Virus record (IMG/VR): IMGVR_UViG_3300035169_000077
Coordinates: 34,688 to 98,687 of that record
Source of the DNA: a virus
Length of the DNA stretch: 64,000 bases
Direction: 5' to 3' (one strand)
In this document: in pieces, positions 1 through 64,000 of the stretch
Layout of the letters: each line of letters begins with the position of its first letter
How positions within the stretch are numbered: position 1 is the stretch's first letter
Program-made: the position numbers and the translations under genes
The notes under the pieces: generated by a model
Told to the model about the DNA's origin: nothing
Database searches by the model: none
Seen by the model: only the letters and a program-made list of their open reading frames with translations

Positions 1-312
1 CGGCGCTGTGCATGGTCCCGATCGCGGGCCCGCTGGCTTACGTCTTCTGGGTCGACAACGGGATGCTCACGTCGTCGCTGCTGGCCTGGGTTGAGGTGTC
101 CGGCCCGGTGCTGTCCACGCTGGCGATGCTGCGGCTCTGCTGGGTGTTCGCGCGTATCCACCGGGACGGCAACGGGCACGGCGGGCCTCGGGGCAACGGT
201 GACGGGTGATGCCCGCCGGGCACTGTGGCCCTTGCTCATCGCCGCCATCACCGTGACAGCGGTAGGGGTGGCAGTCCTCATCGCACTCGTCAGCCACTAG
301 CAAAGGGGCCTG

Positions 313-858
313 ATGGCACTCGCGGACCTGTCCGTCCTCGCCGCGCGGAAGAACGGCGGCTCGTTCCCCACGGGCTACCCGTCGTCGCCGCTCACGTTCT
401 ACAGCCCGGTCGACGATCTCCATGGCGCGCTCCTCGACGTGATGAACGCCGCGACGTCCAGCCTGGTCGTGGTGATGTACGGGCTGGATGATGACGAGCT
501 GGTGAAGCTGCTCCACGAGAAGCTCGACGATGAGCACTGCTTCGTGCAGCTCACCCTCGACTCCTCCCAGGCTGCCGGGAAGCACGAGGCGGCGCTGCTC
601 GCCAAGGACGTCTTCCCGTCGAACACGGTCGCCATAGGTCGCAGCGAACGGGGCGCGATCATCCACCTGAAAATGGTGGTCGCGGACGGAATCGACGTGA
701 TCACGGGGTCGACGAACTGGTCAGAGTCCGGGGAGTCGCTACAAGATAATGCCCTGATCATCATCAGGGACGCCCATGTCGCGGCAGAGGCTCGCACTAG
801 AGCGGACATCATTCACCAGACGATTCTCACGAGGGCCGCTGCCCTGCACGCCTCCTAG
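313..858 (+). CDS. Phospholipase D-family (single HKD, Nuc-like) protein
   Basis: HLKMVVAD (HxKxxxxD) followed by GSTNWS; AAGGGG upstream. Confidence 0.88.
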
Positions 859-1339
859 CAACTGCCCGCCGCTCGTTCTCCCGCTTGGTCACCGGGTCAA
901 GGTGCTCGGGATTCACGCATGCCCGGACGCAGCAGAGGTGATCTAGGTGCTTCCCGGTCGGGATCGGGCCGACGTGCTGTTCGTACATCCAGCGGTGCGC
1001 CCGGAGGGTCTTGCCGTCTCGCCGTAGGGCGCCGTAACCGGTTTTGAGCATCGCTCGCGCCCAGATCCAGCAGGGCGTTTCGTAGCCCATGTCTTCGACT
1101 CGGTACAGCGGCTTGGTGTGGATACGCAGGAGTCCTTCGGATATAGCCCGGCGCGCCTCAGGCGAAAAGACCCTGCCGGTACCGGCGTCAGCGATAGCTG
1201 CCCGGTGCTCCGGCGTCAGCGATCGCCCGCGCATCTTCGATGCGCGGAGTTCCCGGATCTCTGGATTGGTCCACTGATGTCCTCGCAGGTAACGACCGCG
1301 AGTCGGATGTCCGCCGCAACCGCAAAGGCAATCTGACAT
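827..1339 (-). CDS. HNH homing endonuclease with NUMOD3-like DNA-binding repeats
   Basis: CLCGCG N-terminus, [12 protein letters not shown] / [13 protein letters not shown] repeats, CWIW...GYG...AHR...LDHLC...[13 protein letters not shown]; TATGCT 6 nt before ATG 1339. Confidence 0.9.
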
Positions 1340-1355
1340 GTCAAAAGCATACCAG

Positions 1356-2369
1356 CTAGCCGTCATTCGCAATGCCTTGGTGATCATCAGGGACCCGCAC
1401 GTGGCCGCTGAGGCGCGGACGCGGGCGGACATGATCCACCAGCATGTCCTGACGGCCGCGCGCCGGTAACTCCGCCTTGGGCTGCCTGCCCGAAGCCATC
1501 AATGCCCGGTCAAGGCACTCCGCGTAGTCGGGGGCGATCAGGTCGAACGCGGACAGGCCATTGCCGAACCAGTAGTCGTCCCAGTTCGCCGGGTCCATGC
1601 GCAGGCCGCCTAGGCTGCCGCGAAGGCCGGCCATCCCCAGTTCCCACTGCACGGGGCGGGGAAGGCCCCAGAACAGGTCCCGCGCCTCCTGCTCGCGGTG
1701 CTCGTCGCGGGCTTCCTCGTCATGCTGCGCCCATTCTTCCGGGGCCTCCCGCGCCCATTTCGGCCTCAGGTCGGTGCCCTCGGGCGGCTGCCATGCGGCC
1801 GCCCTGGGGTTCGGGAACTGATCGGCCGCCGAGTAGGACAGGACAACCGGCTCGTCATCGCGGGACCGGAGGAACGCGGTCACGTCCTCCCATGACTCAT
1901 GGCTTGGCCGGCCGCACCGCTCGCGGTAGCCGGTGTTGCGGCGGAACGTCCCCGCGTCCAGGCCCTCGTCGATCATCTCGGCGAGCCATGCCCGGTCGGC
2001 CCCCTCGCACCAGCAGTGGATCTCAGCCTGCCCGGCGATGCGGGCAGCGAGCCTCAGTGGGTTGTTACTGCCGGCGGCTGCCATCGCGGTGTTCAGCAGC
2101 AGCGTGAGCGAGTCGATCTCGCAGCCCTTCCACCACAGGACAGGCTCCGAGATGCGCAGCAGCGTCTCTACCGACTTCAGCCACGCGTCATCGTCACGGA
2201 ACCGCAGCCCCGGGTAGGGGTCGGGGGCGAGTTCGCGGCACAACGCGATGTGGCTCGGCATGTCGAGCACCGCAAGGGCGGCGTCCTTCACCAGGTTGTG
2301 CAGGTGATGGTGCTCGCCGCCCCAAAGCTCCGCGTCGCCCGACGGCGAGTGAAAGTAGACCCTGCTCAT
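1356..2369 (-). CDS. Hypothetical protein
   Basis: Long ORF; likely start MSRVYFHS at 2369, preceded by TAGGCT-N7. Confidence 0.7.
1371..1469 (+). pseudogene. Displaced duplicate 3' end of the PLD gene
   Basis: Translates [32 protein letters not shown], 23/28 identical to the PLD C-terminus starting at 748. Confidence 0.9.
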
Positions 2370-2665
2370 GCCGGCAAGCCTAGGCGTTGAGAAGCGCGTT
2401 CGGACGGCTGCGACTGCGGGAAGAAGGCGGCACCGGGTGAGCCTCGCTGACGTCCTGTGGGCCGGTGCCGCTCTCCTGGCCCTCGCGGTCCTGACGGCGG
2501 TAGCCGACTGGCTCCGGGGTGGCCTGTGACCGCGAACGGCCAGTGGTGGCTCTGCCCCAACGAGCCGCGATGCCCTCACGCCGCCGTGGTGCACGACATC
2601 GAGGACTTCGACGACGAAACCCCGCGCTGCTGCGCCGAGGGCTGCGACTGCGGAAAGCGGGCCTA

Positions 2666-2896
2666 GTGTCGATCCTCCGGGACCTGTTCGGCCCGGGGAC
2701 GTGGGGTGCGGGTGGCAATCTCGCCGCCGCGCCGATCCTCGCGGTGATCAGCGGCGGCGTGGCGTGGCTGCTGCGGCACAAGATCGGCCGGGGACTCGCC
2801 GCCTGGTGGGCAAAGCACCACGGGCCGCACGCCATAGCCCAGCACCGTGAGGCGCTGCGGCAGCACGAGGAAGCCAAGCGGAGGGACGCGCAGTGA
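2666..2896 (+). CDS. Small membrane protein, candidate holin
   Basis: One hydrophobic segment plus basic tail; overlaps the endolysin start (GTGA). Confidence 0.5.
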   Translation: MSILRDLFGPGTWGAGGNLAAAPILAVISGGVAWLLRHKIGRGLAAWWAKHHGPHAIAQHREALRQHEEAKRRDAQ

Positions 2897-3651
2897 GCAT
2901 CACGATGTTCGACACGATCACCGAGTCCGCGTGGCCATCTGACCCGCAGGCGGTCCTCGGCTACGTGGACGGCCACGTAGGGGACCAGCCGGACTGGGCT
3001 TATGTTCAGCACCGGTTCCCGAACGCCTTCCACCTGTCGATCGCCCTGGACCCCGCGCACGACGCGATGGCCCTGGACATCGAGACGGGGGCGGCTTCCC
3101 CGTCGTCGGCGGTCGCCTGGTACGAGCGGCAGAAGGCCAGGGGTGTCGCCCGCCCTTGCCTGTACGCCTCCGCCTCCCTGATGGAGGCCACCATCATCCC
3201 GGTAGTCCGCGCGGCCAGGTTCCCCCGTGACCAGGTGCGGCTGTGGTCGGCGCACTACACGCACTCGGCTCACATTTGCGGGCCGTCATCCTGCGGGCTG
3301 ACGTCGGTCGCCGTGGACGGCACCCAGTGGACTGACCGGGCGTACGGCCGGAACCTCGATCAGTCGCTCCTGCTCGGCGACTTCTTCGGCGCGGCACCCA
3401 AGCCCCCGCCCGGGCATCCGTCGCCGTGGCCCGCTGGCACGGTACTCCGTGAGGGGGACTCCGGCGCTGCCGTCCGCGCCTTGCAGACGGCACTGAGCGA
3501 CTCCGGCATCAGGGGAGTACGGGGCATCACCGTTGACTCGGTGTTCGGGCAGCAGACCCTGACCGCTGTCCGGAACTTCCAGGCGGATAAGGGGCTGGCG
3601 GTAGACGGCATCGCCGGGCCTCAGGTTCGCGCAGCTCTCGGCATCCGGTGA
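2893..3651 (+). CDS. Endolysin: glycoside hydrolase (GH25-like) domain plus peptidoglycan-binding domain
   Basis: ALDIETG, CLYAS, LWSAHY, GTQWT; C-terminal LREGDSGAAVRALQ...FG..T..AVRNFQ...GLAVDGIAGP. Confidence 0.85.
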   Translation: MSITMFDTITESAWPSDPQAVLGYVDGHVGDQPDWAYVQHRFPNAFHLSIALDPAHDAMALDIETGAASPSSAVAWYERQKARGVARPCLYASASLMEATIIPVVRAARFPRDQVRLWSAHYTHSAHICGPSSCGLTSVAVDGTQWTDRAYGRNLDQSLLLGDFFGAAPKPPPGHPSPWPAGTVLREGDSGAAVRALQTALSDSGIRGVRGITVDSVFGQQTLTAVRNFQADKGLAVDGIAGPQVRAALGIR

Positions 3652-3932
3652 TCCCCGCCGCCGAGCGCGTCCTGGTCCAGCTGTGGTGGACGGACGCGAC
3701 GAACGTCGCCGGAGGCTGGCACGACGCCGAAGACCTCGGCGAGTTCGCCACTAACGGCGCATGGGAGTGCTCAAACACCGGCTGGCTGGTCCATGAGGAC
3801 GAGAAGTGCTACGTGCTGGCCGGGCGCATGACCGACGACGGGCGCAACGTCGGCCTCATCGAGCGGATCCCCAAGGCGGCGGTAACCCGAAGGGCCGACT
3901 TCACCAGGCCGCAAGCTGGGGAGGCGCGCTGA
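3648..3932 (+). CDS. Hypothetical phage protein
   Basis: Translationally coupled to neighbours; W-x-DA...GW pattern. Confidence 0.7.
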   Translation: MIPAAERVLVQLWWTDATNVAGGWHDAEDLGEFATNGAWECSNTGWLVHEDEKCYVLAGRMTDDGRNVGLIERIPKAAVTRRADFTRPQAGEAR

Positions 3933-4498
3933 TGACCGGAATCCCGCTCCGGATCGCCGAGCCGACAGGCCGCTACCAGCGGAGGCTCCGCCGGTTCACC
4001 TACGGGTCGAAGTCGGAATGCCCCGGATACCGGTACGGCCATGACGGGTCCGCCGTGATCGGCGAGGTACCCGGGGCTGAGCATGAGCCGGTTCGCGGCG
4101 ACAGCTGGCCGCACGACGATCCCCGCTGGCCTGCCGCGTGCGAGCGGTGCGGCCACCAGTTCGCGGACGCCGATGAGTGGCAGCGCAGCGACGACGAGGT
4201 GTTCAGGCTCCCCGACGGCACTGAGTTCGCCTTCACGGGCTCCCTCGGGATGGTCGCGCCTCCCGGGACGATGGTCCGCGCCGCCTGGTACGACGGGCAC
4301 GCTGGCCAGCCGGGCGAGTCCTGGCTGATCGCGCTCCCCGACGGCGGCGACTGGATAACCACCCAGGTCGCCAAGGGCGGGGGCTTCTGGACCGTGACGG
4401 GCACGGCACCGAACCTGACCGCGACGCCCTCGATCTTCCACAACGCCCCAACTGGGTGGCACGGCTGGCTGAGGGAAGGGGAGCTGGTTAGCGCATGA
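3932..4498 (+). CDS. Hypothetical protein, DUF6527-like C-terminus
   Basis: WTVTGTAPNLTATPSI...WHGWLREG; TGATG coupling. Confidence 0.6.
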   Translation: MTGIPLRIAEPTGRYQRRLRRFTYGSKSECPGYRYGHDGSAVIGEVPGAEHEPVRGDSWPHDDPRWPAACERCGHQFADADEWQRSDDEVFRLPDGTEFAFTGSLGMVAPPGTMVRAAWYDGHAGQPGESWLIALPDGGDWITTQVAKGGGFWTVTGTAPNLTATPSIFHNAPTGWHGWLREGELVSA

Positions 4499-4935
4499 GG
4501 CAGGCAGCACCGGATCCGGCACCGCTCGCCTACCTGGTGGAGCGGCTCTCGTACCGGCCCGGCTGGACGTTCAAGCTCGCGGACATCGACCGGGGGCAGG
4601 GCAGCGAGGGGCTGACCCTGATCATCACCACGCGCGGGTACGACAGCTACCACCCCGGTCGCGGCGAGAACTACCGGGTCAATCACTACATGCCAGTGCC
4701 GCCGGCCGCGTTCGATCACCGATCCTGGCAGCGATGGCTATTCGACCAGCTCCTCCTTGTCGAGCGGCACGAGGCCATGGAGTTCTTCCGCGTGCACGAC
4801 TCCCCGGGCAGCGAGCATGTCGTCCGCCCCTATGCGCCGTCGCATGGGCCGGGAAATGACCCGTACATCGTCCGGGAGATCGGCACCGGCATGGACCAGC
4901 GGACGTCGTTCCGGGGCGACGTCAACCCCCCGTGA
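4495..4935 (+). CDS. Hypothetical phage protein
   Basis: ATGA overlap with the upstream gene. Confidence 0.7.
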   Translation: MRQAAPDPAPLAYLVERLSYRPGWTFKLADIDRGQGSEGLTLIITTRGYDSYHPGRGENYRVNHYMPVPPAAFDHRSWQRWLFDQLLLVERHEAMEFFRVHDSPGSEHVVRPYAPSHGPGNDPYIVREIGTGMDQRTSFRGDVNPP

Positions 4936-5177
4936 CCATCACCCTGGCCCGCCGGGTAGCAGGCCCCGAGGACCTGGAACTACCGGGCGACTACTGCGGG
5001 CCGCTCCCTGAGCTTGAGGGCCCTGACCTCACCCCGTCCGGCAGGACCGCCGTGTGGCTGGTGGCCCCGGACGGGTCACCGGTACGGCTCGCCTCCCCGC
5101 CGTGGGAGTTCACCGAGGCTGAAGACGGGTCGCTGGAGATCACCGTGGCGGCCGGAACGCCCTCCCCGGCAGCCTGA
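4932..5177 (+). CDS. Hypothetical protein
   Basis: GTGA overlap; end of rightward run. Confidence 0.55.
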   Translation: MTITLARRVAGPEDLELPGDYCGPLPELEGPDLTPSGRTAVWLVAPDGSPVRLASPPWEFTEAEDGSLEITVAAGTPSPAA

Positions 5178-5448
5178 GCCAGGACGATCTCGCGCCCGCA
5201 GCAGATGGCGTGATCTTGCAGCGGAAGCCGGCCGGAGCGCGTCGACCACCAGCCGCGCGGATGAGTGCCCGCCGTGAACTCGATCCCGCACGCCGCCACC
5301 CGCACTTCCCCGCGAAAGCCGCCGTCGAAGCGGCGCACGATCAGGTGAGCAGATGTCGGCAACGCGGGGCCACCCGGATACATGGGGCTGAGGCCCATCG
5401 CCCACAGGTTGGGATCGTCGCTCATCCCGCCAGCCTAGGGCTACCTCG

Positions 5449-5555
5449 CAGGCCGGGCGGGACTTGAACGCCGCTCCTCAGGGCCTGGGCCGCCTCCGCT
5501 AGCGCGCTATCGCTCGGGCGCGGTTACCTGCGCTCTGCCGTTGAGCTACCGGCCT
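5449..5555 (-). ncRNA. tRNA-like RNA with expanded anticodon domain
   Basis: Acceptor AGGCCGG/CCGGCCT, TA, D arm GCTC-AACGGCA-GAGC, T loop TTCAAGT; ~44 nt between CAGG and CCTG instead of a 7-nt loop; no CCA. Confidence 0.75.
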
Positions 5556-5578
5556 GAGCCGACCCTACCCGGCCGGGG

Positions 5579-5992
5579 CTAGTCGACTAGCTTTCTTGAG
5601 GCCTCGCGTCGCCGCCATTCGCAGCGCCGCAGCGTGTGCTTGCGGAACAGCCGGTCCTCCCAGATGGCCCGCGCCCAGCGCCGCTCTCCCTTAACAGGCG
5701 ATTCAGGCACGGCGACCACGTCCGTCCCGCACGACTCGCACCGGCTCGGCCCTTCCCTCTCGCCAGTGCGGATGAGGAACGGCGCGGACTCGGCCAGCGA
5801 CGCCAGGTCCTCGGCGACCAGCGGCCCCTTGACGGGGTCAGCCTCCAGTTGCCGGAGCACGGCGGCGTAGTCCACGGCCGGGATGATCCCCTGCTCCAGG
5901 CCAGAGCGCAGGAACACGCCTCCTGGCGGGGCGTCCGGGTCCACGACGATCTTGAAGCCACTGAAAGCCCAGCCCTCATCCCCGGCGGTCAC
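5579..5992 (-). CDS. Hypothetical protein with CxxC
   Basis: ORF; TACGTT 6 nt upstream of GTG. Confidence 0.6.
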   Translation of the reverse strand: MTAGDEGWAFSGFKIVVDPDAPPGGVFLRSGLEQGIIPAVDYAAVLRQLEADPVKGPLVAEDLASLAESAPFLIRTGEREGPSRCESCGTDVVAVPESPVKGERRWARAIWEDRLFRKHTLRRCEWRRREASRKLVD

Positions 5993-6023
5993 CCGCCCAA
6001 CGTACCCCGGGAGGTGACGGCGC

Positions 6024-7406
6024 TTGACCTCACTCGTTTACGTCACCATCACGGGCCAGTTCCTCGGCGGCGATGAGACGCCCCTCTCCGGAACGGTGAC
6101 CTTCACCGCAAGCCAGGCTGTCTACTCGGCAGGCCAGGAGATCGTCACCCCTGATGTCCCGGTCGCCGCGCAGATCACGGACGGCGTCCTCCTGGCCGAG
6201 TCGGGCGGCGCGCTGCAGCTGCTCGCGACGGACCAGAGCGGCCTGACGTTCCTGACCTTGAGCGGGTTCTTCTACTGGACCGTGCGGGTAGTGGCCGGCG
6301 GAGTCACTGAGCCGTCATGGTCGTTCGGCCTGCCGTCGTCGCCATCGAGCGTCGACTTGTTCGCCCTCGCGAACAGGCCCTTCACCGCAGGCGGCGTCAC
6401 CTCGGTCACGGCAGCGGACACCTCGGTTGTCATCGGGGGAACGGGCACGGCCCCGACGGTGCGGACGGGCACGCTGGACGTGATCGCCACCCAGCATGCG
6501 CCGGCGGGTAACTGGTCGAACAACAGCCACAAGATCACGTCGCTGGCAAACGGGGCCTCCGCGCAGGACGCGGCGGCGTTCGGGCAGGTCCCCACCTCAG
6601 CGGGGAGCATCGGCGGCCTCCTCGCCGCAAGCAACCTCTCCGACGTCGCCAATGCCGGCACGGCCCGGACCAACCTGGGCCTGGGCAGCGCGGCGACTCA
6701 GGCTAGCAGCGCGTTCGACGCGGCCGGGGCGGCCTCCGCAGTGCTGGCGCTTGCCGCGCTGCGCGCCAATAACCTGTCGGACCTGGCCAGCGCGCCGACG
6801 GCCCGGACCAACCTGGGCCTCGGCGGGGCGGCCGTGATCGGCGTCCCGGTCTCCATCGCCAACGGCGGCACCGGGCAGACTGCCCAGCAGGCGGCACTCG
6901 ACGCGCTCGCGGGAGCGGTCACCACGGCCCAGTTCCTGCGGGGCAACGGCACGCACGTCGTACTGGGCGCGATCCAGGCCACCGACGTCCCCACCCTCAA
7001 CCAGAGCACCACGGGGACGGCCGCCAACTTCACCGGCGGGGCGACCGTGCCCGCCTATGTGGCCCCGCACGTGGCGACGCTCACCGACGCGGCGACGGTC
7101 GCGGTCAACGCGGCCCTCGGCAACGACTACCGGCTCCTCACCACGAGCGGGGTAGGCGCATCGCGGACAATCGGCGCACCCTCTAGCCCGGTCGACGGGC
7201 AGGCCATCACGATCGACGTCCAGCAGGCATCCAGCGGGGGCCCGTACACGGTCACCTGGGCATCAGGGGCGGGCGGCTACTCGTTCGGCACCGACGGCGC
7301 GCCGACGCTGAGCACCGGTGCTAACGCGGTCGACACGATCGGCTTCCGCTACCACGCCGGCCTCGGCAAGTGGATATGCCTCGGGTGGAAATTGGGATTC
7401 GCGTGA
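6024..7406 (+). CDS. Tail fibre / minor tail protein
   Basis: GGAGG RBS; Gly/Ala/Thr-rich; two NLSD(V/L)A...ARTNLGLG fibre repeats; ANGGTG motif. Confidence 0.8.
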   Translation: MTSLVYVTITGQFLGGDETPLSGTVTFTASQAVYSAGQEIVTPDVPVAAQITDGVLLAESGGALQLLATDQSGLTFLTLSGFFYWTVRVVAGGVTEPSWSFGLPSSPSSVDLFALANRPFTAGGVTSVTAADTSVVIGGTGTAPTVRTGTLDVIATQHAPAGNWSNNSHKITSLANGASAQDAAAFGQVPTSAGSIGGLLAASNLSDVANAGTARTNLGLGSAATQASSAFDAAGAASAVLALAALRANNLSDLASAPTARTNLGLGGAAVIGVPVSIANGGTGQTAQQAALDALAGAVTTAQFLRGNGTHVVLGAIQATDVPTLNQSTTGTAANFTGGATVPAYVAPHVATLTDAATVAVNAALGNDYRLLTTSGVGASRTIGAPSSPVDGQAITIDVQQASSGGPYTVTWASGAGGYSFGTDGAPTLSTGANAVDTIGFRYHAGLGKWICLGWKLGFA

Positions 7407-8104
7407 CGATCAGCTTCCCCGCGACCAGCGGCGACCACAGCGTCACGGCGGAGGCGAATCCGCTGGTGATCGCGCCGCCGGCGAATGTCGCCAACGGCGA
7501 CTTGCTCGTCGCATGGGTCATCGCCAGGACCGGGATCAGCAGCGCGCCGGGCAGCTGGACGGCGCTGCAGTCGTTCACCACCAACGGGACGTTCGCGGCG
7601 TACTCGCTGAAGGTCCCGACCGCGTCGGCGCTGCCCGCTAACTGGACGTGGACCCCGGCGTCGGCGCGGGCGAGCGTGATCATCCAGCGGGTGACCGGCA
7701 CCGACCTCACCGCCTCCGTCACCGTCGGCGGGACCTGCGGGGCGGGCACTGACGCCGGGTTCGGGACGACGTACTCGTCATTCCTGCCGATGCAGCTGCC
7801 CGGCATCACGCCACCGGACGCGTGGGCCGCCTGCGTCGGGACGTTCTTCACCGGGGACGCCAACACTCCCTCGGCGGACCTCGTGCCGGGCGGGACGCTG
7901 CTGGCGACGGCGACGACCACGAGCGCCGGGGCTGGCCGGTCGTCGTCGGGGATCTACGGCGCTGTCGCGGCCGGGCCGACCGGCACGATCGTGTGCGCGA
8001 ACGACTGGCCGGGCGCGCCCGGCGGCCAGGACGGCATCCTGCTCGGCTTCACCGCCGTGCGCGCCCCCGTGAAGAGCGGGCTGCTGATGGCGGGGGTCAT
8101 ATGA
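7403..8104 (+). CDS. Minor tail / fibre-associated beta-rich protein
   Basis: Coupled at both ends; NGDLLVAWV and GSW motifs typical of actinophage minor tail proteins. Confidence 0.6.
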   Translation: MTISFPATSGDHSVTAEANPLVIAPPANVANGDLLVAWVIARTGISSAPGSWTALQSFTTNGTFAAYSLKVPTASALPANWTWTPASARASVIIQRVTGTDLTASVTVGGTCGAGTDAGFGTTYSSFLPMQLPGITPPDAWAACVGTFFTGDANTPSADLVPGGTLLATATTTSAGAGRSSSGIYGAVAAGPTGTIVCANDWPGAPGGQDGILLGFTAVRAPVKSGLLMAGVI

Positions 8105-10641
8105 CGAGCCTGTCGTACGTCACGATCACTGGCCAGTTCACCGGGGGCGGCAACACGCCCCTGTCGGGCAGCGTGACCTTCACGCCGAGTCAGGCTGTCT
8201 ACGCCGGGGGCGTCCCCGTCGTCACTCCCGGGGTGCCGATTACCGCCCAGGTGATCGCCGGGCAGCTGTTGTCCGAGCACGGGGGGCCGCTCCGGCTCCT
8301 GGCGACCGACAACGACGGCCTGACCTTCCTGACCCTGACGGGCTTTTTCTGGTGGTCGGTTGAGGCGGTCATCGGCGGCGTCACTCAGCCGGCGTGGTCT
8401 TTCGGCTTGCCTTCCAGCCCGACAAGCGTCGACTTGTTCGCCCTCGCGAACACGCCCTTCGGTGGAGGCGGCGGCGGCAACCTCCCGCCCGCGATCATCA
8501 CCTCCAGCGGCCCCCTTGGCCCTGAGTCAACGGCGATCCTCGCCGCCCCCGGCCTGACCGTCTCGCTGCCCGACGCGACCGCGGCACCGGGCAGGGCGAT
8601 CACGGTCAAGCTCGACTCGCCGTTCACCACCGGGACGGTCGAGACGATCAACGGGCAGCTCATCGACGGCTACCCCTCGTACCAGATGGCCGCCCGGTAC
8701 CAGTGGTGCACGCTCCAGTCGGACGGGACCAACTGGCAGGTCATCAGCGCCAAGCCCGGCGGCCTCCTGAGCATCCCCGTGCCAGTGCTGCCGGCCGGGA
8801 CCGCCAACGCGCCGTACAGCGCCCAGCTCACGGCCAGCGGCGGGTGGCCCGGGTACACGTGGAGCGTCAAGTCAGGGAGCCTGCCCGACGGCGTGACCCT
8901 GTCCACCTCAGGCGCCCTCTCAGGCACCCCGACAGTGGCGACGACCAGCGGCTTTACCGTCCAGGTGACCGACTCGATCGGCTCCATCGCGACGATCGCC
9001 CTGACTATCACGGTCGGCGGGGGCATCGTCCTCGTCCAGCAGGGCGCCGTGATTAACGCCTCGAACGGGGCCTCGGCGGCTCCCGTCTTCCTCAACGCCA
9101 CCGCGGCCGGGAACCTGCTCATCGCCCATGTCGGCGGCAACGGCTCCGGGGCCATCACCACGACCGCTTCCGGCTGGGTTGTCGTCGGCGCCGGCGGCCA
9201 TGCGATCGCCTACAAGGAGAACTGCGGGGCCGGCGAGACGCCTCCCGTCTTCTCTCGCGGCAGCACCAGCGACATGTGGGCGTACCTGGAGGAGTGGACC
9301 GGGGCCGCCACCTCAGGCGCGGCAGACCAGTCCGTGTCATCCTCCGCCGGGTCGTCGGCATGGACAGCGGTATTCCCGGCGCTGAGCACCGTGCCGGGGG
9401 AACTGCTGGCCTGCGCGGGCTACTGGAACGGCAGCAACACGGGCGGCAGCGTCGCGCTGACCAGCTTCCTCGACAACACCGGCGACACGATCACCGGCAC
9501 GTTCCTCCAGGGCGGGAATAGCTTCGGCCAGTACTTCGCCGGGGTCTCCGGGGTCGCCGGCCCGACCGGCAGCACGCATGACCAGGTCGGGATGACCCTC
9601 AGTGTCTTCGCGGGCGGCGACGGCACCCTGGTCTCGTTCCAGCCCGGCAACCAGGGGCCGCCCGGGAACCCCGTCGTCACCACCGCGTCCCCGCTGCCAT
9701 CAGCGTCCACGCTGCAGCCGTACACGGTGATCCTCGCCGCAGAAGACGGGGTCCCGCCCTACACGTGGTCGATCGCGTCCGGCACGCTCCCGGCAGGCCT
9801 CGCGCTCTCCGCGGACGGCGTCATCTCCGGCTCCCCCGTGACCGCCGCCGTGTACTCGTTCACCGTCCGGGTCACCGACAGCATCAGCGACTCCGGCACC
9901 ATGCCGCTGGGCCTCACGGTCGCGCAGACTCCCACCCCGACGTTCGTGACGTCGGCCTTCACGGAGGCCACCGGAAGCCGCAGCCAGCCGTATCCCGGCA
10001 TAGCCGCCATCACCGGGCCCACTCAGGACCCGACCGTCAACAACAACGTGTGGTCGCCGGTGACCGGGACGGCGTCCGAGCTATTCGTGGTCGATCCCAC
10101 CCGCTTCTGGGTAGTCGCCAACATGCCACCCGGGAACACTCAGGTGCTGGCATTCCAGAGCAATGACCTGCGGTTCGGCGAGTTGCCGCTCAGCAGCTTC
10201 ACTAAGGTCGTCAGCTCGTTCAGCGAGGAAATGAACCCGACTCCCGGCACGCAAGCCTGGGCGGCCTATGACATCTGGCTGAATAACTGGAACAACGAGA
10301 TCATGATCCATCATGATCTCGCCAGGTTCAATCCTTACGACTCCACGCCCCTGGCCAGGGGAATCTCGTTCGGCGGGAGCAACGGCGTGCCAGTCCTGGC
10401 CTGGGACCTGCACCTTTACGGCACCAGTGAATATGTCTGGCAGCCAGCGAATAACGCGTTCAATATCCAGTCGGGCAGCGTTGACATTTTGCAAATGCTT
10501 CAGTGGATGATTGACAATGCGTTCCTGCCGGCGGTTAACACCTTCACGGCAGTCGGCTACGGCTGGGAGATGTGCAGCACCGGCGGCCTTGATGAATTCT
10601 TCCAGGTGACCGCTTTCACCCTTGACGCCGAGTACGGCTAA
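8101..10641 (+). CDS. Receptor-binding/tail protein with two putative Ig (He_PIG-like) domains and a C-terminal GH12-like domain
   Basis: N-terminal ~120 aa paralogous to the 6024 protein; two 'YTWS..SG.LP.G..LS..G..SG.P' repeats; NNNVW, AAYDIWL, EIMI, GWE motifs. Confidence 0.8.
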   Translation: MTSLSYVTITGQFTGGGNTPLSGSVTFTPSQAVYAGGVPVVTPGVPITAQVIAGQLLSEHGGPLRLLATDNDGLTFLTLTGFFWWSVEAVIGGVTQPAWSFGLPSSPTSVDLFALANTPFGGGGGGNLPPAIITSSGPLGPESTAILAAPGLTVSLPDATAAPGRAITVKLDSPFTTGTVETINGQLIDGYPSYQMAARYQWCTLQSDGTNWQVISAKPGGLLSIPVPVLPAGTANAPYSAQLTASGGWPGYTWSVKSGSLPDGVTLSTSGALSGTPTVATTSGFTVQVTDSIGSIATIALTITVGGGIVLVQQGAVINASNGASAAPVFLNATAAGNLLIAHVGGNGSGAITTTASGWVVVGAGGHAIAYKENCGAGETPPVFSRGSTSDMWAYLEEWTGAATSGAADQSVSSSAGSSAWTAVFPALSTVPGELLACAGYWNGSNTGGSVALTSFLDNTGDTITGTFLQGGNSFGQYFAGVSGVAGPTGSTHDQVGMTLSVFAGGDGTLVSFQPGNQGPPGNPVVTTASPLPSASTLQPYTVILAAEDGVPPYTWSIASGTLPAGLALSADGVISGSPVTAAVYSFTVRVTDSISDSGTMPLGLTVAQTPTPTFVTSAFTEATGSRSQPYPGIAAITGPTQDPTVNNNVWSPVTGTASELFVVDPTRFWVVANMPPGNTQVLAFQSNDLRFGELPLSSFTKVVSSFSEEMNPTPGTQAWAAYDIWLNNWNNEIMIHHDLARFNPYDSTPLARGISFGGSNGVPVLAWDLHLYGTSEYVWQPANNAFNIQSGSVDILQMLQWMIDNAFLPAVNTFTAVGYGWEMCSTGGLDEFFQVTAFTLDAEYG

Positions 10642-10759
10642 GCGGCCCGCTCCTCCCCCATCACCTGACCCCCCTCCCGCAAGTTACGGCGCCCTTAGCG
10701 CAACCACGGCCGCGCACCCGCGGCACGCCTGGCCAATTTCAACGAGAAGGAGAACCGTC

Positions 10760-11050
10760 ATGACCACTCCCGCCCCCGAGCCAACTTCCGCCCACGAGGG
10801 CTTCCTCGGCCACGTCCGCGACTGGTTCGAGCGCGACATCGCCCCCGAGATCGCCGTCGTGAAGGCAGACCTGGAGAAGGTCAAGGCCCTCGCCCCCCAG
10901 CTGTCCAGCGTGGCGACCACGCTTGAGACGCTGGTGAAGGCCCTCGCGCCCAGTGCGGCCCCGGAAGTCGCCACGCTCGTCGAAGACGCGGAGAAGGCCG
11001 CCGCGATCATCGCGCGGATCGCGGCGGAGCTGGGCGCGGCCGGCCTGTAG
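10760..11050 (+). CDS. Hypothetical helical protein
   Basis: AGAAGGAG RBS; followed by terminator. Confidence 0.75.
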   Translation: MTTPAPEPTSAHEGFLGHVRDWFERDIAPEIAVVKADLEKVKALAPQLSSVATTLETLVKALAPSAAPEVATLVEDAEKAAAIIARIAAELGAAGL

Positions 11051-11101
11051 GCTTTTGCCCGGCAGAGGCCACGCTCGGTTCCACGGGAGGCGCTGAGCAG
11101 C

Positions 11102-11145
11102 AGAGAGGCCCCGGTCACCTGTGGGTGGCCGGGGCCTCTCTTTTT
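11102..11145 (+). terminator. Intrinsic terminator
   Basis: ~18-bp stem AGAGAGGCCCCGGTCACC/GGTGGCCGGGGCCTCTCT plus T run. Confidence 0.85.
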
Positions 11146-11270
11146 GCGTTCCCGGGGTCCGGTGGCCCGGGCGGGGCGCGGCGGCGGGTGGCCAGGTCCC
11201 GCCCCGGGCTTCAGGTCGCCGCGCCCGGTTCAACGATAGGCTCTGTCCCGCTGCACGACGGGTAACACCG

Positions 11271-11300
11271 CGCCCCGCCCCTCAAGCGAGGGGCGGGGCG
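11271..11300. terminator. Hairpin just after the CCA-enzyme stop codon
   Basis: 12-bp stem CGCCCCGCCCCT/AGGGGCGGGGCG. Confidence 0.6.
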
Positions 11301-11309
11301 TTCTTCGCG

Positions 11310-12677
11310 TTATCCTCGCTCGGCCAGCCAGCGGAGCGCCCCGGCCTCATCCCCGAACTCCCCGGCATCCTGTGCCTCCAGGGCCTCGGCGAGGATGGGC
11401 TTGAACGACGGCCCCGGCTTCATCCCCGCCGCGATCAGGTGGTCCCCGGTCAGCAGTCCCTTCGCGGGGCGTTCCTCAACCTTCAGGTCCCGGCCCAGGT
11501 CGAACCACGCGCCTGCCGTGCTCCACGCGTCCGGGTCGCCGCGCCCCTTCGCGTCGGCCGCGCACACAAGCGCGAGTTCGGTCAGGGTCGCGGGCTCCAG
11601 CCTGCGCACCAGCCGCCGCACCGCCGGCTTCGTCGGCCGCCCGAAGCAGTTCATGTGCTCCCGGATCAGCGGGACGATGCGGGCGATGATGCCCTCAGGG
11701 CAGCCGATCGACCGGAGGAACGCCGTCGCAGGCTCTACGCCGGCCTCCGCGTGGCCATGGGAGGTGATCCGGCCCTCGGTGAGCTGGCTGTGAGTGACCT
11801 TGCCGACGTCGTGCAAGAGCGCGGCGAAGACGATGACCAGCCGGTCTGTTCCGGTCAGGCCCGCCTCATCGGCAAGCCGGGCAGCCTGGTCAGCGGCTAG
11901 CCCGGCGTGGGTCCACACGTCGCCCTCCGGGTGCCATTCGGGGTCCTGCTCGACGCCGTGCATGTACGCGAGTTCGGGGTAGCGCGCGTCCCACCAGGTG
12001 TCATGCAGGACCGCCAGCGCCCGGCTGACGTGCGTGCCGCGCGTGCCGATCTTCTCCCACTCGCCCCAGATGCGCTCGGCCGGCAGTTCCCGGTACGAGC
12101 CCAGGAGATCCCGGCACAAGATGGCCGTCTCGGGGACCATGGTGAAGCCGAACCGGGCCGCGAACTGGACGCCGCGCAGGACGCGCAGCGGGTCCTCGCT
12201 GAACGCGTCCGACGTGTGGCGCAGGATCCCGGCCCGGATGTCGGCCAGGCCCCCGTGAGGGTCGATCAGCCCCCCCGTTGCCGGGTCGAGCATGATCGCG
12301 TTCATCGTGAAGTCCCGCCGGGCGCTTGCCTGGGCGAAGCTGATGTCCATGTCCGGCGAGACCTCGAAGCCCCGGTGGCCCGCGCTGACCTTCCGCTCGC
12401 GGCGGGGGACGTTGATGTCCAGGTCGGTGTCCCCGGCGCGGACCTTCAGCACGCCGTAGCTCTTGCCGACCTCATCCACGCGGCCTGCGCGGCTGAGGGC
12501 TTCCGTCAGCGCGGCGAACGTCAGGCCGTAGACCTCAACGTCAACGTCCTTGCTCTCGGCCCCGCCCATGAGGGCATCACGCACGAAGCCGCCTACGAGC
12601 AGCGGGTGGCCGCCAGCTTGGCGGATCGCGGCCAGCACTCGCTCAACGTCCGGCGACAGGCGGGGCAGCGTGATCAC
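11310..12677 (-). CDS. cca: Class II tRNA nucleotidyltransferase (CCA-adding enzyme family) with HD domain
   Basis: VGGFVRD, DVD, RRDFTMNA, EDPLRVLR, HPEGDVWTH...LLHDVGK, C-terminal GDHLI..G.KPGP; GTGA overlap with upstream gene. Confidence 0.9.
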   Translation of the reverse strand: MITLPRLSPDVERVLAAIRQAGGHPLLVGGFVRDALMGGAESKDVDVEVYGLTFAALTEALSRAGRVDEVGKSYGVLKVRAGDTDLDINVPRRERKVSAGHRGFEVSPDMDISFAQASARRDFTMNAIMLDPATGGLIDPHGGLADIRAGILRHTSDAFSEDPLRVLRGVQFAARFGFTMVPETAILCRDLLGSYRELPAERIWGEWEKIGTRGTHVSRALAVLHDTWWDARYPELAYMHGVEQDPEWHPEGDVWTHAGLAADQAARLADEAGLTGTDRLVIVFAALLHDVGKVTHSQLTEGRITSHGHAEAGVEPATAFLRSIGCPEGIIARIVPLIREHMNCFGRPTKPAVRRLVRRLEPATLTELALVCAADAKGRGDPDAWSTAGAWFDLGRDLKVEERPAKGLLTGDHLIAAGMKPGPSFKPILAEALEAQDAGEFGDEAGALRWLAERG

Positions 12678-13387
12678 GGGCGGTCCCAGTAGGCGCGGCG
12701 GACTTCTTGCAGCCACGCCTCGGCGGCAGCCTCGTCCGGGCGATCCGGGAGCACGCCGGGCTTGTCGAATGCCTCCTCGGCGCGGGCGAGCACGTCCCTC
12801 GCCACCTCTACGCCCCGCGTGGCGACGTCCTCGCCGAACTCACGGCACGCCGCAGCCTGCGCAAGGCTCAGGCGCACGCTCAGCCGGCCGCTGACGTGCA
12901 GTGCCGTCCCCTGGTGGATCAGCCTCCACAGATGGCGGGCGTGCTTCTCGGTACGCTTCCTGGTGTCGGCCGAGAACGACCCGTCACCCCGGTTCTCCAG
13001 CCGGCGGAACTGCTGGGTGGCATACCCGAGGTAGGCGTTCCGGACCGCCGGCCGCGACAGGAGCGACTTGCGGATATCTACCAGCAGGTAACCCTCGCGC
13101 GTCGCCGTCTCGTACCTGTCAAGCCACAGCAGCTCCGCGACGGTCGGATTGCACTTCAGGAGGAGCGCGGCCAGCTTTCCCGCCTCGTGGTACGTCGCGT
13201 CCGGCTTGGTGCTGACCCGGCTCGCGGCCTTCCCGAGCGGCGGGTGCAGCCCGTGGAACGCCACGGTGGGCGCGGCGTAGCAGCCGATCCGGTCCACGTC
13301 GGAGTCCTCGGTCGCCAGCCCGTATGCCGTTGAGCCGTTGATGCCCGCGAGGAGCACGTTCGGCGGCGGCTTCATCTCAGCGTCCAC
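12674..13387 (-). CDS. Pol-beta superfamily nucleotidyltransferase (PF10127 / RlaP-like)
   Basis: GSTAYGLATEDSDVD, CNPTVAELLW, AYLGYA..Q, KHARHLWRL. Confidence 0.85.
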   Translation of the reverse strand: MDAEMKPPPNVLLAGINGSTAYGLATEDSDVDRIGCYAAPTVAFHGLHPPLGKAASRVSTKPDATYHEAGKLAALLLKCNPTVAELLWLDRYETATREGYLLVDIRKSLLSRPAVRNAYLGYATQQFRRLENRGDGSFSADTRKRTEKHARHLWRLIHQGTALHVSGRLSVRLSLAQAAACREFGEDVATRGVEVARDVLARAEEAFDKPGVLPDRPDEAAAEAWLQEVRRAYWDRP

Positions 13388-13569
13388 GCTTTCCCCTCTT
13401 CCGTCGCGCCCCGTCCCGCTTCCTGGCATGGTGCCCGGGTCGCGGGGCGGGGCGCACCTCGTTTTAGCCAGGGGCCTAACAGCGGCACTCCCGGTCGGCT
13501 AGTCTCCTCCTGCGTGAGTTGAATGCTCCCGGCCGCGTCCCACGCCACGGCCGGGCGCCTACCAGGCTT

Positions 13570-14412
13570 TTAGCCGGCGTTGACCTGGACGGCGGTTACC
13601 GTCAGGTCATCAAGGACGTAGGTGCCGGCACCCTGGTCGCTGTCGTAGCCGAACGCGTAAACGTGGAGCGTCGTGTCCTGCGCCAGCGTGACCACGGTCG
13701 ACCCGCTGAAGTAGGAGTCGATCGTCGTGTGCCCTCCGGACTCCAGCGCCCCGCTTCCCACGTTGAGCAGGTCCCCGGTGAAGGACGAGTTCTTGGCCTC
13801 GTCGTAGGCGAAGAACTGGGGGAACACCTGCACGTCGCTGGTCATCAGCGGCGTCGCCTTGGCGGTCATGGACAGCAGGTAGGTGCCCGCCTTCAGGCTG
13901 ACCGTCCCGACTTCCGTGGAGTTCGCGACGAACCCGCCGCCCGTGGCCACGCTCGCCACGCTGCCCAGGTCATGAGCGCCCGCGCTGACGACCCCGGACG
14001 GCCCTTGCGGTCCCGCCGCGCCGTCCGCCCCGTCCGCGCCAGCCGGGCCAGCCTGCCCCTGGCTGCCGGTTGCGCCAGCCGGTCCCTGCGCTCCTGCCGC
14101 CCCGGTCGCTCCCTTCGCCCCCGCGGGCCCTGCCGGCCCGGCCGAGTCCCACGCCAGCGCCGTCGTCCCCGCCGGGCACCCGCCCGACGCCTGGTAGTCC
14201 GCAGCGTGCCAGTACACCCGGGTCAGCACCCGGGCGGACGGGGTACGCGAGTTCGCCACGCACCCGTACAACGTCGCCGACGTCGCCTTCGGCGGGGTGA
14301 CCGCGCTCGTGCTCGCAGACGCCGCGGTCATCAGCCCGAACGCCGCAGCGCTCACCGCCACGCCCGTCACGACCGCTACGGCCCACGGCCGCCTGATCCA
14401 TCCGACCCTCAT
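13570..14412 (-). CDS. Secreted collagen-like protein
   Basis: N-terminal signal-like hydrophobic stretch; run of Gly-X-Y triplets; AAAGGG upstream. Confidence 0.8.
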   Translation of the reverse strand: MRVGWIRRPWAVAVVTGVAVSAAAFGLMTAASASTSAVTPPKATSATLYGCVANSRTPSARVLTRVYWHAADYQASGGCPAGTTALAWDSAGPAGPAGAKGATGAAGAQGPAGATGSQGQAGPAGADGADGAAGPQGPSGVVSAGAHDLGSVASVATGGGFVANSTEVGTVSLKAGTYLLSMTAKATPLMTSDVQVFPQFFAYDEAKNSSFTGDLLNVGSGALESGGHTTIDSYFSGSTVVTLAQDTTLHVYAFGYDSDQGAGTYVLDDLTVTAVQVNAG

Positions 14413-14437
14413 TGACTGCCCTTTCGTAGCCCCCGCC

Positions 14438-15373
14438 CTAGCGGCGGGGGAGGTTCACGCGGGCCGGGCTCTCGCGGTCGAAGATGCCGCCCTCAACCGC
14501 GTCAAGGCAGCGACGGCACTTCTCCGCCCCCATCCCGATGACCGGCAGGACCGCCCCGTTGCCCGTCCGGTAGAACTGGTGCGAGATCCCGTTGCGGTGG
14601 TACGCCCCAGGCCCCGGGCACTCCGGCTCCGCCTGGCATTCGGTGCCGTCCACGTGCCGGACAACGTGACCGGGGCACGACAGCCGCCACCTGCGGCCCT
14701 CCGCAGCGGGAACCCAGCGCTCCTCGTACGCCATCGCGGCAGACGGGCATGACCGGCCGCCCTTTGACCGCCGGCGAAGGTGGAACGCGGGAGGCGGGGC
14801 ACCGGGAAGCAGCAGGTTCTCGCCCCCGAAGCTGACGGACTTGTGCCGGGAGGTGACCGGCTCCCCGCACGCCCAGCAGCACCCCGGCATGATCCCCTCA
14901 AGGCGGGCCATCTCCGCCGCGCCCTTGTCCAGCTCCCGCTTGATGTCAAGCTCCGGGCACGGCCACGGCTCCCCGCACTCACGGCACACCGGGTAGTGGG
15001 GGTGGAGGACGAACACCCTCCGCCCCGCGTACGGGCGGACCTTCACGTGCCTGCGCTTCCCGCCGCTGGCCGGCACCACGATCAGGTACAGCGGGCGGCC
15101 GTCCCATTCCTCCTCGCTGCCGGGGTTCAGCCGGCCATCCGGGGGGAACGGCCTGCCTGCCCGCGCGGCCCTCGCCGCCCGGTCCCGCTCGGCCTCGTAC
15201 CGCCCCCGGTCCGCCTCGTCCCAGTCGATGACCCGGACAAGCCGTGCCTCACGGACCACCCAGACCTTCCGGCCGTTGGCGACCAGGTCCCCGGGCTTCA
15301 GGTCGCGCCACTGACGGTGCTCACCGCCCTGCGGCTCCCACATGTCACCGCGAGGTCCCCAGAAGACGCTCAC
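14438..15373 (-). CDS. Hypothetical Cys-rich phage protein
   Basis: ORF with CRECGEPWPC and CWACG. Confidence 0.65.
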   Translation of the reverse strand: MSVFWGPRGDMWEPQGGEHRQWRDLKPGDLVANGRKVWVVREARLVRVIDWDEADRGRYEAERDRAARAARAGRPFPPDGRLNPGSEEEWDGRPLYLIVVPASGGKRRHVKVRPYAGRRVFVLHPHYPVCRECGEPWPCPELDIKRELDKGAAEMARLEGIMPGCCWACGEPVTSRHKSVSFGGENLLLPGAPPPAFHLRRRSKGGRSCPSAAMAYEERWVPAAEGRRWRLSCPGHVVRHVDGTECQAEPECPGPGAYHRNGISHQFYRTGNGAVLPVIGMGAEKCRRCLDAVEGGIFDRESPARVNLPRR

Positions 15374-15422
15374 CGCGAACGTCCCGTGAGCTGGGCGGCC
15401 AGCGCGGCCCAGGTGAGCGGGG

Positions 15423-15719
15423 TCACGCGGCGTCCTTGCGACGCCTCGGAGGCCGGGACTCCAGGACGGGAACGCTCTCGGCAGCCTGCGCCCTCCGTCG
15501 CGACGGAGGGCGGGACGAGAGCTGGCTTGACGGCTTGACCTCGTTCGCCCGCAGGTAGGCGAGCAGGTGCTCTGGCAGGAACACGGTGTCCCGCCCCACC
15601 TTGGAATGGCCGATCCGGCCGGCGCGGGCCTCTTCCATCATCCACTCGCCGGACTTCCCGCCGAGGGCCTCCCCGGCGTCCTCCGGTGTGTAGATGATCG
15701 GGGGGCGCGTCTCGGTCAT
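15423..15719 (-). CDS. Excisionase-like HTH protein
   Basis: YTPEDAGEALG...ARAGRIGHSKVGR; next to integrase; ATGA coupling to cro-like gene. Confidence 0.75.
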   Translation of the reverse strand: MTETRPPIIYTPEDAGEALGGKSGEWMMEEARAGRIGHSKVGRDTVFLPEHLLAYLRANEVKPSSQLSSRPPSRRRAQAAESVPVLESRPPRRRKDAA

Positions 15720-15937
15720 GCCGCCACCGCCCAGTCCAGGGGAGCGGCGAGTATCCCGGCGAGGACGGCCATCTCGTCGCTCGGCACGGCGCGGCGGCCG
15801 GCCTCGACCTTCGACACGGTGGGCTGCCACCACGGGTGCCCGGCACCGCGCATCTTGTCGGCTAGCTGCTCCTGCGTCAGCCCGGCTGCCTTCCGCAGCG
15901 CGGAGAGCCTGTCCCCGACGCGCTGTTCCTCGGTCAT
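15716..15937 (-). CDS. Cro-like XRE HTH protein
   Basis: LSALRKAAGLTQEQLA...TVSKVEAGRR. Confidence 0.8.
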   Translation of the reverse strand: MTEEQRVGDRLSALRKAAGLTQEQLADKMRGAGHPWWQPTVSKVEAGRRAVPSDEMAVLAGILAAPLDWAVAA

Positions 15938-15951
15938 GCCAGACATGATGC

Positions 15952-16028
15952 CATACCAATCCGGTATGCGATGCAAGACTCTTGGAGTCGCGACTGAAAT
16001 GGTCGCGCGAGCATACCGACTTGGTATA
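15952..16028. promoter_or_regulatory. Two palindromic operators between divergent HTH genes
   Basis: CATACC-N5-GGTATG (15952-15968) and CATACC-N5-GGTATA (16012-16028). Confidence 0.75.
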
Positions 16029-16038
16029 TCGTCCGGGG

Positions 16039-16530
16039 GTGACCCCACCGCACCCCGACGTGCTCCGCATAGGCGAGAACGTCCGCATAGCCCGGGAGCG
16101 CAAGGGCCTGTCCCAGGCCGCGCTCGCCGAGGAGATGCGCGCCCGCGGCTTCACCGCATGGCAGCAGCCCGCCGTGTATAAGACCGAGAAGGGCGTCCGC
16201 GAGCCCAGCGGCCGGGAGATGGCAGCCCTCGCCGCGATCCTCGGCACCACGATTGAGCGGTTCTTCTGGCTCCAGGGGGAGGCCGCCGAGTCCGACGCCG
16301 CAGACGCCGCCATCGTCGCCGTCCGCCAGTCATGGCAGGGCGCCTCCGACGCTGTCCTGCGCCTGGAGGCCGCGCTAGCCTCGGGTCGGCACCGGCTCGC
16401 GCAGGCGAAGGCCAGCAAGTACAAGCGGGTACGCGAGGTCGCCGGGGAGCTTGAGGCGGAACTCGGCGAGTCCACCCTGGAGGCCGCCGTAGGCGACGGC
16501 CTCGCCCGGCTCGAGGACGGGGACACCTGA
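16039..16530 (+). CDS. XRE-family repressor
   Basis: IGENVRIARERKGLSQAALA...VYKTEKGVREP; coupled to integrase (TGATG). Confidence 0.8.
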   Translation: MTPPHPDVLRIGENVRIARERKGLSQAALAEEMRARGFTAWQQPAVYKTEKGVREPSGREMAALAAILGTTIERFFWLQGEAAESDAADAAIVAVRQSWQGASDAVLRLEAALASGRHRLAQAKASKYKRVREVAGELEAELGESTLEAAVGDGLARLEDGDT

Positions 16531-18203
16531 TGGGGTACGCGGAGCTCGTCCGGTCGCCGAGGGGGAACTACTGGCGCGCCCGGTTCAAGGGAGCGGACGG
16601 CAAGCTCGTGACCGTCGTTGACGAGGCCGGCGCCGTCCTCCGGTACGACGGGAAGCGCAAGGCCAAGAAGGCGGCAGACGACCGGGAGAAGGACGCCCGC
16701 CAGGGCCGGTGGCATGACCCGGCAGCGGGGATGATGCTCGTCAAGCCGTGGGCGCAGGAATGGTACGCGGGCCTGAGCCTCGCGCCGAAGACCATGGCCA
16801 ACATCAAGAGGCACCTGGAGCATCACATCATCCCGTTCTTCGGCGAGGACGAGCTGAGAGCGGTCGACGCCGCGCGGATCGCCGAGTGGAAGGCGGAGGA
16901 GAAGGCCGCGGGGATGTCGCCGAACAGCATCAGGACGTGGCACGGCACCCTGCACACGCTGCTAGAGGACGCCAGGCTGACCGGGAGGATCAGCGTCAAC
17001 CCGGCGACGGCCAGGCGCGGCCGGGGACGGCGGGACGGCGGGGCGCGAAGGTCGCAGGTACAGCAGGAGCGCGTCATCACGTCACCCCTCGGCATCCTGC
17101 TGATCGCCGAGCGGATGTCGGTCCTGTCCGGCCGCGATGACGAGTTCGCCATGGTGGAGGCGGCCTACGGCTGCGCCCTGCGCCTCGGCGAGCTGACCGG
17201 CCTCGAGGTGCCGTCCGTCCGGGCGGGCGGCCTCAACCCCCGTAACCCGCTCCGCAAGGTCGCCGGCGAGCTGCGGGACGAGGCCATGCGAGTGGAATGG
17301 CAGCTTACCGAGGTTGAGGGGGAGCTGCTGCGGGAGCGGCCGAAGAACGGCTCCACCGGCGACCTTGACCTGCCCCCGTACCTGTCCCGGCTGATCGGGG
17401 AGCATGTTGCCGCGGCCGGCCCGCGGGAGTGCCCGTGCCACGGGACCGTCCACGCGTTCCGGGGGATGGGCGCGGCGAGCGCGAGGCCCGTGGTGCCCTT
17501 GCGGGTCGTCGCGGGGTACGCGGGCGTCTCGGAGGCCGCGGCGTACGTGGCGCTCGGCGGCAAGGGGCGGGTGTCGGACGCGACCCGCGAGAAGGTGGCG
17601 GCGGCGGCCCGGGAGGTCGGGTGGGTGCGGCCGGCGCGCCTGGACGGCCCGGCATGGCACTGGCGGCAGTCGGCGTTCGAGGCGATGTTCACCGCCGCGG
17701 TGTCGGGCTGGCTTCCGCCGGACGCGCCGCGCCCGCGCCGGCCGGTGCCGCTGGCGGGGGAGTGGCCCGGGACGCGGCTGCGCGGGCGCAACGCCCAGGG
17801 GCGGGCGTCGCTGCGGTGGGAGCCGGTCGCGGAGGGGATGACCCCGCACGGGCTGCGCCACTCGCTGAAGACCAGGATGGAGGAGGCCGGGATACCGGAG
17901 GTCGCCTCCGAGGCCCGGCTGCGGCACGAGATCCCCGGGGTGTCCGGCGCCTACCGGCACGTGACCCCCGAGATGCGCGCCCAGGTGACCCGGCTGCTAC
18001 AACAGGACTGGGAGGCGGCGCTGGACGAGCGGCTCGCGATGTCGCCCCGGTCGCCCGTCGCGGTGCTCGGCCGGCTGCTCCAGGAGCGGGCTGAGGCCCG
18101 CAAGCCCCGCCTTGTCTCCAGTGCGTCTCCAGAAGCAGCAGGGCCGGCTTCCCTCCCGAGGGTGGAAACCGGCCCTGACCTGCGTCGGGGTGACTGGATT
18201 TGA
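16530..18203 (+). CDS. int: Tyrosine integrase with internal LacI-type HTH
   Basis: LRLGEL, PKNG, HGLRH, RLRH, AYRH catalytic motifs; LRVVAGYAGVSEAAAYVALGGKGRVSDATREKV insert. Confidence 0.9.
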   Translation: MGYAELVRSPRGNYWRARFKGADGKLVTVVDEAGAVLRYDGKRKAKKAADDREKDARQGRWHDPAAGMMLVKPWAQEWYAGLSLAPKTMANIKRHLEHHIIPFFGEDELRAVDAARIAEWKAEEKAAGMSPNSIRTWHGTLHTLLEDARLTGRISVNPATARRGRGRRDGGARRSQVQQERVITSPLGILLIAERMSVLSGRDDEFAMVEAAYGCALRLGELTGLEVPSVRAGGLNPRNPLRKVAGELRDEAMRVEWQLTEVEGELLRERPKNGSTGDLDLPPYLSRLIGEHVAAAGPRECPCHGTVHAFRGMGAASARPVVPLRVVAGYAGVSEAAAYVALGGKGRVSDATREKVAAAAREVGWVRPARLDGPAWHWRQSAFEAMFTAAVSGWLPPDAPRPRRPVPLAGEWPGTRLRGRNAQGRASLRWEPVAEGMTPHGLRHSLKTRMEEAGIPEVASEARLRHEIPGVSGAYRHVTPEMRAQVTRLLQQDWEAALDERLAMSPRSPVAVLGRLLQERAEARKPRLVSSASPEAAGPASLPRVETGPDLRRGDWI

Positions 18204-18373
18204 ACCAGCGGCCTCTTCGTCCCGAACAAGCCAGCCCGCCAATTTATGCTCCAGTGGTCGCGCAGGTCAAACCGTTGCGGTCTCGGATTCCAAGGTCGGG
18301 CAATAGGTGCCCGGCCCGTTTCAGCCTTCCCCGGCAGGCGTCGGCGGGGTAGCTGTCTCCAGGAATTCTCCAG
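18114..18373 (+). repeat. Integrase arm-type sites
   Basis: Paired (G/T)TCTCCAG direct repeats at 18114/18125 and 18355/18366 flanking the core. Confidence 0.7.
18185..18227 (-). other. attP core: 3' half of tRNA-Pro(CGG)
   Basis: Reverse strand GTTCGGGACGAAGAGGCCGCTGGTTCAAATCCAGTCACCCCGA; no 5' half; overlaps int 3' end. Confidence 0.85.
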
Positions 18374-18402
18374 AAAGGATGAGGCGAGAGTGGCGCGGGG
18401 GA

Positions 18403-18702
18403 TCACGCCTCCCGGATGCGCTCCGGCACCACGACGTACGCCCCGGACCACATCGTCAGGGCGGCGCTCCACTCAAGCTGCACGACGGGACGGCCGCGGC
18501 GGTCCTCCCACCGGGCGGCCACGGTAACCAGCCTCCAGGACCCGCCACCGAACAGCACCTCGCACGGGGAGCCGTCAGCGCGCCACGTCCCGTCAGGGAT
18601 GTCATCGACGGGAAGGGCTTCCTCGAGCGCGGGGCACTCGCGGGGGTCACGGGGAGGCACGAGGGCAGGAGTACCCGCAGGGGCCGGCATAAAATCCGGC
18701 AT
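18403..18702 (-). CDS. Hypothetical protein
   Basis: ORF with GAGGGG upstream. Confidence 0.6.
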   Translation of the reverse strand: MPDFMPAPAGTPALVPPRDPRECPALEEALPVDDIPDGTWRADGSPCEVLFGGGSWRLVTVAARWEDRRGRPVVQLEWSAALTMWSGAYVVVPERIREA

Positions 18703-18746
18703 GAAATCGCGCCCCTCGTCGGAAGCCCCCCGGCTAGGCTTGCGGC

Positions 18747-18923
18747 ATGCGGATGCCCTTCGAGAGGCTCATGGAACTGGTCGCCGCTGTCGGCCCGGAC
18801 GAGGCGCGGCTTCCGCTCGGGGCTTTCGCGGAGCGATGGGGCGAGCCTTCGGAGCGGATCGCCGACGCGATCGACGCGGTGCGGGTGCTGAACGGGGAAC
18901 GGACGTACATCACGGTGACGTGA
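18747..18923 (+). CDS. Small hypothetical protein (58 aa, not in ORF track)
   Basis: MRMPFERLMELVAAVG...; TAGGCT-N6-ATG; 14-bp hairpin right after stop. Confidence 0.55.
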   Translation: MRMPFERLMELVAAVGPDEARLPLGAFAERWGEPSERIADAIDAVRVLNGERTYITVT

Positions 18924-18924
18924 G

Positions 18925-19200
18925 CGCGAGGCCCGGCAAACCTTAGCCTGCCGGGCCTCGCGGTATCGCCGGCCCTTGCGTCCGGCAGTGCGGTTCGGGG
19001 GAGCTGGAAACCGCCTTCACAGCCTCGGCCGCTGGCCGGCAAAGCCCTCACGGGGTGCCGGGCATCCCTTTCCAGTGCGCTCCCCCTATACGGGAGTCCT
19101 GCGTAAGCCTGATCCCGCGACGGTTCCAGCGCGGATACCCACTGCGGTCAGGCGGTGGTCAAGCCCTTGCCGTAGCCCGGCTGGCGTGAACCGTTAACTG
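18925..19200 (-). ncRNA. Candidate structured RNA downstream of tRNA-fMet
   Basis: Nested stems and GNRA-like loops, no convincing ORF; strand inferred. Confidence 0.45.
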
Positions 19201-19210
19201 GGCGAATCCG

Positions 19211-19284
19211 TGGCGCGAGCCGGATTTGAACCGGCGACCTACGGGTTATGAGCCCGCCGAGCTACCGAGCTGCTCCATCGCGCT
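19211..19284 (-). tRNA. tRNA-fMet (CAT), CCA not encoded
   Basis: Full cloverleaf; A1:C72 mismatch; GGG/CCC anticodon stem; loop CTCATAA; 3' end A-CGG. Confidence 0.93.
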
Positions 19285-19299
19285 GGGTCAAGCTTAGCG

Positions 19300-19629
19300 T
19301 TACGACAGGATCTTTCGCGCGAGGCGCTTCCGCCAGTTCGGGACGGGTTCCCGCGCGTCGTGGACGGTGGCGGTGGTTCCGTTGCCGGTGATGGTGTTCG
19401 CCAACTCCCATTCCTCGTCCCACCGCCGGCCGCCCTGGTAGTGCTCCAGCCAGCGCTCGTACTGGTGGCCATAGCCGCTGGAGGACTCGTGCGCGAGCTT
19501 CTCGGCGATGCGCCGCAGCGCGACCCGGCGCTTCATCCGGGGCTGGAACCAGCCGAACCACTTCGTGCCGACCGCGCCGATGAGGAGCGCCAGGGTCGGC
19601 CCGAGCCACAGTCCAAGGGTGTCCCACAT
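19300..19629 (-). CDS. Membrane-anchored hypothetical protein
   Basis: N-terminal TM segment; TAAGGT-N7-ATG. Confidence 0.55.
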   Translation of the reverse strand: MWDTLGLWLGPTLALLIGAVGTKWFGWFQPRMKRRVALRRIAEKLAHESSSGYGHQYERWLEHYQGGRRWDEEWELANTITGNGTTATVHDAREPVPNWRKRLARKILS

Positions 19630-19837
19630 GGGCGGAACCTTAGCGGACGTGCTGCCTTTAACTCCGGGCCGGATAATATCCCCGCCCTGGCAAAGGGCGA
19701 GGGGGCGGCTCTTCCACCAGCCGCCCCCCGGAGTGCCCGCCATCCGTTCCGAGACAGGTGAGCAGTTCCCCATGCTGCCACGGGATGGGACCGGGTGAGG
19801 CCCCCGTACGGAAGTGGACGGAACTGAACGAGATCTC

Positions 19838-22800
19838 TTACAGCAGCAGCGCGATGACCACCGCGACTGGGACGAGCGCGGCCAGCAACAGGGCCGCGCG
19901 GGCGAGGATGCCCAGCAGCCTCCGGCGCTGCACCGGACCAGACCGCCGCCACAGCCCCCGCCACGTCCGGGGGGCGTCCCTCACGGGGGCGCCTCGCCGT
20001 GGAAGACCTGGACGTTCGGCCCCGTCCGCATGCCGAGCGCGTAGTTGTGCGCCTCCACGGCTTCCCTGGCCAGCTCCGGGGAGTCCATTACCCCTATCGG
20101 GGGGTGGCCCTTCCAGTCCCCGCCGGCATCCGCGTACAGGTTCCTCGGGTTGGAGCGGCCGACTCGCCACGGGACGTCCCTCAGCTCTCCCATCGCAGCG
20201 TGGTAGCGGGCCGTGGCCTCCGAGATCATCGCCCGGCCGCCGTCGCCGAGGTCACTCATCGTCGTCACCCTCCAGCGTGATCCCGTGTTCCGCGAACGCG
20301 GCCACGATCGCAGGGTCGCCCTTGAACTCCTCAAGCGAGTAGTCCGCGGTGTCCCAGTCCTCGCCGAGGAGCTTGCCGATCAGCGGGCCGAGGACGCGGC
20401 GCTTGATCTCATCGCTTGCCCCCGCGTCGATCAGCCCCTGCGCTACCGGGTCGAAGATCTCCGCCGCGCTTGCCCATCCCATAACAGGTCATCCTCTCTC
20501 AGGTCGCAGGCGATGTACCTGCCGTCGGCGATGGCCTGCGCGGCTTCCCGTAGCTGGTCTTCGCGGGTACTGAACGCCCCGGCCGCGATCCGGGCGGCGA
20601 TCCCGAAGTGCCGGTGCCAGGTGCGCCAGCGGTCAGGCTGGCCGGGGACCCTGGCGGGGTCGGACTTCGGGAACTGCCGGCCGGCGTGGGCTTGGATCTT
20701 CCGCGCGACCGCCTCGGCCAGGACCGGCGCGGCGGCCTCCAGGATCTCGCGGGCCGGGCCTGTGAAGTCCCGCCACGTCAGGTGAGGCGCGCTGTACTCG
20801 CTCTCGTACTGGCGCAGCAGGACTTCAGCCGCGGCTTGGACGGCGTTGTCAGGAACTCTCGGCATCGCGGCCTCCTGCCTCGATCGCGGCCTGCTCCCGG
20901 GCGCGGTACGCCCGCCAGAGGGTGCGCTCGCCGTCGACGAGCAGGTACGGCAGCATGACCTCGGTTACCGTGGCCATCCCGGCGGCGACGAGCGCGAGCT
21001 GGGCCTCAAGCCAGTCGCGTGCCACCCGCCAGGCGACGTCCGCCGCGTGCTTCCGGGTGGCGAGCTTCGCCAGCGCGGGCCGGGTGAGCTTCGGCGGGTT
21101 GTCCCGCAGCATCGCCATGATGACCGCGTGGGCGCCGCCGACGTTCACCGGCAGGTCGAACGCGCGAGGCCCGTGCGGAGTGTCCAGCCGGAACGACAAG
21201 CCCGCAGGCTCCCGGTTCTCGTAGTGGACGGCGACCGATGCCGCGCCCGCGTCGGCGAGCATCGCCTGGCACTCGGCCGCCGTCTTCGCGGCCGGGACCG
21301 TCGTCGAGTAGTTTGTGGGCCTAGCCACCGCTTTCCTCCTCTAGCCGCACCACGGCGGCTACCTCGTGCAACTCGCCCCTGCCTACCGCTTTCGTCTGCG
21401 CACGGCGCTCGTCCCGCTCAATGAACGCGGTGTCCCGGTCGTCAAGGCCGGGAGCGTCAATGTCGGGCTGGCCGCTGGCCTGATTCCAGGTCACGACGAC
21501 GAACCCGAGAACCTCGCCTCCCGCGTACTCAGGCACCATCGCCACCCTTCCCGGCGGGCCGCCGGCTGGTGATCGCGAGGGGAAGCGTTGCGCCGTAGGA
21601 GCGGAACCGCGCCATGTCGCTGGCGCCCTTCCCGGCGAGCTCCGCGGCGAGAGCGGCCACCACGGCGGGGTCGTCCAGCTTCCCGAACGCCTCCGGGTCA
21701 ACAGGGTGACCGGTTCCGCCGAGTTGCATCGACTCAAGCAGCAGGCGGAACGCCACCTTGTCCGGCATCCATCCGCCCTCGGGCTTGCAGCCCCACGGGC
21801 ACGGCAGCCACTCGACTACTCCCCACAGCCTGCAGATCAGGGGCCGCAGGTCGTAGGCGAGGCACCGGCCGTCCGGTCCGAGCGCCTCGCACCAGTAGTC
21901 GCAGGGCTTCTTGCGGGCCTCATCCTCGGGCGTGAGCGGGTGGCCCGCCAGGGCGAGGCGACGGCGCTCCCACGGGGTCATGCTGGCAGGCCCGCAGGAT
22001 ATCCAGCAGTTGCCAAGGCAGCCCGGTATCGCGGGGACCTGGTCGTAGATGGCCTGCATCCGCTCGGCCCGGTCAGCCACGGCTAGCCTCCCCGGTCAGG
22101 TGCCGGGTGATCAGCGGCCTCACCATGCACTCGTCCGCTGGCACCGGGTCGCCCGTGTCGTCCCCGGTCGCCTGCTGGACGATCTCCGTGCAGCCAGGGC
22201 AGGCCATCGACAGGGGCCGCTCCTCGCAGTACCGGCCGGGATCGTCGCCGCCCTTCACGGCCGGCGAGCCGTCCGGGTGCGCCTCATCCCACTCGTCCCA
22301 GGCCTCCAGCTCGTCTCCGGTCGCGCCAGGGTGGATCTCAGGGCGCGGGTGGGGGCAGTCGTCAGCGGAGCCGTAAAGCTGCGCGGGACGGTGGGCCAGC
22401 GCCAGGGCGTCCACGGTCCTGGCGAGCTTTAGCGTGGTCCCGAGCAGCAGGCCGGCCGTGAACGTCTGGTCGACCGGACGGGAATCGCTCTTGCTGAACA
22501 CGGCGCGCGCTGTCGTGACGATCTCCCGGACCCCGGCCAGCGCGAGAGCGATCTTGTCGTCAGCCATTCGGCTTCTCCTCTCCCAGCAGGGCGCGGGTGA
22601 TGGCCTCGCGCAGTTCGGCCGCGCGGCGGTTCCCTGCGGCGGGAGTGCCGGCCGCCTCCACGGCCTCGGGCATCCCGGCCTCCGCGAGCAGGGCGGTTAT
22701 CTTCCCGGACGCGGCATCCCAGGCGCCGGCCAGTTTCAGTACCTCCTCCACGGCGTCAGCCAACCGGGGGACGTCACGGGCCTGCTCCCGGGCACGGATC

Positions 22801-25800
22801 GCGGTGAGCTCAGCGGCAACGGCGTCAGCCATAACTGGCCATCAGCAGGAGCCGCACATTCTGGGGCCAGTCGATGTTCCAGTGCGCCCAGACCTTCCCG
22901 AACGCTTCCAGCTCGGCAGGCGTCGGCTCCGCGAGGGTGGCCTGGTCGACCTCCTCGCAGCCCCACTCGACCGAGGTGAGGCTCCGCTTCAGGATGAGGG
23001 CATCGCCGCCGAGCTCGTACCCGTAGGAGCGGAAGTCCAGCGGGACCGCCGCGTCCCGGCGCTTGTTGTACGGCTCGCGGAACTCGGCGAACCAGGCGCG
23101 GCGCTCGTCCAGCGTGATCGCATCGAAGTCCGGCGTGTCCGGCTCCTGCTCAGTGAAGCCGAACAGCGCCGGGAACCGCTCTTCCATGTTGAACGTGTCA
23201 AGGTCGCGCTCCGCGAAGTCGAAGCCCTCGTCGTTCTCGCTGTCGCCGAAGTCGACGCCCCACGCCAGGTACGCGTCGGCACTTGATCCCATATCGATTC
23301 CTCTCGTTGTCGCAGGTCAGAAGGGAGGTTCATCCTGGTAGCCGCCTGGCGGCTCCGGGTTCATCGGCTCTCGCGGGCAGTCGCACGGCTTCCCGTCGTG
23401 CTCTTTGTCCTCGTGGTCCTGCCGCTCCCATTCGGCGATCTGGTCGAAGTCGGGCTCCTCCTGGGGGAGGGTGGACTCGACGTCTTTTTCCCACTCGCCG
23501 TCTTCGTTGATCACTCGCCGGGCACCCCCGTCACGCCGAGCCTGATGAACGTGATCGCCCGCCCGGCCCGGTCGCAGGTCTCCTTCGTCTTGCCGCTGCA
23601 GTCGTCGCACAGCAGGCGCAGCACGTGGCCCGGCGCGGGGCTTCGGTCGGCGTTGGCGCGGCCCATCGCCGCCATCCACACGGCCGCCGCGTGCGAGCAC
23701 CCATCGCAGGTCAGCGGCATCTCTGGAGGCTCTCCGGCAGCGCGCCGGCATGCTTCCCGGTAGGCCCTGCCGAACCGCTCGCGAAGGTCCGGGGTATCGA
23801 GGATGCCGGGCGACCCCTGGACCCCGACCAGGACCGCGTCCCGCAGCCTGCCGACCCTGACCTTGTCGCCCATCGCGTCGGTGATGACGTCGATGATCTC
23901 GGCCTCGTCGAGGTCCGCCACGAGAGCGTCACGCCTTTCCTCGGCTGCCTCGAACTGGTCCATCAGTTCCCTCCTCCTGCCGCCGTGGCGGCGTCTGCCG
24001 TGCCCGGGAAATGCGCGCCGAGGGAAGCGACGAACGCGCTCAGCAGCCGCTCCGCCTCCGGCTTCAGCTCCCCCGGGCCGTCTCCGTAGCGGCGCACGGC
24101 CTGCATGCCGGGCAAGTCAGTGGTCAGCACCCACTCGCCGCTTGCCTGCAGAGATCGCCAGATCGAGAACAGGCACGCCTCCACGGTGCCGACGTGGCCG
24201 CCGATCATGCCGAGGGGAGTCTCCTGCCAGCGGATGCGCTCAGCCACGCTCATTTCAGTTCTTCCTGTCCTGCCGCCGTGGCGGCCCTGTTGATCCTGTC
24301 CGCGTGCTCCCTGTACGCGGCTGACGTGTCGCAGCCGATCAGGAAGTTCATCCCGTCGTGGCGCGGGAAGTGGGTACGCCATGCCAGCCAGCGGGGGACG
24401 TCGTACTCCGGCATCCGGTGCGGGGGCACGGTCAGCAGCTCGTACTTCTCGCCCGGCTCGATCGGCTGGTCGCAGTCGTTGCATGCGTGCGTCGTGCGGG
24501 CGGTGCGGACCCTGACGGCGATCGGGTAGTCAGTCACGGCGCTTCCTCCCCGAGGATCTCGCGGGCCACGGCCAGTGCCCCGTCCCAGTGCTTGCAGGCG
24601 CCGCCCAGGTAGCCGCACCCGCAGTGCCACCACGGGCCGGGATCGTCCTTGACCTCCTCGGCGCACCGCCCCGCCGTCTCCTCCAGCCACCCGGCCAGAG
24701 GCTCGCGGGCATTGCCGAGGAGAACGATCAGCGTGGCGTCGGCCTTCTGGCGCCCCTCGTGCGCCGGGTCGCCGCACCGGTACATCTCCGCGACCATGTG
24801 ACCGTCTGGCATGCCGGGGCCGTCAACCGCAGGGTCAACGCCGTCCAGGTACGACACCCTCCACGGGGCCGGGGTAGCGGTGCTCCCGGCCTCCCTCAGG
24901 AGGTTGGCGGCACGGCGGAGGGTCTCGGCGGGGTGCTCGGCGCTCACTGCGGCCCTTCCTCGTCGCTCAGGTAGGCGCGGGCAACCGCGATCGCCTCGTC
25001 AACGCCGACGCGGCCGGCCAGCTCGGCGTCCATGCCGACCATCCACGCGATCTTGTCCAGAAGGGCCGCGACCGCCCGGGACGTGGCCAGGTCCCAGGGG
25101 GCGGCCATCTCGCCAGCGGGGCCGCCGAGGCCGTTCGCCACGCCTGCGCGGTACCTCGTGTTGGCGTCGGCGGCCGTCTCGAACCGCCAGTAGGAGCGGA
25201 ACGGGTCGGCCATCTCGGCTTCCATGGCATCGGCGCGCTGCCGGATGTACTCGGCGGCACGGGCCATCAGGTGGGCGGGGTGCTCAGCCGTGGTCACCGT
25301 GACCGCCTCCGCCGCTTAGGCGTGGCCGTGACTCCCAGCCAGCCGAACGGCGTCCGCGTCCCCGCAGACACCCGCACCCGGCCACGGCCGAGCGGCTCTG
25401 AGATGCGGAGCCGGAAAGGGCCAACCCGCACCGACTGGGAAACCCTCAAGCCCCTCACGTCAGTTCACCGGCCCTAGCACGATGACGCGCTCGGCGTTGC
25501 CGCCGGGCTCGTACAGGTCGTCCGCGTCAGACTGCGTCCAAGCCCCTGTGCGCACCCACCCGGCGACGTCCTCCGCCGTGGGGTACACCTCGCCGGAGTA
25601 GGTGCTGTCCGGCTCGTACACCGCCTCCCACGCTTCGGCGAGGGGTGAGTGGCCGTTGCCCTCCGCGTCCTTCCGCAGGACCACCTTGCGGTCCCTCGGC
25701 TGCGTGGCGAGGTAGTCGAGCAGGTCGCCCACGGTGCTCATCTTGTTGTCGGTCAACGTTCCGGTCCTCTCGCCAGAAGGCCGGCAACGGCGGCCTCGTC

Positions 25801-27944
25801 GCCGGGATAGTCAGGGTCGGGGAAAGAGTCCAGGCGGGCGCGGTCGTCCGCCTCGGCCAGCGCCCGCGCCTCCCGGCGGACGGCAGGGTAGCCGTCAACG
25901 TGGCCGCAGGGGTTCTTCCAGCCGTCGCAGCCCAGCTGCCGCGAGCCGTCGTAGGAGGTCGTCTCGAAAGGCTCGCCGCGCGGGCCGTCGCACTGCGGGC
26001 ACGTCCACGGGAGCGTCACCCGGATGCTGTGGAATCCCTCGTGCTGCTGGCTTCCGGGGATGGTGACTGTCCTCACCGAGGGTGCCTCGCCGACGCGCGA
26101 TGGCATCGCCTCCGCCGCCGCCGGCTCGGCGTCGGCGAGGCGGCACGACTCCATCCACGCCTTAGCGAACGCCTCCCGCTCGGCCGGGCTGGAAATGTGC
26201 GCCGACGTCGTCTTGCCGTGCTCGTCCCTGATCAGGAACTGGACCGCGCCGCCGTCCTCGTCGTCCTCGGGCGGGTAGGCGCCGATCGTGAGCTCCTCGC
26301 CGAAGAAGCCGCGCACGGTGTGCGTGAAGGCGGCGTCGGGCATCTCGTCACTGGCCACTGACCGTCACCCCGTGGCACCGCTCGCACGTCCGGAACCCTG
26401 CAGCCCACTCTGAGCGGGCAACCCGGTGAGCGCACAGGCCGGTCACGTAGCCGTCCTCGAAGCCGGGGAAAGGCTCGCCGACAGGGAAGGGCTCCGCGTC
26501 CAGGACCGTGACCGTGATTCCGTCACTTAGCCGCTGGCCTCCCTTCAGGGCCTCGGCCACGGGACCGGAGACCTCCGCGCCCAGGAGGCAGGCGGCCACC
26601 CCCGCTGGCGTGGCGTCGTCAAACTCGCAGTCCTCCGCGAACTGCGCCGCCTGCGCCTCCGTCATCCAGACCACTACCGGCACCAGCACCGCCACCACGG
26701 GCGGATCCGGCCGCTTGTCCTCTTCCTGCTCCACTGGCTCAGCCACGGTTCAGCCCTCCTCTTCGTCGCTGTTGATGACCGGGAACACGTGCCCGGCGAA
26801 CTCGCACACATCGGCTAGCAGCCCGTCCGGCCCGGCTCCCTCTACGTTGAAGACCCGGTCCCGCCCTAGGCGCGAGTCGTCGTTGCCGCTGGCGCTGCAC
26901 GTGGGGCAGTAGCGGGGCTCGTCCTGCCCGGCTGCCTCCGCCTCGGCTAGCGCCTGCTCCCAGCAGGCGCGCAGCACCGGGTACCAGCCGGGCATCTCAC
27001 GGAGGACCCGGGAGACGCTCGCCCACTCCTCGCCTGTCATCGCGTCCACTGCGGGTGCCTGGTCCGGGAACGGGAACGTCCCGGCGACGTCGGCGGCGAA
27101 GTCGCCCGGCACCCGGCCCCCGGACTCCCCCGCGATCCCCGCAGCCCTCCGCCCCAGCATCCCGGCGAGCAGCGCGGCCCCCTTCGCGGTCAGCGCCTCC
27201 CACTGCGACGGCGTGAAGTACGACCACGCGCCCGCGTCAAGCAGCACGCTCCCGTAGTCGCCCCGGATCCTCGCCTGCCCGTCCTGGGTGTCCACCGGCA
27301 CCCACTGGGTTACCTGCCCGGTCATCCCGCTCCCCCTTCGCTGGTCACTGCCGTCTTCTCCGCCCTCTCCGCGCACAGCAGGCACCGGGACGGGTCAAGG
27401 CCGTCCTCGCACACGTCATCCACCGCCTCCGCGTACATCCAGTTCGTCACCGGGTCACCCCTTCCCGGCCGGCGTGGCCAGCCAGACCGCGTTCGCCTTG
27501 TCCTCCGTGGCCGTCAGGGTCACGGGGGTGAAGTCCGGCAGGCTGAGCGCCCCGGACATGCCGCCCGGTGCCTCCCAGTCCAGCCGGGTCGACTCGTACC
27601 GGTCACCGAGGCCGGCATCAGTCACCGTCACCGCGCCGGGGAACACGGGGAGCGTCACCGTGTCGCCGGGGCGGATACGCCATGCCTCCACGTCAGGCCG
27701 CCTCCGCCGCGAGATCGGCCAGCAGGACGTTCCGCGTCACGAGGTCAGTCCCGGCGCGCTCGTCTGCGGCGGGGAACTCAACCGTGGCGAAGCGCTCGCC
27801 GCACTGGCTGAACAGCCGCAGGACGCGGCCCTCATCGCTGTACCCGAGCGCGTCGTGCTCGGGGTCAAGCTCGCCCGTGAAGCGGACGGCGCCGCCAGCC
27901 TGGATCGTCATCGGGGTCCCTCCCTGGGATGCCGGGTCAGTCAT
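19838..27944 (-). other. Array of about 20 translationally coupled small hypothetical phage genes
   Basis: Consecutive minus-strand ORFs with overlapping stop/start codons (e.g. 20252-20482, 20849-21328, 22073-22567, 22825-23292, 24534-24947, 24944-25297, 25460-25756, 25753-26358). Confidence 0.75.
21529..22080 (-). CDS. YkgJ-like cysteine-cluster protein
   Basis: CLGNCWISC...CEAL...GRCLAYDLRPLICRLWG. Confidence 0.75.
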   Translation of the reverse strand: MADRAERMQAIYDQVPAIPGCLGNCWISCGPASMTPWERRRLALAGHPLTPEDEARKKPCDYWCEALGPDGRCLAYDLRPLICRLWGVVEWLPCPWGCKPEGGWMPDKVAFRLLLESMQLGGTGHPVDPEAFGKLDDPAVVAALAAELAGKGASDMARFRSYGATLPLAITSRRPAGKGGDGA

Positions 27945-27950
27945 CGGGGG

Positions 27951-28361
27951 TCAGGCCGCCTTCCGCAGCGAGGACTGCGCCGGGCCGTCCGCGATGAGGA
28001 CGATGACGGCCGCGCAGCGGTGGTAGCAGGGGCGCTTTGCGGTCAGTCCCCGGCTCGCGTCGCAGTTGCAGCCCTTCGGGGTGGTGACGTGGACGTCGCT
28101 GCCGTCCTCGGACACCGCGCGGAACACGTCGGGGCGCTGGCCGGCGCGGACGATGCCGCCGTCCTCGATCAGCTCGCGGGCCTTCTCGACCTGCGCCGGG
28201 GTCCACTGCGACAGGTCCGCGACCTTCGCGGCCTTGCGGAGCTTGGCGCGGCAGCCGGATCCGCGCATCACGGCGAGGCTCTCCGGGCTGCTGATCTTGC
28301 GCCCGCAGCCGAGGCACCGGGCCTCTTGGCTGGTCTCAGTGGTCACCGCGTCGTTGCTCAT
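27951..28361 (-). CDS. SWIM zinc-finger protein
   Basis: CLGCGR N-terminal finger; CNC...CYH. Confidence 0.7.
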   Translation of the reverse strand: MSNDAVTTETSQEARCLGCGRKISSPESLAVMRGSGCRAKLRKAAKVADLSQWTPAQVEKARELIEDGGIVRAGQRPDVFRAVSEDGSDVHVTTPKGCNCDASRGLTAKRPCYHRCAAVIVLIADGPAQSSLRKAA

Positions 28362-28373
28362 GCTTATAGTATG

Positions 28374-28408
28374 TGCCAAGACCGTTGGCATTGTCAAGAC
28401 TGTTGGCA
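28374..28408. promoter_or_regulatory. Tandem palindromic operators in a divergent promoter
   Basis: TGCCAAGACCGTTGGCA and TGTCAAGACTGTTGGCA in an AT-rich gap. Confidence 0.75.
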
Positions 28409-28425
28409 CATAGTATTGTCGCGGT

Positions 28426-28641
28426 GTGGACCACGAAACGCTGAAGGCCCTCGCACGGGCCGACGCCCGCGCCAAGGCAAGATCCAACGACACGCACAAG
28501 GCCCTCGTCGCGGCCATCTGGGAAGCGGCAGACCAGGGAATGCCGCAGGTCGAGATCGTCCGGGATACCGGGCTGACCCGCGAGCGCATCCGGCAACTCT
28601 GCGACCCCGTATACCGGGAGAAGCACGGTGGTGAGAAATGA
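28426..28641 (+). CDS. Small HTH regulator
   Basis: GMPQVEIVRDTGLTRERIRQL. Confidence 0.8.
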   Translation: MDHETLKALARADARAKARSNDTHKALVAAIWEAADQGMPQVEIVRDTGLTRERIRQLCDPVYREKHGGEK

Positions 28642-29201
28642 GTGACTTCCCGAACCGCGAGCACGCCAACGAGGACAGGACCGCCCGGCAGCAGGCGATC
28701 GAGGCACTGGACGCCATCGCCAGGGACGCTGAGGTCCTGAAGCGCAGGCTCAGCAACGGCAGCTACGCCGACGTGACCGACGCCGAGTCGCTCGTCGCCA
28801 AGGCGGGGCAGGTCGCGCGGCGCCTCGCGGTGCTCGACACTCTCCGGCATGTCCGCGAGTGGCACGCGGCCGACGTCGCCGCCCCGAAGGGGCAGTGACC
28901 TGTGAGCGTCAGCGGCCCGCTCCCCCGGTGGACGATGCTCAAGCCCGGAGGCCCGTACGAGGCGACCGACCCTCACGGCGTCGCATGGCGCCTCTGGGCT
29001 GCCGGCTCGCCTCCCGCCGATGACCCGTTCCCCGCTGGCTACCGGCTCGCGCCCCGCGATGACCTGGCAAACGTCAACTTCATCAGCGACCATGGCGGCC
29101 TCTACCACGCGCTCGACATGGCGGGCCTGCGCATCGCTGGTGACGCTGTCCGGGCCGATCCGGGCGGGGCGCGGCGGCAACTCGGGCTTGAGGACGGCTA
29201 G
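28638..29201 (+). other. Two small hypothetical genes (28638-28898, 28902-29201)
   Basis: Coupled downstream of the HTH gene. Confidence 0.6.
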
Positions 29202-29681
29202 CCCGCTCACGCTTCCCCGCACTCCCCGCACTGCCAGCCGTCGTCACCATCGGAGCGGATCACCGTCCCGGCCTCGAACGACTCGCCGCAGCCGGAGCAC
29301 TTACCGCCCCAGCGGGCCTCGAACCACGGGCCGTGGCCGCCTGCCCTGCGCAGGCTCCGCTCACGCTCGGCTGCCCGCTTCACCGCCCCGTTGCAGTCGG
29401 CGCACGAGGCGGGGTCGAGGTCGTGGATGCAGTACGTCACGCTGGGCCGCCCCAGTCCCCCGGCATCCACCCGGAGGGGCGGCCGAAGTCCTCCGGGGTC
29501 ACCTTGAGCGGCGCAAGAGGCTCCGGCGTGCGCCGCTCCCACCGAAGGGGCAGGCACGGCACCAGGCAGGCGTACACGGCCCCAGGAGCCACGTACAGCC
29601 CGATCCACCAGTCGCGCGGCTCGAACACCAGGGAGAGGCGGCCGAGGCGGAGCAGGCCCGTTGACAGGTCGCGGGGGGCGG

Positions 29682-30263
29682 TCACGGGCCGTTCTCCGCC
29701 GCGCCGCGATCAGGCCACCCGCACGGCAGCGTCCGGGAGCCTTCCTCGTAGCCCTCGTCACCGGGGGCGAGAAGGTGGCCGTGCTCGCGCATCAGGCCGC
29801 GGTAAGCCTCCGGGTCGCCCTTGGCCTGCTCCCACAGCTGGTGCGGGGAGGGCTTCGCTGACGGCCTGAACCTCCGCACCGGGATTCCCGCCTGTTCTGC
29901 CTTGCCCGCGCAGTCAGCGGCCCCGTGGGAGTCATGCGGAGGGCGACTCGCATGCTTGCGGCACGGGGCCAGGAAAGCCAGGCAGACATCCGCGCCCGCC
30001 GCGACCATCTCCGTGTTACGCGCCAGCCCGGCGGCCTTCCCGCCCCGCCAGCCCGCAGGGTGCCGCTCAACGGTGAACCCGTGATCACGGGCGAGGCGAT
30101 CGGCAATGGCGTCAGCTCCAGTGGGGCACGCGCCGTGGACGACAGTGACGCGCCGCCCTTGCCGCGCCCCCTCGCCGGCCGCCAGCCCGAGCTGGTAGGC
30201 GATCAGGTCGCCGTCGTCCCAGTCCCTGCTGCCAGTGACCAGGATGCGGTAAGGACGGCTCAC
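29682..30263 (-). CDS. DUF2493 / YspA-like SLOG-family protein
   Basis: RILVTGSRDW, VVHGACPTGAD, AGLARNTEMV, SHGAADC. Confidence 0.85.
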   Translation of the reverse strand: MSRPYRILVTGSRDWDDGDLIAYQLGLAAGEGARQGRRVTVVHGACPTGADAIADRLARDHGFTVERHPAGWRGGKAAGLARNTEMVAAGADVCLAFLAPCRKHASRPPHDSHGAADCAGKAEQAGIPVRRFRPSAKPSPHQLWEQAKGDPEAYRGLMREHGHLLAPGDEGYEEGSRTLPCGWPDRGAAENGP

Positions 30264-30480
30264 GACGCGCCACCGCCCTCCGGCTCAGGCTCGCCATTGA
30301 CGGCCCGGATGGCCGCCTTCACGGCCGCCTGATGGGCTGCCGACCCGCGTCCCCTCCCGTAGTCGAACGCCCGGTAGACGGCGTTCTGGAGGGGCTTGCT
30401 GACCCGCTTCCAGTCCTCGGAGCACATGAGCTTGTCGTCGTCGTTCACGGTGCGGCCGCAGCCGGAGGGGCACGGGTGGC

Positions 30481-30885
30481 TCATAGCTTGCCTCCTCGCC
30501 TCTCGCCGCGCATGAGCGCCGCCACCGCATCGCCGAGGTGGCGCCACTTCCCGCCGGGCGGCAGGAACGATCCGGGGAGCAGCCCGTCCGCCGCCCACAA
30601 GCGCACCGCCTGCTGGCTCGCGCCGAACTGGGCGGCCACCTCCGGGGTGGTCATCAGCCCGGGCAGCGCTGGCAGGATGATGACCGGGCCGGGAAGGCCG
30701 GCGCGGAAGGCCTCCACCTGGGCGCGGTGCCAGCGGCGGTGCCCGTGCGGGGTGCGGAGCAGGGCCGGCAGCTTGCCGGAGGCATCCCAGGCGATGACCG
30801 TCCGGGGATCGGCGCGCAGGAGCGAGGCGACCTCCCCGGCGGCGATGACCTCACCCGGGGCGAATCCCCCGGGGGCGTCAGTCAT
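30481..30885 (-). CDS. Tandem BldC-like (MerR-type HTH) DNA-binding protein
   Basis: EVASLLRADPRTVIAWDASGKL...RTPHGHRR and TPEVAAQFG...VRLWAADGLL...PGGKWR. Confidence 0.75.
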   Translation of the reverse strand: MTDAPGGFAPGEVIAAGEVASLLRADPRTVIAWDASGKLPALLRTPHGHRRWHRAQVEAFRAGLPGPVIILPALPGLMTTPEVAAQFGASQQAVRLWAADGLLPGSFLPPGGKWRHLGDAVAALMRGERRGGKL

Positions 30886-33800
30886 CGCCGTCTCCGTTGC
30901 CGAGCAGCCCGAGCAAAGCCTCCAGCGGCACCACGTCCAGGGCGTGCGTCTGCCCCAGGCCGTCCCCGGGACGGAAGAAGGTGAACTTCAGGTCGCCGGC
31001 CCCGGAGCGGATGCGCTCCCTCTCCGCTTCGGCGGCCCTCGCGACCTGCTCACGGACGAAGGCAAGCTCAGCGCGGGCCTCCGCAAGCCCTGCCTCCGCC
31101 TCCTCGCAGGCCGCACGGTAATGCTCAGCGGCAAGCTGCACGCGCTCCCGCTCCGCCTCGCGGAACTCCTCCCCGCTGGCGCCGTCCGGGTCAGCCCGGG
31201 TTACCGGGTCGCCGATGAAGATCTCGGTCAACGTGCCCTCCTTATGTCGGACTCGGAAACTGCGGCGTCGCAGCACCCGTCTAGGGAGACCGTCCACCTA
31301 AGGTCCGGGGCAGCCTTCGATTCGAACGGTGCGCTGATCGTCCCGGTGCTGCCGTGCCAGGGGTGGTCCCGGCTGGTGATCAGGACGCGGTCGCCGGGCT
31401 TGAACGGGGCGGCTTTCACCGCTCGTCCTCGGTGACCTGCGGCGGCACGGCGGACGCCTCCTGATGGCAGCGGACGGTGAACCTCCGGTTGGCGTGCCAC
31501 CCCTCCGGGCCGGTGATGACCCCGACGCCCCGGAACGCCATCGACGCGGTGCAGGCGCACCAGACGACGAACTTCGCGGCGAGGTAGGACGGGTGGTGGA
31601 ACCGCAGGTCGTGAGGCACCGGGCCGCAGTCACGGGCGACCGTGGCGAAGAACTCCGCGAACGTCTCCGGCGTGAAGCTCCCCGCGTTGTGGACGTAGAC
31701 GGCGGCCTCCAGCTCGCCGTCCCAGGTGGTGAACGCCACGGTTCCCTTGGTGCTCACGGCGATGCCTCCGGCGCGTCCCTCGATGCCTCGCCGAGCACGA
31801 CGTGCTTCCCCTTGGCGTCGGCCTCGCTGATGAGCCCGCGGTCGTGCATCGCGTCCAGCGCCATGCGGGCCGTGACGTAGCCAACCCGGACGTGACGCTG
31901 GACGAGGGACGCCCAGACCTGCTCCCGTCCTGCGGCGAACCTGGCCACCTCGTCGTAGATCGCCTGATGGCCAGCTATCCAGTCGTCATACAGCGGATCA
32001 GTCATGGCCGCCCTCCAGCGCCTCGCGGGCCAGCACCGGGTACGGCATGCCGGCGCGGCACTCGGCGATGGCCTCCAGCGCGGCCCGGTAGCGGAGTTGC
32101 AGGTCGCGGGCGGTGTTCCAGTCGCGTTCCAGGGTGGCGAGCCTGGCGCGGGCATGCAGGAGGCACGGGCGGCAGCCGAACGCGTCATGGGCCGTGCCGT
32201 TCGCGTGGCCTTCCTCGGCCGCGAGGGCGTGCGCGATCAGGTCCGCTTCAGTGAGGGGCGGCTCGCCTTTCAGGGTGGCGGCCTGCGCCGCGAGGTCGTC
32301 CCGCTCTTCGATCAGGCGCTGGTTCTCGCCCTGCCAGCGGGCCGCCGTCTTGAGTGCCGCGCTCACCTCACGATCGGTCTCGGCCTGCCGCTCGCGGGCC
32401 TTGTCCCGTTCCCTGGCGATCCGGTGAACATCACGGCCTAGCTCCTCGGTGACGCCCTTGAGGCTGGTGACCTCAGCGGCGAGGCGGGCGTTGTCGGCGG
32501 CCAGGGTGTTCCGCTCGTCAGCGAGTGCGGGGGCGAGCTCGCGGAGCAGCCGCACGCCGTACGTGAGGCCGTCAGCCCTGCCACGGTGATAGTTCGCGAG
32601 GTTCCGCGCCCCCTCGATGTCAGCGTCCGAGGCAGCGCCGAGGGATAGCCTCACGCCCTCCTCCAGCCGGACGGCGAGGGCCTCCGGCGTCAGCGGCTCA
32701 GGCATCGTCGCCTCCGAACCATGCGTGGCACGACGGGCAGCGGCGCGCCTCGCACTCCGGGCACTCAAGCTCGGCGACGGCGAAGTTCGTGCCGAACTCG
32801 CTACCGCACCCGCCGCACGTCACGTCCAGCCAGCCCGGTTCCCCGTCACGAGGGCGCACGTCCGCCGGCCGCGCGCCGCTGGCCTCCAGGTAGGCGATGA
32901 GCTCACGGCGGACGGACTCGCCATCCTGGCCGCCCTGCAGCGCGATGCGCCGGACCTCGGCGAGCTGCTCGTGGAGCCTGCCGTGCGACGTGGCCAGCGC
33001 GTTGCACTCCCCGCGCAGCCGCTCCCGCTCGGCCTTGACTTCCGTGTGACGCTTCTGGACGTCGGCGAGGGTTTCAGCCCATCGCTGGTTGGCGGCCAGG
33101 GCGTGGGCCAGCTTCGCGGCGAGCTGGTCCCGCTCGGTGGTGCTCTCGCTGACCGTGAGCTCATCAAGCTGTGCTGGCGTCGGCTCAGGCACCGCGGGCC
33201 TCCCCGGAGCCGGCCGGGGTGGCGTCAGCGATGCCTGCCTCGTTCAGCAGCTCGCGGAGGCGGCCTGCCTCGCGGCGGGCCATGTCCCGCTCGCCGATCA
33301 GCAGGTCCCTGTGCTCACGAACATCGGAGAGCGCGATGACAAGGAGGCGCTCCTGCTCGCTGAGCCGGGCGTTCCCGGTGGTGAGCTCGTCGATCCTGCG
33401 CACGTCGCCGAGGTTGTGGGCAAGCTCGCGGTGCTCGGCCAGCTCCCTGCGCGCTTCGGCCAGTTCCTCGCGGAGGCCGCTGGCCCCGATCCCCGCATCG
33501 GCGGCGACCTCCCACCCGGCGTCCGTGTCTGCCTGCTCGTCATAGCCGGGCTTGCCGCGCCCCCGCTCAGATGCGCCGGCGTGCCAGTCATCCCACGCCT
33601 TGCGGGCGGCTTTCCCTGGCGCGGCCTCCGGCGCGGGCGCGTCGTGCGGGTGCCACGCCTTCACGGCGGTCACGTCGGCGACCGCGATCACCTTCAGGGC
33701 GGACGCCTCGTGCGTGGCGTCCGCGATCTTGACGATGCGCCCGGGTGGCACCCCGGGGGCGAACGCGATCACGAGCACCCCGCCTTCGCAGCCTGTGCGG

Positions 33801-36389
33801 ACGATGCGGGCGCCCCCGGCGGGAACCTCGATGGGGTCCGGCGCGGGATCGTACGTCTCCCGGAGCACGTCATCGTCGATCGGGTAGTACTCGCCCCGGA
33901 CGCCCCTGATCAGCCACTGGCTGTCCTTGACGCCAACCCAGGTGGAGTGGAGCCTGTCGTAGACCTCGGCGGTGATGCCCGGGTCGCGCTGCAGGGCCTC
34001 CGGGCTGGCGAAGCGGAACAGGCCCTGCGTGAATGCCTGGACCTCCTCGAAGTTGGAGCCGGTCCACCGGATCGCGCTGACGGTGACGGGCTTCTTCCGG
34101 TACAGGCCGCTGGCGCGGTCAGGGGCGATCGTTTCCCCGGTATCAGTTCCGGTCATGAGGGATTCCTTCGGTTCGGGATGGGGGGCTAGCGCTTGAGGAG
34201 GCCGATGACCACTGCGATGCCCACGACCACCAGCAGTACGAAAACCGTGACGGCCGCGCCGATCCACAGCGGCGACACCACCCACCACCACGACCAGCCG
34301 ATCTTGTGCAGCAGCTTGAGCGCGACGAACAGGATGGTCAGCAGGCCGGCGAAGCCGGTCCCGCCGGATGCCGAGGCGCTTGCGCTCGCGCCCTGGTTAC
34401 GTGCCATGAGGGATTCCTTTCGCTTGGACCGGGGGGTGGCCCCGTGCGCGTCCCGCCCGGGGAAGAGAGGGACGCGCACGAGGGGATCGGGGGGCTAGCT
34501 GGCCGCGTCGGGCATCTCGCGGAGGACCCGGGCGACGCGCTCCCGGATGGCCTCCAGCGCGTCAGCGCCGCCGATGGTGTCGCGTACCGTGGCGATGTTC
34601 AGGACCACCTTCAGCTCGGCCTCAAGGCCTGCCACCTGCGCGGCGAGGTCCGGGCCTGCCTCCGCGCGGTGCCCGTCCATCCCGGCGTACTGCCACTGCC
34701 CGGGGGCGTAGAGGGCCACGGGCTTCAGCAGCGGGGCCGTCGCGGTCATGTCCGGGGTGCCGATGACCAGCGTGCCTTCAGTGCAGCCGATGCCGTCCGC
34801 CTCCCACTGCTGGTCCGGGCCGGTGAAGGTGGTCACGGTCACCGTGGGCGGTCCGGCGCGGCGTGCCGCGACCGCGTCCGCCGCATCCCGGAAGCCGACC
34901 TGTACCTCCGGCGGAAGCGCGTCGAACGGCAGGCCCGCGCCGAACGTGACGTTCTCGCCGACGATGAAGGCCCCGAAGGCGGCGTAGGCGACCTCGCCCA
35001 GGGGAGTTTCCTCGGTCATTGACTGGTCCTCTCGGTTTCGCCGGTCCCGGCACCGTGCCGGGCCTGGGTGTCGTGCTGTCCTGCGGGCGGGGCCGTCCCG
35101 GCTTTCTGGGCGCGGACCAGCTCGGCGTGGGCGGCGGCCTTCGCCCGGAAGGCGGCCATGTCGCCGAGGGTCTCCGGGTCGACGGTGGCCTCTGCCGGGG
35201 GCGCGGCATTCCAGGGCTGCAATGACGAGATCGGCCGCCACCCTTGCCCCCACATGGCCGTGACGTACTCGGCGGCGAACGGCTCGCAGTCCGCGGCATC
35301 CGCGCCGGAGGCCACCGCGGCGTCCCGTTCGCGGAGACGGCGGGCGAGGGAATCGACGGCGCGGCGCTTGGCGCGGTCCTCTGCGGCGGTCACGATGCCC
35401 TCCTGGCTGCGGTGACGGTCGCGCAGGTGATGAGGTGATCGGGCTTCGGGGCGCGGCAGCATGGGCACGCGGGGCGCTCCGGCTTCCGGTACTTCTGGCC
35501 GGCGACGGCGTGGGCTGCCTTGCACCCGGGGCACGCGTCCTCCCCGGCCCGCAGGTGCTGGCGGTAGCCGTAGTCGCTGCCGCACGCCTCGCCCGGCCCG
35601 GTGAGGCCGGTGGCGATGCTGCGGGTGCCGCCCTTCCCGTTGCCGTCCGGGAGCAGCCCGAGGGCGGTCATCTCGGCCTCGAACGCGAGGACCGTCGCTG
35701 ACGCCCGGTCGCAGGGGCGGGGGGCGGTCACCGGGTACCTCCCGGGGCCAGCCCGAGGAGAGCCGCGACCTCCGCCGTCCGCCCCTGCTGCTCGGCGAGC
35801 CTCCCCGTGCACGTAGGGCACCACGACAGGCCCTCAGGCAGGTCGTGCGGGGCTTCCCGGATGATCGCCTGCGACTCGACGTGCGGGCCTGTGGACTGGC
35901 CGCACAGCGTCTCCGTGGCACGCTGGCCTTTGGGTCCTTCCTCGCGGACCACGTGGACGCGGCGGACCTGCCCGGCTCGCCTGCCGTCCTGGACGTAGCC
36001 ACGCTGGCAGGTGCGGACAGGGGCGCTCACCGGGCACCTCCCGGCACCAGCACGGGACGGGGCACGGAAAGCTCCCGGGCCTTGCGGACGATCGCGTCAC
36101 GGAGGGCACGGGACTTCGCGCCGAGGAGCCTGCGGGCGCGGTCCCCCCGCTTGCGGCGGGAAAGCCACCACAGGACCGCCGCGATGACCACGGCGATGGC
36201 CTCCCCGGCCGCGTTCCACCCCGCGCCGGCGGCGAGGTCAGCCATGGCCGCGACGGCGTTGGCCGCAGCGGCCCCGGCCCACCATGACCCGGCGGGGACT
36301 GGCCGCAGGGCGCGGACGAGGGCGAGGACGAGCGCCTCCGCGCCCGTCTCGGCGGCGGCCGTCGCGATCATGACGACAGGGCCGGTCAC
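30878..36389 (-). other. Array of small hypothetical phage genes
   Basis: Coupled ORFs, including 31416-31757, coiled-coil 31998-32705, 33185-34156 (YRKKPV motif), membrane proteins 34186-34407 and 36027-36389. Confidence 0.7.
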
Positions 36390-36643
36390 GGGACGTCGCC
36401 CCGGACCATCGCGTCAACGGCGACCTCAAGGGCCTCGGCGATCAGCCACGCCGTACGCAGGGTCGGGCCGCTCTTGCGGGCCTGGAGGCTGAAGAGGGTC
36501 CCCTCGCTGACCCCGGACTCGGCCGCGAGCCTCTTCACGGTCCAGCGGCGAGCCAGCCGCAGGCGGGTCATCGACTTGGTGAACGACACGTCGGGGTCCC
36601 TCACGGCGGTCAGGGGCAACTCGGCCGGCGGGCTAGCGGGCAT
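36386..36643 (-). CDS. XRE HTH protein
   Basis: LRLARRWTVKRLAAESGVSEGTL...PTLRTAWLIAEAL. Confidence 0.8.
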   Translation of the reverse strand: MPASPPAELPLTAVRDPDVSFTKSMTRLRLARRWTVKRLAAESGVSEGTLFSLQARKSGPTLRTAWLIAEALEVAVDAMVRGDVP

Positions 36644-36964
36644 TCGCCCTCCTCGGGGTTGCGGGGGTAACGGGACGGGAGGGACGGCGGGGGCGGGCGG
36701 ACGGCGCGGAGCCGATCAGCCGGACCCTTGCGAGGGCCTTGCATGACCAGGCGTGCGGCCTGAAGCGGTGCTCGCCCGAACGGCACTGGTAGTCGTCGGG
36801 GACGCGGCGGCAGCGGGGCGTGTCGGTGATGTCCCAGCGGACGACCCACGGCCCGTCAGGGCCGGTGCTGAGGGCGAGCAGCTCGCCCGTGGCCATGAGG
36901 GCGAACAGCACCCGCTCTGCGCAGTCGGGGCAGTCCCCGAGGCCCGGTCTCGGCCGTGAGGTGC

Positions 36965-38191
36965 TCATGCGGTCATCGCCTCGGTCTTGACGTGGTGGGC
37001 GTTGTCTTCCGGGAGGCCGCACTTGCAGTAGTTCTCGCCCATGCTGGTGCGGTACTCGAAGCTGAAGGCGTGCCGTTTGGGGCCTTGGCCCGGGTTTGCC
37101 TGCGGCCGGATCTCGTCCCATTCGGGGTCGGCGAGGATCTCCCGGAGCGTCTGGCCTGCCGGGTCTGGCGGCAGGAGGTTCGCGATGTCCGCTTCCTTGC
37201 GCACGCTGGTGCGGTAATAGCCGGGAGTGCTGATCACGGTGCCGTTTTCCTCGGCCCGCTTGTCGATGACGCCCTTGGCGAAGCGGGCTTCCTGGGGAGT
37301 GACCACCCGGGCGCGGCCCTTGCAGAACTCATCGGAGATGGCGGCGAGCGCCGCAGCCTCGAAAGCGTCACGGGACCGGGAAGCGTCACCGGAACCGTCA
37401 CGGCGGCGACGCTTCTGAGCTGCGGTTCCATTGCCGGCGACGCTTGCGGAAAGGCGTTTCGCCTGGTCAGAAGCGTCACGGCCCGCGCGTGCGCCTGATT
37501 TTGACTCACCCGGCAGATAGATAGATCTATCTTGATCATCCAGGGAAGCGTCACCAGGAATGTGACGCTTCTGGCCTGCGGAAATGGTTCCCGTGACGCT
37601 TCCGGAAGCGTCAAAAGAAGCGTCACCGGCAAAGGGTGAAGCGTCACCGTTGCGGCGTGCGGTGACGCATCCCACGCATGCCACCGCGATGTTTCCCGCG
37701 TTCATTTCCCCGTCCCTGTTGACCATTTCCCATGCGCCCGAGTCGCGGGCGCGGCCCTTCCCCCACCTGACCGGCACCGAGCAGAACCGGCACCGGTCGC
37801 CGTCCCTGGCCCGCACGGCGTCCCTGAGGGCCTTGTCCCGGTAGATGGCCTGCCTCGGCCGCCTCGCCGTCGCGGGACGCCGTGCCGTGGCCGCAGGGGC
37901 CACGGGCTGCACCAGGGCCGGGGCGGCCTGCGCGGTGCCGTCCCACCGTTCCCGCCAGTTCACGAACTGGTAGCCGTCTTTCACCTTCCGCCAGATGCCC
38001 ATGCGGACGAGGATGCCGGCGGCCCGTTCCCCGTCGCTGGTCAGCGTCGCCAGCACGGAGGCGCGGATGAATCCCGTGTTCCCGTTGCGGGCGCACCAAG
38101 CGCCCGCCTTGGACAGGACCCCGGCCGTCGCGTCGTCAAGGTCGCGGGTGTCGGCGGAGTCTCCGAAGGTGTCATGGGGGGTGAACTTCAC
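36965..38191 (-). CDS. Putative replication initiator with degenerate HNH/Zn-finger domain
   Basis: AGAWCAR...G.I...GIW...GYQF.NW N-terminus typical of actinophage rep proteins; RDGDRCRFC...ACVGC; internal iterons; start uncertain. Confidence 0.7.
   Translation of the reverse strand: MKFTPHDTFGDSADTRDLDDATAGVLSKAGAWCARNGNTGFIRASVLATLTSDGERAAGILVRMGIWRKVKDGYQFVNWRERWDGTAQAAPALVQPVAPAATARRPATARRPRQAIYRDKALRDAVRARDGDRCRFCSVPVRWGKGRARDSGAWEMVNRDGEMNAGNIAVACVGCVTARRNGDASPFAGDASFDASGSVTGTISAGQKRHIPGDASLDDQDRSIYLPGESKSGARAGRDASDQAKRLSASVAGNGTAAQKRRRRDGSGDASRSRDAFEAAALAAISDEFCKGRARVVTPQEARFAKGVIDKRAEENGTVISTPGYYRTSVRKEADIANLLPPDPAGQTLREILADPEWDEIRPQANPGQGPKRHAFSFEYRTSMGENYCKCGLPEDNAHHVKTEAMTA
37363..37670. 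repeat. Iterons / probable replication origin
   Basis: About 12 direct and inverted copies of GAAGCGTCAC around AT-rich GATAGATAGATCTATCTTGATCAT. Confidence 0.8.
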
Positions 38192-38483
38192 TGGCGCTGC
38201 CCATTCCAGGGGCAGCGCGGGGGGTGCGCCATGAGGTGCGTCCGATCGGTGCAGCGGGATTAACGTCGGCCGGCGGCAGTGCATGACGCCCACTACGGCG
38301 CACCCCTCTCGATCGGCGGGTTGTCACCACGCAGCCCGAGCCCGAGGCATCCCGTCCATGCCGGGGCAGCCAGCACCGTCAGGCACGCGAGCAGCGGCAG
38401 CAGGGACGGGAGCGAGAGCGGCCGGGGGACGGCGACGATCAGGCCGAAGACAAAGGCGGCGACGATCGCGGCCAGGCGGTCCC

Positions 38484-39395
38484 TCATGGCGGCGTCACCG
38501 GCCCGTTGCCCTCCCAGTTGCGGCGCATGCCGCCGCGTGCCATGCCCAGGTAGTCCTCTATCGCGGCCCCGGTGAATCGGCCCTTGCCGTTGGCGACGCG
38601 GAGGCTTGCGCACATCAGCGTGATCGCGCCGAAGCTGGCGTCTTCGCGAGCGGCGAGGAACTTGTCCAGGTGATCCCGCTTCTTCTTGCTGAGCTGAGAG
38701 AACGGCGGGGACAGGAACAGGATGGTGAACTCATCGTCGCCGTCGATAACGGTCGTGTGGCTCAGGTACCGGACCCCGGGGATCTCGCGCACGGGAGTGA
38801 ACAACAGTCGCACCGCTCCCGCCGCAGACAGGTCAGCGAACCCCCGGCGCACGGCCAGCGGCGTACGGCGCTCAGATCTCGCCATGAGGTCGATCGTCAG
38901 CTTCCCGACCGGCGGCAGCGGGGGGAGTCCGGCGGGACACCGTAGGCACCGCACGTGACTGTTTCCCTCATGGCGAATCTCGCCGGCGAAGGCGTGCGCC
39001 ACTATCTCCGGAAGAATCGCCGCGAACGCGCGGGCGCGGTCGCCTGCCGGGCAGGCGCATGAGTCGCCGCAGCCCGACTGTCCCAGCGCGTGGGCGACGA
39101 ACGACGCGGCGGCATCGTAGGCGCCCTCGCCGTACTGGGGATCGAGCACGATGTTGTGCGCCTCGGTGCCGATCACGACGTCCGCGTTGCGCGTGTCGTC
39201 GCCGTCCCGGCCGTGATACGGGCGCATCATCAGGCCGGTCCAGTGATGGTAGGCGCAGCACCTGTCCCCGGCCACCTCAGGATTGGCGATGCAGCCCTGC
39301 TCTTCCGGGTCCGCGAGGTTCTCGATCCAGCCTGCCGCAGCCCACGTAGCCGGGTCGTTCCATGTCGGCGCGGGTGCGCCCTGCGGACTGTTCAA
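38484..39395 (-). CDS. Hypothetical protein
   Basis: 303-aa ORF divergent from a small HTH gene. Confidence 0.55.
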   Translation of the reverse strand: MNSPQGAPAPTWNDPATWAAAGWIENLADPEEQGCIANPEVAGDRCCAYHHWTGLMMRPYHGRDGDDTRNADVVIGTEAHNIVLDPQYGEGAYDAAASFVAHALGQSGCGDSCACPAGDRARAFAAILPEIVAHAFAGEIRHEGNSHVRCLRCPAGLPPLPPVGKLTIDLMARSERRTPLAVRRGFADLSAAGAVRLLFTPVREIPGVRYLSHTTVIDGDDEFTILFLSPPFSQLSKKKRDHLDKFLAAREDASFGAITLMCASLRVANGKGRFTGAAIEDYLGMARGGMRRNWEGNGPVTPP

Positions 39396-39517
39396 CGCTC
39401 GCCTTCCGATCGCCCAGAACCAACTATGTCAACTATACTCGCCTACACGATAGCGCGCACTAGCGCCACCACGATCAGGCGTGGATGCGTCATGGCGCGG
39501 CGTGCGAAGATCAGTGA

Positions 39518-39775
39518 GTGCCCGAGGAGTTGCCCGAGTTGCCAGAGGTCGCCAGCGCCTACCGCGCGTACAAGCAGGCAGACGAGGAAGCCCTGCTGAT
39601 CCGCTACCGTGCCCGCGCCACGCTCGGCGCGGTGATCCTCCGCGATCGGAGGCGGGCCGGCATGTCGCAGTCCGAGGTAGCCGACCAGCTCGGCGTCCGG
39701 ACCCAGCAGGTGATCCGGTACGAGGCCGCGTACCGGGCGTGGCTGAAGGAGCACCCGGACGAGCCGCTCGGCTAG
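39518..39775 (+). CDS. Small HTH regulator
   Basis: RRAGMSQSEVADQLGVRTQQVIRYE. Confidence 0.75.
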   Translation: MPEELPELPEVASAYRAYKQADEEALLIRYRARATLGAVILRDRRRAGMSQSEVADQLGVRTQQVIRYEAAYRAWLKEHPDEPLG

Positions 39776-41941
39776 CCATCGCCTTCCCCGTCCGTTCCTC
39801 TAAGCGCGATCTTCCGTGCCAGCAGGGGCACGGCGAATCCGGCGACGACGACCAGGGCGCAGGCGACGGCGAAGCCCGCGAGCGCGAGGGCTTCCCGCCA
39901 GTGGCCGCTCACCGGAGCCAGCCCTCAACCCGGTCACAGGCAGCCGAGAGCCTCAGCCACGCGCCGAACGGCACGCGCCCCGCCGCCTCCACCAGGAAGC
40001 GCTCCAGCCTGCCTTTCAGCCTCACTCGCACGGGGTCACCACCCGGACCTCCACGAGCGTCCCGCCCGTCACCGACAGGACATGCTCAGCCGCCTCCCGG
40101 GTCATGATGTCCGCCGAGGTAAGCCACCCGCCCCCGGAGAGGGACCGCCTGGTGGCCACGCTGTAGCCGAGCACGCCGTCAGGGAGAGGCTCCGGGACCT
40201 TGACCTCCGGCACGCCCGCGGCTTCCTCTTCCAGGAACTCGCGCTCCCAGTCCGGCAGGGCCTCCGCTGGTCCCTCTCGCGGCCCAGACTCCATCTCGCG
40301 CCGGATGCCGTCCAGGTAGCCCCGGGTGTCCATCAGCGTCTCGCCATGATGGATTACCGCGCCGGGCCACATGCCGCAGGCGCACACCCGGATCGCCGAC
40401 CCCCCATAGGCCGGCAGGTCCAGGTCGAACTCGTGCGGGGTGCGCAGGAGATACTCGCGCACCGATTCCGAGCGGGAGATCTCGATCGACGCGCCCGTGA
40501 CAGGAACCAGCGGCCCGTCTCCCGCTTGCACCATGGCCTTCGGCGCGGACGCCGCAACGTCGGCCTCTACCCGCTCTTCCCAGGCCTCAGCCGGCCTTTC
40601 CGCCTGCTGTCCGAACCTCCACCACCTAGACGGCACTTTCCACGCCCTCTCCGCCTATCGGCTTCATGAAGTCCTCTTCGCTCATCCACTCCACGCCGTC
40701 GGCGTAGTGCCGGTGAACGTCATGCGCCACTGCGGACGTGGTCTCGCACCGCGACTTCCTGCCCGCGTGCTCCAGCACCACAGGGCAGCGGCCATCGGGG
40801 ACCGACCACCACGGCTCCCTGCCGGCGCGGGCCCGGAGCCGCTTCCCCAGCGTCTTCACGTCCCCCGCGTCGATCACGTCCACCGACTGGCCCATCCGCA
40901 TGGCGCCCCCGGCCAGCGGCCACAGGTACGCCCTCCACTCCCCGGGCTCCCCGTCAGGCGAGCGGCGGAACACGCTGCCGACCACGACCGTCTCTCCGTG
41001 GTCAGCCCAGAAGCCCTGATCCCGGTTGGAGTAGCGGGCGATGACCCAGCCGTCACGCTCCCCGGTCATCGCGATCTCCGCGTCATGCAGGCTGGTCACG
41101 TCAGGACCCCCCCTCGCACGTCACGTAGTGGTCAGGGCGGTAGGCACCGCAGCACCGCTGGCGCTCCGGGTGCTTCCGGGTGGCATTCCGCGGCCTTCCG
41201 CCCTTCCGGCCCGGCCTAACGTCGGCGACGGGCTTCACGGCCTCCCGCGGGATGGCCGCTGCCCGGGGCAGCGGCCGTGCCTCAGCAGCGGCCGGGACCA
41301 CTGGGGCGACGGGAGCCGGGACGAACGGCCTCGACGGGACCGCCTGCACGGTCAGCCCTTCGCCAGGGGCCAGGACCCCGCGCGACTCAAGTTCGGCGGT
41401 CAGCTCCTCCAGCCGCCGCGCCTCAGCAGGCGTGGGCGCGCTCCTGTACGGGACTGCCGTCACGAGGCACCTCCCGGCGGCATCCTTCGGATCATCCCGG
41501 GCTGCTGGCGGGGCTGGCGCTTGGCGGTCCACGGCTTCCCGCGCCTGCTCCTGGCTGCCTTCGCGTTCGCCGACTCCGCGGCCTTCCACGCCTTGCGAGC
41601 TTCCTGCCCGGCCAAGGGCGATGCCGCATTTCCGCCCCTGGCCGGAGCCTGACCGGGTGACGGCGGCGACCCCTCAGCCCCGCCGTCACCCGGAGCGTGG
41701 CCCTCGCCGTCGCGGCCTCCCTGGGTGGAGTGGGGTCGCGACGGCGAGGGAGCATCGGATGCCAGCCCGCCCCGCACGGGGGGGCGACGGGACGGGCTGG
41801 CGGTACCCCGGGGGGTGGGACGGGGGTCATTCCCGCCCGGGGCCGGCGCGAGGGAGCGTGAAGGCTCGACCTCTGCGCCGTCTTGGCCGGCATCTCCCGA
41901 AGAGAGGGCGGGAGATGCCGGAGTCTCGAAGTCTTCAGCGG

Positions 41942-42877
41942 TCATGGCGTCCCGGCTTCCTTGCCGGGGATCTCGATTTCGATCGCCTCGCCTGCCGCGA
42001 CCTGGGCAACGCGGTCACGGAGCGCGGTCAGCTCCGCGATGCTCCGGTGAAGGTCCCTGCCGTCTCGCGGCAGGCGCCGGGCCCTCGCCTTGGCGGGCTT
42101 CGCGGGCAGGCCGGCCGGGGGTGCTGAGCGTGCCACGTCCAGGACCGTCCCCGGCGGGTAGTCCCACAGCGCCGACCGGCCAGCGGGCTTGACGGCGGCC
42201 GTCCCGATCGCGGCGGCAGCGTGCTCCAGGGCCTCGGGGAAGGTGAGCGTGCGCCGCTCAGCAACCTCGCCGGGCACCGACAAGAGCTGGACCTTCATCG
42301 GCAAGCGCCTCAGCATCGCCCCGCTGATGAGGGTCCGCTCATGCTCGCAGCCGAGGTCAGAGCAGCGGGTGACGATCGTGCGCGCGGTCAGCACGTAATC
42401 CCCGGGCCTTATCCAGCAGGCGTACCAGGGGAGGTTCGGGCCGGCCTGCCGCTGCGAGTGCCCCGGGTCGGTGACCTGCCAGCCTGCGCACTCGCATGCA
42501 GGGTCAAAGCACTTCCCGCCGCGATGCCCCTCCGTCAGATGCTGGCGGCCGGAGTACGCCGTGGCATGGCCGGAGACGAACGGGCACGCTGCCCGGGCGT
42601 ACGCGGCACAGGGCGGGCAGGTGGGCGGCTCGTCGAAGCGAAGTTCCAGAACCTGGCGGGGGCCGCAGACGAGCACCGGGCGCGGCCCCGCCGGGTTGCC
42701 GCAGGACTGGCACAAGCCACGCCGCCACGCCTGCTCATAGCGGGCGGTGTGCGGCGAGCGGAAGTCCACCCCGCCGTCTGCCAGCTCGGCGTTCACCCAC
42801 GGCAGCGCGATGCCGCCCTTGACGGGACGGTGGGCCATCGACGCCGGGATAGCGGGCCGCGCCTCTGCCTCAGCCAC
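41942..42877 (-). CDS. Cys-rich hypothetical phage protein
   Basis: LCQSCG, EPPTCPPCAAYA..ACP. Confidence 0.65.
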   Translation of the reverse strand: MAEAEARPAIPASMAHRPVKGGIALPWVNAELADGGVDFRSPHTARYEQAWRRGLCQSCGNPAGPRPVLVCGPRQVLELRFDEPPTCPPCAAYARAACPFVSGHATAYSGRQHLTEGHRGGKCFDPACECAGWQVTDPGHSQRQAGPNLPWYACWIRPGDYVLTARTIVTRCSDLGCEHERTLISGAMLRRLPMKVQLLSVPGEVAERRTLTFPEALEHAAAAIGTAAVKPAGRSALWDYPPGTVLDVARSAPPAGLPAKPAKARARRLPRDGRDLHRSIAELTALRDRVAQVAAGEAIEIEIPGKEAGTP

Positions 42878-43405
42878 GGTCGCCTCCCTCTCCGGGGAGG
42901 TTCACGCTGTCGATATTGACCCCGTGGCGGAGCAGGTACCTCGCGGCGTCCTCGGGGGCCATCCGGCTCGCCCCGGTGACCAGGACGGCAAGCCGCTCCA
43001 CGTCCGCAGGGTCCGGCTCGGCCGCCGCCTCTGCCGCATCGGCGAACGCCACCAGAAGGCCCGCGAACTGCCGGACGGCATGCGGGGGCATCACCTCGCA
43101 GGCGTCACCTGTCTCAATCCGCACCTGCCGCCCCAGGTCGACGGCCACCAGGCGGAAGCCCCGGAAGTTCACGGGCTCCGACGTGTCCACGTCCGGCCTC
43201 GGGGTGATCACCGGGGCAGGCTTGCCGTTCGCGGCGTGCATGGCGACAGCGATCTCAGCCAGATCGGTTTCCCCGTCCAAAAAGAACGCGGCAGGGTGGT
43301 GCGCGATGCCCGGGAGCGCGATCACCAGCCGTGCCGGCTTGTCCCCCTCGGCCGGCATCACCGTCAGCGTGCGGCCCGTCTTGTCCGTCCAGCTCGTCGC
43401 GTTGC

Positions 43406-43870
43406 TCATAGCCCGAGCATCCCCAGCAGGCCGCCGATGCCGTACGACTCGGACTCCGGCTCGCGCCCCAGCAACTCCGAGAGCTGCCCCTGGCGGTCCT
43501 TCCACGCCATCGCTACTTCCTCGTGCAGCCCGCCGGGCAGCCCGTCGTGCCACAGCGCGCGGCACTCGGCCGGCTTGGCGGCATGGATGCGGCACCGGCC
43601 GCCCTGAAAAAACACGCAGGTGCCATTCGGGTTACCGGGGAACTCGGATCCCGGCTTGGCTCCCACGACGGCGGGCGACAGGACGAAGGCATCCCCGCCG
43701 CCGTCGACTTCCCACCAGTCCACGGCGAGGTGCGCGTCAAAGAACTCCTGAAGGCTCATGCCCGTCAGCGCGGCGGCCTTCTCGGCCTCGCCCGGCAGGA
43801 ACCAGCCCGGCTTGGCCTTGCACGCACGCTGGCACCCGTCGCACGTGCAGCTCTCCCTCGTCCCGCTCAT
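43406..43870 (-). CDS. YkgJ-like cysteine-cluster protein
   Basis: CTCDGCQRAC...CVFF...CRIHAAKPAECR. Confidence 0.75.
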   Translation of the reverse strand: MSGTRESCTCDGCQRACKAKPGWFLPGEAEKAAALTGMSLQEFFDAHLAVDWWEVDGGGDAFVLSPAVVGAKPGSEFPGNPNGTCVFFQGGRCRIHAAKPAECRALWHDGLPGGLHEEVAMAWKDRQGQLSELLGREPESESYGIGGLLGMLGL

Positions 43871-44241
43871 GCTCCGCTTCCCGTCGTCTCGAACAGCGGG
43901 ACCACGCCCGCCGCCGCTAGCTCGCGCGCTCGCGTGGCGCGCCTGGTCTCCGCGTGATGCTCACGGTCGTAGTGCAGATGGCAGCCTTGACAGAGGGCGC
44001 GCAGGTTGGCGGGGTCCACGTTCTCCGGTGCGTGGTCAAGGTGTGCGGTGGTGAGCACGACCGTGGAGCCGGTGCCGTAGGCGGGCTGCCCGTGGAAGTT
44101 CGGGCAGCGGCTCCCGTCGTGCGTCCGCCGCCCGCACTCACCGAGGCACTCGCACTGGCCCCCGGCGCGCTCCCTGATCGCCTTGGAGATCTCCGTCCAG
44201 TTCGCCGGATAGCGCTCGCGGTTCTCCGGTCGGATGGGCAT
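43867..44241 (-). CDS. HNH-like protein
   Basis: MPIRPENRERYP..W; LTTAHLDH.PEN...NLRALCQGCHL.YD. Confidence 0.8.
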   Translation of the reverse strand: MPIRPENRERYPANWTEISKAIRERAGGQCECLGECGRRTHDGSRCPNFHGQPAYGTGSTVVLTTAHLDHAPENVDPANLRALCQGCHLHYDREHHAETRRATRARELAAAGVVPLFETTGSGA

Positions 44242-45366
44242 AACTCGGCCTCTCCGTCGTCGCGGGTGACCTTTACCTGCGGCCCCTGCTCCAGGTCCAG
44301 CAGCTCGTCAAGCGACGGCTTGCGAGCGTGCCGCCTCCGGTTCCGCCATGCGGCCAGGTTCCATCCGGCCGTCCCGCCGAAGATCGCGCCGAGGACCGCC
44401 ACGGACACCCACCAGGTCACGAGCCCGCCTCCGTGTCGCCCATCAGCGCCTCAGCCTCAAGCTCCGCGTCCGTTACCGCTGCAGTCCCGGCCTTGTCCCC
44501 GTAGCCGCGCAGGACCATCGCCCACCGGCCTTCGTCGATCAGGTCCAGCGCGCCGCCGTCACGGGGCACGGGGGCCTTGCGGAGCCTCCACTTCCTCCAT
44601 GCGAGCCGCCACGGCAGGCCGCGCCTCCGCCGGCGCGCGGCGGCCAGGAAGCGGTGCAGCTCACTGCGGAAGCACCAGGCCACCGCGGTGCCGTAGGCGA
44701 GGACCAGGACCAGGACCACGGCCACGCGGGCCCCGATCATGAGGTGCCCCCCGCCTTGTACTCCCGCTCGTACCGGGCGGCCGTCGCCCTCGCGATCCCC
44801 GCGTACTCAGCGGCCTCAAGGCGCGTGAAGCCCGCGTCACGGGCCTCCGCGTACGCGGCGAGGCGGGCTCCGCGGCCCCCGGGTGCCCGCCGTGCCTCCG
44901 GAACTTGCGGGATGACCTCCGCCAGGTCCCGGTGGACTCCCTTGAACGGGTCCCAGCCGGCCGTCTTGCGGAAGCGGTAAGCGACCTCGGGGGGCCGTCC
45001 GTTGCGGGGGCTTGCCGCCGGCCGGTATCCGGGAAGCGGGCCGGTCCTCGTCTCAGCCACGGCCGGCCTCCGTCCGGCACAGTTCCTCGGCTGCCAGCCC
45101 GAGGAGGTCAGACAGGAGCGCGGGCACGTGCGTCATGTCCGTCCCGCGCTGCCGCAGCCGCTCGCTCAGGTGGTCAAGCTGCGGGGCGACCGAGGCCAGC
45201 ACCCGCCCCGCTGTCGCCGCGTCGTCCCCGAACTCCTCCCGGATCGCGTCGGCGATGATGATCGAGGTCGGGGCCAGCATGGTTATCCGGTAGCCGCCCT
45301 TGCGGCGCCTCTCCCGGATCGCCGCGAGGGTCCGGTCCGTCTGCGCTGTCAGCGCCGCCTGGAGGG

Positions 45367-45858
45367 TCACGCCGCCACCTCCGAGGGAGGCTCGCTGTGC
45401 CGGTCTCCGTCCGGAAGCAGGTACCAGACCGCGAAGCCGCCGTCCTCGGTGGCGTAAGCCACGCCCTTGGCCGCCGGGTCGCTGCCGGACTCCAGGAGCC
45501 ACCCGTGCTCCTGCGCGTCCTTGACGTGACCGTGAACCCAGCCGTGACAGCCGGTAGTATTCCCGGACCCGCAGAGCAGGATCAGGTTCTCCGGGGAGTC
45601 GGGGCCAAGCTGGGAGCGCCGGATCCGGTGGTGGACGTTGTGCGGCTCGCCCATGACGAACAGGCCGCAGCGGACACAGCACCAGGCATCCCGCTTGTAG
45701 ACCAGCTTGCGGACAGCGAGCGGGATGGAGTCCTTCCTGCTCGCCTGCATCGGCACGGCGCGGTTCAGGCCGCTCGTCCGCGCGAGTCCCGTAGCGCGGC
45801 TCAGCCCCTTCCCCCGGGGCATCTCCGCCTTGCGGGACGACATCGGGACCTGCTTCAC
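45367..45858 (-). CDS. HNH endonuclease
   Basis: RDAWCCVRCG...HHR..RSQLG...NLILLCG...GCHGWVH. Confidence 0.85.
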   Translation of the reverse strand: MKQVPMSSRKAEMPRGKGLSRATGLARTSGLNRAVPMQASRKDSIPLAVRKLVYKRDAWCCVRCGLFVMGEPHNVHHRIRRSQLGPDSPENLILLCGSGNTTGCHGWVHGHVKDAQEHGWLLESGSDPAAKGVAYATEDGGFAVWYLLPDGDRHSEPPSEVAA

Positions 45859-46235
45859 CGGTCCTCCTCCGGCTCGGGCGGCTGGTAGCCGGAACTGGCC
45901 GCGAGCCCTGCGGCGACCCGCTTGCACAGGGCCATCGAGTCCGCGATCAGCTCGGGCAGCGTCATCTCCTCCAGGCGGGGCATCAGGCCACCGCCGTCTC
46001 TGCCGCCACCGGGTCGCCGATCTGGTACCGCGCCGATCCGCAAGCGCACGTGAACAGCCCGGCCGCGCGGTCGAAGCCCCAGAACCCGCACTTGCCGTGA
46101 CCGTCAAGCCAGGACAGCAGGTGCCCGGCGGCGTTCAGCAGGTCGGCGGCCAGCTCGTCCGGCGCCCCCGGGCGGAGGGGAACCCCGCCGAGGGCGTCAA
46201 CGGCCACCACCTGGACCGGGTACTTGACCTCCAGG

Positions 46236-47273
46236 TCACTCACCGGGCACCGCCTCGGGGAGGCGCTTCTGCAGCACGGCCAGGTAGTCCCGCAGCACGA
46301 TGTAGTGATCAGGCCGCGCAGGGTCCGGGCAGATCATGTCGGTCGGGTCGATGCCGTGCGCCCGGCCTCGCTCTTTCAGCGCGTCGATATCGCCGCGCGT
46401 CCGCGCCCCGGCAGCCAGGTCGGCGACCATCTGGGCATCCAGCGGCACCCGGTCATCAACCATCGACAGGTCCAGCGGCGGCGGCGCGTCCGCGGCGCGG
46501 CCGGCCATGATCGCCAGCGGCCCGGTGCCGTGCCGTGGCGGGAGTTGCGCGGCCAGTGGCCGTCCCGCGAGCTCGCCAGCGGCGATCGCCCGCACTGACT
46601 CGTCAACCCGCAGGACCGGCACGTTGTACTGGCGGAGCAGCCCGTCGACCCGCGACTCCCGGTACTCCAGGACGAGCGTCGCCGCGAGGAGCTGCCCGAT
46701 CGCCCTGGCCCGCTCCAGCATCACGGCCTGGTCGACGATCTCCGCCGCCGCCTGCTCGCTCTTGGACAGGAGTTGCCAGACCCCGATGCCGGGGACGTCG
46801 GCGAGGACCATCTTGATCCACGTGTACGGGTAGCAGCCCTGCGGCACCTTCTGGGCGGCCAGCCTGCGCCGCTCCCGGATCGCCTCCCACACGGACTCCT
46901 CATCGCACGGGTCATCAGGCTGCGGGCACTGGCACGGACCCCGGGTCGGCCTGGTAGTCGTCACGCCGTCGCACACCACCGACGGGCCGCCGCCAGACCA
47001 GCGCATCATCGCCTGCCTGATCACCAGGTCGCCGGGCGGCAGCGCCATCCCCAGCTCCCGCACGGGCGTGTAAACCTCCCACTGCCGGCCCCACGGGCGC
47101 GGGTCCTGGCCCTGGTAAAGCTCCGCGATCGTGCAGGCGGCAAGCTCCGAGGAGGTGGTGAACCGGAATCCCTCCAGCCGGTGCGGGCGCCCCTTCTCGT
47201 CCTTGTCGCCGGACCTGATCCGGCCGATCGTGAGGTTCCTGCGCTGGATTCCCGCCAGGATCGTGCTCGTCAT
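46236..47273 (-). CDS. gp3-like (phiC31 recombination directionality factor-like) protein
   Basis: IGRIRSG...RPHRLEGFRFTT, WSGGG...CDG, LADVPGIGVW. Confidence 0.7.
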   Translation of the reverse strand: MTSTILAGIQRRNLTIGRIRSGDKDEKGRPHRLEGFRFTTSSELAACTIAELYQGQDPRPWGRQWEVYTPVRELGMALPPGDLVIRQAMMRWSGGGPSVVCDGVTTTRPTRGPCQCPQPDDPCDEESVWEAIRERRRLAAQKVPQGCYPYTWIKMVLADVPGIGVWQLLSKSEQAAAEIVDQAVMLERARAIGQLLAATLVLEYRESRVDGLLRQYNVPVLRVDESVRAIAAGELAGRPLAAQLPPRHGTGPLAIMAGRAADAPPPLDLSMVDDRVPLDAQMVADLAAGARTRGDIDALKERGRAHGIDPTDMICPDPARPDHYIVLRDYLAVLQKRLPEAVPGE

Positions 47274-47443
47274 GACGACAGCACCTCGCAGGCGTCCCCG
47301 GGGATTTCCTCGGTCGTCGTCGCGATGACCTCGAAGCCGCCGTCCGCCGCCTCCGTGACCTCGCCGCCGTACTGGTCGGCGAGGCTGTCCGCTATGCCGC
47401 GGTCCCCGGTCGTGAACCTGAACTGAACCGGCGTCCCCGTCAC
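47270..47443 (-). CDS. 57-aa mini-protein resembling the gp3-like N-terminal motif
   Basis: FRFTTGDRGIADSLADQYGG...FEV; GTGA and ATGA overlaps on both sides. Confidence 0.65.
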   Translation of the reverse strand: MTGTPVQFRFTTGDRGIADSLADQYGGEVTEAADGGFEVIATTTEEIPGDACEVLSS

Positions 47444-48585
47444 GCCGCCACCCCCTCGTCCTGCGACAGTCGCTCCCCGGCGAGGTGAAGGCCATGGTCG
47501 GCGAGCATCACCCGCGCCGTCTCGACCGTCTTCCCGCCGATCCCCTTCGTCGCCAGGAGCCGCCCGGCGGTCATCGCCGCGAGTTGCTCCAGGTCGCTGA
47601 TCCCGGCCTTGATGAGCGGGGCGAGCGCCCGCCCGTAGCCCTCGCCGTCCAGGTCCGCGAGGCGCGGCTGCCGGATGGTGCCGTCCGCGCGGAGCGGGTA
47701 GCAGACCTTCCCGGGCTTCTTCTTCGCGCCCTTGCGCCCGTCGTGCAGCTCCAGCGCCCGCCGGAACCTGTTCCACGCCATCGCGTCATCCCGGCCGGAG
47801 ATCAGCATCAGCCGGTAGCCGCGCTCGTACTCGGGCCGCAGGTGCAGCACCGCCCCGCACTCCGTCGCCGGCATCGCCACGAGGTCGCCCAGCCCCCGTT
47901 CCCGGGCCACGGTCATCCGCCGGTAGGCAGCCACCTGCTCGGGCACCGTGGCGTCCAGGTACTTGCCGGTCTTCACGTCGACGCACGGCATCACCCCGCC
48001 GCCCGGGGTGAACCGCCCGGCCCGGCCGACCGCGAGGCCGGGGAGCCGGGCGATGATGTCGAGCGTCCCGGCCACCTGCAGCGCGGGGTTGTAGACCGTC
48101 ATCTCCGACGCCTCGAACTCGGGCCGGAAGTCCTCAACCCAGTTCAGGAAGCCCCAGAGCATCACGTCCGCGACTTCCTCCACGGGGATGCCGTCGTAGT
48201 CCTCCCCGGCGAGCCTGCCCGGCAGCACGGGCAGCGCCAGCTCCGCCCCGCTCCCCTCCGGTGACGCCTGCCACAAGATCAGCGCCTCAACCACGTCGTG
48301 GACGTAGCCGCCGGTGTCCCGCTTGCGGTCCCTGATCCGGGCGGCCTCCTCCTTGGCGTGCTTCACGGTGGCGTCACGGCCCAGCGCGCCGGCCATCTCG
48401 AACAGGTCACCCCAGTTGTCGATCGCGTACTCGGCCGCGATCCCCGCCGCCCACCCGGTCAGCCACGGCTTGCCCTCCGTCGCGGCCAGGACCGTGGTCA
48501 CGCTTGGGAACGACTCGCCGGTCGGCGGGTAGGTGTACGAGCGGCTGCCGTCGTCCTCGGTGACGGCGGCGACGGGGTTGCTCAT
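47440..48585 (-). CDS. PD-(D/E)xK exonuclease with C-terminal helix-hairpin-helix
   Basis: PSVTTVL, G.YVH, E....N...AGTLD, VDVKTG, QVAAY; LLATKGIGGKT. Confidence 0.85.
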   Translation of the reverse strand: MSNPVAAVTEDDGSRSYTYPPTGESFPSVTTVLAATEGKPWLTGWAAGIAAEYAIDNWGDLFEMAGALGRDATVKHAKEEAARIRDRKRDTGGYVHDVVEALILWQASPEGSGAELALPVLPGRLAGEDYDGIPVEEVADVMLWGFLNWVEDFRPEFEASEMTVYNPALQVAGTLDIIARLPGLAVGRAGRFTPGGGVMPCVDVKTGKYLDATVPEQVAAYRRMTVARERGLGDLVAMPATECGAVLHLRPEYERGYRLMLISGRDDAMAWNRFRRALELHDGRKGAKKKPGKVCYPLRADGTIRQPRLADLDGEGYGRALAPLIKAGISDLEQLAAMTAGRLLATKGIGGKTVETARVMLADHGLHLAGERLSQDEGVAA

Positions 48586-50684
48586 GATGCTTCCCCCGCT
48601 GCTGCCTTGATTCCGTCCGCTACTTCGGTGCCGCAGATCGCGGCGATGACCACCAGGAGGAGCGCCATCGCTAGCGCGCACTCGCTGGCTGACTTCTCCA
48701 GCGCCTCCCCGTCCGGGTCCTCTACTGCGGACAGCTCCGGGTACCGGGCCTCCCAGTGGATGACCCCGCTGGCCAGGGCCTGGTGCTCGTCAAGGGCGGC
48801 GTCAAGGTTCATGCACGCCGCGATGGCCGCGCCCTTGAAGTCCCACAGTTCGCTGACCGCGAGGGCCGCGTGAAGGACGGCGTGCGCCCTCGCGGCGATG
48901 TCCTCCGGGGAGCGCCGGCGGATGAGGACCGGGAGCGCGGTGCTAGCCGTCATCACGGGCACCCCCCTCGCCGCGCGCGGTGAACGACGGGTCGGCCAGG
49001 GCGCGCGATGGCCGCGTGTCCCTGAGGGCCCGGCGGATGCCCCGCTCCTCAAGCAGCGAGGCGATGAGCGCGTCAAGGTAGGCATCCGTCATCAGCCCCA
49101 GGGCGAACGCCTCCCCGTCGTTGCGGGGGTCGTCGCCGAGGTGGATGGCCGGCTTGCCGTCGATCGCCCGGCGCTGCGGCATGCCGTCCAGCGCCACGGC
49201 CGCGACGCGGCGAGCGCCGCCGAGGCCGATGAGGACCGGCATCCCGGCCGGCGGGGCTGGCTCACGGTGACGCTCAGGGGCCACGCGGGCAGGCTCCGGC
49301 AGTTCCCCTTCGGGGACATGCTGCTGCACCGTGGTTGCCGCCACGACGGCGGAGATCCCGGCCGGGGCGTGCGGGTCCCAGCCCTTCAGCGCCTCAACCA
49401 CCTGCCGCAACTCGTCCAGGCCGGGCCTTTCCGGGGCGTTCAGCATCTGGTCCAGCCGCTCGCGGTGGTGGTCCAGGTCAGGTACCCGGCGGGGCAGCGG
49501 CTCCAGGCCTTCCGCCGTGGCGGCCGGCGCGGTCTCAGCCTCAGGCACCTCCTGCGCGGGGGCCTCCGCCTCCGGGACCGGGGCGGGCAGCAACTCCGGG
49601 GCGACATCGGGTGCCGCCACGGGGGCGGCCTTCTCCGGGACCGCCGCAGGCTCGTCCAGGCCCGCGCGGCGGGGGCGGCCGTGGTGGCCGGGATGGGGGG
49701 AGAACATCGCGATCATGACCGCGCCTCGCCTTCCCGTGACCGGTCGGCGGCCTGGGCGACCCACCTGGCGATGATCGCCGTGGTGTAGTCCTCCCACTGG
49801 GACATCCAGTGAAGGGTCCGCGCCTCGAACTCGCTGACCTCAACCCCGGCGCCCTGCAGGGTCCGGAGGAGGAACTCGGCCCGCTGGCTGGGTGCCTGGG
49901 TTACCCGGTCAGGATCGGGGGGGATCGCGGCGTGCGCCCATGCGCGGGCCTCGCGCTCGGTCTCGAAGGGCCCCGGGGCGCTCATGCCGCCACCGCCGCT
50001 TCCCGCATCAGGGCCGCCTTCCGCTGCCGCCGCGCCTCAGCCGACGCCACGGCGGTCGCCTGGTAGGCGATCCCCCCGCCGAACTCCCGCCGCGCCTGCC
50101 AGTAGTCATCGCTTCCGAACGCGGGCCCGGCGTTGACGCCGAGGATCACCGCTATCCGCTCGACCTCGGCGCGGTTCTCCTCATCGGTGCCCCCGGTCAC
50201 CTGGCGGGACAGCGGGTCGACGCCGCCGAGGGGGAGGTGAGGGTGGCCGGCGATGAACGCGGCCATGGCGGTCAGGCCCGCGTGGACGTCCGCAGGGTCG
50301 CGTAGCGCCCTCGCCCTCGCGGGGGTCTCGGTGATGGTCACTGTGGCGTTCTCCTTTCGTGCGTTACCTTGGTGGTGGCGTTCTCCGCCCGGCCCCCGGT
50401 CGCATCGGGGGCCGTTTTTCGTTAGGCGGTGTCCTGCGTGGTGGTCGTGAGCTGGTCCCAGCGCCGGGGCTTGCCCCTGCGGATCGGGATCACGTCCGGC
50501 CCGGCCTGTACCGCCGCTTCCAGCCGGCATGTCCGCCCGCACTTCTTGCACGTGGCCGTCCGGCCGTCCGCGTCAGCGGTGAACTGCGAGCCGCACCGGC
50601 CGCAGGCGACCGTCATGACGGTCCGCTCCCAGGTCGTGACCTCCGTGCGGACCGACCCGGCGATGATCAAGTCGCGGATCGCGG

Positions 50685-51320
50685 TCATGCCGATGCCTCC
50701 AGCGCGGCCTGCGCCTCGCCCCACGTCTTCGACATGTCGCCGCTGACCGCGTCAATGAGCGACTTGAGGTAGTCGGCGCGCTCCTCATCGCGGCGCGCGT
50801 ACCGGTCGGTGATCTCCGCCATCTCCGCCGCGTACTTCGCGAGCTCGGAGAGGGTGGACATCTCGCCGTACTTGTCGTCGGGGAAGAGGGAGAGTTGCCC
50901 GGCGGCCTCTTGGCCCTTGCGCGCGAGTTCGCGGGCGGCATCGCGGCGCTTCTCGTCCTCATCCCGCGCGTCGAACGGCTCGGTGTCGAGGGTCGCCTGG
51001 ACCGGCGGGAAGCCGGCCTTGATGAGGCCCGACCAGTTCTCCAGATCCGCAAGAACTTTGCGGATCTGGTCCTCGCTCTCGTACATCCGGGCCGCCTGGA
51101 GGCGGTACTGAATTTCACGCGCCGAGAGCGTCTTGTAGCCCTTTGCGATGGCTTCGGCGATCAGCCGCTCGACGACTCCGGGCTTAAGGCTCCTGCGGCT
51201 TGCCGACATCGCCTCGTCGTCTGCCAGCAGCCGCCGGCCGAACCGCCAGCGTTCGAGGACGCTGCCGGAGTCGCTGGCGGCGATGTACCCCTCGATGCGG
51301 AGATAGCGGCCGTACTTCAT
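50685..51320 (-). CDS. Hypothetical protein
   Basis: Coupled to cro-like gene. Confidence 0.7.
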   Translation of the reverse strand: MKYGRYLRIEGYIAASDSGSVLERWRFGRRLLADDEAMSASRRSLKPGVVERLIAEAIAKGYKTLSAREIQYRLQAARMYESEDQIRKVLADLENWSGLIKAGFPPVQATLDTEPFDARDEDEKRRDAARELARKGQEAAGQLSLFPDDKYGEMSTLSELAKYAAEMAEITDRYARRDEERADYLKSLIDAVSGDMSKTWGEAQAALEASA

Positions 51321-51574
51321 GCCGCCGCCCCTGCCGGCTCGGCCTCGTCGGCGGTCTCGCCGTCGCGGGTGATTGCCGCGACGGGGACGTTGAGGATGTC
51401 GGCGATGCGCCGCATTACCTCGGGACTCGCGGGCCGCGTGTTGTTCTCGATGTTGCGCAGCGCCTGCTCGTGGATGCCGACGTGCTCGGCCAGGTCCCTG
51501 GCGCTGCGCCTGTCCTTTACCCGGAGGGCCCGGATTGCCGCGCCGTTCTGGCGGCGGCCTGGCTCACGTCTCAT
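51317..51574 (-). CDS. Cro-like XRE protein heading the leftward early operon
   Basis: IRALR...ARDLAEHVGIHEQALRNIENN. Confidence 0.85.
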   Translation of the reverse strand: MRREPGRRQNGAAIRALRVKDRRSARDLAEHVGIHEQALRNIENNTRPASPEVMRRIADILNVPVAAITRDGETADEAEPAGAAA

Positions 51575-51584
51575 GGATGACAAG

Positions 51585-51800
51585 GTATGAGTAAACGTGA
51601 GTTGATGTCAACTTCGACGCGGCATCGAATGAGAGGAGCTTCCACGACTCACTCCGACAACGTGAGACAAGGTTGTTACGTCGCGCCTCCCGCGTACCGC
51701 GATGAGTTGATCTGAGGCCACTCGACATGTGGTGACCTGGCATGATGTTCCGTGAGGCAACTCATTGACAGCTCACACGGAATCAGTCACCCTCATGTGG
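51585..51800. promoter_or_regulatory. Divergent immunity promoter region
   Basis: AT-richer gap with repeated TGAGTTGA/CAACTCA-like sites. Confidence 0.6.
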
Positions 51801-51829
51801 CGAGGGGACTGCGACTAGGACGGAGCCGT

Positions 51830-52342
51830 ATGCCGCCTGAAGACCTGCGCGCCTGGGAGCGCGCAGGCCCGATGCTCGCCGCGCGCCGGGCCCAGCTCAG
51901 CCCCCGCTACGCCAACCGCCGCGAGTTCGCCAGGGACACCGGCCTGAACTGGCGCACCCTGCATGACGCCGAGCGCGCCAAGCGAGCCAACTTCAAGGAC
52001 GAGACGCTCCGCGCGTTCGAGTCCGCCTACGCGCTCGTCCCCGGCTCGCTCGATCGCACCCTCGCCGGCGGCGACCTCGAGGCCGCCCTGCCGGAACCGC
52101 CCCGCCCCCCGGCGACCCGTGCCCTTGCCGCGGTGCCCGATGACGCCGATGAGGACGCGGTGATCGAGATGCTGATCGCCGGGGAGCGTGACGATGAGAA
52201 GCGCGAGGTGATGGAGCAGGCGTGGCGCTTCACGGCGATCCCTCGCGCCGGCCGGCTGAAGATGCTGCGGTCGTACCTGGAGGAGGACGCCGGGGAGGAG
52301 CAGGGGGAGCGGGGGGAGCGGCGGCGGGAGCCGGGCGCTTAA
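51830..52342 (+). CDS. Immunity repressor-like HTH protein
   Basis: REFARDTGLNWRTLHDAE...GSLDRTLAGG; divergent from cro. Confidence 0.7.
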   Translation: MPPEDLRAWERAGPMLAARRAQLSPRYANRREFARDTGLNWRTLHDAERAKRANFKDETLRAFESAYALVPGSLDRTLAGGDLEAALPEPPRPPATRALAAVPDDADEDAVIEMLIAGERDDEKREVMEQAWRFTAIPRAGRLKMLRSYLEEDAGEEQGERGERRREPGA

Positions 52343-52639
52343 CGGGTCCTTTACGGTTCCTTAGGGAGTGCATTTGCAATCGGCTCATGCAATCGCACGT
52401 GCAATCTAACGACTGCATTGCAACATGGCGCAATCCCATGAAACAGGTAAACTCGGGATAACCCCGCGCACGTCACACATCACAGGCGACCCCCGGGCAA
52501 TTCACCGCCCCGGGAAAGCGCCCAAGGCACACAGGGCACCGCGCAGCCCCAGGAGCCACCGAGCACCACCTGGCACCAGAACGCGCAATTCCCCGGGCGG
52601 GAGGGGCCCGCGGGGATCCGCAAGGGGAGGACAACCGCA

Positions 52640-52943
52640 TATGGACGCTGCAGCCCTGGACGCCGTGCCCGAGCTGTGCAGGCAGACCCGCGCCGCTATC
52701 GACCGGCTCGCCGCCCTGATCGCCGCGACGGCCCCGGCCGCCGAGATCGTGTTCGCCGCCGCCGAGCTCGCCGACTTCCGCGCCTCATGGGAGCGTTCCT
52801 GCGAGGTCGTCAACGGCAGCGCAGGGCTCTTCGCGAGCATGAGGCGGCAGAGCCTCCGCGAGGGAGCCGCGCGGCGGGACGCCGAGCTCGCCGCCGCACG
52901 GGAAACGGGAGGCGCCCCGCCAGTGCGGCTCGTCGCCGGCTAG
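52640..52943 (+). CDS. Hypothetical protein
   Basis: GGGGAGGA RBS; C-terminal VRLV. Confidence 0.6.
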
Positions 52944-53806
52944 CGCCCGCGCGCCACCGCCGCTATCACCCTGGCCGCCAGCGGCGCGGCCAGGGCGGCC
53001 TCGGCATCGCGGTCCAGCGCCGGCCAGCACCGCACGTCCCCCGGCCCCCACACCAGTTCCATCCCAGCCCCCGCGATCCACCCGGCGACCACCTCAGCGG
53101 AGTGCCCCGCCGGCATCGCCCCGGCCGCCTCCGCCACGGCGCGGCCCATCTCCCCGCCGGACGGGCTGCCGCCCTCCACGGGCGTGGTGATCACCAGCGT
53201 CGACCCGGCGGGAAGCACCTCCGCGTACCCGGCGACCGCCTCCGCCGCCATCGGCCCGGGCCACCAGTGGGCGCATAGTTGCAACTGGACCGACCACGGG
53301 GCCTCAAGGCCCGCTGCCCGCGCCATGCCGGCGACCTGCCGGGGATCCGCCGCGGGGGCCTGGCACCCCAGGTCCGGCGGCCTCATTCCTGAGGGGGCCA
53401 GCACCCGGTGCCACAGCAGCGCGAGCGCCTCGTCCCCCGTGCAGTACAGGGCGCGGGACCCCGGCACGGCCCTCGCGGCGGCCCGGTGCGGCAGCGACGC
53501 CCCCGGCCACCCCGACGGCGGGTACCCGGCGGCGGCGATGATGAGCGACCGGGCGCCGCCCATGGCGACCGCCCACCCGGCGATCAGCGAGTGGAACTCC
53601 GCCGCCGCCCGGAACTGCGCCCGGGTCCCCGGCCACCGCCGCTCCACCCCGGCGGCGACCAGCCGCTCCGCCTCGTGCGCGCGCGGCCCTCCCCGCAGGG
53701 CCTCCAGCAGCCGCGCCCCCGTCGCGTCGGGCAGCGGCGGCACCGTCCCCCCCTGAACCACCGTGACCTCCTTGTCCCCCGGTCCCCACCGCAATTTTCG
53801 CCGCAA
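52940..53806 (-). CDS. Actinobacterial SAM-dependent methyltransferase-like protein (DUF574-type), degenerate
   Basis: ARLLEAL.GG, H..A....PGSR.LY, HW, LPAGSTLVIT, GMELV.GPG.V..W; start uncertain. Confidence 0.6.
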   Translation of the reverse strand: MRRKLRWGPGDKEVTVVQGGTVPPLPDATGARLLEALRGGPRAHEAERLVAAGVERRWPGTRAQFRAAAEFHSLIAGWAVAMGGARSLIIAAAGYPPSGWPGASLPHRAAARAVPGSRALYCTGDEALALLWHRVLAPSGMRPPDLGCQAPAADPRQVAGMARAAGLEAPWSVQLQLCAHWWPGPMAAEAVAGYAEVLPAGSTLVITTPVEGGSPSGGEMGRAVAEAAGAMPAGHSAEVVAGWIAGAGMELVWGPGDVRCWPALDRDAEAALAAPLAARVIAAVARGR

Positions 53807-53834
53807 TTACCGCGAGCGCAATATCGGTAAAAGT

Positions 53835-53886
53835 GCGTACCAGGGCGCACCATGGCACTGGTGCGCGCTGGTTTGCGCTGGTGCGC
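53835..53886. promoter_or_regulatory. Phased GCGCACCA/TGGTGCGC repeats in a divergent promoter
   Basis: Five exact or degenerate copies, same-orientation copies 10 bp apart. Confidence 0.6.
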
Positions 53887-53936
53887 GATGATGCCCGCTC
53901 ATCAGCGCCTAAGCGCGCGGCAATACCGTCCGCCCC

Positions 53937-54203
53937 ATGCGCGCTGCCCTTGACTTCCCCGGTCCCGACCCTCGCGGCGAGATCCCGCCCTACCTGCAGG
54001 TCGCCGGGGTGATCGAGCGGGCCATCAGGGACGGCTCCCTCGCCCCGGGCCAGGTCCTCCCCTCGTGGGGTGACCTGTCCCGCATGAGCGGCTACGGGCG
54101 GACCACCATCCGCAAGGCCATGGTCGTCCTGCGGGGCAAGGGGCTGGTGTACAGCATCGCCACCCGCAGTACCTACGTGTCCCGGGACATCCCCGGCCAG
54201 TGA
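53937..54203 (+). CDS. GntR-family wHTH regulator
   Basis: PPYLQVA..I..AI.DG.L.PG..LPS...GRTTIRKAM..LRGKGLV. Confidence 0.88.
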   Translation: MRAALDFPGPDPRGEIPPYLQVAGVIERAIRDGSLAPGQVLPSWGDLSRMSGYGRTTIRKAMVVLRGKGLVYSIATRSTYVSRDIPGQ

Positions 54204-54404
54204 CCGGGGGGCCTCACTTGCCCCCCTTGCAGGCGCTGCTTTCCTCGCAGGTGGCGCTTCCGCAGTCCGTTTTCGTCGCGTCGCCGTTGCTCTTGATCAC
54301 TACGTCGCACATCAGTCGTCACCCTTGTAATCGACCGAACCGGGGCAATTGGGGTTGTGGCAGTCGACGTAGGGATCTTTCGTGTCATCGCATCGCATGG
54401 CTTC

Positions 54405-54668
54405 TCACCCCCCGTCGCCGTCGCGCCCCGCCGGGGAGGGCCCGGGGAGGGTGCCCTCCCCGGCGGGAGTCATTTGCCACAGGCTGCCCTTCAGCCCGTG
54501 GCCGCGCGGCGCGGACGTCACGCGGCCCCGCACTTGGAGCAGGCAGAGGCAGTTGAGGACGGTGTCGCGGTGGATGCCGGTGATCCCCGCGATCTCCGGG
54601 GCGGGCAGCGGCCGCCCGGCTGAGGCGAGCGCGGCCGTCACCGCGGCGATCGTGGCTTCCCTGGGCAT
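54405..54668 (-). CDS. Small winged-HTH protein
   Basis: PLPAPEIAGITGIHRDTV...L...GRV. Confidence 0.65.
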   Translation of the reverse strand: MPREATIAAVTAALASAGRPLPAPEIAGITGIHRDTVLNCLCLLQVRGRVTSAPRGHGLKGSLWQMTPAGEGTLPGPSPAGRDGDGG

Positions 54669-55765
54669 CGCCGGTCACCCTTCCTGCCCCGCCGGGGAGG
54701 CGTGCGGGGGCGCCTCCCCGGCGGGAGCCTCTTTCGCGGCAGCCGGGCGTGATCGCCTTTTCCGCCTCGGGGGCGCGAGCGCCTGGCCGACCCGCTCGCC
54801 GATCTCCCGGGGGGTGCCGGTGACCACGTCGCCGCCCGGGAGCGTCACCCGCACGCCGAGCCTGCCGCCGACCCTGTTGTCCAGCCAGGCGGTAGTCGCG
54901 GACCCCGGCGGCAGGCGGTGGGCCTCCGTGACGTCGTCAGCGGCGTCGAGGGCCTCCCGCCACGCGCTCACCGGCAGCCTCGCTGCTCGGACCAGCGGAC
55001 CCCGCATCCGCCCCTGGCCCGGGTACCGAGCCACTCCCTGCCGGTGCGCTCGTATTCCCGCGGGCGGTGGAGCGACGGGCGCACCGCCTCAACGCGGGCC
55101 AGCACCGCCCTGTCACTGGCGATGAGCTCCGTGGCCGCAGCCTCCCGGGCGCGGCCCTGGTCCCCGCACACCCCGGTCCACAGCGGCAGCGCGCCGCCGT
55201 CCGCCGGGAGCACCTCCCACGCGTACATGATCATGACCGTGCCCCCTGGCCGGAGGGCACGGTCCTGCGGGGGACCCGGGCCGCGTCGAGCTGGGCGCGG
55301 AGGCGGGGGCCGTCGTCGGCGTCCCAGTGCCCGCACGGGTCACTGAGGAGATGCGCGCACAGGTAGCCGAACCGGGCCGATACCTCCACCGCGTAGTCCC
55401 GCTCGGCGTCACGGGCCTGGCTGAGCAGCTCCGGGGGCGGGGCCATCACATCCCCCCGGGGCTACGCGAGGCGTGGTCGGCCTCGATCAGGTCCATCAGC
55501 TCACCGGGAGTGGCGGCCTTGAGCGGCTTGCCTGTCCCGTCACCGCGCGTGGCGTGGTAGGCAGTCCCGGCCCTGATCTCGTAATCGTCTCCCCAGTGGC
55601 GCACGACCTCGCCTAGCGTGGTCTCGCGCGCCGCTGCCTGCTCTTCTGCCACCGTCACTCCCTGTCAAGGGCTGATCTCCTGGTGGCAGAGACGCTACGC
55701 GCGGTTATTCCGGGCTCACAACGGCCATTCACCCCAGGCCGCCGGCGAAGGTGCAAAAGGCCAGG

Positions 55766-56944
55766 TCACATGGGCAGGTGCGTGGCCTCCGCCAGGTCGC
55801 GGAGGTCTTGCGGCAGCGGTCCCCGGCGCCTGCGGATGAGGTCCTCCATGATGTCCCGCGCGTACTGCTGGTTCCCCAGCCATTCCGGGGCCTCGGCGCG
55901 CAGGCCCGTCATGACCTCCACGACGTCGCCGTACTCGCGGCGCATCGAATGGGCGCTCGCGACGTCCAGCCGGTGCCGGAGCGCTTGCGCCGGCTCGATC
56001 TCCGCCAGCGAGCCGCGCACCCGCTCGGCGATCGCCAGCGTCCTCTCAGGCTGCCAGGTCAGCGCCGCGCTCTCCGCCGCGATCACCCGCACCGTGGCCG
56101 GCCCGAACCGGGCGGTGGTCGCCACGCTGAACGGCACGTCCCGGCCGATCCTCGCCGCCGCCGCCCGGGCCAGCGACAGGGCGTCTTGCGCCTCCCCGGG
56201 CTGGTTGTCGGTCGTCATCGCGTTCGCCACGTACAGCAGCATCTTCCCGTAGCCGGCCATCTCCCCGGTCGTCGCCCGGGAGAACCTCGGCTCGGCCCGG
56301 TCAGCCCACTCCACCGCCAGCTCCCCGGCCTCCGGGCTGCGGCCCTGCCGAAGCAGGCACCAGCACATCATCGACACCGCCGCGAGGGTGTCGGGGAGAT
56401 CGGGGGCCGCGTCGAGGGCGAGCCGCGCCGCCGTCCACGCGTCGTCGAACTGGCGGGTCATGTTCAGCAGCCACGCTGTTGCCGACAGCATCCGTGACCT
56501 GGCCGCCCGCTCGTCCTCTTCCCCGTTCAGCGACAGCGCGTCGCGGACGAGGCCGGGGAGGACCAGGCGGACGCGGGAGTACTCGCCGGCTCGCCACGCG
56601 GGCGTGAGGTCCGCCAGCCCGGCCAGCACCCCGGCCGGGGTCGCGGGCTCGTCCTCCTCGACTGCCGGGCCGCGCCGGTACAGGGCTGCCCGGACGTCCT
56701 CCCACGGCTCGCCCGGCACCGGCTGGTGCTCTCTCTCGCCGGGAACCATCAGGTCGCTGGTCCGCGCGTGCAGCGCCCTGGCGACCTTGTGGAGGGTCTC
56801 GTTGCGATGGCCGCCGTGGTCCTGCTCGATGTCCTTGACGGTCCGCAGCGACAGGCCAGAGGCCCGCCGCAGGTCGTCCTGCGTCATCCCGCGAAGCTTG
56901 CGCAGCCTTCGGACTCTTTCGCCGGTTGTGTTGCTAGACTCCAT
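55766..56944 (-). CDS. XRE-family regulator with long helical C-terminal domain
   Basis: GERVRRLRKLRGMTQDDL..ASGLSLRTVKDIEQ; FGP..V; APEWL..Q. Confidence 0.88.
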   Translation of the reverse strand: MESSNTTGERVRRLRKLRGMTQDDLRRASGLSLRTVKDIEQDHGGHRNETLHKVARALHARTSDLMVPGEREHQPVPGEPWEDVRAALYRRGPAVEEDEPATPAGVLAGLADLTPAWRAGEYSRVRLVLPGLVRDALSLNGEEDERAARSRMLSATAWLLNMTRQFDDAWTAARLALDAAPDLPDTLAAVSMMCWCLLRQGRSPEAGELAVEWADRAEPRFSRATTGEMAGYGKMLLYVANAMTTDNQPGEAQDALSLARAAAARIGRDVPFSVATTARFGPATVRVIAAESAALTWQPERTLAIAERVRGSLAEIEPAQALRHRLDVASAHSMRREYGDVVEVMTGLRAEAPEWLGNQQYARDIMEDLIRRRRGPLPQDLRDLAEATHLPM

Positions 56945-57040
56945 GACGAGACCCCTCGCGTGACCCTTACCGAACCTTCGACAAGTTCAGGGTAGCGCGC
57001 GGGGTCTAATTTCGTTCCTCGGCAGGTCAGAAGCTCGTGC

Positions 57041-57056
57041 GATTGCACGTGCAATC
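57041..57056. promoter_or_regulatory. Perfect 16-bp palindrome
   Basis: GATTGCACGTGCAATC; near copy at 52391-52406. Confidence 0.65.
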
Positions 57057-57242
57057 ACGATCCGTGAATGGCCGCCCTTTTTGGCCTCATTCCGGTAACC
57101 GCCGGGGCATCGTCATTCCCGGGTTGCCCCGCGTTGCTCCCCGCAACGGTCTGGTAACCGTTGTCAACCGGGGCGATCCCGGGCGCGTCGAACCATTCAT
57201 GAGCGCTTCCCGCCCCTTCCCCCGGGACGCGCCAGCGAGGGG

Positions 57243-57941
57243 ATGACCATGACGCAGTGGCAGCCGCGGTATGACCCGGACGAGCACGCCCGGAGGCTTG
57301 ACCAGGGCACCGCGCCCCAGGGCCACGGGCAGCCACGCCAGCAGCCGCCGCCCCAGTGGCCACCGCAACCGCAGCCTCCGTACCAGCCGCAGTACCAGCA
57401 GCCTCAGCCCGGCTGGCAGCAGCCACCCCCGCAGTTCCCGCCGCCCGGCCCGGGGCACCGCCAGCCGCCCCGCAAGCGCAAGGGCGGCCTCGCCGCCTTC
57501 CTCATCGGCGGCACCGCCGCGGTCATCGTCGTCATCGTTATCGCCGCGGCGGCTAACAGCGGCAAGACGCCGGCACCGTCCGCCTCATCGCCTGCCGCCC
57601 CGCCCGCCAGCGCCTCCGCGCCCTCAAGCCCCGCCGCCGCAGCGGCAGCAGCGCAGACCGTCACCTACTCCGTGACCGGCTCCCCCGCTGATGTCACCTA
57701 CGGCCCGGCGGGCAGCGACCTCAGCGGCCACGTGCCGCTGCACAAGACGGTGAAGCTCGGCAACCCCTCGTACTACGCGATCTCGGCCCAGCTCCAGGGA
57801 GGGGGCACCGTGAAATGCGAGATCTCCGTCAATGGCAAGGTGGTCAGCAAGGCCACCGCGACGGGCGGCTATAACCTCGCACAATGCGAGATCGTGCAAG
57901 ATCCGTTCAGCGGCGGCTGGCAGGACGCGAACAGCGCCTAG
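57243..57941 (+). CDS. Membrane protein, Pro/Gln-rich N-terminus, MmpS-like C-terminal domain
   Basis: Single TM; TVTYSVTG...VTY...CEISVNGKVV...C. Confidence 0.75.
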   Translation: MTMTQWQPRYDPDEHARRLDQGTAPQGHGQPRQQPPPQWPPQPQPPYQPQYQQPQPGWQQPPPQFPPPGPGHRQPPRKRKGGLAAFLIGGTAAVIVVIVIAAAANSGKTPAPSASSPAAPPASASAPSSPAAAAAAAQTVTYSVTGSPADVTYGPAGSDLSGHVPLHKTVKLGNPSYYAISAQLQGGGTVKCEISVNGKVVSKATATGGYNLAQCEIVQDPFSGGWQDANSA

Positions 57942-58248
57942 GGCTGATATCCGCATGGTGAAGCCAGCTTGAATAAGCCGGGCGCTTAGTGAAGCTATCC
58001 GGGCGATCAGTTGAATAACAGCACTCAGCCCCGCCCGGCGACCGTCCGGAAGCCTGCGGGGCTGTTCGGAACCCAGAGGGTTCTAGCGCCGCCGGCCTCA
58101 TCCCTAGCCAGCGTGGCCGCCCTTCCCGAGTTCGCGCGGCTTCTATGCCGGAGGGGCCGTTGCACCGGTCCTTAGGTGACCCTCCGTGGACAAGCCGCGC
58201 CGACGCCGCGCGGGCCGGAAGTCCAGACGCCTTGAAGCCTAGCGCCCG
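57941..58248. ncRNA. Candidate structured RNA
   Basis: ~300-nt gap between convergent genes with nested stems. Confidence 0.35.
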
Positions 58249-60082
58249 TCAAAGCCGGTCGTCATGGCATCCTTGCGGGCACCGCGTGTCGTACGCCTGG
58301 TGGTCGCACACGTACCGCGGCATCGGGCCTGCTATCTCCTTGGCGATGCCTGAGGCGAGCGCCGCGAACACGAGCTCTTCCAGCGCCCGCCGGTCATGGT
58401 CGCCGCACGTCGCCACGTAGATGGTCCGCGCGCCGAACACGTAGGGGCGCGGATGGTAGGTGACAAGCCGGTACTCGCCGTCCTCGAAGCCGCGCGCGGC
58501 GATGTCCGAGTTGTCGATCGCCTGGTAAGCGGCGGCGTAGTCCACGGCGCTGCCGGCCAGCGGGCCGTCAAGCATCAGCATCCTGGCCATGCCCCATCCT
58601 CCCGCTACCCGCCGTCCGCTATGGCGTTCAGGGACCGGCCGATCCCGGCCCACTCCCGGGCCTTCCGGGCATCCTGGACCGAAAGCTTGGTGACCTCATG
58701 GCCGCGCTGCAGCCCCTCGCAGACCTTAGCCAGGTCGGCATCGCAGGCCCAGGTGACAACCGCGTCGCCCCAGCGCTCGATCACCCAGTGAGGATCAGCG
58801 GCGTCGCAGGCCTCGCAGCAGTAGGCACGGCTCACCGCCTCCGCCTCCGTGCCCTCTGCCGGCGCGCGTACTCCCGGTGAACCGCCGACATCTCCGCGCG
58901 GTGCCTCTGCTCGGCCTCGGCGAGCACGGCCAGCAGGGGCTTGAGGGACCTCCACGCCTCGCAAACGACCCTTGCGAACTCCTCAAAGCCAGGCCGCAGC
59001 ACCTCGGCCATCCGCCCGTAGAGCTGCGCGGGACTGGCGATCTCATAGCCGTGCGCCTTGTCGTCAACGGGCCACCAGTCCGCCGCGCCGTCCGGGAACA
59101 TGACGCTGTAGCAGCGCCGCCCGGTCTCCGGGTCATCCATCGTGCCGACCAGCCGCGCCCACTTGCCGCTGCGGTAGGCGTGCGGGTGGGTCGAGCGGAT
59201 CAGCGTGATGCTCTCGGTTGCCGTCTCCGTCATGCCCCCCATCCTCCCGCTACAGCCACCCGGCGGGGAGCTGCCTACCGCACCCGGGGCACAGCCACGC
59301 GACCCGCTCCCCGGTCACGAGCAGGTTAACGGGAACCGCGCCAGGGTGAGCGCACGGGCCGAGGACCGCGCCCAGGCGGGCGAAGCCAAGCTCCGCGTCC
59401 GCGACCGTCGTCATGCCCTCATCCTCTCCCGCTGGTGGCACCCCACCAGCAACGCCATTCATGACCCCACGGGCAGCGGTAGTCGCATACGGTGCGACCA
59501 TCGTCTAGTTTGCTGCTGCGAAGCGGAGCGCGAATCTCGTACCTGCCGCAACGGCATAGCGGCATCGCGTCGCACGCGCAGGCGCATTGAGGGCACATGT
59601 CGCCAAGGCGCGGAGTCCCGGCATCGACTAGGACATTGGCGAGTTCGCCGTGATGTCTGCCACCGCACCGGCACGTGCAGTCTTGCTCGCCGCCCGGTTC
59701 GGTAGCCAGCAGGCATTGGGGTGAGCACTCATCCCGCGCGAGGTCCCCGGCCTCGATCTTGCCGCTGAAGTCCTGCGCGTCCAGCCATGTGCCGCTGCGG
59801 ACGCCTGCTAGCAAATCGTCCATGCCGCCTATCCTCTCCCCAGCAGCCGGGCCAGCGCTTCAACATCGGCCGCGACCATCCGCGCCCCGTCCCCGGAAAG
59901 CTCCCCGCCGAGCCTCGCCTTCAGGTCCCCCGGCCCGATGACCTCCACCGTCACCATCCCTAGCCTCGCCAGCGCTTCCCGCACTCCCTCATCTGAGGGA
60001 AGGACGAGGGAGGCGGGCACGACGGGGACTCCGGTGTGGACTTGGGGGTTCGGGGGCGCAGAGCGCGCGGTCTCTACCCTAT

Positions 60083-60445
60083 CTAGCGCGGGCCCCAGTA
60101 GGTTTGCTGACTGCGGGAGCCGAGGAGCGTCTGCACGCGGATGACCTCGTCGTAGGTGCCGGTGGCCATCCAGCCGAGTCGCCCGGCCTGCATCGCGGTC
60201 ATCGGGATGACACCGGGCGCGGCGGCCTGCCGGAGCAGGTCATTGGCGGCGCCCTCAGTCGGCGCGGCGAACTCGATCTCGTACTGCATGCTGGCCTCCT
60301 CGCGGTCGAGCTTCTCCCGTACCGCGTCGCTGATGAACTTGTTCGCGGCCTCGTCCGGCCGCAACGCCAGCCGCGCGACTAGCCGGTCCCGCACCATCTC
60401 CGGAAGCCGGACGCGGTACGGGGCGTGCTTGTGCTGGCCGGACAT
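60083..60445 (-). CDS. Ribbon-helix-helix protein
   Basis: YRVRLPEMVRDRL...NKFISDAVREKL. Confidence 0.65.
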   Translation of the reverse strand: MSGQHKHAPYRVRLPEMVRDRLVARLALRPDEAANKFISDAVREKLDREEASMQYEIEFAAPTEGAANDLLRQAAAPGVIPMTAMQAGRLGWMATGTYDEVIRVQTLLGSRSQQTYWGPR

Positions 60446-60708
60446 CAGGCGGCGTGCAGCTTGGCGAAGCCGGCGACCTCGATGGCCATCTCGTCCGGCG
60501 TCTGCCAGGAGTCGGTCATCTGCTCCGTCCCGTCGGCGTCGTACCGGGTCGCGGTCCACCACTCGGCACCGTCCGCGTCGCGGTCGTCGTAGCCCATGGT
60601 CATGTGGTAGCCGTCGGGGGTCGTGACGCGCACGAGGCCGTCGGGGGTCTCGCTGATCAGGTCGTTGCCGACGCCCGCATCGAGAAGGGCCTTGGTGATC
60701 TCGCTCAT
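60445..60708 (-). CDS. Hypothetical protein
   Basis: AGGAG RBS; coupled to the RHH gene. Confidence 0.65.
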   Translation of the reverse strand: MSEITKALLDAGVGNDLISETPDGLVRVTTPDGYHMTMGYDDRDADGAEWWTATRYDADGTEQMTDSWQTPDEMAIEVAGFAKLHAA

Positions 60709-60745
60709 GTCCCGCTCCTGCCGCTTGCCCCGGAGTTGCTCCCCG

Positions 60746-60782
60746 GGCGGTAGGACCACCATATCAAGGCGGTAGGACCACC
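60746..60782. repeat. 15-bp direct repeat, probable operator
   Basis: GGCGGTAGGACCACC at 60746 and 60768. Confidence 0.7.
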
Positions 60783-61036
60783 CGTCAAGCGGTTGCGGGA
60801 AGTTCCTACAGCGGCCCTTCCCGGGCCGCAAGCAGGACACGCAACTCCGCCCCAGGCACTGACTTCAGCCCGCCCAGGCCCCACCTGGTCCCCGCCTCCA
60901 GTGACGAGGCAGGAACCAGCAGCGTCACCTCGAACCTGGCAGCCTCATCCCGCTCCGGCAGCCCCAGGTCAAGCTCGGTCATCTCGTCCATGACCGGATG
61001 GTAAAGCGGGGCACTGACATTCCAGGGCGACCGGCG

Positions 61037-61303
61037 CTACTCGCCTTGCGGCGGCAAGACTCCCTCGGCGATCAGCATCTTCTCGAAGTCCTCCTGCGAG
61101 ACCGCTCCAGGCCGGCCGGCCGCGTTCCAGGCGCGGGACTCCGCGATCATCTCCGCTATGAACTCGGGAGTCTCATCCGGGTCCAGCTCGCCCGGCCCGA
61201 TCTCCCACGTGAGCACCTCGGCGAGCGCCTCCGCCTTGAGCTTCCCGAACTCCTCCGCGCTCACGTACCCGTGGGTAACCGCCCACGGGCCGTCCGCGCT
61301 CAC
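61037..61303 (-). CDS. Acidic hypothetical protein, third gene of the TA operon
   Basis: GTGA overlap with the PIN gene. Confidence 0.6.
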   Translation of the reverse strand: MSADGPWAVTHGYVSAEEFGKLKAEALAEVLTWEIGPGELDPDETPEFIAEMIAESRAWNAAGRPGAVSQEDFEKMLIAEGVLPPQGE

Positions 61304-61746
61304 GACTCGCCTTCCCCGGGGTTCGCGATCTCGATGAAGTGCAGCGGCTCGTCAAGGTCGTGCGCGTGCTCGCGCCACTTGCCGGCGTTCAGGGTCAGGA
61401 TCGGGCAGACGGAGGCATCTGCCAGGGCGGCCGCGTGGGCATCCCAGGGATCCAGCCCGGTCCTTGCGATGACGTCCGCCAGCCTTACCGCCTGCTCGGA
61501 GCCCGCCAGCGGGGCCGGCAGCGCGGACTGCATGCGCTCCAGGCCGTGGAGGATCGCGCCCGCGTCCTCGGATCGCGCGTCAAGCGATGCCCCCGTGAGG
61601 GCCAGCGCCGGGATGACCAGCGCCCGGCCCCCGGCGTCCATGCGCTGGAGGAAGGTCATGATGTCGTAGTCGCCGCGGGCGGCCTCGGCGAGGACGCTCA
61701 CGTCAAGGACCAGCGGGACGGGCTGCGCGCCCCCGTCCTCGCTCAC
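61300..61746 (-). CDS. PIN-domain (VapC-like) protein
   Basis: LVLDVSVL...WDAHAAALA...ILTLN. Confidence 0.75.
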   Translation of the reverse strand: MSEDGGAQPVPLVLDVSVLAEAARGDYDIMTFLQRMDAGGRALVIPALALTGASLDARSEDAGAILHGLERMQSALPAPLAGSEQAVRLADVIARTGLDPWDAHAAALADASVCPILTLNAGKWREHAHDLDEPLHFIEIANPGEGES

Positions 61747-62006
61747 CGGTCGCGGTGCGAGGCGGGGAGGGCCTCTATCTGGGCGTTGACGTGGGCCAGC
61801 ATCCGGGCGACTTTCGCCGGGTCGGCCCGCTCGGCCGCCTCCCGCAGCAGCCGCCGGGACTCGGCGTCGCGGAGCCGCTCGGCCTGAAGCGCCTCGTTGA
61901 CGACTGCGGACACGGATGCGGCCTTGCCGGAGTCCACGAGCCTCTCGGCGTAGGCGAACAGGTCGGGGTCGATCGTCACGCTCACGCGCGCCTTACGTTC
62001 GCTCAT
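61743..62006 (-). CDS. RHH antitoxin
   Basis: ARVSVTIDPDL...SVSAVVNEAL; coupled to PIN gene; TACGAT-N6-ATG. Confidence 0.8.
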   Translation of the reverse strand: MSERKARVSVTIDPDLFAYAERLVDSGKAASVSAVVNEALQAERLRDAESRRLLREAAERADPAKVARMLAHVNAQIEALPASHRDR

Positions 62007-62078
62007 ACTTTTATCGTACACACGTGTGCGCGGATCGGGCCCGGAACTCGCGGGCCTCCCCGCAGGGGCACGGGGCGC

Positions 62079-62417
62079 TCACGCGGGCCTCGCCGACACC
62101 GCGGCGTCGGAGCCGCCTCGCCTCATGGCGACCACGCGAGGTCCGTTTGGACCCAGGATGGTGAGAAGCCCCTTGTAGTCGGTGTTGTATCGGGGCTGCT
62201 CAATGGCGATCGCAACCTTTTCAGCGCCCTCTGCCGCCTGCCTGTTCTCCATCCACGCCACCTCCGACCTTGCGACCTCGGGCCACCATGGCTTCGTGGA
62301 CTTATGCCCCCTGAACCTTCGCTTCGGGTTGCACGAACTGCCGATGTACAGCAAGTCGCCGTCTGCGTTGAACAGCCGGTAAACAGCGACCGGACGGGTT
62401 TCGGGAACTGGGCTCAC
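62079..62417 (-). CDS. GIY-YIG nuclease domain protein
   Basis: VYRLF...LLYIG.S.NPKRR..GH...E..AI..EQPRYN. Confidence 0.85.
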   Translation of the reverse strand: MSPVPETRPVAVYRLFNADGDLLYIGSSCNPKRRFRGHKSTKPWWPEVARSEVAWMENRQAAEGAEKVAIAIEQPRYNTDYKGLLTILGPNGPRVVAMRRGGSDAAVSARPA

Positions 62418-62428
62418 CCACCCCACGG

Positions 62429-62956
62429 CTACGCCTTCGCCACGGAGATCCCGGTGACCGGGACCGCCCCGAGGGCCTCGCGGGCGACGGGCAGCGCCGC
62501 CGTCACCGCCCCGCCTGCGTCGGCGGACTCCACGATCATGCGGACCAGCAGCCCCGGGCCTTCCGCCTCCGCTGTCGCCTCGCTGATCATCGGCTGCCCG
62601 TCCGCTTCGGCCCTGAGCCGGCCCGACGCGGCCTTCGCCCCGTCCGCGCCCGACCCGGACCGGAACTCGACCCGCCACCGCAGCCGCTCCAGCACCGTCG
62701 TCTTCCGGCCGTGCTCCACGAGGATCAGCCCCTCCTCGCCGGCTCGCGCGAATGCCCGGTTAGCGACGGAGTAGTCTGCGCCGACCTCCGACGCCAGTGC
62801 GGCGATGGTACTGGGGCCGCGCCCGTCGATGATGCGCTGGCGAAGCGCGGCGACTGCCCGCCCGTAGGCGGTGCGCGCGTCTGCCACCAGCTCTCCCTGT
62901 CCTGTCGTCGGGGCTACCGCCCAATCGTAGGGGCCGGCCTCCTGAGTTCCCAGCAC
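62429..62956 (-). CDS. GntR-like wHTH regulator
   Basis: LRQRI..G..PSTIAALASEVG...RAF...EEGLI..EHGRKT. Confidence 0.7.
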   Translation of the reverse strand: MLGTQEAGPYDWAVAPTTGQGELVADARTAYGRAVAALRQRIIDGRGPSTIAALASEVGADYSVANRAFARAGEEGLILVEHGRKTTVLERLRWRVEFRSGSGADGAKAASGRLRAEADGQPMISEATAEAEGPGLLVRMIVESADAGGAVTAALPVAREALGAVPVTGISVAKA

Positions 62957-63022
62957 GCCCTCGTCACGCTCCTTCGGTTAGTCCGTGATGACATGTGTCA
63001 TGACTTCATCTATGCTAAGCCC

Positions 63023-63289
63023 ATGAGGACAAGAACACCCCTCACCATGACCCCGCGCAGGCTGCCCGCTATCGCCGCCCTGCGCCGGTACGCGGACGCC
63101 GTGCGCGCATGGTCGGAGTACAACATCGCCCAGAATGCCACCGGAGCCGGCTGGCTGACTGAGGAGTGGGAGCGGCTGGACAGCGAGTACCAGGAGGCTT
63201 CCGCGGCCGTCCCCCGGTGGCTGGCCGCGCCGATCCGCTGGCGGATCTTCCGCCGGCTCGACTACTTCCGCTGGACGGGGCAGGCATGA
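63023..63289 (+). CDS. Hypothetical protein
   Basis: TATGCT-N6-ATG; coupled to whiB. Confidence 0.6.
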   Translation: MRTRTPLTMTPRRLPAIAALRRYADAVRAWSEYNIAQNATGAGWLTEEWERLDSEYQEASAAVPRWLAAPIRWRIFRRLDYFRWTGQA

Positions 63290-63723
63290 ACCGCCGCGCT
63301 GCCCTCGCCTTCAGCCCCGGCGCGGCCGGCCCCCTGCTCGCGGAGGCCCGGCCTGACCTGCCGTGGCAGGCCCGTGGCCTGTGCGCGCAGACGGATCCCG
63401 AGGCGTTCTTCCCTGAGCCGGGTGCCCCCAACTGGCGGGCCAAGCGGGTCTGCCGCAGCTGCCCGGTCAGGCGCGAGTGCCTCTCCTTCGCCGTGGACAA
63501 CGGCGAGGAATACGGCATCTGGGGCGGCCTGTCCGCGCATGAGCGCCGCCAGGTCGCGCCTCCCGCCGCTGACATGCCTGCTGAGCGCCGCTGCATGAAG
63601 GGCCTGCACGCCATGACGCCGGAGAACACGATCGGCTCTGGCTCGTGCCGTGCCTGCCGGAAGGCCGCCGATAGGGCGAGGCACCGCAGGCAGGCCCGGG
63701 AGGCCCTCAGTGCGGCAGCGTGA
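63286..63723 (+). CDS. whiB: WhiB-family transcription factor with C-terminal Cys/His extension
   Basis: WQARGLCAQTDPEAFFP, AKRVCRSCPVRREC, YGIWGGLS.HERR. Confidence 0.93.
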   Translation: MNRRAALAFSPGAAGPLLAEARPDLPWQARGLCAQTDPEAFFPEPGAPNWRAKRVCRSCPVRRECLSFAVDNGEEYGIWGGLSAHERRQVAPPAADMPAERRCMKGLHAMTPENTIGSGSCRACRKAADRARHRRQAREALSAAA

Positions 63724-63768
63724 CCGGTGCGGTGAGCGCCGGATGGACAACCCGAAGGGAAAATCACC

Positions 63769-63984
63769 TTGAAACCTCTTATCGGCTTCGCCCTCGTGGT
63801 GGGCGACGTCATCCTCGTCAGGGCGGTGACCAACACCTTCCGCGCGCACCAGTTGCACGGCGCGGCGCTGGCGGTGTACGTCGTCGCGGTGCTGGTCAGC
63901 ATCGCGCTGTGGGGATGGGTGCTGCGCCGCAAGCCGGCCAAGCCCGCAGCGCGGCCCTACGTCCCGTACGGCGGTGGCCGCTGA
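63769..63984 (+). CDS. Small two-TM membrane protein
   Basis: GAAGGGA RBS; two hydrophobic segments. Confidence 0.65.
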   Translation: MKPLIGFALVVGDVILVRAVTNTFRAHQLHGAALAVYVVAVLVSIALWGWVLRRKPAKPAARPYVPYGGGR

Positions 63985-64000
63985 TGAACGCCGCCTTGCA

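Follow-up and report, generated by a model that had tools for sequence, protein, structure and literature searches.

A PLD-like gene with two 3′ ends and an antisense HNH gene points to a probable 3′-end-replacing homing element in an uncultured virus

Introduction

In yeast, the WHO unit at FBA1 combines an endonuclease gene with a 3′ end of the target gene that confers resistance (Coughlan et al. 2020, PMC7282813). Homing of the unit gives FBA1 a new 3′ end and shifts the previous one downstream, where it persists as a fragment, with no splicing involved; there is an abrupt change in sequence identity at the cut site, and the downstream fragment can act as a homology arm (PMC7282813). Gene hybrids formed by mORFs have been described for atp6 of Allomyces macrogynus and for atp6, atp9, cox2 and nad3 of Glomus (PMC3630166), and duplications of cob and atp6 are known from the fungal mitochondria of Endoconidiophora (PMC6279837). 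In bacteriophage T4, the free-standing endonucleases Seg and Mob, including MobE of the HNH family, carry out intron-less homing, spreading during co-infection by break repair and co-converting the flanking DNA (PMC2988022, PMC2790892). We found no mention in these two papers of a duplicated, displaced gene end for Seg or Mob.

Here we describe a locus in a 64-kb stretch of viral DNA (the window), which forms the final 64 kb of a 98.7-kb record of an uncultured virus from a single metagenome assembly. Like the WHO elements, it combines a sharp change in identity at a fixed point of a gene with a displaced gene fragment, again without splicing. The WHO nuclease, however, is intein-like with zinc fingers and its cleavage has been shown, whereas the window encodes a predicted nuclease of the HNH type; WHO elements act on eukaryotic nuclear DNA in meiosis and the window locus belongs to a phage; WHO genes and FBA1 fragments form clusters, compared with one HNH gene and one fragment in the window; and the window nuclease gene, unlike those of WHO elements, is antisense and overlaps the end of the gene beside it. 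Membership in the WHO family proper (HO/VDE-like, intein-derived LAGLIDADG proteins with zinc fingers) was rejected because the window protein is an HNH_3 protein, and the resemblance is one of mechanism, not of descent.

The order of elements in the mORF hybrids, namely foreign C-terminus, endonuclease ORF and native C-terminus, is the same as in the window, and in both cases relatives resemble the native C-terminus more than the inserted one (PMC3630166, PMC6279837). The mORF nucleases differ from that of the window in being LAGLIDADG or GIY-YIG proteins, usually in the same orientation as the host gene and often in frame with it, in organellar genomes. T4 Seg and Mob share with the window a free-standing nuclease gene beside a conserved phage gene, but lie between genes, unlike the window HNH gene. 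I-HmuI of Bacillus phage SPO1 (PDB 1U3E) resembles the window protein in having a His-Me finger/HNH_3 domain with NUMOD-type DNA-binding modules; its gene lies within a group I intron, whereas the window gene is intron-less and antisense to its host gene. The layout has thus already been published for yeast and fungal mitochondria. Our literature search, which is not proof of absence, found no published phage homing endonuclease with a duplicated gene end.

Results

The features of the locus are collected in Table 1. An earlier note on this DNA had reported that the C-terminus of the PLD-like gene (hereafter PLD) occurs twice, with an antisense HNH gene between the copies, and its coordinates hold. 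The in-frame tail (748-837) and the orphan tail match at 24 of 30 residues (tblastn, E 1e-9), with a Smith-Waterman score of 40 compared with 9.3 ± 1.5 and a maximum of 18 for shuffled sequences. At the DNA level the two are 78% identical over 72 nt and agree at 62 of 84 nt over codons 146-173. Sixteen codons differ between them; five of these alter the residue, so that the changes in the in-frame tail, previously read as synonymous, are mostly but not wholly so. All 14 family-invariant tail residues are retained in the hybrid PLD. The orphan is the sole one among 82 PLD loci.

Table 1. Features of the PLD-HNH locus, in window coordinates.
Feature	Position	Strand	Basis
Hybrid PLD-like gene, single HKD domain, 181 aa, unbroken frame	313-858	+	ORF list; PF13091 at 49.3 bits
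Native PLD part, codons 1-136, ending at GSTNW	313-720	+	DNA identity; GC3; few window-specific substitutions
Putative foreign replacement PLD 3′ end, codons 137-172, many A/T-ending codons	721-826	+	Substitutions; GC3; polarised differences
PLD/HNH ORF overlap, 32 nt	827-858	.	PLD codons 173-181 plus stop are the antisense of the last HNH codons
Free-standing HNH_3 (His-Me finger) putative homing-endonuclease gene, 170 aa, N-terminal CxCxC	827-1339 (ATG 1339, stop 827-829)	-	PF13392
HNH 31-nt leader and right insert junction	1340-1370	-	No PLD similarity; PLD similarity restarts exactly at 1371
Orphan native-type PLD tail, codon 146 to stop, apparently displaced by the insert	1371-1469	+	DNA identity to L103/L104; GC3
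337-aa protein, unnamed family (context)	1356-2369	-	967 homologues; GC3 0.88

The HNH gene is intact and lies antisense between the two tail copies, its 3′ end overlapping that of PLD. Residues 113-157 of its product match PF13392 at 55.3 bits (cut-off 24.8), and the protein matches PHROG 826/1872, described as 'HNH endonuclease', with an E-value of 4e-31. It also carries two weak NUMOD3-like repeats, the NUMOD3 match itself being under threshold. The residues C90, H115, H134, C136, C141, H146 and N155, which are invariant in 45 homologues and comprise the catalytic His/Asn and the zinc-binding Cys/His positions, are all retained. A structure model (pLDDT 86.5) gave I-HmuI (1u3e) as its best fold match, with Z 6.9 and an rmsd of 3.2 Å over 87 residues at 21% identity, and the top five matches were to I-HmuI and I-PpoI (Z 6.0-6.9). 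These Z values are moderate, so the fold match backs the Pfam assignment and does not stand alone; the value of 6.9 came from a second-look aligner only, the Foldseek E-values were weak, and a sequence profile search of the PDB with the HNH protein did not recover I-HmuI. On this sequence and model evidence, the protein appears to be an active homing endonuclease of the free-standing type.

Its closest homologues are P0121, P0122, P0124 and P0125, at 61-78% identity. No cultured relative of the locus was found, as both a megablast of positions 1-3000 and a PLD tblastn against 50,697 cultured phage records were empty, and the HNH matches among these records were all below 60% identity. A metagenome scan with the HNH alignment returned the L023-type lineage described below as the only close match, and a genome-contig scan returned one unrelated MAG. 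No Rfam family was matched at E ≤ 1 in positions 1-3000, and no sigma-70-like promoter was found in positions 600-2700. An intron- or intein-borne nuclease was rejected, given the lack of an Rfam match, the continuous PLD frame and the location of the HNH gene on the opposite strand. We also observed, within the HNH gene, a 17-nt direct repeat at 1182-1226 (94% identical, 28 nt apart, codons about 38-53), placed in the N-terminal half of the ORF where the NUMOD3-like repeats lie.

PLD itself belongs to a family with 1622 hits, none of them from cultured phage, and DNA comparison was made against the two nearest viral relatives that lack the HNH gene, L103/L002 and L104/L003. The PLD body (codons 1-135) is 83.5% identical to L103/L104, and the orphan tail behaves like the body, with 84.5-85.7% identity to the tails of L104 and L103. 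The in-frame tail, by contrast, reaches just 70-74% (73.8% to L104). The orphan is also identical at 30 of 30 residues to the tail of P0002, the closest PLD relative, and fits the family consensus, whereas some substitutions of the in-frame tail, M166I and H170T among them, are absent from every aligned relative. Where a difference can be polarised (L103 and L104 identical), 12 fall on the in-frame branch and 1 on the orphan branch.

The orphan is thus the native tail as judged by sequence comparison, in agreement with the earlier expectation that uninvaded alleles continue directly into an orphan-type tail, which is true of the HNH-less L103/L104 and, at the protein level, of P0002. The converse case, a relative without the HNH gene that carries the tail found at 748-858, was absent among 5.8 billion proteins; the tail-only protein search of this set returned no other carrier of the in-frame tail, and a truncated protein, P0023, has in common only the first 17 in-frame-tail residues, with 1 difference. 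The orphan differs from L103 at 11 codons, 10 of them synonymously, indicating that most of this divergence predates the loss of orphan translation, and displacement of the orphan looks recent. In L002, a small membrane-protein gene follows directly after the PLD stop; in the window, that gene lies at about 2519-2896.

The start of the divergent tract was located by counting window-specific substitutions, defined as positions at which L103 and L104 agree and the window differs. Codons 1-136 hold 19 of them and codons 137-173 hold 24 (Fisher p 2e-7), a roughly fourfold rise from 0.14 to 0.65 per codon. None occurs in codons 123-136, after which they appear at codons 137, 138, 139, 143-146 and onward. 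In control counts with L103 or L104 as the target, the tail excess is absent. A/T-ending codons follow the same course, with 12 in the 37 codons from codon 137 and 12 in the 136 before it. The jump in substitutions and the codon pattern together place the boundary at base 721, codon 137, right after GSTNW. The divergent tract had been taken to begin at base 748; the start is moved upstream to 721, and the proposal of an insertion just after the GSTNW motif is borne out by a foreign tract that begins at codon 137. The boundary sits 27 nt upstream of codon 146, where the duplication starts. From this sharp boundary onward, comparison with the relatives shows an in-frame tail that is foreign, or much faster evolving.

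Third-position composition also separates the two tails, as had been noted earlier from the A/T-ending codons of the in-frame copy and the G/C-ending codons of the orphan. GC3 is about 0.7 in the in-frame tail (0.71-0.72 over codons 146-173/174) and 0.72 in the HNH gene, compared with 0.89-0.91 in the PLD body and 0.90 in the orphan. Among the 82 PLD loci, the difference between tail and body GC3 is lowest in the L023 type (about -0.25) and in the window (about -0.24), followed by -0.14; the chance that two given lineages would fill both lowest ranks is about 3e-4. The low GC3 common to tail and HNH gene fits a single common history or foreign origin for the two, and deliberate respelling would not be required.

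A side observation concerns these codons. The substitution V149I in the window creates a perfect 7-bp minus-strand hairpin at 752-769 (CCCTGAT-GATG-ATCAGGG). It lies about 58 nt beyond the HNH stop and has a somewhat T-rich stretch after it, which makes it terminator-like. A terminator for the HNH transcript, encoded by the A/T-ending codons, was dismissed as the main cause of the codon pattern, given a fold z-score of -0.65, which is not significant relative to shuffled sequences, and no equivalent in L023.

A rival reading is a local duplication with later divergence on the spot. In such a scheme, insertion of the HNH gene near the PLD stop would have duplicated about 100 nt of tail, after which the translated copy would have diverged fast to escape the nuclease, and a GC-to-AT mutation bias would have supplied the A/T-ending codons. 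The nearest relatives of the in-frame tail are indeed found in the window's own clade (the L104 match given above), no donor of the tail was found, and 7 of the 12 polarised in-frame-tail changes are GC to AT. Alleles of this kind are also possible without an HNH gene: the PLD of L112 (3501-4034), which has no adjacent HNH gene, has a mildly low tail GC3 and the codons CAA, AAT and ATT. Local duplication would nevertheless require the selected copy to have gained at least 12 substitutions in 84 nt while the unselected copy gained about 1, and would have to explain why the divergent tract starts upstream of the duplication, why the tail has the GC3 of the HNH gene, and why L023 has such a tract without any duplication. 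We consider this explanation unlikely.

In L112 these codons stand at Q144 (CAA), N146 (AAT) and I167 (ATT), as in the HNH-linked alleles. Its tail-minus-body GC3 is slightly reduced (-0.13), and its PLD is flanked by HNH-like genes, 1.5 kb upstream and 3.2 kb downstream. This PLD could be a resistant allele or an allele that lost its HNH gene.

A second lineage, recovered in three independent assemblies (L004, L023 and L024), encodes an HNH protein 62% identical to that of the window, convergent on a PLD that is 65% identical. The HNH stops of the window and L023 fall in the same alignment column, antisense in PLD codons L172 and T/K173, and in both lineages the PLD C-terminus is lengthened through antisense reading of the end of the HNH gene. 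The A/T-ending tract of L023 runs from codon 138 to about 169, with 14 such codons in 37 compared with 17 in 135, and GC3 is 0.61 in its tail and 0.70 in its HNH gene; the excess divergence of its tail is weak (p 0.02-0.3). The window and L023 thus present the same architecture on two PLD bodies, with tails that are 60.7% identical to each other and also 60.7% identical to the orphan, a level at which a common tail lineage is not demonstrable. The earlier view that the mobile unit consists of a recoded tail and the HNH gene is strengthened by this repetition of tail plus HNH, although 'recoded' proved too strong a word for a tail with residue changes and an HNH-like low GC3. We also observed that, in L023, the 150 nt upstream of the HNH start (1536-1682) hold several copies of a GTGACGGC-like word, which reads VTAG/AVTA in an open frame.

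The HNH gene is absent at the PLD of the nearest relatives of both lineages, L103/L104 for the window and L116/L117 for L023, and its presence among PLD-bearing phages is patchy. When L023 and the window are counted together with 80 viral PLD loci, a convergent HNH gene beside PLD was found in just three lineages. The third, L138, has a different and larger HNH gene (4039-5043, minus strand; 334 aa, with extra C-terminal Cys-rich repeats), convergent and located 4 nt past the stop of a PLD of normal length with normal tail GC3. No orphan tail was found in the stretch of L023 that separates the HNH start from the epimerase gene, or in L138, where scores of 13 and 10, respectively, were within the shuffle range. 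The presence of a different HNH gene at the same place in L138 suggests that the PLD 3′ flank attracts more than one endonuclease family, and such genes seem to have landed repeatedly in this flank.

These loci bear on a further alternative, ordinary phage mosaicism, in which illegitimate recombination between PLD alleles would have produced the hybrid and the HNH gene would be a passenger or otherwise employed, without targeting PLD. The region downstream of PLD is variable among relatives and HNH genes are very common in actinophages, in line with this explanation. Against it, the interlock of HNH and PLD is nucleotide-exact in two lineages with PLD bodies as diverged as those above and missing from their nearest relatives, the arrangement in L138 fits a preferred homing site, and the codon shift co-occurs only with the HNH family of the window and L023. 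Mosaicism appears no more probable than local duplication, and as improbable. An assembly artefact, in which two strain variants of the PLD end were misjoined in one metagenome contig, is very improbable even though the orphan is found in one assembly only, as repeats that are 78% identical are collapsed by assemblers, not created, the neighbouring 337-aa gene keeps an open frame across the orphan to a stop 17 nt short of the HNH start, and the same type of HNH-PLD junction occurs in the three other independent assemblies.

Discussion

The comparisons above suggest that the window locus is probably a 3′-end-replacing homing element. The mobile unit would consist of a foreign PLD tail (codons about 137-173) and the convergent HNH_3 gene that overlaps it. 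During co-infection, the HNH endonuclease would cut HNH-less PLD alleles between GSTNW and codon 146, and the break would be repaired from the HNH-bearing genome, with the left crossover in the conserved GSTNW DNA and a right junction that would be either illegitimate or placed inside an orphan tail carried by the donor. Repair would leave the recipient with a functional chimeric PLD and the HNH gene, and with its former tail cut off downstream of them. The chimeric PLD should then escape further cutting, its replacement end being presumed nuclease-resistant. A donor allele with the in-frame tail was not found, the best DNA match still being the L103/L104 clade.

Among naive tails, conservation at the DNA level is highest at CAG GAC AAC, codons 144-146. 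The Q144 codon, CAG in 92% of the naive alleles, reads CAA in both alleles linked to the HNH gene, and the orphan begins exactly at codon 146. From these alignments we infer that CAG GAC AAC is a candidate target of the HNH endonuclease.

By analogy with the yeast system, it is possible, if somewhat doubtful, that actinophages carry a natural 'cleave-and-rescue' drive on PLD, in which the HNH gene is interlocked, by the antisense overlap of the stop regions, with a nuclease-resistant end, the pair spreads through co-infection, and the stranded tail serves as a right-hand homology arm for the next round. Such a drive would be an independently arisen phage counterpart of the yeast WHO elements with a different nuclease fold. 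The second lineage, which has no orphan, indicates that the orphan is not obligatory, and with an orphan at 1 of 82 loci and none in that lineage, the idea that it acts as a homology arm is conjectural.

Introns and inteins are two ways in which homing endonucleases reside in phage genes; the finding points to a third, in which a spare gene end is carried and splicing is not needed. If general, it would account for some of the local mosaicism, the odd codon usage at phage gene ends and the short 'pseudogene' fragments. The locus may also provide a compact natural model of a cleave-and-rescue element, with a target, CAG GAC AAC, that is predictable from sequence, and the case is made useful by the two diverged lineages with a common architecture and a boundary mapped to the codon.

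The neighbouring 337-aa protein belongs to a family with 967 hits, typically about 250-310 aa in length, and has no match in Pfam, PHROG or NCBIfam. Its closest homologue, P0199, is 73% identical and ends at 298 aa. The last ~40 codons of the window gene run antisense through the orphan tail. L002 has no such gene between PLD and the small membrane-protein gene. The short distance from its stop to the HNH start makes co-transcription possible, and the 337-aa gene may be co-transcribed with the HNH gene. At the HNH start itself, the palindrome CATG (1337-1340) contains a start codon on each strand, that of the HNH gene on the minus strand and that of a 43-aa ORF (1338-1469), which includes the orphan tail, on the plus strand.

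Follow-up and report, generated by a model that had tools for sequence, protein, structure and literature searches.

Is a phage gene with tRNA-like acceptor, D and T arms, but with a long hairpin in place of its anticodon loop, a working RNA or the remains of one? The question is raised by a 107-nt element in a 64,000-nt stretch of viral DNA, hereafter the window, which covers positions 34688 to 98687 in an IMG/VR virus record 98.7 kb long (GC ~70%). The record encodes an endolysin with a peptidoglycan-binding domain, tail-fibre-like genes and a tyrosine integrase, together with many small minus-strand genes and one canonical tRNA (Met). Given the endolysin, tail-fibre-like, integrase and tRNA-Met content, the virus looks like a temperate phage of a bacterium, and its host is probably an actinobacterium. 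A large protein from the structural region, compared with the phage collection for clues to the host, had no match there. A third-position GC frame plot showed the element to fill a 153-nt non-coding gap (5426-5578) flanked by two genes, P0001 and P0002, on the same minus strand. The features on which the analysis turns are as follows.

5449..5555, minus strand: the whole tRNA-shaped element, 107 nt from A1 to the discriminator G, parsed as AGGCCGG / TA / GCTC-AACGGCA-GAGC / G / CAGG / 44 nt / CCTG / AGGA / GCGG(C)G-TTCAAGT-CCCGC / CCGGCCT / G; defined by sequence and an insert-tolerant covariance model
5549..5555, minus strand: 5' strand of the acceptor stem, AGGCCGG, pairing 7/7 with 5450-5456
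5532..5546, minus strand: D arm, GCTC-AACGGCA-GAGC, with equivalents of A14, G18, G19 and A21; from sequence and model alignment
5527..5530, minus strand: CAGG, 5' strand of a 4-bp stem at the anticodon-stem position, pairing with CCTG at 5479-5482
5483..5526, minus strand: 44-nt insert in place of the anticodon loop; from a constrained fold
5479..5482, minus strand: CCTG, 3' strand of the 4-bp stem; from sequence and model alignment
5475..5478, minus strand: variable-loop equivalent, AGGA, 4 nt; from sequence and model alignment
5457..5474, minus strand: T arm, GCGG(C)G-TTCAAGT-CCCGC, with one bulged C; from sequence and model alignment
5449..5456, minus strand: 3' strand of the acceptor stem, CCGGCCT, and discriminator G; no CCA is encoded
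5562..5567, minus strand: -10-like hexamer TAGGGT with a 6-nt spacer to A1 (5555); a putative promoter box, read from sequence
5579..5992, minus strand: P0001, the upstream gene (137 aa), supported by the GC3 frame plot and carrying conserved CxxC...H...C motifs
4991..5425, minus strand: P0002, the downstream open reading frame (144 aa), with a frame plot consistent with coding
11310..12716, minus strand: CCA-adding-type nucleotidyltransferase with an HD domain (Pfam PolyA_pol head, 2e-16; HD, 4e-10)
12674..13429, minus strand: RlaP-family RNA-repair nucleotidyltransferase (Pfam RlaP, 3.5e-18)
19210..19284 (with its upstream box, to 19296), minus strand: tRNA-Met (CAT), the phage's only canonical tRNA, used as a comparator for layout

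The tRNA character of the element is plain in its arms. The acceptor stem forms seven Watson-Crick pairs out of seven and the D stem four out of four, and U8 and A9 follow the 5' acceptor strand. Several canonical features of the tRNA family RF00005 are thus present, namely the 7-bp acceptor stem, the 4-bp D stem with a G18 G19 loop and a T loop of the form TTCRANT. The uninterrupted 5-bp T stem of that family is not found, as the T stem of the element reaches five pairs only with one C bulged between positions 52 and 53. The standard 15-48 Levitt pair is also absent (in our numbering, position 15 and the last variable base are both A). Nor is there a canonical anticodon arm, with its 5-bp stem, 7-nt loop, U33, anticodon and purine 37, and no alternative could be drawn. 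In its place stand the 4-bp stem, with a U-C mismatch next to it, and the 44-nt insert, which includes CGCGC and GCGCG and is predicted to fold through the helices CCGC/GCGG, CCG/CGG and AGCG/CGCT to a 6-nt loop, AUAGCG. Because this long hairpin stands where the anticodon loop should be, the element is unable to decode. The original prediction, made from the sequence alone, had described just such an RNA, and its parse agreed with ours base for base, including the insert of about 44 nt, the single bulged C, the missing CCA, the TAGGGT box 6 nt upstream (at 5567-5562) and the inability to decode.

We then asked how far the fold itself can be trusted. A cloverleaf with the insert hairpin has a predicted energy of -43.0 kcal/mol against a minimum of -44.2 kcal/mol, a gap of 1.2 kcal/mol. 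The minimum-free-energy fold of the whole molecule is not unusually stable (z = +1.06), and the insert hairpin does not exceed shuffled sequences in stability, 40% of them folding equally well. Since the arms score well and the hairpin resembles shuffles, we regard the tRNA-likeness as solid and the hairpin as unproven. The insert has no second copy in the phage genome. As a separate observation, the bulged-C T arm of the element was found again in four other IMG/VR contigs. In one of these (L151:2490-2566), a T arm of GCGGCG-TTCRART-CCCGC belongs to a phage tRNA-Met called by ARAGORN that is otherwise canonical. At L154:1076-1163, a bulged-C T arm sits in an 88-nt tRNA-like gene with a four-base 'anticodon' (gacg), inside a tRNA array.

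Detection of the element depended on the tool. A covariance model, R1, built from tRNA-like RNAs of the phiC31 family (described below) and tolerant of a large insert in the anticodon loop, scored it at 38.0 bits (E ~6e-7), with every arm aligned as first drawn. For comparison, the tRNA-Met of the window scored 37.7 bits, and 33 real tRNAs of a related prophage scored 17-45 bits. ARAGORN at default settings made no call. Rfam made none either, at its gathering threshold or at E<=10 locally, so an existing family, which the original prediction had said would speak against it, did not emerge; the YrlA model, for one, reached 10.8 bits (E 2.4) over the acceptor and D arm only, against a gathering score of 69. 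When ARAGORN was run at a relaxed threshold with introns allowed, it proposed a tRNA-Gly(ACC) with a 37-nt intron, amid several overlapping junk calls. A tmRNA reading was rejected, its sole support being a junk permuted call at relaxed threshold. Elsewhere in the phage genome we found no tRNA relics.

The stop codon of P0001 lies 23 nt ahead of the element and the ATG of P0002 lies 23 nt past it. Neither protein belongs to a known family, as Pfam and PHROG searches returned no match for either; an AlphaFold model of P0001 had a mean pLDDT of 43.7 and was left unused. Genes of the P0001 family elsewhere lie near integrases or regulators, so P0001 offers no link to RNA. The 3' end of P0002 overlaps a plus-strand open reading frame (4932-5177) that is likewise coding-like in GC3, and for this reason the low-complexity C terminus of P0002 may be antisense read-through and not real protein. 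An attP or att-scar reading of the locus was also discarded, there being no meaningful flanking duplication and the integrase lying 11 kb distant.

Upstream of the element, the sequence is arranged as at a working tRNA gene. TANNNT is the main promoter element in Actinobacteria, with transcription starting 6-8 nt downstream. In the phage genome, TANNNT occurs at only 8.1e-4 per position, and this rarity makes its placement before the element hardly a matter of chance (~0.003, allowing spacers of 5-8 nt); the hexamer TAGGGT itself occurs just twice in the 98.7-kb genome, counting both strands. The tRNA-Met gene has the same layout of TANNNT, 6 nt and A(+1): its TAAGCT (19296-19291), which immediately follows the upstream gene's stop codon, is separated by a 6-nt spacer from A+1 at 19284. 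CCA is encoded by neither of these two tRNA-shaped genes. A scan at the element found no consensus sigma-70 promoter and no intrinsic terminator. Taken with the tRNA-Met arrangement, the box suggests that transcription starts at base 1 of the element.

A precedent for the overall design came from the phiC31 family. Nine Streptomyces phages of this family carry, between gp13 and gp14, a tRNA-like RNA that is non-decoding and unpermuted; the phiC31 copy lies at L013:1498-1585 (NC_001978, 31424-31511), with matching sites in the other family records (L015-L022). The RNA has perfect acceptor, D and T arms, and its anticodon loop is replaced by a 4-bp stem and a tetraloop-capped hairpin. Its 24-nt insert consists of AAYCCGGR, a hairpin of 4-5 bp capped by GAAA, GCAA, GTAA or UUCG, and GCAC. 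Compensatory double changes occur at 7 pairs, and the 4-bp stem itself appears in compensatory variants (CCGC/GCGG, CCAC/GTGG, CCCC/GGGG and TCCC/GGGA). On this sequence evidence, selection maintains the phiC31-family RNA as a structured tRNA mimic that does not decode, and in design it matches the element. Lilbooboo is the only phage whose record annotates it, as a tRNA-Gly; the records of phiC31, phiBT1 and five other family members examined leave it without annotation, and ARAGORN reports it as tRNA-Gly(ccc). Full-text literature searches turned up no description of the phiC31 RNA. Standard tRNA finders miss or mislabel such genes, the Lilbooboo annotation being an example.

The element and the phiC31-family RNA share the normal tRNA order, a 4-bp stem around a structured insert, and a setting in temperate, high-GC actinophages without Ro60 (a TROVE gene was absent from the five phiC31-family genomes checked). 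The covariance model aligns the CAGG of the element to the covarying 4-bp stem of the family and the conserved AAYCCG of the family with UAACCG in the element. The two differ in the length of the insert (44 nt against 24 nt), which matches in sequence only over AACCG, in the T stem, which is unbulged in the phiC31 family, and in their neighbour genes, which are unrelated; neither P0001 nor P0002 is similar to phiC31 gp14. Because the phiC31-based model scores the element within the 17-45 bits of ordinary tRNAs and no higher, a specific kinship with the phiC31 family is not shown.

Most known examples of non-decoding tRNA mimics are the tRNA-like domains of bacterial Y RNAs, the partners of Ro60. 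Like the element, the Y RNA YrlA (RF02553) is non-decoding and combines the three tRNA-like arms (acceptor, D and T) with a long, imperfectly paired stem in the anticodon-arm position. YrlA RNAs mimic these three arms and undergo modification by DusA and TruB, and the YrlA of M. smegmatis is cut by RNase P and receives CCA, with an open acceptor end like that of the element (Chen et al. 2014, PMC4201824). We compared the element, half by half, with a set of tRNA-shaped RNAs. Three actinophage YrlA-like modules came top (34, 33 and 30), the phiC31 family scored 25-28 and the 35 ordinary tRNAs scored 24 or less. Against pieces of the Rfam YrlA consensus, in which the D and T stem sequences of the tRNA module hardly vary, the halves of the element ranked second of 127 and the top 25 contained no ordinary tRNA; part of this 127-member set had been chosen for a similar D arm, which inflates the scores of those members and not that of the element. 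By these comparisons of sequence, the arms of the element are closer to YrlA-type tRNA modules than to any of the 35 ordinary tRNAs. It is in T-stem (GCGGG/CCCGC), acceptor-stem (GGCCGG/CCGGCC) and D-arm sequence that the actinophage YrlA-like RNAs come nearer to it than ordinary tRNAs do.

The wiring of the two molecules is opposite. YrlA runs from T arm through a closed acceptor hairpin to D arm and has its free ends in the long stem, whereas the element has the normal tRNA order, free acceptor ends and a long stem closed by a loop. It looks as an RNase P-processed YrlA would, were the far end of the long stem closed by a loop. Deinococcus radiodurans Yrn1 is like the element, and unlike YrlA, in its order of D arm, stem-loop and T arm (PMC4201824). 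In Yrn1, however, the acceptor stem is replaced by a Ro-binding stem, and a short stem-loop of 5 bp with a 6-nt loop lies in the middle; the element has a tRNA-like acceptor stem, and its middle arm is the long one. Normally wired YrlA-like RNAs were not described in any text returned by our full-text literature searches. The Rsr-recognition motif GNCGAA(N0-1)G (PMC4201824) is absent from the element, which has only the near-matches CCCGAG and GCGGAGG, and no Ro60/TROVE gene was matched in the 98.7-kb phage record. The original suggestion of a Y-RNA-like molecule is, with that of a mimic, among the better supported: the arms are nearest to YrlA-type modules, but the likeness fails for the Ro60 gene, the Rsr motif and the Rfam YrlA score.

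Relatives of the element itself proved elusive. Exact and degenerate pattern scans of IMG/VR returned no homologue, looser scans returned more than 118 tRNA-shaped RNAs, all of them with unrelated inserts, and a comparison of inserts found none similar to that of the element in ~100 of the IMG/VR tRNA-shaped RNAs. A blastn search of 50,697 phage records gave only weak matches, which led to phiC31 and to Gordonia phage VanLee. Collecting homologues and testing their covariation, as had been proposed, therefore yielded neither conservation nor covariation evidence for the element. P0001 has five protein homologues, with P0004-P0006 at 71-91% identity. The P0001-homologue loci examined, one in a genome and seven in metagenomes, are all distant (40-54% identity), and the element is in none of them; the seven metagenome loci hold no tRNA-like element at all.

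The genome locus among these (L002) and the VanLee region both carry YrlA-like RNAs. L002 is a prophage in an Actinomycetota MAG contig (CAVRGA010000002, 5786439-5798786, here L002:1-12348) with a P0001 homologue and an integrase. It has a Ro60 gene (TROVE and vWA_Ro60) at 17-1651 and an array of 33 tRNA genes at 6788-10444. At 10755-10931 lies a permuted YrlA-like RNA whose acceptor loop is enlarged by a 72-nt insert; at 51.4 bits, this RNA falls short of the gathering score of 69. Relative to the acceptor of the element, that of the L002 RNA has one pair flipped from G-C to C-G, a compensatory change. VanLee (NC_073474, ~65329-65557; L014:1467-1695) has two permuted YrlA-like RNAs upstream of an annotated Ro-like protein, the first with an acceptor sequence identical to that of the element. 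In the same VanLee region, the string GGTTACTTC is repeated three times. The tRNA-Arg(tct) annotated there reaches no more than 26.9 bits and coincides in part with the second YrlA-like RNA; the low score and the overlap make this annotation doubtful, and it may be a mis-call.

What, then, is the element? The reading we lean towards, with moderate confidence, is that of a putative working tRNA mimic that does not decode, and we infer that it derives from a tRNA or from the tRNA module of a Y-RNA-type molecule. We favour a working gene over a relic on three grounds: the tRNA-Met-like layout, the YrlA-like arms and the phage's possession of its own CCA-adding/HD enzyme and RlaP. The element keeps the parts that tRNA-handling proteins would see, namely the acceptor stem and the D/T elbow, and offers a long imperfect hairpin in place of the anticodon loop. 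In the working we envisage, the TAGGGT box would drive transcription from A1, and with a start at A1 RNase P would not be needed. The 3' end would be trimmed to the discriminator G, and CCA would be added by the CCA-adding/HD enzyme of the phage or by that of the host. The folded L-shape could then be bound by proteins that recognize tRNA ends or elbows, with the hairpin as a platform for a partner protein, and the RNA could serve as scaffold or decoy without interfering in decoding. It is the processing precedent of YrlA (PMC4201824) that leads us to propose a stable, CCA-tailed, non-decoding mimic.

The two enzymes are candidate partners by co-occurrence only: the CCA-adding/HD enzyme could possibly mature the CCA-less element, and RlaP may likewise be linked to it. 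The mimic-or-decoy idea of the original prediction is thus retained as to design, for which the YrlA-like arms, the phiC31-family precedent and the tRNA-Met-like layout all speak, and its functional part stays conditional, as a mimic function is suggested here by sequence features. One of its variants, in which the RNA would lure anticodon nucleases, is unlikely, since the element offers them no anticodon loop to cleave.

The most serious rival is that the element is a decayed tRNA or YrlA-type module, in which a 44-nt insertion or rearrangement cost the anticodon loop, a 1-nt insertion marred the T stem, and the non-functional remainder has not yet eroded. Much of the above can be read this way. 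The T-stem bulge and the absent Levitt pair are lesions of the expected kind, ARAGORN and Rfam leave the element uncalled, the stability of the insert hairpin is at chance level and homologues were not found. Moreover, the distant L002, with the same neighbour gene family, has a 33-tRNA array and a YrlA-like RNA nearby, so the lineage of the element may have lost an array. The orientation of that array relative to the neighbour gene is different, however, and the element shows little other sign of wear: besides the insert and the one bulged base, all stem pairs and conserved loop bases of the three arms are intact at 70% GC. Its arms are nearer the mimic/YrlA consensus than those of working tRNAs are, which counts against decay because a decaying gene should drift from consensus. 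The -10-like box is retained at the exact spacing of a working tRNA, the genome is without other tRNA relics, and its bulged-C T arm also occurs in an otherwise canonical phage tRNA-Met. On balance, we judge a relic somewhat unlikely.

Two further readings would make the RNA either a mark in a longer message or an unfinished tRNA. As cis-acting punctuation in a P0001-element-P0002 transcript, its borders would be cut by RNase P and 3' enzymes, splitting the transcript into two messages, setting their stability and releasing an RNA with no role of its own. tRNA-like structures and operon-embedded tRNAs are indeed processed by RNase P, and the element is co-oriented with both neighbours, 23 nt from each, and no terminator-like site separates them. 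But RNase P requires only an acceptor/T-arm minihelix, so the retention of the D arm and elbow bases speaks against this role, for which a -10-like box set to start at base 1 is also unneeded; the distant P0001-family loci lack any such element, and we consider punctuation very unlikely. The idea of a precursor that is cut and ligated into a decoding tRNA, likewise part of the original prediction, is hardly credible. It can draw on the relaxed ARAGORN call of tRNA-Gly(ACC) with a 37-nt intron, but the same run yields overlapping junk calls, and position 33 of the proposed loop is A instead of U, with an anticodon that would begin with an unmodified A. Without the insert, no 7-nt loop with U33 results, no bulge-helix-bulge motif was seen by eye, and a group I intron would need far more than 44 nt; to our knowledge, bacteria also lack the splicing endonuclease.

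The mimic reading can be taken further, to a specific proposal that we put forward as speculation and hold to be quite unlikely. The element would be a counterpart of the Y-RNA tRNA mimics, normally wired and independent of Ro60, whose partners are the phage's own CCA-adding/HD enzyme and RlaP; it would be transcribed from base 1 by its promoter and receive a phage-added CCA. It could act as a harmless decoy or docking platform, diverting host toxins that attack tRNA acceptor ends, such as the MenT/AbiEii-type nucleotidyltransferases of Actinobacteria, or as an organizer of host tRNA repair. If so, the element would be the RNA component of a phage counter-defence module. Short of that, the element and the phiC31-family RNA appear to build the mimic idea in reverse, with normal wiring and in temperate actinophages without a Ro60 gene. 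If expressed, they would make tRNA mimicry in phages broader than the Ro60-Y RNA pair; such mimicry may be tied to the tRNA-end repair enzymes carried by these phages, a matter of interest for the way phages deal with host defences directed at tRNA.

Insert-bearing molecules of this general shape are not confined to the examples above. The IMG/VR pattern scan recovered more than 118 phage tRNA-shaped RNAs in which the acceptor stem has 7 bp and the D arm and T loop are 46-76 nt apart (L023-L140 and L144-L150), and a tRNA-shaped design with this spacing is thus common in phages. In one sub-family among them, the anticodon loop is CTTATAC and a long extra arm ends in loops of the AGATWRG type; other recurring sub-families include the L096/L149 pair and L046/L111.

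Follow-up and report, generated by a model that had tools for sequence, protein, structure and literature searches.

Transfer RNA is the target of many bacterial defences and toxins, and the answers documented in phages are replacement tRNAs and the kinase/ligase repair of phage T4. The RlaP prediction goes back to Burroughs and Aravind (2016, NAR 44:8525). RlaP adds one or two NMPs to RNA 3'-OH ends and cannot use 3'-phosphate ends; its preferred substrate is the broken end of a cleaved tRNA, and its biological role is still open (PMC12776372). The pol-beta NTase signature hG[GS] and three catalytic Asp residues are strictly conserved in the family, to which NrdC.11 of phage T4 also belongs (PMC12776372). 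Both RlaP and CCA enzymes have been named among the RNA-repair tools of phages (PMC7824862). Furthermore, in mycobacteria additional amounts of the CCA-adding enzyme PcnA rescue from the AbiE-family tRNA toxin MenT3 (PMC11541572).

We analysed a 64,000-nucleotide stretch of DNA, the window, which comprises bases 34688-98687 of a 98,687-bp viral record of IMG/VR. The completeness of the record was 94% (CheckV) and its G+C content 71%. The sequence was present in soil metagenome DNA sequencing runs only, and no RNA sequencing runs containing the stretch were listed. A megablast search with the first 25 kb of the window yielded no DNA-level match to deposited phages. Composition and nearest homologues point to an actinobacterial host. 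A GC3-based gene call showed a typical tailed-phage layout: late genes on the plus strand run to a tail-fibre-like gene at 8101-10641 and are followed by a minus-strand block, then by a plus-strand HTH regulator (15982-16530) and a tyrosine integrase (16530-18203), which together span 15982-18203, and finally by a long minus-strand arm. The minus-strand block carries the gene of an RlaP-family (PF10127) RNA 3'-end nucleotidyltransferase and, overlapping it, the gene of a class II CCA-adding-type nucleotidyltransferase with an HD phosphohydrolase domain.

This pair resembles the described systems in different respects. With the RtcB-RlaP-RtcA operons of Pseudomonas (PMC12776372) it shares the family PF10127, the hG[GS] signature and the three invariant Asp residues as well as the predicted restoration of nucleotides at RNA 3'-OH ends; this likeness is one of family and motif, not of measured sequence similarity, and the partner in the window is a CCA/HD enzyme instead of a ligase. 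Neither RtcA nor RtcR was found around the window pair. The multifunctional Cca of E. coli has the head-neck-body architecture with an HD domain, motifs A, B, D and E and the H..HD..D ligands in common with the window protein, yet the latter is phage-encoded and always has RlaP beside it. The tRNA repair of phage T4, in which Pnkp and Rnl1 act against the anticodon nuclease PrrC, likewise uses phage-borne healing and restoring enzymes. In contrast to T4, however, neither a kinase nor an RtcB or PF09414 ligase was found in the window phage, healing would fall to the HD domain, and damage is more likely to be repaired at the acceptor 3' end than in the anticodon loop. The same two families are also co-located in the toolkits of large lytic phages (PMC7824862) and in the rV5-like coliphage Av-05. 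These phages are large, lytic and tRNA-rich, and their two genes are separated by others, including one annotated as 'hydrolase', whereas in the window the two genes overlap and make up a minimal cassette, and the actinophage, 99 kb in size, bears an integrase and a single tRNA. Finally, PcnA and MenT3 provide a case where additional CCA-adding enzyme neutralises a tRNA 3'-end toxin in an actinobacterium (PMC11541572). PcnA, though, is the host's own enzyme, while the enzyme described here is phage-borne and no such toxin is linked to the phage or its host.

The RlaP gene at 12674..13387 on the minus strand codes for 237 amino acids, starts with GTG and has a GC3 of 0.90. Direct reading revealed a Shine-Dalgarno-like motif, GAGGGG, at 13393..13398 of the same strand about 5 nt upstream of the start codon. 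The protein matched PF10127 with an E-value of 3.5e-18 and 66.6 bits at a gathering cut-off of 23, and it also matched phrog_388. In an alignment with 10 homologues G18-S19 of the hG[GS] signature and the aspartates D30, D32 and D63 were invariant. Members of the family are built of an N-terminal NTase domain followed by a C-terminal helical one. In an AlphaFold2 model computed from a 10-row alignment the C-terminal half is helical, at block-mean pLDDT values of 65-92; the N-terminal 65 residues remained below 50. Solved structures searched by sequence with the RlaP profile gave no match.

The CCA/HD gene lies at 11310..12677 on the minus strand and encodes 455 amino acids, again from a GTG start. 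Pfam matches were obtained for the PolyA_pol head (2e-16) and for HD (4.2e-10), and HDIG was matched with 3.3e-8. The best NCBIfam model was NF008137, 'multifunctional CCA addition/repair protein', with an E-value of 1.4e-56 and an alignment spanning model positions 5-351 of 409. The score of 192 bits is far under the equivalog cut-off of 451, which leaves specificity for CCA addition, as opposed to A- or poly(A)-addition, unproven. By this score the protein is a divergent relative and not an equivalog. It also matched the tRNA nucleotidyltransferases of phrog_2244 (2.8e-67). All motifs of the head were present, i.e. GGxVRD, DxD, RRD..T.N, (E/D)DPLR and R..E..K. Motifs A, B, D and E were invariant in 7 homologues except for the first residue of motif D, which one homologue replaced by D. 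The alignment also showed invariant HD ligands, namely H249, H289-D290 and D375. The nearest cellular relatives were found in Verrucomicrobia (Opitutaceae) with 44-50% identity, and not in Actinobacteria. In a PADLOC search neither the RlaP nor the CCA protein matched a defence system; there was only a trivial similarity of the HD domain to Cas3-HD.

By direct reading the stop codon of RlaP (TGA) and the start codon of the CCA gene (GTG) share the four bases GTGA at 12674..12677 of the minus strand, an arrangement that indicates translational coupling of RlaP and CCA. The two coupled nucleotidyltransferases with intact catalytic motifs of the original prediction were confirmed at 11310-13387, both on the minus strand, and their catalytic residues are invariant in relatives.

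Homologues were sought in viral contigs and in one genome per prokaryote species. RlaP directly adjoined the CCA gene in 10 of 10 contigs with a CCA protein 62-76% identical to that of the window; eight of these contigs were viral and two were binned in MAGs. The spacing amounted to 21-36 nt between HSPs or to an overlap of called ORFs by 4-13 nt (4 nt in L007 and L013, 13 nt in L001). On the CCA tree the window and the ten contigs formed one clade with 99% SH-aLRT. The order of the genes varied within it, with RlaP before CCA in five rows and CCA before RlaP in five. At least two flips of the order are forced by well-supported branches, e.g. by the sisters L029 and L030 with opposite orders. 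In addition, the genes flanking the pair in the window had almost no counterparts beside the pair in other contigs. The flips of order and the unshared flanks characterize the pair as a mobile two-gene cassette.

The linkage was one-sided. A CCA gene within 4 kb was present at only 8 of 74 RlaP-anchored viral loci, and in actinophage-like contigs RlaP was much commoner than CCA. The closest RlaP relatives, which are 74-75% identical and of which one resides in a complete 98-kb genome, were without any CCA enzyme. Thus RlaP can do without a CCA partner. On the RlaP tree the CCA-linked rows were scattered, with 7 changes of which at least two are forced. In sum, the CCA clade was never seen without RlaP, while RlaP often stood alone. 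The longer homologues, of which only seven proteins scored as hits, included no RlaP-CCA fusion, which speaks only weakly against fusions.

Distant pairings outside the window clade were observed in several places. Besides RlaP and CCA, L075 carried an RNA ligase whose N-terminus is tRNA_bind-like, L197, which stems from a Planctomycetota MAG, had RlaP with a CCA/HD enzyme, and in L150 and L155 RlaP was located near a CCA-type enzyme without HD. In the cultured coliphage Av-05 a gene of the RlaP family (PF10127, 4.3e-13) is located 1.8 kb from the annotated tRNA nucleotidyltransferase, and both belong to one co-directional block. These five pairings are independent of the window clade.

The neighbours of RlaP and its fusion partners connect it with the processing of RNA ends. 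The RNA ligase RtcB adjoined the pair in two cassette-bearing relatives, G005, whose copy matched Pfam with 6.9e-112, and G012. Homologues 43-62% identical to the window RlaP were fused to a HAD_PNKP 3'-phosphatase, an RLIG1 RNA ligase or HD_4, i.e. RlaP has repeatedly been joined to an enzyme freeing or sealing ends. The adjacency in 10 of 10 contigs despite the flips of order, the RtcB gene beside the pair in two relatives and the RlaP fusions support the view that the two enzymes form a functional unit linked to RNA or tRNA end repair. On the other hand, no RtcB or PF09414 RNA ligase was found in the genome of the window phage or in the complete relatives G009 and G013. Thus the genomic association with RNA ligases to which RlaP owes its name was missing from the window genome with respect to RtcB and PF09414, but was seen in relatives. 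A kinase was not found in the window phage genome either. Without such a ligase or a kinase the phage alone cannot complete the repair of a break in the anticodon loop. Within the cassette, phosphoesterase activity could be assigned by domain only to the HD part of the CCA enzyme.

The gene structure, the family membership, the intact motifs and the strict linkage are observed. The biochemistry of the RlaP family, the neighbours and fusions, and the published roles of RlaP and CCA enzymes in phages and mycobacteria point to RNA end repair. We consider it probable, with some reserve, that the mobile two-gene cassette serves to heal and rebuild the 3' ends of RNA, with tRNAs as the likeliest substrates. 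In a first step the HD domain of the CCA enzyme would remove a 2',3'-cyclic phosphate or 3'-phosphate left by a nuclease and produce a 3'-OH end. [quoted passage not shown] As no RtcB or PF09414 ligase was found, the pair would be confined to acceptor ends unless a ligase of the host assists it. We infer these substrates and the order of the steps, and likewise a benefit for the phage that would consist in escape from tRNA-attacking toxins of the host or of competitors. A role of the pair in counter-defence is plausible, and a benefit to the host through prophage expression competes with it. A narrower version, which we regard as rather doubtful, takes RlaP and CCA/HD as a self-sufficient, ligase-independent system that rebuilds tRNA acceptor ends trimmed back past the CCA and is mobile in actinophages as an answer to immunity directed at tRNA 3' ends. 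Here, the HD domain would clear the phosphate, RlaP would restore the discriminator or the last nucleotides of the stem and the CCA head would finish the end. The immunity countered might be e.g. MenT/AbiE-type nucleotidyltransferase toxins or acceptor-stem nucleases.

Both enzyme families were known before, and descriptions of predicted RNA repair in phages already include the two together. New is the strict, order-independent and overlapping two-gene cassette with a CCA/HD clade that never occurs without RlaP. The existence of the cassette without an RtcB or PF09414 ligase in several complete genomes is also new, as is its occurrence in mid-sized actinophages with no or one tRNA and, in the window phage and G009, an integrase. 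If healing and rebuilding of 3' ends is indeed its function, such a compact, mobile and ligase-free pair would constitute a third phage answer to attack on tRNA, and RlaP would have both its partner and its lesion defined. The one-way dependence furnishes a concrete, testable prediction: the CCA clade should always be accompanied by RlaP and RlaP should often be alone. Cultured actinophages and Av-05-like coliphages have related genes, and ordinary laboratory tests are feasible.

The location of the cassette raises the question of who profits from it. The pair sits between the tail genes and the integrase and repressor, and it is bounded by a hairpin terminator. A terminator scan placed this 18-bp GC-rich hairpin at 11102..11141, in the gap that separates the end of the plus-strand late operon from the CCA gene, whose 3' end faces it. 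The hairpin is likely a terminator for the plus strand, and one may guess that it also ends the minus-strand transcript of the cassette. The RlaP homologue of CELFI, a temperate mycobacteriophage, likewise adjoins integrase and repressor, i.e. it is in the same kind of place, which fits expression from a prophage. Moreover, G009 has the cassette together with a homologous integrase. These data would agree with a benefit for the lysogen, where the pair expressed by the prophage repairs host tRNAs damaged by toxins of competitors or superinfecting phages and does not serve lytic counter-defence. Yet, no homologue of the window integrase was found in three other cassette-bearing relatives, G012, G013 and G005, the last a 41%-complete fragment. 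We treat lysogen benefit as a tentative alternative that is on the unlikely side. Its molecular mechanism is the same as that of the preferred healing and rebuilding of 3' ends, and the beneficiary alone differs.

The cassette could also be thought to mature the tRNA of the phage itself. The record has a single tRNA, a tRNA-Met(CAT) of the initiator type at 19211-19284. Direct reading identified the initiator marks, a 1:72 mismatch (A1, C72), A11:U24, an anticodon stem closed by three G:C pairs, and A73. Its 3' end is followed by CGG, so CCA is not encoded. According to this alternative the CCA enzyme serves the phage's own CCA-less tRNA-fMet and, in addition, the tRNA-like RNA discussed below; CCA enzymes are common in tRNA-rich phages, and here the only tRNA of the genome is without an encoded CCA. 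However, the complete genomes of G009 and G013 contain the pair and no tRNA at all, and in G003, which has RlaP but lacks a CCA enzyme, at least two of the three tRNAs are CCA-less. Encoded CCA was missing in five of the six tRNAs that were read in the phage group (Met, Pro, Trp, Asn and Gly); the sixth, tRNA-Cys of G003, has an ambiguous 3' end. In M. tuberculosis only 13 of 45 tRNA genes encode CCA and PcnA is essential (PMC11541572). With an essential CCA enzyme in the host, CCA-less tRNAs are normal for actinobacteria, and actinobacterial hosts must already add CCA to most of their own tRNAs (PMC11541572). Thus the absence of CCA, noted in the original prediction, is of no value as an indicator, all the more as it extends to a phage with RlaP and without CCA enzyme. 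Maturation would also leave the obligatory partner RlaP unexplained. Taken together, maturation of the phage's tRNA is very unlikely as the function of the pair.

It is highly improbable that the CCA-type enzyme is a poly(A) or oligo(N) polymerase and cooperates with RlaP in tagging RNAs of the host or the phage for decay or stabilisation: although class II motifs alone cannot tell CCA enzymes from poly(A) polymerases, and the head domain also matches PcnB models (TIGR01942, 1.7e-25) and structures of poly(A) polymerases, the CCA/repair models are best by 30 orders of magnitude in E-value, the HD domain, which is intact, characterizes multifunctional Cca and lies outside the PcnB matches, and neighbours and fusions indicate end healing and ligation.

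Beyond the two enzymes, the original prediction had counted two CCA-less, tRNA-shaped RNAs in the window to a counter-defence kit, one as a replacement initiator tRNA and the other as a decoy. The tRNA at 19211-19284 proved real, CCA-less, of the initiator type and the only one in the record. The 107-nt element at 5449-5555 fared differently. ARAGORN at default settings made no tRNA call, Rfam returned no tRNA match even at E-values up to 10, and the folding energy was no better than that of shuffled sequence (z of +0.9). What can be read by eye is limited to a stem resembling an acceptor, a D arm and a motif resembling a T loop. Searches of five related records did not yield the element, nor did viral contigs scanned for exact 24-mers, which speaks against a decoy RNA as part of the kit. 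Co-occurrence did not tie tRNA-fMet to the enzymes either: apart from the two complete relatives with the pair and no tRNA, the pair is accompanied by a tRNA-Pro at a distance of 270 nt in G012 and by a tRNA-Trp at about 700 nt in G014. What persists of the kit is the unit of RlaP and CCA/HD, and neither tRNA-fMet nor the 107-nt RNA is retained as a member.

We also considered tRNA-fMet as an attP copy of a host tRNA and rejected this, with no identical 3' half in 301 sampled genomes. Over its full length it shared 85-88% identity with initiator tRNA genes of actinobacteria. It resembles an ordinary tRNA carried by a phage, and its sole link to the cassette is that both are located within the same accessory region.

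The closest cellular relatives of the phage CCA-adding/HD enzyme (loci L162-L238 on genome contigs) were 44-50% identical to it and belonged overwhelmingly to the Verrucomicrobia (Opitutaceae), not to the Actinobacteria. The source of the phage gene is probably other than the host lineage.

In two relatives, G005 and G012, the pair of RlaP and CCA genes had an RtcB RNA ligase as a direct neighbour, located at L007:8106-9311 in G005 and at G012:C1:11178-12281 in G012. In the latter a tRNA-Pro was placed between the pair and RtcB. On a 127-kb viral contig (L075:2651-6611) the genes for RlaP and a CCA-type enzyme were followed in a row by a third, for an RNA ligase; the N-terminus of this ligase matched an OB-fold/tRNA_bind domain. 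Natural fusions were seen among the protein homologues of the window RlaP, where P0001, P0004 and P0006 join the domain with a PNKP-type 3'-phosphatase, an RLIG1 RNA ligase and an HD_4 domain. The RLIG1 fusion of this subfamily was from Spirillospora, and the Actinomadura homologues P0002 and P0005 carried long extensions with no assigned domain. The RlaP-family genes of the Gordonia phages Daredevil, DatBoi, Mollymur and Bantam are labelled variably in GenBank as 'tRNA nucleotidyltransferase' or 'nucleotidyltransferase'; the former label overstates what is known.

The RlaP gene of the complete relative G009 (IMGVR_UViG_3300049440_000308) had an in-frame insertion of about 155 amino acids between two conserved blocks (L013:6387-6853), which left an open reading frame of 395 amino acids. 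The insert was rich in Arg and Gly with an out-of-frame appearance, and it may be a mobile insertion. In the complete, terminally repeated relative G013 the CCA gene (L032:4001-5357) matched in two frames, residues 6-50 in one and residues 65-454 in the other. This pattern is due to a frameshift, to an error in the sequencing or to decay of the gene copy.

The initiator tRNA (tRNA-fMet) of the window lies at 19211-19284 on the minus strand and shares 85-88% identity with the initiator tRNA genes of actinobacteria. Its position 1 was an A facing C72, while C1 facing A72 is the usual state in bacterial initiator tRNAs. G2:C71, C3:G70, A73, A11:U24 and an anticodon stem with three G:C pairs were retained.

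The tyrosine integrase (16530-18203, plus strand) was of unusual length with 557 amino acids, and residues 327-366, between the N-terminal and the catalytic parts, gave a weak match to a LacI-type HTH; G009 carried a homologue with 50% identity. Directly upstream of the cassette, a gene at 13570-14412 on the minus strand codes for a protein that resembles phage tail fibres, has Gly-X-Y repeats of the collagen type and is hydrophobic at its N-terminus. The position of this gene on the minus strand and outside the late operon is odd.
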